DNA of 40,423 nucleotides, taken from Octopus sinensis. Lineage: Eukaryota. The translations under genes and the position numbers were made by a program. Positions 1-40,423 of this stretch are shown here, one piece after another (within the stretch, counting starts at the first letter, position 1; every line of letters begins with the position of its first letter). Location of the stretch: contig NW_021831923.1 in NCBI RefSeq assembly GCF_006345805.1, forward strand, positions 1 through 40,423, given 5' to 3'. The notes below the pieces were generated by a model. The model was not told where the DNA came from, searched no databases, and was given only the letters and a program-made list of their open reading frames with translations.

Positions 1-25
1 TGGGTTTGGTGGTTGGGTTGGTCCG

Positions 26-1258
26 TTCTTGGTTGTTTTTGTCATGCATTTCTGCATATCGCTCCTTGATTAGCCGTCCATACTGTGGTGTGGGGCAATA
101 ATGCTGGCTTTTGTTGTTTTTCGTGCGGCTGTGTGTTTGTTGTTGTCGTTGTTTCGCGGCAGATTTGTACTACTTTTTGAGGTGTGTTTCACTGCCGCAT
201 GGATAGCAGCGTGGCCTCTGCCCTCGACTACTACATACAACTTGCGGTCATCCGCAAGATGTGCGTGGTTGGGAATTTTGTTAATGTCGTCTGGCTTATG
301 TGGAAGAGAATCTCCAGTCTCTTTCCAACACAGTCCTTGTGTTCGAAATAGCGATTTCCAGGATGTTTATGCCCTCCATTTCGACCATATGGCGGATGTT
401 ATCCATGTGTGTTTGTTATTTGCGGGACATCTTGATAATGACCTTTGTTCCCCTCTGGCAAGGTAACTGGGTGTCATTGTTAGCTCATCTGAATGAAGAG
501 TTAGCGTTGAGAATTGCTTTGCCAACTCTTCATTCTAAAATACCACCTGTACGTGGGCAAACTTGTTTGCTTTTTCTGAACTTTATTTGTGTTGTTTTGT
601 TATTTATAAATAATCGTTTTCTTTTTTTCCGTTCTTTGTTTGTTTTTCATGCATTTCTGCATATAGCTTCTTGATTAGCCGTCCATACTGTGGTGTGGGC
701 AATACTGCTGGCTTTTGTGGTGGTTTTGTGTGCGTGTGCGGCTGTGTTGTTGGTTGTTGTTGTTGTCGTTTTTTCGCGGCAGATTTGTACTACTTTTTGA
801 GGTGTGTTTCACTGCCGCATGTATAGCAGCGTGGCCTTCTGCCCTCGACTACTACATACAACTTGCGGTCATCCGCAAGATGTGCGTGGTTGGGAATTTT
901 GTTAATGTCGTCTTGGCTTATGTGGAAGAGAATCTCCAGTCTCTTTCCCACACAGTCCTTGTGTTTCGAAATAGCGATTTCCAGGATGTTTATGCCCTCC
1001 ATTTCGACGCATATGGCGGATGTTATCCATAGTGTGTTTGTTATTTGCGGGACATTATTGATAATGACCTTTGTTACCCTCTGGCCAAGGTAACTGAGTG
1101 TCATTGTTAGCTCATCTGAATGAAGAGTTAGCGTTGAGAATTGCTTTGCCAACTCTTCATTCTGAAATACCACCTGTACGTGGGCAAACTTGTTTGCTTT
1201 TTCTGAACTTTTAGTTGTGTTGTTTGTTATTTTATAAATAATCGTTTTCTTTTTTTCC
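26..1258. repeat. Tandem duplication of about 605-628 bp inside ORF1 (copies 26-630 and 631-1258)
   Basis: The copies are collinear (e.g. agatttgtactactttttgaggtgtgtttcactgccgcat at 161 and 781), differ largely by 1-bp indels, and join at a TCC microhomology at 628-630. Confidence 0.9.
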
Positions 1259-2051
1259 TCATTCAGTATGTGTTGTGGCCGTTTTCTTTGGTGATTAGGG
1301 CTCTGGAGTCTTTTATCTGTTGTGCAGTAAACGATACTATTGGGTTTTTTTTTATCGCCTCGGCGAAGTTTGTTGTTGTTTTGTTATTGTTGTTACTGCT
1401 GGTGGTGTTGGTGTTGATGGCAGGGGTGTGGGTTGTGGGTATATTAGGTTTGTGGTTGCTGATTATGCCACTAGCAAGGGGTGGAAAATTGTCTGTATAA
1501 TTTGCCCCTGCGTTAGCGCAAACTTCGGCAACTGTTTTGATGGTCGCGGTTATTTCTTTCTCTCCTTCACTTGTTGGTGATGGAGGGAACAATGGCTGAA
1601 GGGAATTGTTGTTGTTGTTGTTGTTGTTATTGTCGTTCTTGGTGGCGGCGGTGGTATTAGTAGCAAGGGAGGCAGTCGTAGTAGCAGATATTGTAGTGGC
1701 GGCATTGGTGTTGACGGCACGGTCTTTGGTGGCGGTGATGGTGATTGGTCTGGTGATCTTGGTATTGTTATTGTTGTTGGTAGTGGTGTCGTTAGCAGTT
1801 GTAGTAGTAGAAGCTAAAATGGTGGTGGTGTCGGTGTTGATGGTGGAATCATTGGTGGCGGTGACGGTGCTTTGCCTTGCGACCTTTGTTTTGTAGTTGT
1901 TGCTGTTGTCGATGCTGATGGTGGTGGTGGTGGTGGTGGTGTAAGTAGTGTTCACACAGTCAAGTTCAGCGCATGGTGACAGGAGATCCTGCTTTTTTGT
2001 TTTGGCATCACGCTTCAGTTGCGCCTCAGCCTCGTGGTGACCAGTATCCAT
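790..2051 (-). pseudogene. Disrupted gag-like ORF1 (RRM-like segment plus CCHC knuckle)
   Basis: ORFs 1263-2051 and 790-1173 join through one frameshift near 1270-1280; the second frame reads ILNEEKKKTIIYKI...VQVVFQN. There is a TAG stop at 792-790 inside the knuckle, and the last Cys position reads TAC (Tyr). Confidence 0.7.
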
Positions 2052-2266
2052 TTTTGAAAATAAAAATGGCTAAAATACAACACGAGGCCTACGAAAATTT
2101 TTTAAATTTTGCCCACAAAGGGCGAAATTTTGTATAGATATCAGTCAAGGTTTGCAGTGGATGTTGTTGCACAACTTTTAAACACAAAATATTTGACAAT
2201 AAACACTTTTCAACGTACAAAATCACCAACTTACTTGGAGCCCATCTGACTTGCGTCTCTCTGTCC

Positions 2267-2415
<149 letters not shown>

Positions 2416-2769
2416 TCGAACTGTCTTGTGGAAATTCAGTTTCTGGCTACTGCGATTATTCGAGTAAATTTGGGATATTTTTTCATAAAATTTGAGAGCA
2501 TTTAATCGTGTGCCATTCAGTCTGCTTGTCGTTTTCTGAATAGCATTCGATTCTCTGATACTTCTTAATATATTCTAATGTTATATCCTTTAAATAAAAG
2601 TGAAAGAGTCTGCTCAATATATGGTAAAGAGTATATTGTTTATTTACAAATACTTAGTGTCTCAAGTTCTCTAGGTAACTTTTGGGCGTAGTTTTGCTTT
2701 ATTTGTGCTGTGAGTTATATGTATTCAGCGGATATTGTAAAGTAAATATCGTATGAAGCTCCCAGAATT

Positions 2770-3152
2770 TTCCTTCTCTCCGTGGATCTGCTGTATGGTA
2801 TATTTAGAATTAACAGAATGTACAATATCGTTAATTAGTTAGAATTAAATATCATAAATGGGATTTCATAATGTGCTACAGCCTTGTTTGTTTGGGAAAG
2901 GTCGGCTAATAATGAATGTTATCTGAAGGGTTATTATCAATAATATATTATCAACAACTATATTTAAGGTCGATATACAAAAGGCTTTTGTTTAAAGCAG
3001 GCTGTTATTTCATGCGAGCTTTTGATAATACAATACGGAAAGCTGAAGCCTAATATTCTCTTCTTTTCACCCTTTTCATCATGGAACAGGTTTTGACACT
3101 TTATGAAACAAAACCGGAAGTCATATACATCCGTGATATCTTAATGATATGG
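2770..3152 (+). pseudogene. Possible highly decayed Penelope-like reverse transcriptase remnant
   Basis: FLLSVDLLYGI (2770-2802) resembles the D-x-x-S-L-Y motif, and KPEVIYIRDILMIW (3111-3152) resembles KPxxWxRYIDDIFMIW. The spacing is about 110 codons, but stops and frameshifts lie between them. Confidence 0.3.
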
Positions 3153-3843
3153 CGTGTTTAAAGCTTAAAGACAATTCTCAGGCTACTCCTAACCAAATGC
3201 AATCAACTGTATGGAGCATAAGGTATTATTTGGCAAGACACGCGAGGAAATCTATTCAAACTGTGTCGTTACGGTATGAAAGATACCTCCTGGAGTTGCA
3301 TTGAGTATTATTCTACCAGCGACAAACTTGAATTTAGCTTATTACCTTCCAAACACAAACAACATGGCGTGATGGAATATTTAACAAACAACAAGCAAAT
3401 GGAAGATGAGCTTATCATAATGTTATTATCAAGACGTTTACTGGTGAGGAAGGCAAATTTGTGTGCTGATCATAAGAAACATAATCAGATCCGTGTCAGC
3501 TCTTTTCATTTTATTCATAGCGAGCAACGAAATATAGAAAATGGCAGTCGCATAATTATCAGTTATTAATTAGTGAAAATTAATAAAACACCTAATGAAA
3601 GCTAAAAAAAATAAATGTAGTTACATCTGTAAATTAATTTCATATTTACAAATATGTTTTTCTATAATCATTTTCTCCCCCTCCTTCCCCTCACCCTCTC
3701 TCTCTCTCTCTCTGATCTATAACTATGTGCGTGCTAATGTATATGTGTATGCATGTATACACGCGCACGCATACATATTTCTACATGTAGTTATATAATT
3801 ATATATGAATATATATAATGATATATATAACATACAAATATTA

Positions 3844-4645
3844 GTGTGGGCTGAAAAGTTCATAGGCTAGCTATGAAGGACTGACACTAGAGGCGTGAAA
3901 TCTTGTATGCATTAATTTCAGTCTTTCGTATTAATAACTGTATTGCTTGCTTCCAGGTAAACTGACATCTCACTCTTCAAGCAAAATTTCAGAAGTAACT
4001 AGTAGCGACTTCTCTTGAAAATGGACGAAATTTGGCATCTTTGTGGTATCATGTACCCTTAGAAGAATGGTTTAGCCACCAAGGACGTTCATGCCGACAT
4101 GGTGGCTACATTAGGGGTAGATACTCCATCTGCCATCAACAGTGCAAATGTGTGTTGCTGAATTTGGGAGAGGAAGGGAGAATCTTGAAGATGACCCGAG
4201 GGATGCAAGATGATGTCCTACAACTACCACTATTGAGGAAAACATTGATCATGTTCCCCACATGCTGATGGATGACAGGCTACAAATCAAATAGCCAATG
4301 CTATTAGAATATCTCGTAAGAGAGCTGAGCATATTCTGCACTATGGACTTGGCATGACGAATCTTTCTACCCGGTGGCTGCCACATCTTCTGATACTTGA
4401 TCAAGAGTGCACCAACCTGATCACACAGATTCAGTAGGTTTCCTTCAGTTTTTCCTAATGCAGGACGTGTGTTGGCTTCATTTCTTTGAGCAGAGAAAAA
4501 GACAGAAAGAGACCATCCATGCTTTGAAAATACCCCTCCGCACCTACTCCAAAGGTCGAAGTCGTTTTATCTGCAGAGAGGGTGATGGCCTCAGTGTTTT
4601 GGGAAGCAATAAGCATCGTATTTAATGACTATCTTCAAAAGGGCC

Positions 4646-4651
<6 letters not shown>
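3844..4651 (+). mobile_element. Mariner transposon 5' fragment (left TIR-like end plus decayed transposase N-terminus)
   Basis: TA then gtgtgggctgaaaagttcatagg at 3844, and an ATG at 4021. Shifted frames give KDVHADMVATLG, AEFGRGRENLEDDPR, RWLPHLL and VMASVFWEAISIVFNDYLQKGQ, all mariner motifs. The fragment is cut off by (TA)n at 4652. Confidence 0.85.
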
Positions 4652-4683
<32 letters not shown>

Positions 4684-4954
4684 TTAATCAGGTCTCTGTG
4701 TATCTCTCCGATGGTGCACATCTTTCTGCCGTCTTTCGAACCAGGTTTCCGGTTTGAAGATCAATTTATGCGGTATTCATTGCAATCCCCCAAGCCCTAT
4801 AAAGGGCTGTGAGCCTTGCTCTATCTCTTGACCCCGCGATGAAAATCAGCCTTAAGTTTGAGCCGAGGCACTGATCAAGGTTAAAATATTTTGGCTTGAA
4901 ACTCTTTGCCCTTCAAACTTCCCGCTAACTAAAGACATGTGCGTGAGATATGGT

Positions 4955-5097
4955 GCATATATATATATATATATATAATATATTATATATATATATATAT
5001 ATATGCGTGTGGGTTTGTATGTATGTGTGTATTAGCTATAACTGAAGGGCATTCAAACGAAAGACTAGTCGTACACACACACGCGCATATATATGTA

Positions 5098-5154
<57 letters not shown>

Positions 5155-5311
5155 CATAAATATATACAACTATCTATACACACATCTACATATATATGTA
5201 TATATATATATATGATATATATATACAGATATATATATGCATACACACAACACACACCACAGATATATAATATATATGTATATAATATATATATATATAC
5301 AGATATATACG

Positions 5312-5368
<57 letters not shown>
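4955..5368. repeat. Compound (TA)n/(CA)n microsatellite
   Basis: Directly visible dinucleotide runs; source of several spurious YI/HT ORFs. Confidence 0.95.
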
Positions 5369-5375
<7 letters not shown>

Positions 5376-5380
5376 CTTAG

Positions 5381-5430
5381 ATATTATGCGACTAGCTTAT
5401 CAAGATTCCGTTTCAGTTCACTTTCAATGA
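5381..5430 (+). CDS. Candidate terminal coding exon, copy 1 ([16 protein letters not shown])
   Basis: It follows the acceptor-like cctctcttAG (5379-5380). It is homologous to 10059-10111 from the AG onward, with the same frame and stop position. No product recognised. Confidence 0.4.
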
Positions 5431-5761
5431 CCTTTATAAGTTTGAAGAGACGATCAGAGAATCACCAGAAATAATTAGGCCGACTTAATGTGATTGTTTT
5501 CATAAGGCATTATGGGATATGAATTGTTAATTTCAAACCATTACTTTCAAGGCTGTATATAATATACTGAATATAGTTATAAGTATTTTATTTTCGATTT
5601 CTTTTTTAAAAAATTCTTTTAAAATCAGCTCGCTCCAACTGAATTTCATTTGGATATTTAATAAGCTATTTAATGTGATAGATGCGGCGAAAACCCGTTA
5701 AAACTGTGTTGTTGTTCTTTAGTCTTGTGTGTTGAGTTATAATTAAAATTAAGTGTTTGGT

Positions 5762-5966
5762 GCAGGCGTGGCTATGTTGTATGAAGCTTGCTTCACAACC
5801 GTATGGCTCCACGTTCAGTCTCACTGCGTGACATTTTGGGTAGATGCCTTCTACTCCAGCCTCGGGTTTGACGAAAGCCCTGTAGATGGATTTGGTAAGT
5901 GGAAAATTTAATAAACTCAGGTGTGCGTGTATGTATGTATATATATATATATACATATATATATAC

Positions 5967-6064
<98 letters not shown>

Positions 6065-6428
6065 GTATACAAAATGGGACAACAAAACATCCAAACAGAC
6101 GATACAAAGAAAACAAGGACGGGTCATTCGGAGTTTTCTTTCCTCAGTCGTGTACCAGATTATCTTCGCAAATATATATGTATGTATATACGTACGTATG
6201 TGTGTGTGTGTGTGTGTGTAAGAGTATCTTTGCGTCCCTGCCATCGCTTGAAAACAGGTTTTGGTGTGTTTACTTCTCCGTAACCTGGCGTTTCGTCAAA
6301 AGAACCCGACAGTTTTAGTACCAGGCTCAAAAAGCAATTAGTATCGGAGTCTATTCAATTGACTAGAAAATTCTGCAAGGCGCTGCTCCAGCAAGGACAC
6401 AGTCTTAACGATTGAAACAGGTAAAAGA
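5762..6428 (+). mobile_element. tRNA-headed SINE (family B) with an expanded internal microsatellite and an inserted fragment
   Basis: The 5' half (5762-5910) and 3' half (about 6225-6428) are collinear with the intact copy at 6447-6825 and are separated by (TA)n/(TG)n tracts. Confidence 0.7.
6061..6175. repeat. Short Penelope-like terminal fragment, homologous to 24298-24358
   Basis: gac-gggtcattcggag...tcctcagtc..acc..at..tcttcgcaaat aligns with gac-aaatcattcgaag...tcttcagtc..acc..at..tcatagcaaat. Both sit beside (TA)n arrays. The family assignment is inference. Confidence 0.45.
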
Positions 6429-6446
6429 AAAGAAAATTTTAATGTT

Positions 6447-6825
6447 GGCGTAGAAGTGGCTGAGTGGAAAGTCGCATGCTAACGAACAACATGGTTCCGG
6501 GTTCATTCCCACTGCATGGCTGCTTGGGCAAGTGTCTTCTACTATAGCCTTGAGCCGACCAAAACCTTGTGAGTGGATTTAGTAGACGGAAACGGAATTA
6601 AGCCCATCATATGTGTATGTGTGTGTGTGTGTGTTTGTGTGTCTGTGTTTGTCCCACAATCATCGCTTGACAACCGATGCTACTGCGTTTACGTCCCCGT
6701 AACGTAGCGGTTCGGCAAAAGAGATCCAATAGAATAAGTTTGCAAAAAGTAAGTCCTGGGATCGATTTGCTTGACTAAAGGCGGTGCTCCAGCGTGGCCG
6801 CAGTCAAATGACTAAAACAAGTTAA
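6447..6825 (+). mobile_element. Near full-length tRNA-headed SINE (family B)
   Basis: A-box-like gtggctgagtgg, B-box-like gggttcattccc, an internal (TG)n tract, and the tail ggcggtgctccagcgtggccgcagtcaaatgact shared with 27315-27350 and 40132-40166. Confidence 0.8.
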
Positions 6826-8040
6826 AAAAAAAATAAATGAAATTACAAAATATAACTAAATTTTATGGTTATTCCACTAATGATGTCAAATAGCTACCAA
6901 AACAACAGAACTGTTATTTTCTGCAAGTTATGTTTCCTCAATAAATTTGAGATATCCCCCCACCACAAAAAATTATGATTTTAGATATAACATTCCTCAG
7001 TAAAAGATAGATTTGTATATTTCTCATCAGGAATCTTGCAACACAAATTTAATTTAATTTCGCAGCTAAAGGGTTAAAACAGTCCGCGATAGTGATGAAT
7101 GAGATATGGCTACTATTAGCTAGCATATCTGGCCATCACACTGAGTTAACTATATTTTGTGCTGGTAAGTTTGATAAGACATATCTGTTGCCATTCCACA
7201 GTAGTCCAAAGTTCTTGAAATTCGTTTAATTTTGCCTTGCTTATGGTCGTGTCAGCTGTAATTTTATTAAGCATATTGTAGTGAAGGGACGAGAGTTAGA
7301 GAGAGAGAATGAGAGAAATTGAGAGAGAGAGAATGAGAGGAATTGAAAGTGAGAGAAAGAAAGAAAGAAAGAGTGTGTGTGTGTATATATATCGAGAGAG
7401 AGGGAAGGAGAGAGACCCTGTTATTAATTAACTTGCTAAAATAGCAGCCGAATTACCGTCAACCCCTTTATTTTGATCTTAACAAAAGGACACATTGTAT
7501 AATGTAGTTGTGCAGTCTGAGATACCGACGGGATGGTTATGCATGGATTGTCTTTATTAAGGTTTGTTCGCTTGATCAATGCTCCGGTGGGACCGAACAA
7601 CAATATGAATAACAACCCATTTGCAATAAAGTGGACAAGGACTCGAACATTAGTAAGTTAGTTGTATCAGTTAAAGACGTAGAAAGCAATCCATGAGACA
7701 GAAAACGAACAGTTACAAAACGTGACGTGATGAGATGGGCAACGGCCTCACAGACACAAGACTTGGTTTCCTATAAAGGACTCATACGTTCAGCAACAAC
7801 CATTCCCAGTGGCATAAAAGAACGATTGGAGAATAATACCGATAAACATCTGCTTTATGGAAAGGAGAATTTGGTATACTTAATGTAGTAAGTCAAGAAT
7901 TTAATTAAAAATGGCTAATTCAATGATTAATGGGAAGAGGGCTCAGTGATAGTGATGGTTGTAGTCGATATTTCGATATTACCGAGGAAATTATGTTTCC
8001 GTAGTTATTTTCAAATTGTTGATATTGCCTATCAGTCGAA

Positions 8041-8239
8041 GGCGGCGAGCTGGCAAACTCATTAGTAACCCGGGGAAATGCTTGACCACACTCTGTCCGT
8101 CTTTACGTTATGAGTTTAAATTCTGGCTTTATCTTTCATCAGTTTCGCAGTCGATAAAATAAGTACCAGCAGTGGGATCGGTGTAACCAACTTACCTATC
8201 TCGCCAAAAATTGCTGGCATTGTGCCAAAATTTGAAACC
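8041..8239 (+). mobile_element. Diverged SINE (family O, resembling octopus OR-type SINEs)
   Basis: Head ggcggcgagctggca and core tcgataaaataagtaccag shared with the other family O copies. Confidence 0.7.
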
Positions 8240-8516
8240 GATATCATCTATCGGTCGCAACTTTGGACTGAAGTGTAACATCCTAGAAAATAGTCACAGA
8301 AGAAAAAAGTATAAGACCGCCTTCGTAAACTGTTTGTTGCTCCACGTATGAATCACAAGACTGTGGCACAGTTTCTTTGTAGCGTCAGCTGGAATATTTG
8401 TCAAAGTCATTTCATCATTAAAAGTACTGAATATAGATGTAACACCACGATTTTGTTTCAGGTGTTTTCAATCTGTTTATGTCATGTATTGTCAATAAAT
8501 GGCTGACTCAAAACGT

Positions 8517-9055
8517 CGAGCTGGCAGAGTCGTTAAGCACACCGGGCGTAATGCTTAGCGGTATTTCGCCTGCCGCTACGTTCTGAGTTCAAATTCCGCC
8601 CAGGTCGACTTTGCCTTTCATCCTTTCGGGGTCGATTAAAATAAGTACCAGTTACGCACTGTCGTCGATATAATCGACTTAATCCGTTTGTCTGTCCGTG
8701 TTTGTTCCCTCTGTGTTTAGCCCCTTGTGGGTAGTAAAGAAATAGTTATTTCGTCTGCCGCTACGTTCTGAGTTCAAATTCCGCCCAGGTCGACTTTGCC
8801 TTTCATCCTTTCGGGGTCGATTAAATAAGTACCAGTTACACACTGGGGTCGATGTAATCGACTTAATACCTATGTCTGTCCTTGTTTGTCCCCTCTGTGT
8901 TTAGCCCCTTGTAGGTAGTAAAGAAATAGGTATTTCGTCTGCCGCTACGTTCTGAGTTCAAATTCCGCTGAGGTCAACTTTGCTTTTCATCCTTTCGGGA
9001 TCGATAAATTAAGTACCAGTTGCGTACTGGGGTTAATCTAATCAATTTCACCCCC
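8517..9055 (+). mobile_element. SINE family O trimer (one head plus three bodies, period about 185 bp)
   Basis: Units begin at 8561, 8746 and 8930, each containing ctacgttctgagttcaaattccgc...gtcgactttgcctttcatcctttcgg. Confidence 0.9.
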
Positions 9056-9440
9056 CTGCTTTTGTTTCAACGTCTTGCTTCAGAAATTCAGTAGAAAGAT
9101 GTTGTGCTTTCACACACGTGAAACGCTATCACATATAAACTGTGAACAAGTCATGTACTGTCAGTTAGTAACTGATTTGAAATATTTATTGCTTTATAAC
9201 TTTAATTGTTTATAGTAATTAAATGAAATCGGACACCTCAGTATCAAGACAGGGTTTAAATTCTGATTGCATAGAGTTGTAAAAGGTGCCGCAGCGCATA
9301 AGATCCGTCGCTCTAACAATTTCGCCAATGCACCGGACAGGACAGGACTGAACTGAACTGAACTGGACTGAACTAAGAACTGGGAAAGAGTGAAAGTCAT
9401 AAGGGATTCTTTTTGTTTCTGTTAAATATTAAACGCCCAG

Positions 9441-9489
9441 GTTGAGTCGTGTTTTGGTTTTAATTTTGACGGCTTTCAAACTAAAGGAA
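9441..9489 (+). CDS. Candidate 49-nt internal exon (VESCFGFNFDGFQTKG plus 1 nt)
   Basis: Flanked by cccAG (9439-9440) and GTAAG (9490). The phase-1 end fits the phase of the exon at 10059. Prediction only. Confidence 0.35.
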
Positions 9490-9499
9490 GTAAGGTACT

Positions 9500-9705
9500 G
9501 TTTGGTATGTGTGAGAGTGTGTGCGTGTGTATGTGTGCGCGTGTGTGTTTGTGTGTGTGGGTGTTTGTATATTTGTTCGTGTGTGTTTCTCTGTGTGAGT
9601 GCGAGTATGTGTATGTGTGTGAGTGTGTATGCATGTGTACTTATATGTATAATTATCTTTGCCCATATATATATTTGTTCCTGTATACAAAGGTTTGTGT
9701 ACACC

Positions 9706-9754
<49 letters not shown>

Positions 9755-9779
9755 ATATTTGCGAATATTTTTGCACATA

Positions 9780-9830
<51 letters not shown>

Positions 9831-10045
9831 CATAAACTCGCATACAAACGCTCGTACACTCAAACGTACATGTGTGTGTGTTTGCATGTATGTCTGTGCT
9901 TGCCTCTGTGTGTGTGTGTGTGTGTGTTTGCATGTATGTCTGTGCTTGCCTGTGTGTGTGTGTGTGTGTGTGTGTGTTGTGTGTGTGTGTGTGTGTGTGT
10001 GTTTGCATGTATGTCTGTGCTTGCCTGTGTGTGTGTGTGTGTGGT
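9500..10045. repeat. (TG)n/(TA)n array containing three copies of a 25-bp core
   Basis: tttgcatgtatgtctgtgcttgcct occurs at 9881-9905, 9927-9951 and 10002-10026, separated by (TG)n runs of different lengths. Confidence 0.9.
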
Positions 10046-10058
10046 GTTGTTTTATTAG

Positions 10059-10111
10059 ATATTATACGACCATCATCTTATCGTGATTCCGTTTCAGTTA
10101 ACTATCAATAA
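10059..10111 (+). CDS. Candidate terminal coding exon, copy 2 (x-IIRPSSYRDSVSVNYQ*)
   Basis: It follows gttgttttattAG (10057-10058). It is a paralog of 5381-5430 with one 3-nt indel and TAA in place of TGA. Confidence 0.4.
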
Positions 10112-10494
10112 CCTTTGTAACTTTAAAGAGATCTTCATAGAAATAATTACACCGACGTAATGTGATTGTTTTCGCAAAGAATTATGGTATAGATGTTTCA
10201 GAGACTAGATCTAGTTTATGCAAGTGATAATCAGAATACTGTCTCAATTTGTCCGAAAAAGCCACCACCACCACCACCATTACCACCACCAAACAACCAG
10301 CTGATCAATCAGCTGATCAAATATATTGTCGTCCTACTACTTCAGCAGTTTCAGCATGTTCACCAACCGGAACCCTCATCGTCGTAACCGACGGAGTGCT
10401 TCCATTCACTACCTAAGCAAAAAAAAACAAAAAAAAAACAGAATCAACGTACACCTGACGAAGAGCTGTTACTATGTGTTTTGCTATATCGACA

Positions 10495-10612
10495 ACTAGC
10501 AGTATAACCCGGCTTTGTTCGGGATTAAGTTCGGATTATTAAGCTAATCCAGTTCTTTATTTCAAATCAAACATCGACGTCAAATTTGGGCGAGATCCGT
10601 TGAAATTGGTTT
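10495..10612 (-). mobile_element. Helitron-like 3' terminus fragment
   Basis: The minus strand reads cccg-aacaaagc-cggg (short hairpin), then ttatactg, then CTAG-T. This is the canonical Helitron 3' end arrangement. Confidence 0.5.
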
Positions 10613-11094
10613 ACATGTGAGGCACTTACTCACATGCCAAGTATTTGGACTGAACCCGGAACCACGAGATTAAGAAGCAAACTTCCTATCACACAGCAAT
10701 ACCTGTGTCTGAAATAGTAGGCCCCTCTGATGAAAACGTACGAAAGTATGGTAAATAAAAAAAATCAAATATAAAAGTAAGAAAGCAACCGAGAGATATG
10801 ACTCAACAGATTAGTTAGGCTCAGATCGCCAAAGACTCAGAACACCTTCCGCTCCATCGTTACATTCTGAAAGTGCATTCTTTGAAATTTCCTGTGAGAA
10901 TTTACATATTTTGAACCATGTTAGACACCCCACTCTGCACATGCAGAAAAATGCGATCTTTCTCATTTTGGTAGAGAGCTTACGCAATTTGTAACTAACT
11001 CGTAAATATAGCTATCAGGCAAGGCACATGTATAACGTTGAGTACTTTCAGTTCCGAAGAAAATACGAATGCAAAACACAAATACAGACCGCAA

Positions 11095-11445
11095 GTGATC
11101 TATGATCATGAACGGAAGTAGTGGGGGAGTATCATAGCCATGTGCTTAGAGGAATCCACCCCTGGAAGAATGGGCTTTTCGTTCAACATCCTTAAAGAAC
11201 CCTAATTCAAGGACCATATGAGCGGGATGGGCTACTCGACTTCAGGAAAAGAAGAAAGTTTTTGGACCCACCTGCAAGGTCATGCTCTGTTTAACTTGAT
11301 ATGAGATCGCCATGTCGCGCACACATGGTTTAGATGAATGTGCCCCGTGTACTCTTATCAGAAGGGTAGTCATGATGGGTATACTGGGCTTTGTATATTT
11401 TATCCCAGTGTCACATTGATAGTATGCACTGCTATCTCACTCAAT
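11095..11445 (+). mobile_element. Non-coding interspersed repeat (family D) ending in (AAT)n
   Basis: Collinear with the reverse complement of 32756-33110 (aagtagtgggg...gcgggatgggctactc...cctgcaaggtcatg...ctcactcaat). It runs into the (AAT)n array at 11446-11568. Confidence 0.8.
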
Positions 11446-11452
11446 GATGATG

Positions 11453-11492
<40 letters not shown>

Positions 11493-11505
11493 TAATAATA
11501 ATAAC

Positions 11506-11568
<63 letters not shown>

Positions 11569-11717
11569 CTGGTATCCTTCCTGTACATTACAGCATTCTT
11601 AATTATAAAGAAATGTCCAACTTGTTACTTGTTACAAATCTCTGGTTGAGACTTGTAACTGTTCATATAATACAAAGCAACAATATCGTAAATAACAACA
11701 ACAACAACAACAACAAC

Positions 11718-11780
<63 letters not shown>

Positions 11781-12140
11781 CCTATCACAATGCCTGGAAT
11801 TTAAGGGGAGGGCGATGGACGATGATATCGACCCCAGTACTTGAATGGTAGTTAATTTATCGACCTCGAAAGCTTGAAAGTCAAAGTCGACCTCGGCGGA
11901 ACTTGAACTCAGAACTTAAAGACAGACGAAGTGCCGCTAGCATTTTTGCCAGCTTGCTAACCATTCTGCAAGGTCACCGCTTTAATAATAATAATAATAA
12001 TAATGAGAAGAAGAAGAAGAAGAAGAAGAAGAAGAAGAAGAAGAAGAAGAAGAAGAAGAAGAAGAAGAAGAAGAAGAAGAAGAAGAGAAGAAGAAGAAGA
12101 AGAAGAAGAAGAAGAAGAAGAAGAAGAAGAAGAAGAAGAA
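11446..12140. repeat. Trinucleotide arrays: (AAT)n 11446-11568, (AAC)n(AAT)n 11690-11780, (AAT)n(AAG)n 11984-12140
   Basis: Directly visible; source of the poly-N, poly-K and poly-R ORFs. Confidence 0.95.
11781..11980 (-). mobile_element. SINE family O copy
   Basis: aaagtcgacctcggcggaacttgaactcagaac is the reverse complement of the family core. Confidence 0.8.
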
Positions 12141-12350
12141 GAGGGTCCGTGAATAAAGATATAGAGAAATGGTTGAAGGATATTCGAATAGAATATTTTG
12201 TAGAGCTTCTACTAAAGTTTGTCTCTCAGGCACAAGAAATATTATCAAGAGGATTTTAAGCAGGTGAAAAACTACTGAAAACTAGTGGATATCTAAGGTT
12301 ACAGGTAGTAACCCGCTACCCACAAATTCTGCAAGGAATAAGAAGTAACT
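12141..12350 (+). mobile_element. R4/Dong-type non-LTR element, 3' end
   Basis: GSVNKDIEKWLKDIRIEYFVELL matches GTVSKNIDK*LKNIGIECPVEFP of 35085-35619, and they share the 3' UTR ctaaggttacaggtagtaa.ccgcta.ccaca. The 5' junction lies on an (AAG)n array. Confidence 0.7.
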
Positions 12351-12996
12351 TGAATCAAATTATCAATAGTAGTGTTTTCATAGGTGCCTAAATTTGGTCG
12401 CAAAGATAAAACATTCTATTCTATTCAAACGTCCAGATTTATGCTGTAGCTTATATGCTTCCTTATAAAACAACATTTGTTAAAAACATGACAGACGTTT
12501 GAGCCTTCTGTTATTTTCGATATTCCATTCGTTTCTCTCTTTATAATAGCCGCTTTAAGATAACTTTTTCCCGTCTCCTTTAAAATTTCGCCATGTTTGC
12601 TGTCACTTCTCAAAACTATAGCATTTCATCAATTGTGTATATGTGTATGTATGAGTGAGCCTCTGCGTGTGTATGTGTATGTGTGTGTGTGTACGTGCGT
12701 GTGTGTGCTTGTATGTTTCTGTATTTGTTTATTTAACGTTCGTATCTTTGATTCTCTAAGTCGAACGCAAAGACCTAGACAAAGATTAAATGTGATATAG
12801 TTGTATTGACAACATTGAATTTGTATAATTTTCCCAACAGTCCAGCGCTTCTATCCTACTTTTTTTCATTTCTATCTTCCCTATCTTACTTTCCACTACT
12901 TTCTCTCGCCCTCTGCTTCTTTCTCCTCCCTCTCTGATGCTCTCCTCTCTCTCTCTATCTATATATATAATATTATATTATATATTTCTACCTATC

Positions 12997-13039
<43 letters not shown>

Positions 13040-13163
13040 TATCATACATATACATGCATATATTAATATATATTGCAGATATATATATATAATATATATA
13101 TATATATATACACGTATATAGTCACACATACACTCACATATATACACAGATACACACACACAA

Positions 13164-13194
<31 letters not shown>

Positions 13195-13412
13195 CATATA
13201 TATCCTGCCTTATTTCTCTGTTTTTTTACGTTACTTCTTTATGTTTTATCCGTTTGTTTTGTTCGTTTTATTTTTTCACCAGTTCCTCCTGCCTTCGCCC
13301 ATAACTTGACCATTTCTACTCCACTACACAAACACACACTTTCCACTATCCTACTCCTTCTCTCTCTCTCTCACTTTCTCTCTCACTTTCTCTCTCTCAT
13401 TCTCTCTCTCTT

Positions 13413-13454
<42 letters not shown>

Positions 13455-13773
13455 AATCAGTTCAATTTTAAACCAACTGATGGACACCAATCAATAATTC
13501 GATCAGTAATGATTGAAAAAAAAATTTGCAACATAACATAACAGCAATATAATAGAATCGGACAGTTTTACAGACTTCAAATGATTCCTTAGTAGAAATA
13601 AGCCTAGGGAGTTTTTTTTTATTTTATTTGTATTTTTCCTCCTTTTTATTCATTCATTAGTTTCCTCTCTTTTTTTTCGTTTGTTTCCATTTGTATATCA
13701 TTTATTTTATTTTTTCGTACTTATTAGTTATCATTATCATCATCATCAGCATTTATTATTATTATTATTATTA

Positions 13774-13806
<33 letters not shown>

Positions 13807-14451
13807 GTCGTTGTTCTTGTTATTATTATTGTTGTTGTTGTTGTTATTATCGTTGTTGTTGTTGTTGTTATCATCATCATCATCATTATTATCATTATCA
13901 CCATCAGCTTTCTCATCCATATCTGGGAATCAATTTCCGCCATTTACTTGTTTATCATCATTATTGGTGGCTTAAGGCCGGTAGAAAATGGTCAAAACGT
14001 ATGTTATAGAACGACGACTTGAATGTTATAAGGTTGATGATTTGATAAAATGATTACAACGCCAAACTGAATTTCATTATAGTGTTTATTTTCGTCTCAT
14101 TACATTTTTTTTTAGTTCAAATTCTGCAAACTTGATTTTCCTTGGAATAAATTTTTTCGAATGCAATATCAACTCCATCTATCTAATTCTATCTGCTTTA
14201 GCTGGTTTGTACTTGAAAATCCCGGCGCTATTACTATTACATTTCAGACTTTCTGCTTTTTTTATTTCGATTCACTATGTTGTTTCAGTTCATTTAAAAT
14301 TCCACAAGGTTCTATTTACTTAAAAAAAAAAAAACAATATATTTTAAATGTTTTATTATATTACTACCCCATTACACATTCTTGATTCGATCTGACTTCC
14401 AAATATGACCATTTCATGACATTCACATACATATATATTTTGAATTGAAAT

Positions 14452-15650
14452 TAATTTAACTAGTTTCAGCTCACAAGCTGTGGCCATGCTGGGGCACCGC
14501 CATTTGTTGTTGCTACATAATTTTTACGTCACTATGTCTTTTTAGAACTTAACATTTGGTGCATGTGAGATTTTAACGCCTCTACCTTCATTTGCACTGC
14601 CTGCTGTGAAGTTGGTTCTTCTGGGATTCTTGACAGTAAGAGATCTAATTTTCTTTTGAAGACATCTACATCCACTCCATGTAGGTCTCTCCGATCCCTC
14701 GAGAGGATATTGGAGAGCTGTGGGCCTTTAAAGCCTAGGCTATTGCAATATCTTGTCCTATATTTTGATGGCAAAGTTAGAGTATTTGGCACTATGCAGT
14801 GGCACCCAGTTCTAGCATTTGAGTAACTCTCAATGCTAAAGTTTGGGACAAGTTCCCCCAAGATCTTCCAGATGTATATCCTTTTCTATTCTAGGCACAA
14901 GGCTCGAAATTTTGGGGGAAGGGGCCAGTCGATTAGATCGACCCCAGTAAGAAACTGGTACTTAATTTATCGACAAATTCGACCGCGGTGGAATTTGAAA
15001 TCAGAACGTAAAGACAGATGAAATACCACTCAGCATTTCGCCCGGCTTGCTAATGTTTCTTATTTCTTTATTGCCCACAAGGGGCTAGACACAGAGGGGA
15101 CAAACAAGGACAGACAAAGGGATTATGTCGATGATTAGAGTGACCGCAATGCGTAACTGGTACTCAATTTATCGACTCCGAAAGTATGAAAGGCAAAGTC
15201 GACCTCGGCGGAATTTGAACTCAGAACATAATGACAGACGAAATACAGCTAAGCATTCCGTCCGGCGTGCTAGCGTTTCTACCAGCTCACATTCTTTTTC
15301 CAGATGTATATTACGGCATATCATTCCCACCTACGCTCCAGGGAAGAGAGACTCAATCTCTTGAGTCTTTCCCAGCAGCTTATATGCTGCATAGAGGCTA
15401 TCTTTTTTGTATAGCTTCGTTGGATTTCCGCAAGTTCCGAAATTAATTTTACACTGGTTGGTGTCCATAGCTGGGTGCAATAATCAATGCGACTTAGGAC
15501 AAAAGTCCTCCAGAGGACCATCATGGTTTCCAGATCTATCGTTTAAAAAGTTCTTAGTATCCATCCGGTCAGCCGCCTGCATTTCATTGCCAACTTAGCA
15601 ACATGCACATAGAAGGATGCATCATTACTCATGTAAATGCCCAGGTATCA
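14452..15650 (-). mobile_element. CR1-group LINE, ORF2 C-terminal part and 3' tail, split by a SINE dimer
   Basis: VLWRTFVLSRIDYCTQLW...SLERRWE (15321-15524) and LVPNFSIESYSN...RYCNSLGFKGPQL (14532-14861) belong to the same family as 22845-23931. The tail ggtgccccagcatggccacagc lies at about 14460-14500. Confidence 0.85.
14880..15297 (-). mobile_element. SINE family O dimer inserted in the LINE with a 14-bp target-site duplication
   Basis: ttccagatgtatat occurs at 14866-14879 and 15298-15311, and LINE coding sequence (IYIWK) resumes across the insertion. Confidence 0.85.
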
Positions 15651-15699
15651 CACTGACTGTGTACTGATGAAGCATAAATTATGCAAAAACCATAAATGA

Positions 15700-15980
15700 C
15701 CATGGGTTTGTACCTAGAATGTCCCCCTCTGAGGTGAGGTTGTTTATGGAAGAGCAGCAGTCAGCCATGCACTCCACCGATGTTATCTAAGGAAAAGGAA
15801 AAGGCCGATACAGCTTGGTACCAGTGACGTCGCATCTCAATTCTACAGATAAGTGAACTGGAGCAACGTAAACTATATTGTCTTGCTCAAGAACACAACG
15901 TACAGCCCGGTCCGGGAACAGAAATCAGTACCTCATGGTTGTGAGCCCGACGATCTAATCACTGATCTATGTGCCTTCAC
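15700..15980 (-). mobile_element. tRNA-headed SINE resembling the octopus OK family
   Basis: Minus-strand head gtgaaggcacatagatcagtg...gttcccggaccgggc, conserved gttgtgttcttgagcaaga shared with 27565-27582, and an internal GGTACC. The family name is recalled, not verified. Confidence 0.65.
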
Positions 15981-16904
15981 AGGCCCTTATGAGTCGGCAT
16001 GACTCGAAAAGGTAACCTTTACCTTTAGGGTCCCTTTGATTCTTATTTTACTCCGAACCCATAAGGTTATATAGTAAAATTCCTGCCCACACAACCTCGA
16101 TAACTGCATCAATACAATAACCCTGTTGTTGTTTTTATAGTTAATTCTTTTTCCCGTTAAAGACGATTGTTTTTTTTTCTCTACCATTGTTATTGATGCA
16201 TTTCGTACTTCAAGTGAAATGCTGTTTCTACAGCCAGTCATTTAAATGACGTGCTGATCTTGTCTTTTTTCTTATCTTTTTTTATTCTTTTTTATATATA
16301 TTCCCAGTGCTGTTGGTGTCGCAGAATTTATTTCCTCGTCTTAACGCTGTTGATCTTTGATGGTATAAACCTCAACGCCCTATACGCAGCTCTTAAAAAA
16401 ATCACTTTGCTACTTCTTTCTTTATATTTTCATTTTATTTTATTTGTTAATTGTGTTTCCTTTTTCATTCTTTTCACCTCGCCCTCTGAGAGTCCCCCTG
16501 TCACTTTCATATTCCCAGGATAGTATTATAATTATTCTTCAATACATGTGTACAATCATTATAATATAAACCTTTTCACGGTTTGTTTATGTTTTTTGCT
16601 GGGCTTTTTTTTGTTGTTGTTGTTGTTTTTTCTTCTGTTTAAGATATCTGCAACAGAACGCAGCGTCCAACTCAATTACCTTAACAGACAATACAGAGCG
16701 GAAATGTTTGTGGAAATTTCACAAGCAGTGAGAAGTGAAAAGTTAATTAAACAACTGTGTTATTGCACAATGAAATATTTTATTAATTAAATCTACCGAA
16801 GAGAGGAGAGGATGTCGAGAGACAAAAGCGAAGAGAGAATTATTTTTCCCAACTAGCGATAAAAGGAAAAAAAGAAACAAATTGAAGAAAAAAGGAGAAA
16901 CAAA

Positions 16905-17206
16905 TTAATAATAATAACAACAACAACAACAACAGCAGGAAGAAGGTGAAGAATAAGAAGAAGAAGAAGAGAAGAAGGAGAAGAAGAGAAGAAGAATAGG
17001 AGAAGAAGAAGATAAGAAGAGAAGAAGAAGACGAAGAGAAGACGAAGAAGAAAAGAAGGAGAAGAAGAAGAAGAAGAAGAAAAGAAGAAGAAAGAAGAAG
17101 AGAAGAAGAAGAAAGAAGAGAAGAGGAAAAGAAAGAGAAGAGTAAGGAAGAAGAAGAAAAGATGATAAGAAGAAGAAAGAAGAAGAAAGAAGAAGAAGAA
17201 GAAGAA
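16905..17206. repeat. Compound (AAT)(AAC)(AAG)n purine-rich array
   Basis: Directly visible. Confidence 0.9.
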
Positions 17207-17752
17207 GGGCCGTGACCTGTTACAGTTAGGGAACTTTTATAAAATAACAGCAGTTGAACTAGAAAAGTACTTAAAAAAGAAAAGTGGAAGACTACTACAT
17301 GCAATAGAGCAACACAAGGAAAAAGAGCGCTTTTCTCTTGTATACAAGAAGGCAGCAAAATACAAAACAGAAGCAAACTACACTGATACATTGACTTCAG
17401 ATGACAACATACAGAAATGGTCAGAGACAAAAAAAAAACATGAAAACACAACTACAAAAGACACACTAAAGAAGAAATGGAAAGAAAAAATCCCTTCATG
17501 GCTAATACCCTGCAAAATGTGAAGAGAAGAGGAAGTGAGCGTAAGTAAAAATCTAACAATAACTCAAAAGCTCTGAACTAAAAGCTGAAACTGAAGGACT
17601 GATTTTTCGCTGCACAAGACCAAGGCCTGACTACGAACTACTATAAAAACAAAATCCTGAAAAGAGGTTTCTAACACCAAACGCAGAATGTGCAACCAGC
17701 ACAATGAGACAATTGACCACATCATCATTGGCTGTCCAGTCCTTGCCAAATC

Positions 17753-17814
<62 letters not shown>

Positions 17815-17955
17815 CACAACGGAGAAAGGGATTAATTACATTGTAGTTATATGCCAACAATATAATATAGAAACTGACAATAAATGGTATTAACATGTGC
17901 CAAACAAGGCACAAGACAACGACCAAACCACAATCATCTGGGGTATGTCTGTTCA
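17207..17955 (+). mobile_element. R4/Dong-type non-LTR element, internal fragment (post-RT region to CCHC knuckle)
   Basis: Shifted frames give GRDLLQL, KKKWKEK.LHG, SELKAETEGLI.AAQDQGL, RMCNQHNETIDHIIIGCPVLAKS and ICQQYNIETDNKWY, all typical of R4-clade ORFs. Confidence 0.8.
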
Positions 17956-18039
17956 AATCACCCAGATATAATAATCAAGAACATTATTTACATTATTTAC
18001 ATTTGACGGATATTTGTCCTCACCTTGCTTGTTGTTAAC

Positions 18040-18510
18040 ACCGTTCTGCTGCCAACTGTTGTACATACCTGTTGTGAGGCACCCGAAAAAATTCAGTGCA
18101 TGACGATAAAGCTCGTAGTGTAGACGATCCAAACTTGGCGACTTCTCCATTGTGTATTCCGTCATCGCTTGTCGTATTTTGTCAGCTGATATCGGACTTT
18201 CGCAGAACTTCGCATCCTCTGTCGATAGCTGCGGTAGGCCGTCGAGGTAGGTGACAAGTCCAACCTCGACTTGTTTCAATGTCTGCCTCAAACAGTTGAA
18301 CAAAATGTCATTAAAAAACCGCACACATTTGCTCGTGATTTAGTAGCACACCTCTCTTCTGATCTGCCGAAGAGAGATATGTGACTCTGTTGTGGCAGTG
18401 CCTCTCTGCAACCCGAACCCATCGAAAGGCTTTCGTTGCCCCATCCACCGCTCTGACTCTGACAACACAACCTTTGTGCTTAAAATCGATCAAGTCCATC
18501 GCAGTAGTCT
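18040..18510 (-). mobile_element. L1/Tx1-type ORF2 fragment (endonuclease-RT linker to start of RT)
   Basis: SPISADKIRQAMTEYTMEKSPSLDRLHYELY resembles the PI..EI..A....KSPG.DG...E.Y motif. The upstream frame gives ATKAFRWVRVAE. Confidence 0.7.
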
Positions 18511-18576
18511 TCTACTATAGAATTCCTTATCACTATTTCTTTATGAACCTAATTGATTCTAATCTAATAATAATAA

Positions 18577-18607
<31 letters not shown>

Positions 18608-19996
18608 GTAATAATAATAATAATGACCCAAAATGGAGTATAACTTCTGTAAATAATTCCGATTTAACGCAATACAATATCCAATGTCATTTCTTTGATG
18701 CTACTCTACATCTTACAATATACACTGGATACTAGAGCATTCTCTTCATCCTTACCCAGTCATGTAATGTTAAAAGCAACGAGATATTCCATCTAAATAG
18801 CATAATCTGATCCCAAACCTTCCAACCACTACTTTTTTGTTACAGGAAACAGTATAACAAAAGCTATGTTAGACCCAAAAGTGACTTAGCGTGATTTTTC
18901 CTATTCGATTTCAAACAAGTAAAAAAAAAACTTACGCAGCATTGGATGTAGATTTTAGGGAAGGTATTGAGTTCATAAACTCTAACTAGTATTTGGTTAG
19001 TATATATTTTGAACGATAAAAAATGATGTCGACTTTATCAGTGTTTAAACTAAATACATAAAGATATTTAACTATACTTAAGGCAAGATATACCGTGTTG
19101 TGTTATACCATTTTCCTCTCATACACCTCCATAATAGAAATAATGATTTTAAAATATTTTTCCTAACCGTAGGCTCAGCTGAACTGAAGTGTGACATATT
19201 TTGTTCGACGCACTAACGATTCTAACAATCATACCATATACAGCAGGAAACAAAATCATTTCTGACATAATTTCAGCATCTCATATACTTGAGTGTTGAA
19301 CAAATCGATCAGCTTAATTCAAGTCCTTGTCTTATAGCTAAGTTCATATTTTATTGACATCGAGATCGAACGAAATGAAAATCCCTGTCTCTTTAGGATT
19401 CGAACTCGGAACGTGAAAGATGATAATTAAAAAGAAGCAGGGTATTTAATCTCGTGTTTCTACCATATTTGCTGATCCACACTATGAAGGTAACTCCAAA
19501 AATTAATGAACATGTCATGATAATAACTGTGCAAATTTAACTTAAATAAAATAGAAACAAATGATTGAAATAATAACAAAAATACTACCATAAAAGTGCA
19601 AATACATATACGAAAAAACATAGAAAAGTCAACAAAAACACATAGAAATAAAGCAATCGAACAAATAAATAAAAGAAACACATAAACGAGAAAAGATAAA
19701 AAAAAATCGATCGAAGAGTCTCTAGAAGCGTTTGTTTGAATTACAAGATAGTCGATATCTTGAAGCCCACGATAAAAGAATGCCAGAAAACTTCAAACCA
19801 ATTACATTTTAGTCCAAAAATAAATAAAGTCCAATCGTGAATAGATCGAGACAAAAAAAAATATATATATAAATATACAAATACAAAAAAAAAAATAAAG
19901 TAACAACAATAAAACAGTAAATGAGATCCTACAATTACCTTTTTATAACAATTGACAAGGAGAAACTAGACCGGTGCGCTTGGAGGCGAAAAAGAA

Positions 19997-21270
<1,274 letters not shown>

Positions 21271-21641
21271 TATATGAATTTTCTATTTCTAGCCTTGCTC
21301 TAAACTAATTTTGCTTGTTCTAACCATAGAGAGTAAATATAAGTCTGATAGCCTAGGGATCATGATTTCGGCAGTTAAACCACATATCAACTTTAGTGTA
21401 GTGAGAACCATATATGCCCTTTATGTTTATACAACATAAGTACACTTGCACTCGTTGCCAATATAACTATTCACTTACAAAATTTATTCTGGTGTTCCTA
21501 TAGATTTAGTCTTTAGTGTATAAGTATATAAAGCTTTAACAGTTATATATTTATGATTCAAATAGTCAACCACTTGAGCGTAAGGATTCACTCTTCTTCC
21601 CTAGCTCTTCTCTCTCTCTCTCCTCTCTCGCTTCTGCATGC

Positions 21642-21689
<48 letters not shown>

Positions 21690-21852
21690 ATATATATACA
21701 GATATACAGATAAATAGATAGATAGATAAATATTTATTTGACTATGAGTGCATTGTCTCCAATAGCAGAAACAGTTGTAAGCTAATGCTGTTATAACATA
21801 ATTTCTTACTCTTTTATCATTCTAATTTCCTTTATGTGTTAGTATGTATGCG

Positions 21853-21890
<38 letters not shown>

Positions 21891-21954
21891 CGCTTATACG
21901 CATACATATACTAACACATAGGAAATTAGAATGAAAAAGAGTAAGAAATTATGC

Positions 21955-21992
<38 letters not shown>

Positions 21993-22051
21993 TATATATA
22001 TATATATATGTTATATATATATACATATATATAATATGTGTACATACATAT

Positions 22052-22288
22052 GGTGGCTGCCCCCTCGTTATCGAGTATGGCCATTGCACGAAGCTTAATC
22101 AATGTTGTTATCGTGCAATGCCTGTGCAAGTAGAATTTTTTAAAGTGAGTAAAGGCTGTGCACTGAGTCAATCACACTCACTAAGCAAGCTTGGTGGGGT
22201 TGCCGGTTTAGTCGCCGACGACCCGACCATGCAACATGTTGTACTGGGTTACATGTTACCAGTAGCACTCGAAAGTGACCTGACACAA
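22052..22288 (+). mobile_element. Structured non-coding repeat seated in a (CATA)n tract
   Basis: A GC-richer block preceded by tacatacata (22041-22050) and followed by (CATA)n (22289-22374). It has a perfect 10-bp stem CATTGCACGA/TCGTGCAATG. Repeat status is inferred, since there is one copy here. Confidence 0.5.
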
Positions 22289-22346
22289 CATACATACATA
22301 CATACATACATACATACATACATACATACATACATACATACATACA

Positions 22347-22379
<33 letters not shown>

Positions 22380-22743
22380 TTATATAGGTATAACTTAAAT
22401 CGGATCTCGGTCCACGCTTTCATACTGTCGTTTTTTTTACCGTCGATCATAAACGTCAGTACTTTAGGAGTGGCAGTTTGGTAAGTAGCTGGCTTACCAA
22501 CTACATGGTTCCGGGTTCAGTCCCACTACGTGGGACCTTGGGAAAATGTCTTCTACTCGGGCAACCGTGGTTGCCTACATTGAAAAATAGAAATAACTTT
22601 TTCCAATTTATCATACTTCGATAAGACACATATCCATAACCTCTCCCCAGAGTAAACCACTATTATTCGTGAAAGTTGTTTTTTATATCTACTACGGTTT
22701 GCTTGAAGAGAACTTTCTTCCTACACCTCGATCCTTGGATCTC

Positions 22744-22794
<51 letters not shown>

Positions 22795-22795
22795 C

Positions 22796-22841
<46 letters not shown>

Positions 22842-22844
22842 CCT

Positions 22845-23931
22845 TAAATCCTTAAAAATGTTTTAGCCCGAAGGCCGCGGCCATGCTGGGGCACCACCGC
22901 TGAAGAGCCACACTAGTTTGTGAATCCACCTCTGATACGTGGCACTTGATCAACAAGGGAGTTCGATGCTGCTGCCCGCATCCGCGTCTCCTGTCGTGAG
23001 GTAGGTCATCTGGGACTTCCAACAAGAAGAGATCCAGTTTAGTTTTAAAGAAACCCACATCCACACCATGTAAGTCTCTCAGGCATTTAGGGAGGATGTT
23101 GAAAAGCTGTGGTCCTCTGAAACCCAAGCTGTTGCAGTATCTGGACCTGTATTTTGATGGTGATGTTGGAATCCTTGGCACCACGCAGCGGCGCCCCGTT
23201 CTGCGGTTGGAGTAACTTTGAATGCCAAAGTTTGGGATAAGACCCTCCAGGATTTTCCAGATGTATATTACTGCATATCTCTCCCGCCTCCGCTCCAGGG
23301 AGAAGAGGTTTAATACCTTCAGTCTTTCCCAGTAGCTGACATTTTGCATTGAGACGATTTCTTTGTGTAGCTTCTCTGAGTTGCTTCGAGTTCTGCTGTT
23401 TGTTTTATATTGTGTGGTGACCAAAGTTGGGAGCAGTAGTCCAAGCGGCTGAGGACAAATGTTTTCCATAGGACCATCAGTGTCTCCTTCTCTCTTGTTC
23501 TGAAAGTTCGGAGAATCCATCCAGCTAGCCGTCTGCATTTTATCACCAGATTAGCAATATGCATTTGGAAAGATGCATCATTGCTCATGTCAATGCCCAG
23601 GTCACGCACTGATTTTGACTCAGGGATTGCAATTCTTCCGGGCCAGTGTATCCAGTCTTCACGTCATTTACCTTTGTGTGCCAGTAGCGCAGGGCTGGAA
23701 CTTACCTGCATTAAATGCATGTTGTTGTCCTCAGCCCACCTGTATATTGTGTCCAGCTCATGTTGCAGATGCGCAATATTTTCAGGGTTCTGTATGCGTG
23801 GGAGACCTTTGTGTAATCTGCATAGCTAGCAAGGGTGGTCATCGTAGCAACTGAAGGCATGTCTGAAAGGGCCACTATGAACATCAGTGGCCCCAAGACA
23901 GTGCCCTGTGGGACACCGCTTGTATTTGCGT
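22845..23931 (-). mobile_element. CR1-group LINE, 5'-truncated (RT core to 3' tail)
   Basis: [14 protein letters not shown] and YADY (YADD) RT motifs, RDLGIDMS, FVLSRLDYCSQLWSP and SLERRRERYAVIYIWKILEGL. There is a 1-nt deletion near 23359 and the tail ends in TTTAAGGA repeats. Both ends abut (TA)n. Confidence 0.92.
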
Positions 23932-23948
23932 TATATATATATACATAC

Positions 23949-23996
<48 letters not shown>

Positions 23997-24027
23997 ATAT
24001 ATATACATACATATACATAATATATAG

Positions 24028-24067
<40 letters not shown>

Positions 24068-24157
24068 AGTATACATACATACATATATATATACATACAT
24101 ATATATATATATATATATACATATATATACATACATATTATATATATATATATATAT

Positions 24158-24231
<74 letters not shown>

Positions 24232-24261
24232 ATATATATAAGAATAAATGTTTTTATATAT

Positions 24262-24917
24262 AAAGAACGTGAAATACAGGAAGGGACGAACACGGAACAC
24301 AGACAAATCATTCGAAGCCTTCAATCTTCAGTCAGACACCGAATCATCATAGCAAATTTCGGCTGTTCAATTCTGATATTTGCTCCAACTCGGCCAGCCC
24401 CAAGAAAAAAACTAAGCTGTAAGCATTAGATTTCTTGGTAGAAGACAGGAATGTGAACGCACGAGACGGATGTAAATACAAGAGACGAAAACGAAATTGA
24501 AAACAGTAATGGATAAACAAAATATAACGATGGTTGTCTTACGACTTTAGACCAAATGAGACAAAAACAACAACAACATAGCAGCTGGCGTAGAAATAAT
24601 TACCGTTTCGGTAGAGGGGACACATGTTGGTCGAGATACGATCGCCAACAGAATGGTTAAGAAGCAGCAGGTTGCAGGAGAGAGAGAGAGAGAGGGAATC
24701 AAAGAGGGTGGAAGGCAGGGGACACAATCAGTGACCAAGAGAAAAGGAGAAAGAAGGGATTAAGGAGGATGGGAGGAAGAGGGGGGAAGAATCGGAGGGC
24801 GCCAAAATAGTTTGGTAAAGAAGCAATGGCGGGTAGGAAAGACAAAGTGTATAGAAGTCGTGCAGGGTTTAAAATTGGACAAACAAACGGGGGGGGTGCA
24901 CGTAACGCCGCAATAAT
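24262..24917. repeat. Probable Penelope-like terminal (pLTR) fragment between (TA)n arrays
   Basis: Purine-rich strand bias, homology with 6061-6175, and TA arrays on both sides. No coding motif seen. Confidence 0.35.
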
Positions 24918-25715
24918 ATATATATATATATAAAGAATTCTTCGTTCCCATCACACCGGGTTCGCCTTTCAGCCTTTCGGGAATCGAATGGACAGAATTA
25001 ATTACCAGTGAAATATTGATGCAGGCGTAATTGTTTAGACACCGCTCTCTTCGAAATTTGTAAGAGTGCGCCTAAATTAGAAAGTGTGATGAAATAAAAA
25101 TAGTACTATTGTTTTGTAACCTTTTTTATTCACGGCGAAGAGAAAGAGAAAACGACAGTATGTATTATCTTCGCAGAGAAATTTACCAAAACACATTTGG
25201 CACACTTCCTTGGGCAGATTTCTGTTGCCCCGTTTCCGTCTACTCAGTTTCGCACGTACGACTTGAATCCTTCCTAAATTACAATAGAAGTCATTTGCCG
25301 AAAATTCCGTGTGCTGGTATCGAAACAGGAATCAAAATATTGCGAATTTAACGCCTCAAACACACAGCCATGTTTACGCATACGCTTTACTTATAAGTCA
25401 CGCAATTCTAATGTGACAATGTCACGATTACGGTAATTAAGTTGACCTATATCTAGCTTTTATATGCATATATTTTTGACATTATTATTAATACTGATGG
25501 AAATAGGAAATATTTCGGACAGTTAATCTCATCAACTCTGAATTTTTTATATGTATATATTCGGTTTGCTTTTAGTAAACACAACTTTTGCAGCATCTGA
25601 GTCAATGTTCGTCATCTTCACACATGCATACACACAAACACAGACACACAAATACAGATACGCAGACGCGCATACACACACATACACAGACACATACATA
25701 TATATATAGATATAC

Positions 25716-25816
<101 letters not shown>

Positions 25817-25948
25817 TTGATGTTTATACATATATAAATAATAAATCTATAATATATCTATATCTATCAATTTGTCTAACTGTATATATGTGTGTGTATC
25901 CATATGTAAATAATATATATCTACATACCTGTCTATCTGTATGTATGT

Positions 25949-26009
<61 letters not shown>

Positions 26010-26257
26010 CTGTATTATTTATATATATATATATATATAATACAGATAGGATACGAACGAACGGGAGAAAATATACTCGTCAAGTGTTGTGAAGGTTAAA
26101 GATTTGTATGAGCAGTTTGACTTGATGGTTTCACAAATGTATAAGCAAATCTGACCCTCAGATGTTTTTGAAAATAACAAAAGTAACAAGGAAATATTTT
26201 TGCATTATATTTACATGATACACTTTGTAATATTTTCGTCATTACTACCAGAATAAA

Positions 26258-27380
26258 GACGGCGAACAAAATGCTTAGCGTCGTTTCTTCCGGCTTTACG
26301 TCGTGAATTCAATTTCTGGTGAGGTCGACTTTGTCTCTCACCCTTTAGGGCTCGATAAAATAAGTACTTGCTGAACACCGTTGTCAATAAAATGATCCAG
26401 ACCCTTCCCTAAAATGTTAGACCCTGTGCCTACAGTTATTAAAAAGAATTATTACCCCTAAAAGGAAGGCAATGAGCAGGCACAATAATTAGCACTCCGG
26501 ACAACATGCTTAGCGGTATTTATTCTGACGCGAGCTGGCAGAAACGTTAGCACGCCGGGCGAAATGCTTTACAGTATTTCGTCTGCCGCTACGTTCTGGG
26601 TTCAAATTCCGCCGAGGTCGACTTTGCCTTTCATCCTTTCGGGGTCGATGAAATAAGTACCAGTTGCGCACTGGGGTCGATATAATCGCCTTAATCCGTT
26701 TGTCTGTTCGTTTTTGTCTCCTCTGTGTTTAGCCCCTTGTGGGTAGTAAAGAAATAGGTATTTATTCCGACGCTTCAAGTACTGAGTTTAGCTTCCGCCA
26801 ATAGAATATATATCAGGTTACTTAATGGGTCAGTTATTTCTTTATTGCCCACAAGGGGCTGAACATAGAGGGGACAAACAAGGACAGACAAATGGATTAT
26901 GTCGATTACATCGACTCCAGTGCGCAACTGGTACTTAATTTATCGAGCACGAAAGGATGAAAGGCGAACTCGACCTCGGCGGAATTTGAACTCAGAACGT
27001 AACGGCAGACGAAATACCTATTTCTTTACTACCCACAAGGGACTAAACACAGACAAGGACAGACAAGGACAGACATGGACAGACAAACGGATTAAGGCGA
27101 TTATATCGACCCCAGTGCGTAACTGGTAATTAATTTATCGACCCCGAAAGGATAAAAGGCAAAGTCGACCTGGGCGGAATTTGAACTCAGAACGTAGCGG
27201 CAGACGAAATACTACTAAGCCTTTCGGCCGGCTTAGTGGTTCGGCAAAACAGACCGATAGAATAAGTACTGGGCTTACAAAGAATAAGTCCCGGGGTCGA
27301 TTTGCTCGACTAAAGGCGGTGCTCCAGCATGGCCGCAGTCAAATGACTGAAACAAGTAAAAGAGTAAAGAGTAAAAGAGT
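26258..27380. mobile_element. SINE cluster: family O copies at 26258-26435 (+), 26465-26800 (+, nested), 26834-27225 (-, dimer) and a family B 3' half at 27228-27380 (+)
   Basis: The family core is present in each copy, and a 17-bp near-direct repeat lies at 26515-26531 and 26757-26773. Confidence 0.88.
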
Positions 27381-27484
27381 ATAATGGAAGCTCCTACACA
27401 GACGCACTCACACTCACCTCGCCTCTCTATTTCTCTCTCTCCTTCCGTCCCTCTCTTACATATATGTGTGTATGTGTGTGTATC

Positions 27485-27753
27485 TGAAAGTGCGTGGCTA
27501 AGTGGTTATACTGTCGTACTCACGATCGCTGGATCATGGGTTCGATTCGAAGACCGGACGGTGCTTTGTGTTCTTGAGCAAAACAGTTCATTTCACGTTG
27601 CTCTATTTCTCCTTTCGATCAGGTGTGGAGAGAGGGAATGTTTGCCTCCTCGCCTAGCCATCCGGGTGGCATCATTTGAAGGGTAATACGATGCAAAGCG
27701 CGTTGTGACCAGCGATGTGTAACAGCATCCCATAGTCTGGTCGGTCACGTGAT
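27485..27753 (+). mobile_element. tRNA-headed SINE
   Basis: A-box-like gtggctaagtgg, B-box gggttcgattc, and gtgttcttgagcaaaac shared with 15880-15897 (minus). Confidence 0.7.
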
Positions 27754-27849
27754 AAGTGTGTGTGTGGCGGGGGAGGCTAGATATACTTCATACACATCTC
27801 TAAAAGGCAGATCTTCATTTAATGCAATCAATGAAATAGATATTGATTT

Positions 27850-28055
27850 CAAATTCTGGTACAAAGCCATCAAGTTCGCGGGAGGGTTAAGTATATCACA
27901 TTGGCTCCAGTGCTCAGCAGGTACTTATTTAATTGACCCCGATATCATGTGATGCTGAATCGACCCCGGCGTAATTTGACCTCAGAACGTAAAGGTGGAT
28001 GAAATGCCGTTAAGCTATTTGCCCGGCAGGCTAACGATGCTGTTAGCTCGCTGCA
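27850..28055 (-). mobile_element. Diverged SINE family O copy
   Basis: caggtacttatttaattgacccc...tcagaacgtaaag matches the reverse complement of the family core. Confidence 0.75.
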
Positions 28056-28174
28056 TTATTATGAATGAAATAAATATTAAAGTGTATATTACATATCGTA
28101 CAAATTTTTTAACGCTCACCTATTTTTCATAATCAACAGTCAAGTATTTCCATACATGTGTTGTCGAGTAGATA

Positions 28175-28504
28175 TACTAGGTTGCTCAAAATGTCCGTTC
28201 GGTGTTTTAAGCGAAAGAAAGGCGCACGTTTTAAACAGAAATTCATTTAATCAGATGTCATAATTAGCGTTTCGTTCCAGTATCTTGTGCCATCTTGCGG
28301 GCATGTAAATTCCATGCTCTAAGAATTTCCTGTTTTTACTGACGAAAAGCTCCTTGAACACTGAAGAGGGTGTAAATATTCACCTGCAAGTGAATTTTTA
28401 TATCCTCTTCATATGTGAAAACCTGTCCATTCAATGAATTTCAAAAAATAGAATGAAATCTGAAGGTGCAAGTTCGGGTGAATATGGATGATGCAACTTG
28501 CTGC
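28175..28504 (-). mobile_element. Mariner transposon 3' fragment with right TIR
   Basis: HHPYSPELAPSDF (YSPDLAPSD motif), LNGQVFTYEEDIK and ARWHKILERNANYDI*. TA plus ctaggttgctcaaaatgtccgttcggt at 28175 resembles a mariner TIR. The fragment is truncated at (TA)n 28505. Confidence 0.88.
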
Positions 28505-28527
28505 TATATATATATATATATATATAT

Positions 28528-28570
<43 letters not shown>

Positions 28571-28762
28571 TAAATATATAGATATGCATACATATACATA
28601 CATAGACACACTCAGGTACATGCATATCTCTATCTACATTTCTATCTATCTCTCTCTCTCTACTATTTCATTTTATTTTATTCAATTATAATATATTATC
28701 TTATAATATATCATTATAAGATTGTAAATAAAACGTGAAAATCAGATACGGTTGGAATTCCT

Positions 28763-28811
<49 letters not shown>

Positions 28812-29057
28812 CAATGATATGAGAGGTTTTGGTATCGAGAAGACCCAAAATGGCAGGTAAGACTATGTAAGTGCTACAGAAAGGCCGTAGTGTTGCACAG
28901 CATTTTCCTTTGATAATGGAGCTGCAACTGTAACATCCAACATATATTTTTATTTTTTAATCTCTTATTCCCCTCTAAACTTCCTATATCTCTCCTTTGC
29001 CAAAATAACTTCTTATATTGAACTCAATTGTTTCCTTCTATGTATCTCTCTCATATC

Positions 29058-29105
29058 GTCTCTGATGAAGGGATATCACTCATATCCCTGAAACAGATGT
29101 TAGAC
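29058..29105 (+). ncRNA. Minimal type I hammerhead ribozyme motif
   Basis: GTCT + CTGATGA + AGGGATAT-cactc-ATATCCCT + GAAA + CAGATGT + T + AGAC gives a 4-bp stem I, an intact core, a perfect 8-bp stem II and a near-palindromic stem III. The predicted cleavage is after 29101. Confidence 0.8.
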
Positions 29106-29517
29106 TGCGTCTCTCTTTAATGAATGTCCTAGAAACTTTACACTGCCTTGGTGGTTAGGGTGTTGGACTTATGATCAAAAGATCGTGATTTCGATTCCTG
29201 GACCGGGTGACGTGTTGTGTTCTTTTTATTATGATTATTGTTTTTGTTGTTGTTGTTGTTGTTGTTATTATTATCATATTATTATTATTCAATAGTTTTA
29301 ATTTTATAGCGTGCTTTCACTTCACTACCGAGCGCAACTCTGTGTGCCTTGGGTATTATTATTATTGTAGACAGACAGACAGGCAGAGAGACAGAGACAG
29401 AGAGACAGACAGAGTCAGCGCACTACTTTCTTGGCTTCACTTGGGATGTAAGATATTCTTCTTCTTCTTCTTCTTCTTCTTCTTATTATTATTATTATTA
29501 TTATTTTATTATTATTA

Positions 29518-29560
<43 letters not shown>

Positions 29561-30379
29561 GTTATTATTATTATTATTATTATTATCATCATTATATAGT
29601 CAACAGCATTCGTTCAGTTTCAGTCTACCAAATCGCTAGACAAATGCTTTGGTCCACTCACGACACTTGTTCAAGTGAGTGGGCCAGCAACTGCGTGGAT
29701 AGGAAGCAAACTTCTTACCACACTGCCACGCCTGCATTTACATATAATCACAGGTTTTTCAGGAATTTATTATTGATATACACACACACTTACGCATGTA
29801 CACATATGCACTTTCTAGTATTCGCACGAGGTCTGAAATATTTGTGCGTGTTGGGGGGACGCGCACTAATCGAATACATCGTCCCCATTTCGCAGCTTGT
29901 TCTTATTTCATCAACCTCAGCGAAGTCAACATCGGTGACATCTGATCTCAGAACTTAAGGCCGGAAGAAGTGCCATACAGAACCTTATTCTCTGCTGTAA
30001 GTGATTCCGTCAACTCGGCGCTTATGTACATGTGTGTGTAAGTGTGTACGTATATTTATACATATATGCATACGTACATTTATATATATATATCTATGGT
30101 TACATATAAGCAAACACATACATACGTTCACATATCTATATATATATACACAAGTAATGCATTAAGCTGTAACAAATTCACCCAGTGCTCTTATTCTGAC
30201 TTAGTTAACGCAATCTGCCGAAAAACAAAACACATAAAAGTAAGTCTAATTGATATCACTTCTCGATTGAAGCTTTAAATATTTCTCCAAACTCACGTCA
30301 AGCCGTATGACAGAAGATACATAATGATAACAACAGCTTAGAGTAATAATATAATAATAATAATAATAATAATATAATA

Positions 30380-30415
<36 letters not shown>

Positions 30416-31398
30416 CGATTGATGGTGATGGAGGTGATGATGTCTCGAAAGAAAATTTAATTGGTTTCTCTATAGTTCCAGGCTTCATCCACCCACTATT
30501 AATGGGCGAGAATAAATGGATGCCACAAAATATGACACACCACTTCAGATTTTGATTGCTAAAACTTCGTGCGCCATATTAATTCAGTTTTTCAATTGGA
30601 TAACAGCGTTATTGCTAAACGTTTTCAGCCAGCAGATTGGTATAGAAAGTTATGGCGTTGAAACACAGATATAATATATAGTCCATTAATTTATCAAATT
30701 TGATTTTATAAGCTCTTTACAGCTGCTACTTCTTATCGTATGCAATTCGAATTCGAAGCTATCAAATATTGAAAGTCGACGATGAGTTCCTGAAAGCTCG
30801 TTTTCGTCATATTTAATAAACATGTTCCTGTTGTTGTTGCTATTACTGCTGCTGTTGTTGTTGTTGTTGTTATTATTATTATTATCATTATTATTATTAT
30901 TATCATTATTATTATTATTATTATAACTATTATAAGTATGGTAGTCAGGGTCATATTGCAAGCATTAATGAATGAATATTTATGATTGCACAGTAATATG
31001 GACATAGACATATACACATACACACAAACAGACACAAACACTCACACACACACACATATATACATATCTTATATACATACCTACTTATATTTCTGTGTGT
31101 GTCGTGTGTGTACACATATCCATATATATATGCATGTATGTGCATGCGTTAATGTGGGTCAAACATACGTACTGCTATACATACTAATATACATGTATGT
31201 ATATATGTATATATAATATATATATTGATGTATGTATGTATATATATGCATATATACATGGATGTATTTATGTATATATATATATATATATGTGTATATA
31301 TATATGTGTGTGTGCGTGTGTATATATATATATATATGCATATATATGTATACATAAATGAACATGTGTGTGTATAAATATATATATATATATACATC

Positions 31399-31486
<88 letters not shown>

Positions 31487-32755
31487 TATATGCATGTATA
31501 TATGTATGTGTGTACACATTGTTGCTTATCCGCGTCTAAATGCTGTTCATAAAGGTACATATGTTTCAGAAATTGTCCATAACCATACAATATATAAAGA
31601 AAATTAAATAGTTGTGTAAAAGTATATTGAGAGTAAGCTTACATTGTACATGTATGTATATATATGCATGTATGTATGTATATATGTATGTATGTATGTA
31701 TGCATGCATGCATTCATGTATGTATGTATGTATGTATGTATGTATGTATGTATGTATGTATGTATGTATGTATGTATGTATGTATGTATGTATGTATGTA
31801 TGTATGTATGTATGTATGTATTGATTTATATGTTTCCAATTATATCCGATTGGATATTATTGATAGACGTGTCTTGATTGATATTAAAACAAAATTGGTG
31901 TGAAGTGGAAAATAAAGTGCGAACATTTATGTGGTTAATTGGATAAGGAAACTCTAATGTTAAAAGTGGTTGACAGGAAGTGAAATACGTTTAGCGGAAG
32001 CATTAGATATTAAACTGACAGCATCTTTAGACTTATCACTAGTTATCAACTACATGTTCGAAATTACATGATAATTCATTGGTAAAATTAATAGAAATAA
32101 TTCTTCTTTTCTTGATATTTACATAGTATCTATCGGAGTGGATTCTAACAAGAAAACTTTATTAGTAATTTAAGGGTAGTAATGCCCTTATCTCGTTTGA
32201 TATTCATAGATGTGTATTTAACGTAAAATATTCAGCTTATTTAAGTGTATATTTAGCTTGGAAATACAAATATTTCTAGTTCGAATACAGACTGGAGGTT
32301 TGTATCTAAGCTTATGACATCTGGTGACGAACGGACATTAAAATGGTCGAAATATATTGTACATGTAAATATGACATTAAGAAAATATATATACAAAAAT
32401 CTTTGCTCTTCGTAATAGAACAGTTTTCAATATTAATGCAATTCTCATAGTTACACCGATCTCGTTAAGAAAAATTACCAAGTCTGTTGGACACCAAAAA
32501 CTAATGGGTTTAATTTTGCAGAAGCCTTCCACAATCCTTTGCATTTCCCTTGCAAACGCCCTGAGATTTTTCTCTGCCTTTCCCCTGTTTTGTAATCACT
32601 ACGTTCATATCAGGTGACAGCCGCATCTACGATGATGCACTATTTTGACACTGTGTTCAGAATAATTTATAGACGTCTTGTTTGAATCTCGTAATCAGTC
32701 TTTACATAAGATCTTAAAATAATCGCTTTATGTTACATTCTTCTTCTTATTATTA

Positions 32756-33219
32756 TTGAGTGAGAGAGCAGTTCATGCCATCAAAGTGACACTGGGGATA
32801 AAATATACGAAGTCCAATATACCCATCATGACTACCCGTCTGATAAGGGTACACCAGGCACATGCATCACCATAGTGAGCGACATGGTGATCTCATATCA
32901 AGATAAACAGCACATGACCTTGCAGGTGGGGCCCAGTAGTAATTTTCTTCAGGTTGAGTAGCCCATCCCGCTCAAACGGTCCCTGAATAAGGGGAGTTTG
33001 TAAGTGATGTTTGAGGTGTTGACGCATGTTTCCAGAGGTGAATTATTCAACCCCAAAGAATCCCTCTCAACACATCGCTATGATGCTCCCCCCACTACTT
33101 CTGCTCGTGATCAGAGATGCACAAATCGTCAGCCACTAAGGGGCATGCTCAACTGGTTATGGTCAAACAACTGACAAGCAAATCGTGGTATGAGCAGAAT
33201 ATTTGCTGTAGCCCATCTT
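32756..33219 (-). mobile_element. Family D non-coding repeat, both ends on (AAT)n
   Basis: Homologous to 11095-11445. The 5' end abuts (TTA)n at 33220-33300 and the 3' end reads ctcactcaa-taataataagaaga. Confidence 0.8.
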
Positions 33220-33300
33220 TTATTATTATTATCATTATATTTTTATTATTATTATTATTATTAGTATCATTATTATATTTTCATTATCATTATTATTTTT

Positions 33301-34041
33301 TTTTCTTCTTTCAATTTGCTCCATTTCTTGCCAAGTGTCTTCCCGACTCCTAGGGCAAAGAAACATAGTCATAGTATACATTGGTAGGCCATTAAACCAA
33401 ACTCAGTAGTTCGTTCATTTTTTTTTTTTTTTAAGTTAAATTAAAATACATGAGCAGCAACAGTTCTCACATCGACAATGCTCTTCTCAATACGTGTGAT
33501 GTACCAGTTAAGACAATCTTTGCACTTCTTGCAGGGATGGTAAGCCAGGGATCATTCTTCTCATTATTTTTCGGTTCCCTTCTTGATCATTCCTAGTGCT
33601 CCTACGATCACTGGTATTGTAACCGCCTTGAGATGCCACATTTTCTCAATTTCAATGAGTAGGTCTTTATATTTTCTGAGCTTGTCAAACTCTTTCGCTG
33701 AGATATTATGATCACAGGGGATGCTCATGTCAATCAATAAGCAAACTTTATTGTTTTGGTCTTTCACAACAATATTGGTTTATTGGCCTTGATGGTTCGG
33801 TCTGTATGTACTGGAAAGTCCCACAGAATGGTTACATTTTCTCCTTCAGTTACAGCCTCAGGGTGGGATTATTACCACTTGTCGGCAGTTTTGATATTGT
33901 AATGCCGACTTATTAGCCAGTCGAGATATGGCCAACTCTGTCATGTCTTAATTTATACTCCACTGGTGCTAAGACTTTACATCCAGAGATTAGGTGGTCC
34001 ACTGTTTCAATCATGTCGTTGCAGAATCGGCATTTTGGGTC
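33301..34041 (-). mobile_element. R4/Dong-type element A (CCHC plus restriction-like endonuclease, 3' UTR)
   Basis: DPKCRFCNDMIETVDHLISGC, RHDRVG, ILWDFPVHTDRTIKANKP, LIDMSIPCDHN...KE..K..KY.DL and PVIVGALG form an R4-clade RLE domain. Confidence 0.9.
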
Positions 34042-34081
34042 TTTATTATTATTATTATTATTATCATTATTATCATTATAC

Positions 34082-34117
<36 letters not shown>

Positions 34118-34124
34118 CATTATT

Positions 34125-35070
34125 GTCTTTGCACATCTTCTAAGATGTTCAACGGTACAAGCTGTTCACTACCAGTGAACAACTGTAACACCCCTTATTT
34201 TTCGAGCACCATACGGAGTTTTCGAGCTGTTCCAAGCAGTGCTGTTTTCTGCAGGTGTTCCACCCTTTACTGCAGCCGCCTATTTGTTCCATGTACTTCT
34301 CAAAATTTTTACTCACTGTTCCCAAGGCTCCGATAGTTATTAGTACCATTACCACCTTTTTCAGCGACACACAACTGCTTAACCTCCCAAGCTAACCTGA
34401 CGTTTCTTTCTTCCTTATCGCATACCTTGTTGTCAGCTGGGCATGCTATATCTATGATCCAGCATCATTTGCTTTTTTTTCTCAATTAACACTATGTCTG
34501 GTTCCTATTCTCTATCTCATGGTCGCGCGCAATGGCCCAGTGGTTAGGGCAGCGGACTCGCGGTCGGAGGATCGCGGTTTCGATTCCCAGACCGGGCATT
34601 GTGAGTGTTTATTGAGCGAAAAACACCTAAAGCTCCACGAGGCTCCGGCAGGGGGTGGTGGTGAACCCTGCTGTACTCTTTCACCACAACTTTCTCTCAC
34701 TCTTTCTTCCTATTTCTCTTGTACCTGTATTTCAAGGGGCCAGCCTTGTCACATCCTGTGTGTCACGCTGAATCTCCCCGAGAACTACGTTAAGGGTACA
34801 CGTGTCTGTGGAATGCTCAGCCACTTTCACGTTAATATCACGAGCAAGCTGTTCCGTTGATCGTATCAGCTGGGACCCTCATCGTCGCAACCGACGGAGT
34901 GCTCCTATTTTATATCTCATGGTCGCACTAAGTCATAAAATACCAGAGGATCTTTGCATTATCATTTTCGATGATATCTTCGGGTTTATTGTTCGTACCA
35001 CATTTTTGCTCTGTCAAGTCCATACTTGTTGCAAAGTCTCCAAAGGACAATCCTTGCTATATTGTCTATC
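34125..35070 (-). mobile_element. R4/Dong-type element B (RLE region), interrupted by a SINE
   Basis: DNIARIVLWRLCNKYGL, ENDNAKILW, IIDIACPADNKV, TIGALGTVSKNFEKY and HLQKTALLGTARKLRMVLEK*. Confidence 0.85.
34527..34902 (+). mobile_element. Full-length tRNA-headed SINE with a 24-bp target-site duplication
   Basis: A-box tggcccagtgg and B-box-like ggtttcgattcc. The TSD copies at 34503-34526 and 34903-34926 match at 22 of 24 positions. The same tail occurs alone at about 10360-10402. Confidence 0.88.
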
Positions 35071-35084
35071 ATTATTATTATTAT

Positions 35085-35619
35085 GGTTTGGCTGATGTTC
35101 GGTCTTATGCATGGTGAGATTCATGTGGATAGCGGATTACTACCTGTAACCTTAGGTATCCACAAGTTTTCAGCTACCTTTCAAGTGCTTAGAACCCTCC
35201 TGATAATCCTTGCTGTCCCTATGAGACAAACTTTCTGTGGGAACTCTACCGGGCATTCTATTCCAATGTTCTTCAGTCATTTGTCAATATTTTTGCTTAC
35301 TGTTCCCAACACACCAATTGTTATAGGCACGGCCTTTACTGATCTCATGCTCCAAATACAAATTTTAAGGAACTGTATTTCTTTTGCTTTTCCTAGGCTT
35401 TCTTTAGAATCCTGGAATCAAACGGACATGATGGGGCGATCAGTAAACCACTTCACTTTCCCTTGTCTATATTTTTTTTGTTCAGTCTATTACTTTCTAA
35501 CGTATTGTCCATGTGAATAGCAAAGTTTCACAAAATCTTACATTTCTCCGACCCCCAGTACACTTTTGACTATGTGATTGTACCGTGTGTTTCCAGGTGC
35601 AAATCCCCATTTCTGGCAC
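35085..35619 (-). mobile_element. R4/Dong-type element C (RLE region)
   Basis: EKCKIL*NFAIHMDNTLESNR, WSMRSVKAVPITIGVLGTVSKNIDK and QKVCLIGTARIIRRVLST*. Both ends lie on (AAT)n. Confidence 0.82.
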
Positions 35620-36256
35620 TATTATTATTACTTATTTTTATCGATCCTCGGAAGGATAAAAGCAAAGTCTACCCCGGCGCTATGCATTTTTCTCGACGCG
35701 GTAACCACTCTGCCAGCTCGCCGCCTTATAATAATGATAATAGATATGAATGTGTGTATTATGTACACACACACACACACACACACACACATATCTATAT
35801 ATTATATGTTATATATTATATATTATGTATATAACATATATTAAATAATAGACATGAATGTGTGTCTGTGTGTATTACATAACACACACTCACAGATATA
35901 TATATTATATATATAAGTATGTATGTATGTATATATACACATGTGTGTGTTTGTGTTTGTGTATATTTGTGTGTGTGTGTAGATAGTCAGACAGAGACGG
36001 GTTATTCTTTTTATCGAGAAACCATAAGATAATTAAATGTCCAACATGTAGACATACACCGACAGCAATATCAACACCAACAAGGTTACCCCCGCTACCC
36101 ATACCGTCACCAATACTATCACCTGGTCTAGCTTCAATAACAAATATTACGTGACAAGTGAAGTAAATACAAAACTATTCAGACGACATCTCTCTTCCTC
36201 TCTCTGCTTTTGTCACCCAGTGTGTATACCTGTATGTGTGTGTTTATGTGCATGCG

Positions 36257-36293
<37 letters not shown>

Positions 36294-36317
36294 CACACAC
36301 ATGCAGGCATACATACA

Positions 36318-36352
<35 letters not shown>

Positions 36353-36657
36353 TTACATATGTATTTATGTATGTGCGTATAGACATAAATATATACATGG
36401 CACGTTGACATATATGTGTTTAATTATATATAATATATATGCATATGCCCACACGAGTACCACACACCCATATACATACATTCATATGCACATTGAACGT
36501 CCATGCATGCATTTAATATATATGGTTTATACATGTATATAATATACATTATATATATAAGTTTATATATATGTTATATATATATATACATGTATATATA
36601 TATGTATATATACATATATATATACATGTATATATATATGTATATATACATATATAT

Positions 36658-36705
<48 letters not shown>

Positions 36706-36712
36706 TATATAT

Positions 36713-36743
<31 letters not shown>

Positions 36744-36949
36744 CTATTTATACAATATATATACATGCGAACACATATATCTACTACCATACATGAATAC
36801 AAACATACATGCTTACACATACATACGTGCATACATATAAACATATATGCATGCATACACACATACATGCATAATACATACATGCATACATACTTAATAC
36901 ACATACATACATACATAAATACATACATACATACATATATGCGTACATA

Positions 36950-36980
<31 letters not shown>

Positions 36981-37491
36981 TAGGAGCACGCAGGAGTAAA
37001 ACAAAATTGTTTCCATTCATTGTAAACAAGCCAAACAGTCTGACAACGTCCAGTCTCCTTAAAGGTGCCAAGTCTGTCTTAAGTGACAAGATCTTTCTCC
37101 GTGTCTGTGTTTTTGGTATCTCTTTGTTCACAGATTGTAAATCAGATATTCTTGCTACTCAACGGTTCTCTTGGCACGTAAGGTCAAAGTCATGTAAAAA
37201 CAACAGCCAACGAACTCTAATAACTGAACGTTTATGTTAGAGGAAACTGAAAGAGACAGGAAAAACATAATCTCTACTCTTGACTTCTGTATATTAAAAA
37301 AAAAAAAAAACGATATTATTGTTATTTTGTTAGCCCAGTGGAACTCTACTATCTTCCGCTATGTCCTTTGAGATTCACTTTTCCCTTGTTAAATACGCCA
37401 TTAACACTGGCTTCTATTTTTGTACATTCATAGCTTTCACACATATATACATACATACATACATACATACATACATACATACATACATACA

Positions 37492-37523
<32 letters not shown>

Positions 37524-37711
37524 AATGTGAGTTTGGAGGGATATATCATCCGTGCGGACAACGTGGTGGCTTTCAGTTGTGTACCAGTTTACGGCTAATC
37601 GCATCGAGCAGTACTTAACTTTAATGGCTACTATTAGTTGTCAGTCACTCTGTAACTTCCTTTAATGGGTAATTCCGTTTTCAGTTCACCGGACGGTAAT
37701 ATTGTCTGGAG

Positions 37712-38088
37712 TATATATTAGCAATGATTATAACGATATAGCCCATGGATACTTGTTCACCCTCAAAATTTATTTACTCTTATTTTACAATTTGATACAG
37801 CATATCATTATGGTCTTTGTGACCTACACATGTTTCAACTCCACAGATTACAGGCTGTTGCAGATGCAACCTTGCACTGTGTACGGTGCAGCTTCTTCAG
37901 AGTCTATCTATTTGGCTAGTTTCGAAGTGAACTGAGTGGAGTTAATTTTTTGTCAGTTAAGCTTCGGCGGGAAGCATGTGTAGGTCATAAAGTCCATAAA
38001 AGTAATCTGTGTAAAATTGTAAAATAAGAAGAAATAAATTTTGAGGATGAACAAGTCTTTATGTTTTATATCGTTATAATCATTGCTA

Positions 38089-38095
<7 letters not shown>
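37712..38095. mobile_element. MITE-like fold-back element (arms about 125 bp, spacer about 135 bp, TA-flanked)
   Basis: 37712-37836 pairs with 37971-38095. The outer 29 bp (tatatattagcaatgattataacgatata) are perfectly inverted. Confidence 0.8.
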
Positions 38096-38142
<47 letters not shown>

Positions 38143-38443
38143 ACCTGGTGTACAAATCAGTATATATGTGCATCAGAGATATGCAGAAGTGTTAGTCGAG
38201 TACAGAGCGGTAAATAATAAATGATGTAGTACAGTAAACAGCGGGAACAGTCCTAAAATAATAAAGTTCAGAAGATAATCGTTTGTTCCTGAGTTATTTC
38301 ATTTTCTAATACATATATATATATATATATATATATATCAAATGTGAGGATAAAATTCTTTTCGAAAAAAAATATTTTCTCGAAAAAAATTTTAGCAATG
38401 GCCAGCATATTAAAAATTACCTTTAACGGTTAAACTTATAAAC

Positions 38444-38589
38444 AATTCATAAATGAGGGCAAAGGAAAAAATTTCTAATGCCAAATATGCCGAAGAATTG
38501 GACATATTGTCCATTGGTTATGGACAATATGTCCAATTTTCGGCATATTTGGCATTAGAAATTTTTTCCTTTGCCCTCATTTATGAATT
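38444..38589. repeat. Near-perfect 146-bp palindrome
   Basis: Arms 38444-38514 and 38520-38589 are exact complements except for one extra G. The loop is TGGTT. Confidence 0.95.
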
Positions 38590-38749
38590 ATATATATATA
38601 TATGTGTATGTATATATATTAGTATATATATATATAATATATATATATTTAATCCAAACATGAAAACACAAAGAGAAAACACAACAACGCGAGGACGTGG
38701 AGCAAGTATAGTGTTATGGGACGCTCAGGAAAGGAAAGAAAGAAGGAGG

Positions 38750-38784
38750 ATTTAACGTTTCAAGCAGAGATCTTCGTCAGAAAC
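38750..38784 (-). ncRNA. Degenerate minimal hammerhead motif in a Penelope-like fragment (about 38650-39130)
   Basis: The minus strand reads GTTT CTGACGA a gatc-tct-gctt GAAA CGT T AAAT. The core is intact with an ACGT palindrome, but stem II has a mismatch. Confidence 0.55.
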
Positions 38785-39280
38785 ATAGGAAAAGGAAAGA
38801 GCCAAGGAAAGGAAGGCGGAGGAAAAAATCGCCAACGATATACACACGCGCTCAAGAGGGTGTGAATGTCTGTGTAGGTGTAAATGGTGGCGACAAAAGG
38901 AGAAAAGTGGAAGTAGAAGAAAAGTAAAAAGAGGACGAAAAAAAGTGGAAGAGTCACGGACAAATTTTTTGATGATTTCCAATCACCATTACAGTGGCGT
39001 ACTCCGGATGAATGGTAACAGTAATCCGTAGGTGTAAAAATCTAGGAATTGGTTATCCAAGTCAATAAACATATAAATTAGCTGTAATTGGGGTAGAACT
39101 AAGACTTTTATTATTTCAGTTAGAATTTTAAAACAACCCATATGAATCGAGTCATTGTTTTATACACTTTCATAATTACATATGTGTTTATACATACACA
39201 TGCACTCGTATATATATATATGATTGATTTGATTTCGATTTTTCCAGTTTCAGCTAATGAGCTGTGGCCATGCATATAAT

Positions 39281-39316
<36 letters not shown>

Positions 39317-39401
39317 CTATATATATAATATATATATATATATATACGTTTAAATATTTGTTGTGCAAGAATTTTTTATGTGAAGTTGTGTGTTGAAACA
39401 G

Positions 39402-39669
39402 ATATTGTTATATTTCGGAATGGTCATATTGCCAGTTTAGCCAATAGAAATACAAAATGGCTGACGGTTAGTAAGGAGAGACACAAATAAGAAAGAAGAA
39501 AACAAAGGACCACTGATGCGGTCACAGGAGTGTGACGAAAGAACTCTGGCCGAAATAAGATTAAGATTAATGTAAAAAATAACACTGAAGCAAAATAACA
39601 CCAAATATATAGTGCGTGTGTTTTTATTGGCTAAACTGGCAATATGACCATTCCGAAATATAACAATAT
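39402..39669. repeat. Perfect 45-bp inverted repeat enclosing a hammerhead-like motif
   Basis: 39402-39446 is the exact reverse complement of 39625-39669. Confidence 0.93.
39510..39549 (+). ncRNA. Minimal type I hammerhead motif with one core substitution
   Basis: CCA CTGATGC G GTCACA-ggag-TGTGAC GAAA G-aa-CT C TGG gives a 3-bp stem I, a perfect 6-bp stem II, GAAA and a CUC cleavage triplet. A9 is replaced by C. Confidence 0.6.
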
Positions 39670-40054
39670 ATATATATACATCTCGTTGTGGAAGCTTACT
39701 GAGTGGCCTCTTCCGATCTTTTAGATAGCACTCGACAACTACACTAATTCACCCCAGACTGCGAACCTTGCGACATGTGCGACCCTATTGGAACTTGTGC
39801 TTTTAGTATTCCATAAACATATCGCTCACTCTGCTCTGTTCTCGAATAATCTCAATGCGCATATTTTCCCTGGATTTTTCCATTGTTCTTTGCTTCATAA
39901 CTATTCCATGTTCTTGCCGCTTCGTAACAACCCACGTCTCAGTTGTTTATAAGAAGGCAAGTCTGACACGTAAGTTTTGTCCAGAGACTGGATCCCATGG
40001 GGAGACCTGATGTCTGTTTGCATATATGGTCTTGGAAAGAGGTATATCCTTTCT

Positions 40055-40180
40055 ACATCGGCGAAAGAAAGCAATCGAAAAAATACCAGACTCAAAAATA
40101 CGTACTGGGGTCTATTGACTGAAACAAGTAAGGTGGTGCCCCAGCATGGCCGCAGTCCAATGACTGAAATAAATAAGAGA
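40055..40180 (+). mobile_element. SINE family B 3' half
   Basis: Tail ggtggtgccccagcatggccgcagtccaatgactgaaat. Confidence 0.7.
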
Positions 40181-40423
40181 TAAAATATAATACATGATTA
40201 CATATTATTTATTTAAAGGTCACAATATATATATATTAAAGAGAGACTAATAGTTTTATATGTTCAGAAAATCAAACATATTCTTCAGGCGCAAACCACG
40301 TATTATAACGAACTAAAGAAATTGAATGATAGAAGAAACGCGAAAAAAAAAAGAGAAGGCAGCATATAGAAAACATAGGCAGTAAACAATGGAGAACGAA
40401 AAACAGAAACTACAATGTTAAAA

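What the first reader, a model, noticed from the sequence alone, without database searches (positions are those of the whole stretch)
32756..35619. Head-to-tail train of four retroelements joined only by (AAT)n tracts
Seen: on the minus strand the order is RLE element C (35619-35085), (AAT)n, element B (35070-34125), (AAT)n, element A (34041-33301), (AAT)n, non-coding family D (33219-32756), then AAT/AAG. All have the same orientation. A, B and C are divergent in protein sequence and all are 5'-truncated near the CCHC knuckle. Established: Dong elements of the R4 clade insert specifically into TAA repeats. Inference: successive targeted insertions, each regenerating a target, from at least three subfamilies. 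Same-clade fragments at 12141 and 17207 also start at AAT/AAG arrays.
Basis: partly seen in the sequence, partly recalled or inferred. Interest (0 to 1): 0.72.

Follow-up and report, generated by a model that had tools for sequence, protein, structure and literature searches.

The report
Stack of dead Dong-like LINE fragments
This stretch is a pile-up of at least five broken copies of jumping genes that insert specifically into AAT repeats; each copy leaves a fresh AAT repeat for the next to land in, a known habit of this transposon family and therefore ordinary.

Summary
Every junction consists only of AAT-type repeats. C, B, A and F are 3' pieces of LINEs carrying a CCHC knuckle and a restriction-like endonuclease (RLE). 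They share only 29-60% amino-acid identity, so this is not a tandem duplication. Full-length relatives (~1100-1200 aa) have no zinc finger in the first 420 residues, then RT, CCHC and RLE, and no APE domain. Their closest solved structures are R2 proteins. Unrelated assemblies show the same head-to-tail trains joined by (AAT)n, including full-length copies that start directly after a tract. Across the sampled loci, 17 of 21 3' ends carry a sense-strand AAT tail (4.3% expected by chance). Twelve of 22 5' ends lie within 30 bp after a tract (0.5% expected). The literature reports (TAA)n targeting by Dong elements in insects, molluscs and cnidarians, and abundant Dong-R4 LINEs in octopus. R4-clade placement by RT phylogeny could not be run. 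A covarying 3' UTR stem-loop was seen in passing.

The parts
35629..35728 (-). Upstream boundary: fragment of a common octopus SINE, cut at its own TAAATAAGTA motif. Its 3' half is not present downstream of the train.
   Evidence: Alignment with SINE copies at 8560, 8744 and 11781. BLAST of the SINE 3' half finds no copy near 31-33 kb.
35621..35628 (-). Short ATAATAAT tract forming the 5' flank of C
   Evidence: Direct reading.
35085..35620 (-). Element C: 5'-truncated, degenerate 3' fragment of an RLE LINE. It contains the RLE domain, the end of the ORF and the 3' UTR.
   Evidence: tblastn. HMM hits 35172-35551, E 1e-13 and 1e-9. A 77% identical relative lies at 12155-12324.
35122..35163 (-). 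Conserved 3' UTR stem-loop of C
   Evidence: Alignment A4 and covariation counts.
35071..35084 (-). C-B junction, ATAATAATAATAAT only
   Evidence: Direct reading.
34125..35070 (-). Element B: 5'-truncated RLE LINE fragment, split by a later insertion
   Evidence: HMM hits 34195-34533 (1.1e-8) and 34904-35066. tblastn.
34527..34902 (+). Interspersed repeat (tRNA-like head by eye) inserted into B in the opposite orientation. The 24-bp target duplication is 34503-34526 / 34903-34926.
   Evidence: Self-BLAST, 22/24 identical. A 90.7% identical copy lies in O. sinensis L011 145-324. ARAGORN calls no tRNA here.
34152..34193 (-). Conserved 3' UTR stem-loop of B
34042..34124 (-). B-A junction, 83 bp of AAT variants only
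   Evidence: Direct reading. TRF and regex tracts.
33301..34041 (-). Element A: starts exactly at the CCHC knuckle (DPKCRFC...H....C). It runs through the RLE domain, the ORF end near 33470 and a ~170-nt 3' UTR. It is dead, with at least 2 frameshifts and several stops.
   Evidence: Translation. 64-65% aa identity to P0001-P0004 at E 1e-80. HMM 1.6e-28.
33321..33362 (-). Conserved 3' UTR stem-loop of A
33222..33300 (-). A-D junction, impure AAT tract
   Evidence: Direct reading.
32758..33221 (-). Element D: non-coding repeat with an AAT tail and a discrete 5' end (AAAAGATGGGCTACAGC). It lacks the LINE 3' stem-loop.
   Evidence: Three-copy alignment. 91% identity to L011 11058-11555.
32737..32757 (-). 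D-F junction, AATAATAATAAGAAGAAGAAT
   Evidence: Direct reading.
32377..32736 (-). Its ORF ends at 32377. Its 3' end is undefined and it has no clear AAT tail.
   Evidence: HMM hit 32487-32711, profile positions 232-306, i-E 6.6e-6. Reading.
11098..11568 (+). D' : second D-family copy (11098-11444) plus its (AAT)n tail. It has no AAT on its 5' side.
11983..12330 (+). (TAA)7(AAG)46 array followed by C' (12144-12330), a very short C-family 3' fragment that carries the stem-loop
16907..17968 (+). (AAT)3(AAC)7...(AAG)n composite array followed by E (17208-17968). E is an RLE LINE fragment running from the GGRGL motif through the CCHC knuckle to the PD motif. It is broken by (AT)n(AG)n and cut at its 3' side.

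Best explanation
The region is a landing pad. An AAT microsatellite was hit repeatedly by (TAA)n-specific non-LTR retrotransposons of the Dong type (R4 clade, restriction-like endonuclease) and by one non-autonomous AAT-tailed element, D.

Inferred mechanism, from what is established for R2 and Dong:
1. The element's protein nicks the TTA strand of the repeat.
2. The (UAA)n end of the RNA pairs with the nicked repeat.
3. Reverse transcription starts there (target-primed reverse transcription, TPRT) and usually stops early, which gives 0.4-0.75 kb 3' fragments.
4. The second strand is cut within the same repeat.

Each insertion therefore splits the microsatellite, leaves AAT repeats on both sides, and adds its own tail. 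The repeat has a polarity, so every new copy must enter in the same orientation. Repeated hits by different subfamilies build a head-to-tail train with nothing but AAT between members.

All copies here are dead. They are frameshifted, carry stop codons, and one is hit by a SINE-type repeat. The train has no evident host function.

What is shown: the anatomy, the homology, the family-wide association of both element ends with sense-strand (AAT)n, and the same trains in other genomes. What is inferred: the nicking and priming chemistry, and the order of insertions.
For: - Anatomy: five co-oriented elements with only AAT-type junctions.
- Family: CCHC plus RLE homology for A, B, C, F and E. Eight full-length relatives scanned against Pfam have RVT_1 and no APE domain, and all 16 in the panel have the C-terminal CCHC and no zinc-finger-like motif in the first 420 residues. 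The closest solved structures are R2 proteins.
- Divergent members: 29-60% aa identity between A, B and C. Neighbours in other trains are at most 73% identical in DNA.
- Trains elsewhere: L012 has 4 members, L013 has 3 and L015 has 4-5. All are on one strand and joined by (AAT)n, and full-length 5' UTRs start right after a tract.
- Statistics: 17 of 21 3' ends have a sense AAT tail within 400 bp, against 4.3% expected. Twelve of 22 5' ends (16 of 22 with composite or short tracts) lie within 30 bp after a sense tract, against 0.5% expected. There are 18 tracts on the element strand and 0 on the other strand in L012-L015.
- Train heads: the first members in L013 and L012 have AAT-type microsatellite upstream with no recognisable element before it, and L018 starts with an AAT tract.
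- Independent A-then-D adjacency in O. sinensis L011. The divergences differ (A 79%, D 91%), which argues for separate insertions.
- A shared, covarying 3' UTR stem-loop marks A, B and C as true 3' ends of one lineage.
- Literature: PMC7998251, PMC3812793, PMC3774820, PMC8967140, PMC13282606.
Against: - Six of 22 5' ends have no AAT tract (L014, L016, L015 e1 and e3, and both L011 RLE copies). A long 5' tract is therefore not obligatory, or it is often lost.
- F, C', L012 e3 and the second L011 element show no clear AAT tail.
- The 3' half of the SINE cut upstream of C is not found downstream of the train, so the original target cannot be reconstructed.
- R4-clade membership was not tested by phylogeny. 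Rfam found no HDV-like ribozyme at the full-length 5' ends.
- The sample is about 150 kb from six or seven genomes and was tabulated partly by hand.
Confidence: 0.8

Rival explanations
1. Single-event concatemer. During one TPRT event the reverse transcriptase reached the end of one (broken) RNA and jumped onto the (UAA)n tail of another RNA, several times. This laid down C-B-A-D-F, or part of it, in one insertion.
For: End-to-end template jumping is an established in vitro property of the R2 reverse transcriptase (my own knowledge). It would give the same architecture: same orientation and only tail sequence between members.
Against: - It needs four consecutive jumps from RNAs broken at different internal points.
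- Members differ in decay. B alone carries a later insertion with a diverged TSD. In L012 the second member has far longer open frames than the first, and L015 e2 alone carries an LTR-element insertion.
- A and D differ in divergence from their L011 counterparts, 79% against 91%.
- Solitary copies and train heads also sit at AAT tracts.
Confidence: 0.1
2. AAT is only a 3' tail. The elements insert without sequence preference and lie next to each other by chance or by regional accumulation of repeats.
For: Some solitary copies have a tail but no 5' tract (L014, L016). The window is very repeat-rich.
Against: - There is no unique DNA at any of four junctions.
- 12-16 of 22 5' ends lie at a sense tract, against 0.5% expected.
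- Full-length copies start right after tracts.
- Orientation relative to the repeat is invariant.
Confidence: 0.03
3. The mechanism is the same, but the elements belong to another RLE clade (for example a microsatellite-specific HERO lineage) rather than R4/Dong.
For: PMC4640811 states that some HERO families are microsatellite-specific. Hero families exist in O. vulgaris (PMC13282606). No RT phylogeny with labelled references could be run. The Myb/SANT test was inconclusive.
Against: - Dong-R4 is far more abundant than Hero in octopus: 1129 against 13 recent insertions (PMC13282606).
- The (TAA)n target, the zinc-finger-free N-terminus with a W-x-x-E-E motif, and the spread over cnidarians, molluscs and crustaceans match the Dong-like set of PMC7998251.
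Confidence: 0.12
4. Tandem duplication or unequal crossing-over between AAT tracts created the array.
For: Microsatellites can mediate unequal exchange (general knowledge).
Against: The members are not copies of each other: 29-60% aa identity, almost no DNA similarity, and different truncation points. The same holds in other trains.
Confidence: 0.02

Closest known systems
Dong (Bombyx mori) and Dong-like elements such as DongAg and DongBg of the snail Biomphalaria glabrata; RepeatMasker class LINE/Dong-R4
   Same: Single-ORF LINE with RT, a C-terminal CCHC knuckle and an RLE. No N-terminal zinc finger. (TAA)n on both sides in one orientation. Present in molluscs and cnidarians (PMC7998251, PMC3812793, PMC3774820). 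Abundant in octopus (PMC8967140, PMC13282606).
   Different: No direct sequence comparison with Dong itself was possible here. The window holds only dead 3' fragments of at least three or four divergent subfamilies. I found no paper in the held library that describes the multi-member train arrangement.
R4 (Ascaris) and R2 (28S rDNA-specific RLE LINEs)
   Same: Same enzyme layout and TPRT logic. R2 proteins are the closest solved structures (E 5e-28 over the RT; the RLE aligns weakly).
   Different: R2 and R4 target one site in rDNA, and R2 carries N-terminal zinc fingers plus Myb. Here the target is a microsatellite, and no zinc-finger-like motif occurs in the first 420 residues of 16 relatives.
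Tandem or head-to-tail arrays of other target-specific LINEs (Utopia in U2 genes; telomeric TRAS/SART and HeT-A/TART arrays)
   Same: A regenerated or repeated target leads to co-oriented arrays of elements. Utopia-1_NVit is 'occasionally inserted in tandem' (PMC4640811). The telomeric arrays are from my own knowledge.
   Different: Here the target is the element's own kind of tail, a simple trinucleotide repeat. Any member, of any subfamily and however truncated, re-creates the target.
Microsatellite-specific HERO and NeSL-related (Togen) families
   Same: RLE LINEs that insert into microsatellites (PMC4640811).
   Different: Togen targets (TG)n. The HERO targets are not given in the text I read. 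Clade not tested here.

Membership tests
RLE-encoding non-LTR retrotransposons (R2 group) | C-terminal CCHC knuckle followed by a PD-(D/E)xK restriction-like endonuclease domain | tested here: met
   A reads C-x2-C-x9-H-x4-C, then ...ILWDF...KP(D lost)...IDMS...KYKDL. HMM and tblastn hits cover A, B, C, E and F. The motif is present in all 16 full-length relatives. The RLE aligns weakly to R2 chain 9nl3_A.
RLE-encoding non-LTR retrotransposons (R2 group) | Reverse transcriptase upstream in the same ORF, and no APE endonuclease | tested here: met
   Eight full-length relatives have RVT_1 at about residues 450-720 and no Exo_endo_phos hit. The window copies themselves are 5'-truncated and lack the RT.
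Dong / R4 clade | Insertion into (TAA)n, with the repeat on both sides and a fixed orientation | tested here: met
   Window junctions. Trains and full-length copies in L012, L013 and L015. Enrichment over chance and strand bias. Six of 22 5' ends lack a tract.
Dong / R4 clade | N-terminus without zinc fingers | tested here: met
   No C..C...H...H/C pattern in the first 420 residues of 16 relatives. Two of them have no cysteine there at all.
Dong / R4 clade | Divergent N-terminal Myb/SANT-like domain (PMC7998251) | tested here: inconclusive
   A conserved K-W-[ST]-x-E-E...Y...W...Q-R-R-x-I block is present. There is no Pfam hit. hhalign against a c-Myb repeat aligns in register but with 3% probability.
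Dong / R4 clade | RT phylogeny groups with R4, Dong and Rex6 rather than R2, NeSL, CRE or HERO | not testable with these tools
   No labelled reference sequences were reachable. The clusters carry no informative names, the original papers are not held, and the supplements hold no sequences.
Dong / R4 clade | HDV-like self-cleaving ribozyme at the 5' end (PMC3774820) | tested here: inconclusive
   Not applicable to the truncated window copies. In full-length relatives Rfam gives no hit. By eye a GGCGTCCGGC(T/G)GGGG core resembling the HDV P3/P1 region is conserved between L012 and L013 5' UTRs.
SINE / non-autonomous partner of the LINE (for element D) | 3' end shared with the partner LINE; pol III-type head | tested here: not met
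   D has no similarity to the 3' ends of A, B or C and lacks their stem-loop. There is no tRNA call and no Rfam hit. D shares only the (AAT)n tail and has a discrete 5' end in 2 of 3 copies.

The most novel reading that the evidence does not exclude
The trains are not, or not only, successive insertions. They would be concatemers made in a single integration event, in which the Dong-type reverse transcriptase jumps from the end of one template onto the (UAA)n tail of another RNA, including non-autonomous RNAs such as D. Under this reading the AAT tail together with the conserved 3' stem-loop acts as a universal re-initiation module shared by subfamilies that are only about 30% identical in protein.
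Probability: 0.1. Interest if true: 0.45.

Novelty: new member of a known kind. Interest (0 to 1): 0.25.

Why it matters
Mostly it settles an annotation question. The train is a textbook consequence of (TAA)n-specific Dong-type LINEs, which are already known to be abundant in octopus.

It gives a compact illustration of two points. A target-specific LINE re-creates its own target, and AAT microsatellites in such genomes are largely LINE tails: all 18 tracts in the four non-octopus loci lie on the element strand, next to element ends.

The covarying 3' UTR stem-loop is shared by divergent subfamilies and by several unrelated assemblies. It is a candidate recognition element for the reverse transcriptase and could help to define 3' ends in repeat libraries.

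Tried and rejected
- Pfam on the window fragments: nothing above threshold.
- Rfam on the window, L012 and L013 at gathering score, and on two 5' UTRs at E<=1: no HDV-like ribozyme and no R2 3' element.
- ARAGORN on 32-36 kb: no tRNA, so the tRNA-like head of the insert in B rests on reading only.
- Protein search with the C peptide: no hit. No extra octopus copies of the B or C families could be collected.
- Exact look-up of a window ORF to find the source contig or alleles: not on record. No empty-site test was possible.
- Cluster names for 10 full-length relatives: none informative.
- Original Dong, R4 and mosquito R4 papers: not held. Supplements of two papers hold no reference sequences. 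No clade phylogeny could be built.
- Myb/SANT test by Pfam and hhalign: inconclusive.
- Tara contigs L001-L010 end inside the tail, so they have no 3' flank.
- Considered and rejected: A plus D as one element with an internal microsatellite. D has a discrete 5' end and a different divergence (91% against 79%), and another D copy stands alone.
- Considered and rejected: (AAG)n as an internal expansion of E or C'. No LINE sequence lies upstream of those arrays.
- Two literature searches for described Dong trains found nothing specific.
Full report
**1. What is in the sequence**

Read on the minus strand, the region is laid out as follows.

| Feature | Coordinates | Notes |
|---|---|---|
| SINE fragment | 35728-35629 | Breaks off at its own TAAATAAGTA motif |
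| 5' flank of C | 35628-35621 | ATAATAAT |
| Element C | 35620-35085 | |
| C-B junction | 35084-35071 | 14 nt of AAT repeat |
| Element B | 35070-34125 | |
| B-A junction | 34124-34042 | 83 nt of AAT variants |
| Element A | 34041-33301 | |
| A-D junction | 33300-33222 | 79 nt of impure AAT |
| Element D | 33221-32758 | Non-coding |
| D-F junction | 32757-32737 | AATAATAATAAGAAGAAGAAT |

A profile HMM built from 123 relatives hits F at 32487-32711 (profile positions 232-306, i-E 6.6e-6). The translation of F reads IL.SYVKTDYEIQTRR...CIIVDAAVT.D.NV, which is the RLE core. The train therefore has at least five members, all in one orientation.

B is split by a 376-bp interspersed repeat in the opposite orientation (34527-34902). 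That insert has a 24-bp target duplication, 22/24 identical. A 90.7% identical copy of it lies in Octopus sinensis.

**2. What the elements are**

A translates, with two frameshifts and several stops, from DPKCRFCNDMIETVDHLISGC to ...HVLRRALSM. That spans a CCHC knuckle, the RLE motifs and the end of the ORF. About 170 nt of 3' UTR follow.

A is 64-65% identical to uninterrupted ORF fragments in many assemblies, including Penaeus, Styela and O. sinensis (E down to 2e-80). B, C, E and F match the same domain at 30-48% identity. Between themselves, A-C are 29-34% identical, A-B 31-40% and B-C 48-60%. These are at least three subfamilies and not duplicates.

An exhaustive profile search found 25,010 relatives. 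Many are ORFs of 1100-1225 aa. Eight of these have RVT_1 at about residues 450-720 and no APE domain. All 16 examined have C-x2-C-x9-H-x4-C near the C-terminus and no zinc-finger-like pattern in the first 420 residues. They share an N-terminal K-W-[ST]-x-E-E...Q-R-R-x-I block. The closest solved structures are R2 proteins.

This is the architecture described for R4/Dong elements: REL endonuclease, no N-terminal zinc finger, and a divergent Myb/SANT-like domain (PMC7998251). My own Myb tests were inconclusive.

**3. Is AAT a target or only a tail?**

I fetched loci around relatives chosen only for encoding the C-terminal domain.

- **L013:** (AAT)12, then a copy truncated at aa ~501 that starts 1 nt after the tract. 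Next comes AAT, then a longer copy (protein homology from aa ~333) whose 5' UTR starts right after the tract. Next comes (ACT)n(AAT)n, then a full-length copy, then AAT, then unique DNA.
- **L012:** AAT-type microsatellite, full-length copy, AAT, full-length copy, AAT, a 76-aa stub, AAT, an 89-aa stub, AAT.
- **L015:** four to five co-oriented copies joined by AAT. One of them is split by an LTR element.
- **L018:** opens with an AAT tract 2 nt before a truncated copy.
- **L014 and L016:** solitary copies with a tail but no 5' tract of four or more units.

Neighbours within trains are at most 73% identical in DNA, or unalignable.

Counts over the window and loci L001, L011-L016 and L018:

| Measure | Observed | Expected by chance |
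|---|---|---|
| 3' ends with a sense-strand (AAT)>=4 tract (>=3 for C) within 400 bp | 17 of 21 | 4.3% |
| 5' ends within 30 bp after such a tract | 12 of 22 | 0.5% |
| 5' ends, also counting short or AAT/AAC/AAG composite tracts | 16 of 22 | 0.5% |

In L012-L015 all 18 tracts lie on the strand of the elements and none on the other strand. AAT is therefore both tail and landing site, in a fixed orientation.

**4. Evidence inside octopus**

In O. sinensis locus L011, an A-family copy is followed by about 330 bp of AAT/AAC/GAT repeats, a short minisatellite, and then a full-length D. The A-family copy is 79% identical to A and extends upstream into the RT. The L011 D is 91% identical to the window's D.

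The same A-then-D order at a non-orthologous locus, with different divergences, is what repeated insertion into resident tails predicts.

- C' (12144) follows (TAA)7(AAG)46.
- E (17208) follows (AAT)3(AAC)7...(AAG)~90.

**5. Mechanism**

Shown here: the architecture and the statistical association of both element ends with sense-strand (AAT)n.

Inferred from the established R2 and Dong biology (PMC10499050 for R2 TPRT; PMC3774820 for Dong with (TAA)n upstream and a 5' ribozyme):
1. The RLE nicks the TTA strand.
2. The (UAA)n RNA end pairs with the nicked repeat.
3. TPRT follows, with frequent early termination.
4. The second strand is cut within the same repeat.

Each event splits the tract and adds a tail. 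The polarity of the repeat forces one orientation. The uniform orientation of the five members is thus a consequence of the target, not independent evidence.

**6. Rivals**

- Tandem duplication is excluded by the divergence of the members.
- Chance adjacency is excluded by the statistics.
- A single-event concatemer made by template jumping cannot be excluded. It is less parsimonious because it needs four jumps from differently broken RNAs. It also fits poorly with the unequal decay of members and with the 79% against 91% contrast.
- Membership in another RLE clade remains possible because no labelled references were reachable. PMC4640811 notes microsatellite-specific HERO families. However, Dong-R4 outnumbers Hero about 90-fold among recent O. 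vulgaris insertions (PMC13282606).

**7. Known or new**

Dong-type (TAA)n targeting is established, including in molluscs (PMC3812793, PMC7998251). Dong-R4 LINEs are a known major octopus repeat class (PMC8967140). The train is an expected by-product. I found no paper in the held library that describes such trains for Dong, but comparable arrays are known for other target-specific LINEs. I rate it a new instance of a known kind, of low interest.

**8. Side observation**

Forty to 75 nt upstream of the tail, A, B, C, C', a 65-nt stub near 29.3 kb, and relatives in six other loci share a two-helix stem-loop (CCYWRGG-stem-loop-stem-CCGG framed by an outer helix).

- Of 13 pairs, 12 show compensatory changes.
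- 85.6% of cells pair, against 60.6% in shuffles (0 of 500 shuffles reach it) and 30-54% when the partner is slid.
- The 15 segments were picked by eye from 19 ends, so the numbers are optimistic.
- D lacks the structure.

Noticed in passing
window 33321-33362, 34152-34193, 35122-35163 (all -), 12290-12330 (+); L011-L016, L001: A covarying two-helix stem-loop lies 40-75 nt upstream of the (AAT)n tail in the 3' UTRs of divergent subfamilies and in several unrelated assemblies. It has 13 pairs, 12 of them with compensatory changes. It is a candidate recognition element for the reverse transcriptase. D lacks it.
   Followed up: partly
window 29290-29640 (-): A second, miniature train. A SINE is followed by (AAT)n(AAG)9, an ~85-nt piece, (AAT)4, and a ~65-nt piece that carries the LINE 3' stem-loop. 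Then come (AAT)n(AAC)n. These look like extremely 5'-truncated copies.
   Followed up: partly
window 12144 and 17208 (+): C' and E both begin GGG(T)CCGTGA directly after long (AAG)n arrays. They correspond to different ORF positions (KAVP and KGGRGL). In both, the LINE sequence just upstream would read AAG/AAAGG. This suggests microhomology with an AAG repeat at the 5' junction.
   Followed up: no
window 18565-18635 (+) versus 34031-34041 (-): An (AAT)n tract is followed by GACCCAAAATG, the same 11 nt with which A begins after its own AAT tract. The sequences differ afterwards. Unexplained.
   Followed up: no
window 33479-34041; L012-L015: The A family is unusually conserved. It is 64-65% aa identical to copies in shrimp, a tunicate and unknown assemblies. 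It is 66-70% nt identical over 270-550 bp to loci that share no other repeat with the window. This means either slow evolution or horizontal spread.
   Followed up: no
L012 1393-1650 and 5210-5470; L013 3054-3140: The 5' UTRs of full-length relatives from different assemblies share a GGCGTCCGGC(T/G)GGGG...GCCTCATGG block that resembles the HDV-ribozyme core. In L013 it lies right at the 5' junction. Rfam does not call it.
   Followed up: partly
window 18000-18560 (-): This reads as the N-terminal part of a reverse transcriptase (…SPSLDRLHYELY…) of another LINE type, antisense to E. It sits between E and the AAT tract at 18565.
   Followed up: no
L011 10930-11057: Four and a half copies of a ~32-bp minisatellite (ATCATGTACATTGTTTTGTCTTGGTATAWAAT) sit between the AAT tail of the A-like copy and the 5' end of D.
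   Followed up: no
window 8560-9033 (+): A SINE family is arranged as a 184-bp tandem repeat of 2.6 copies at 91% identity.
   Followed up: no
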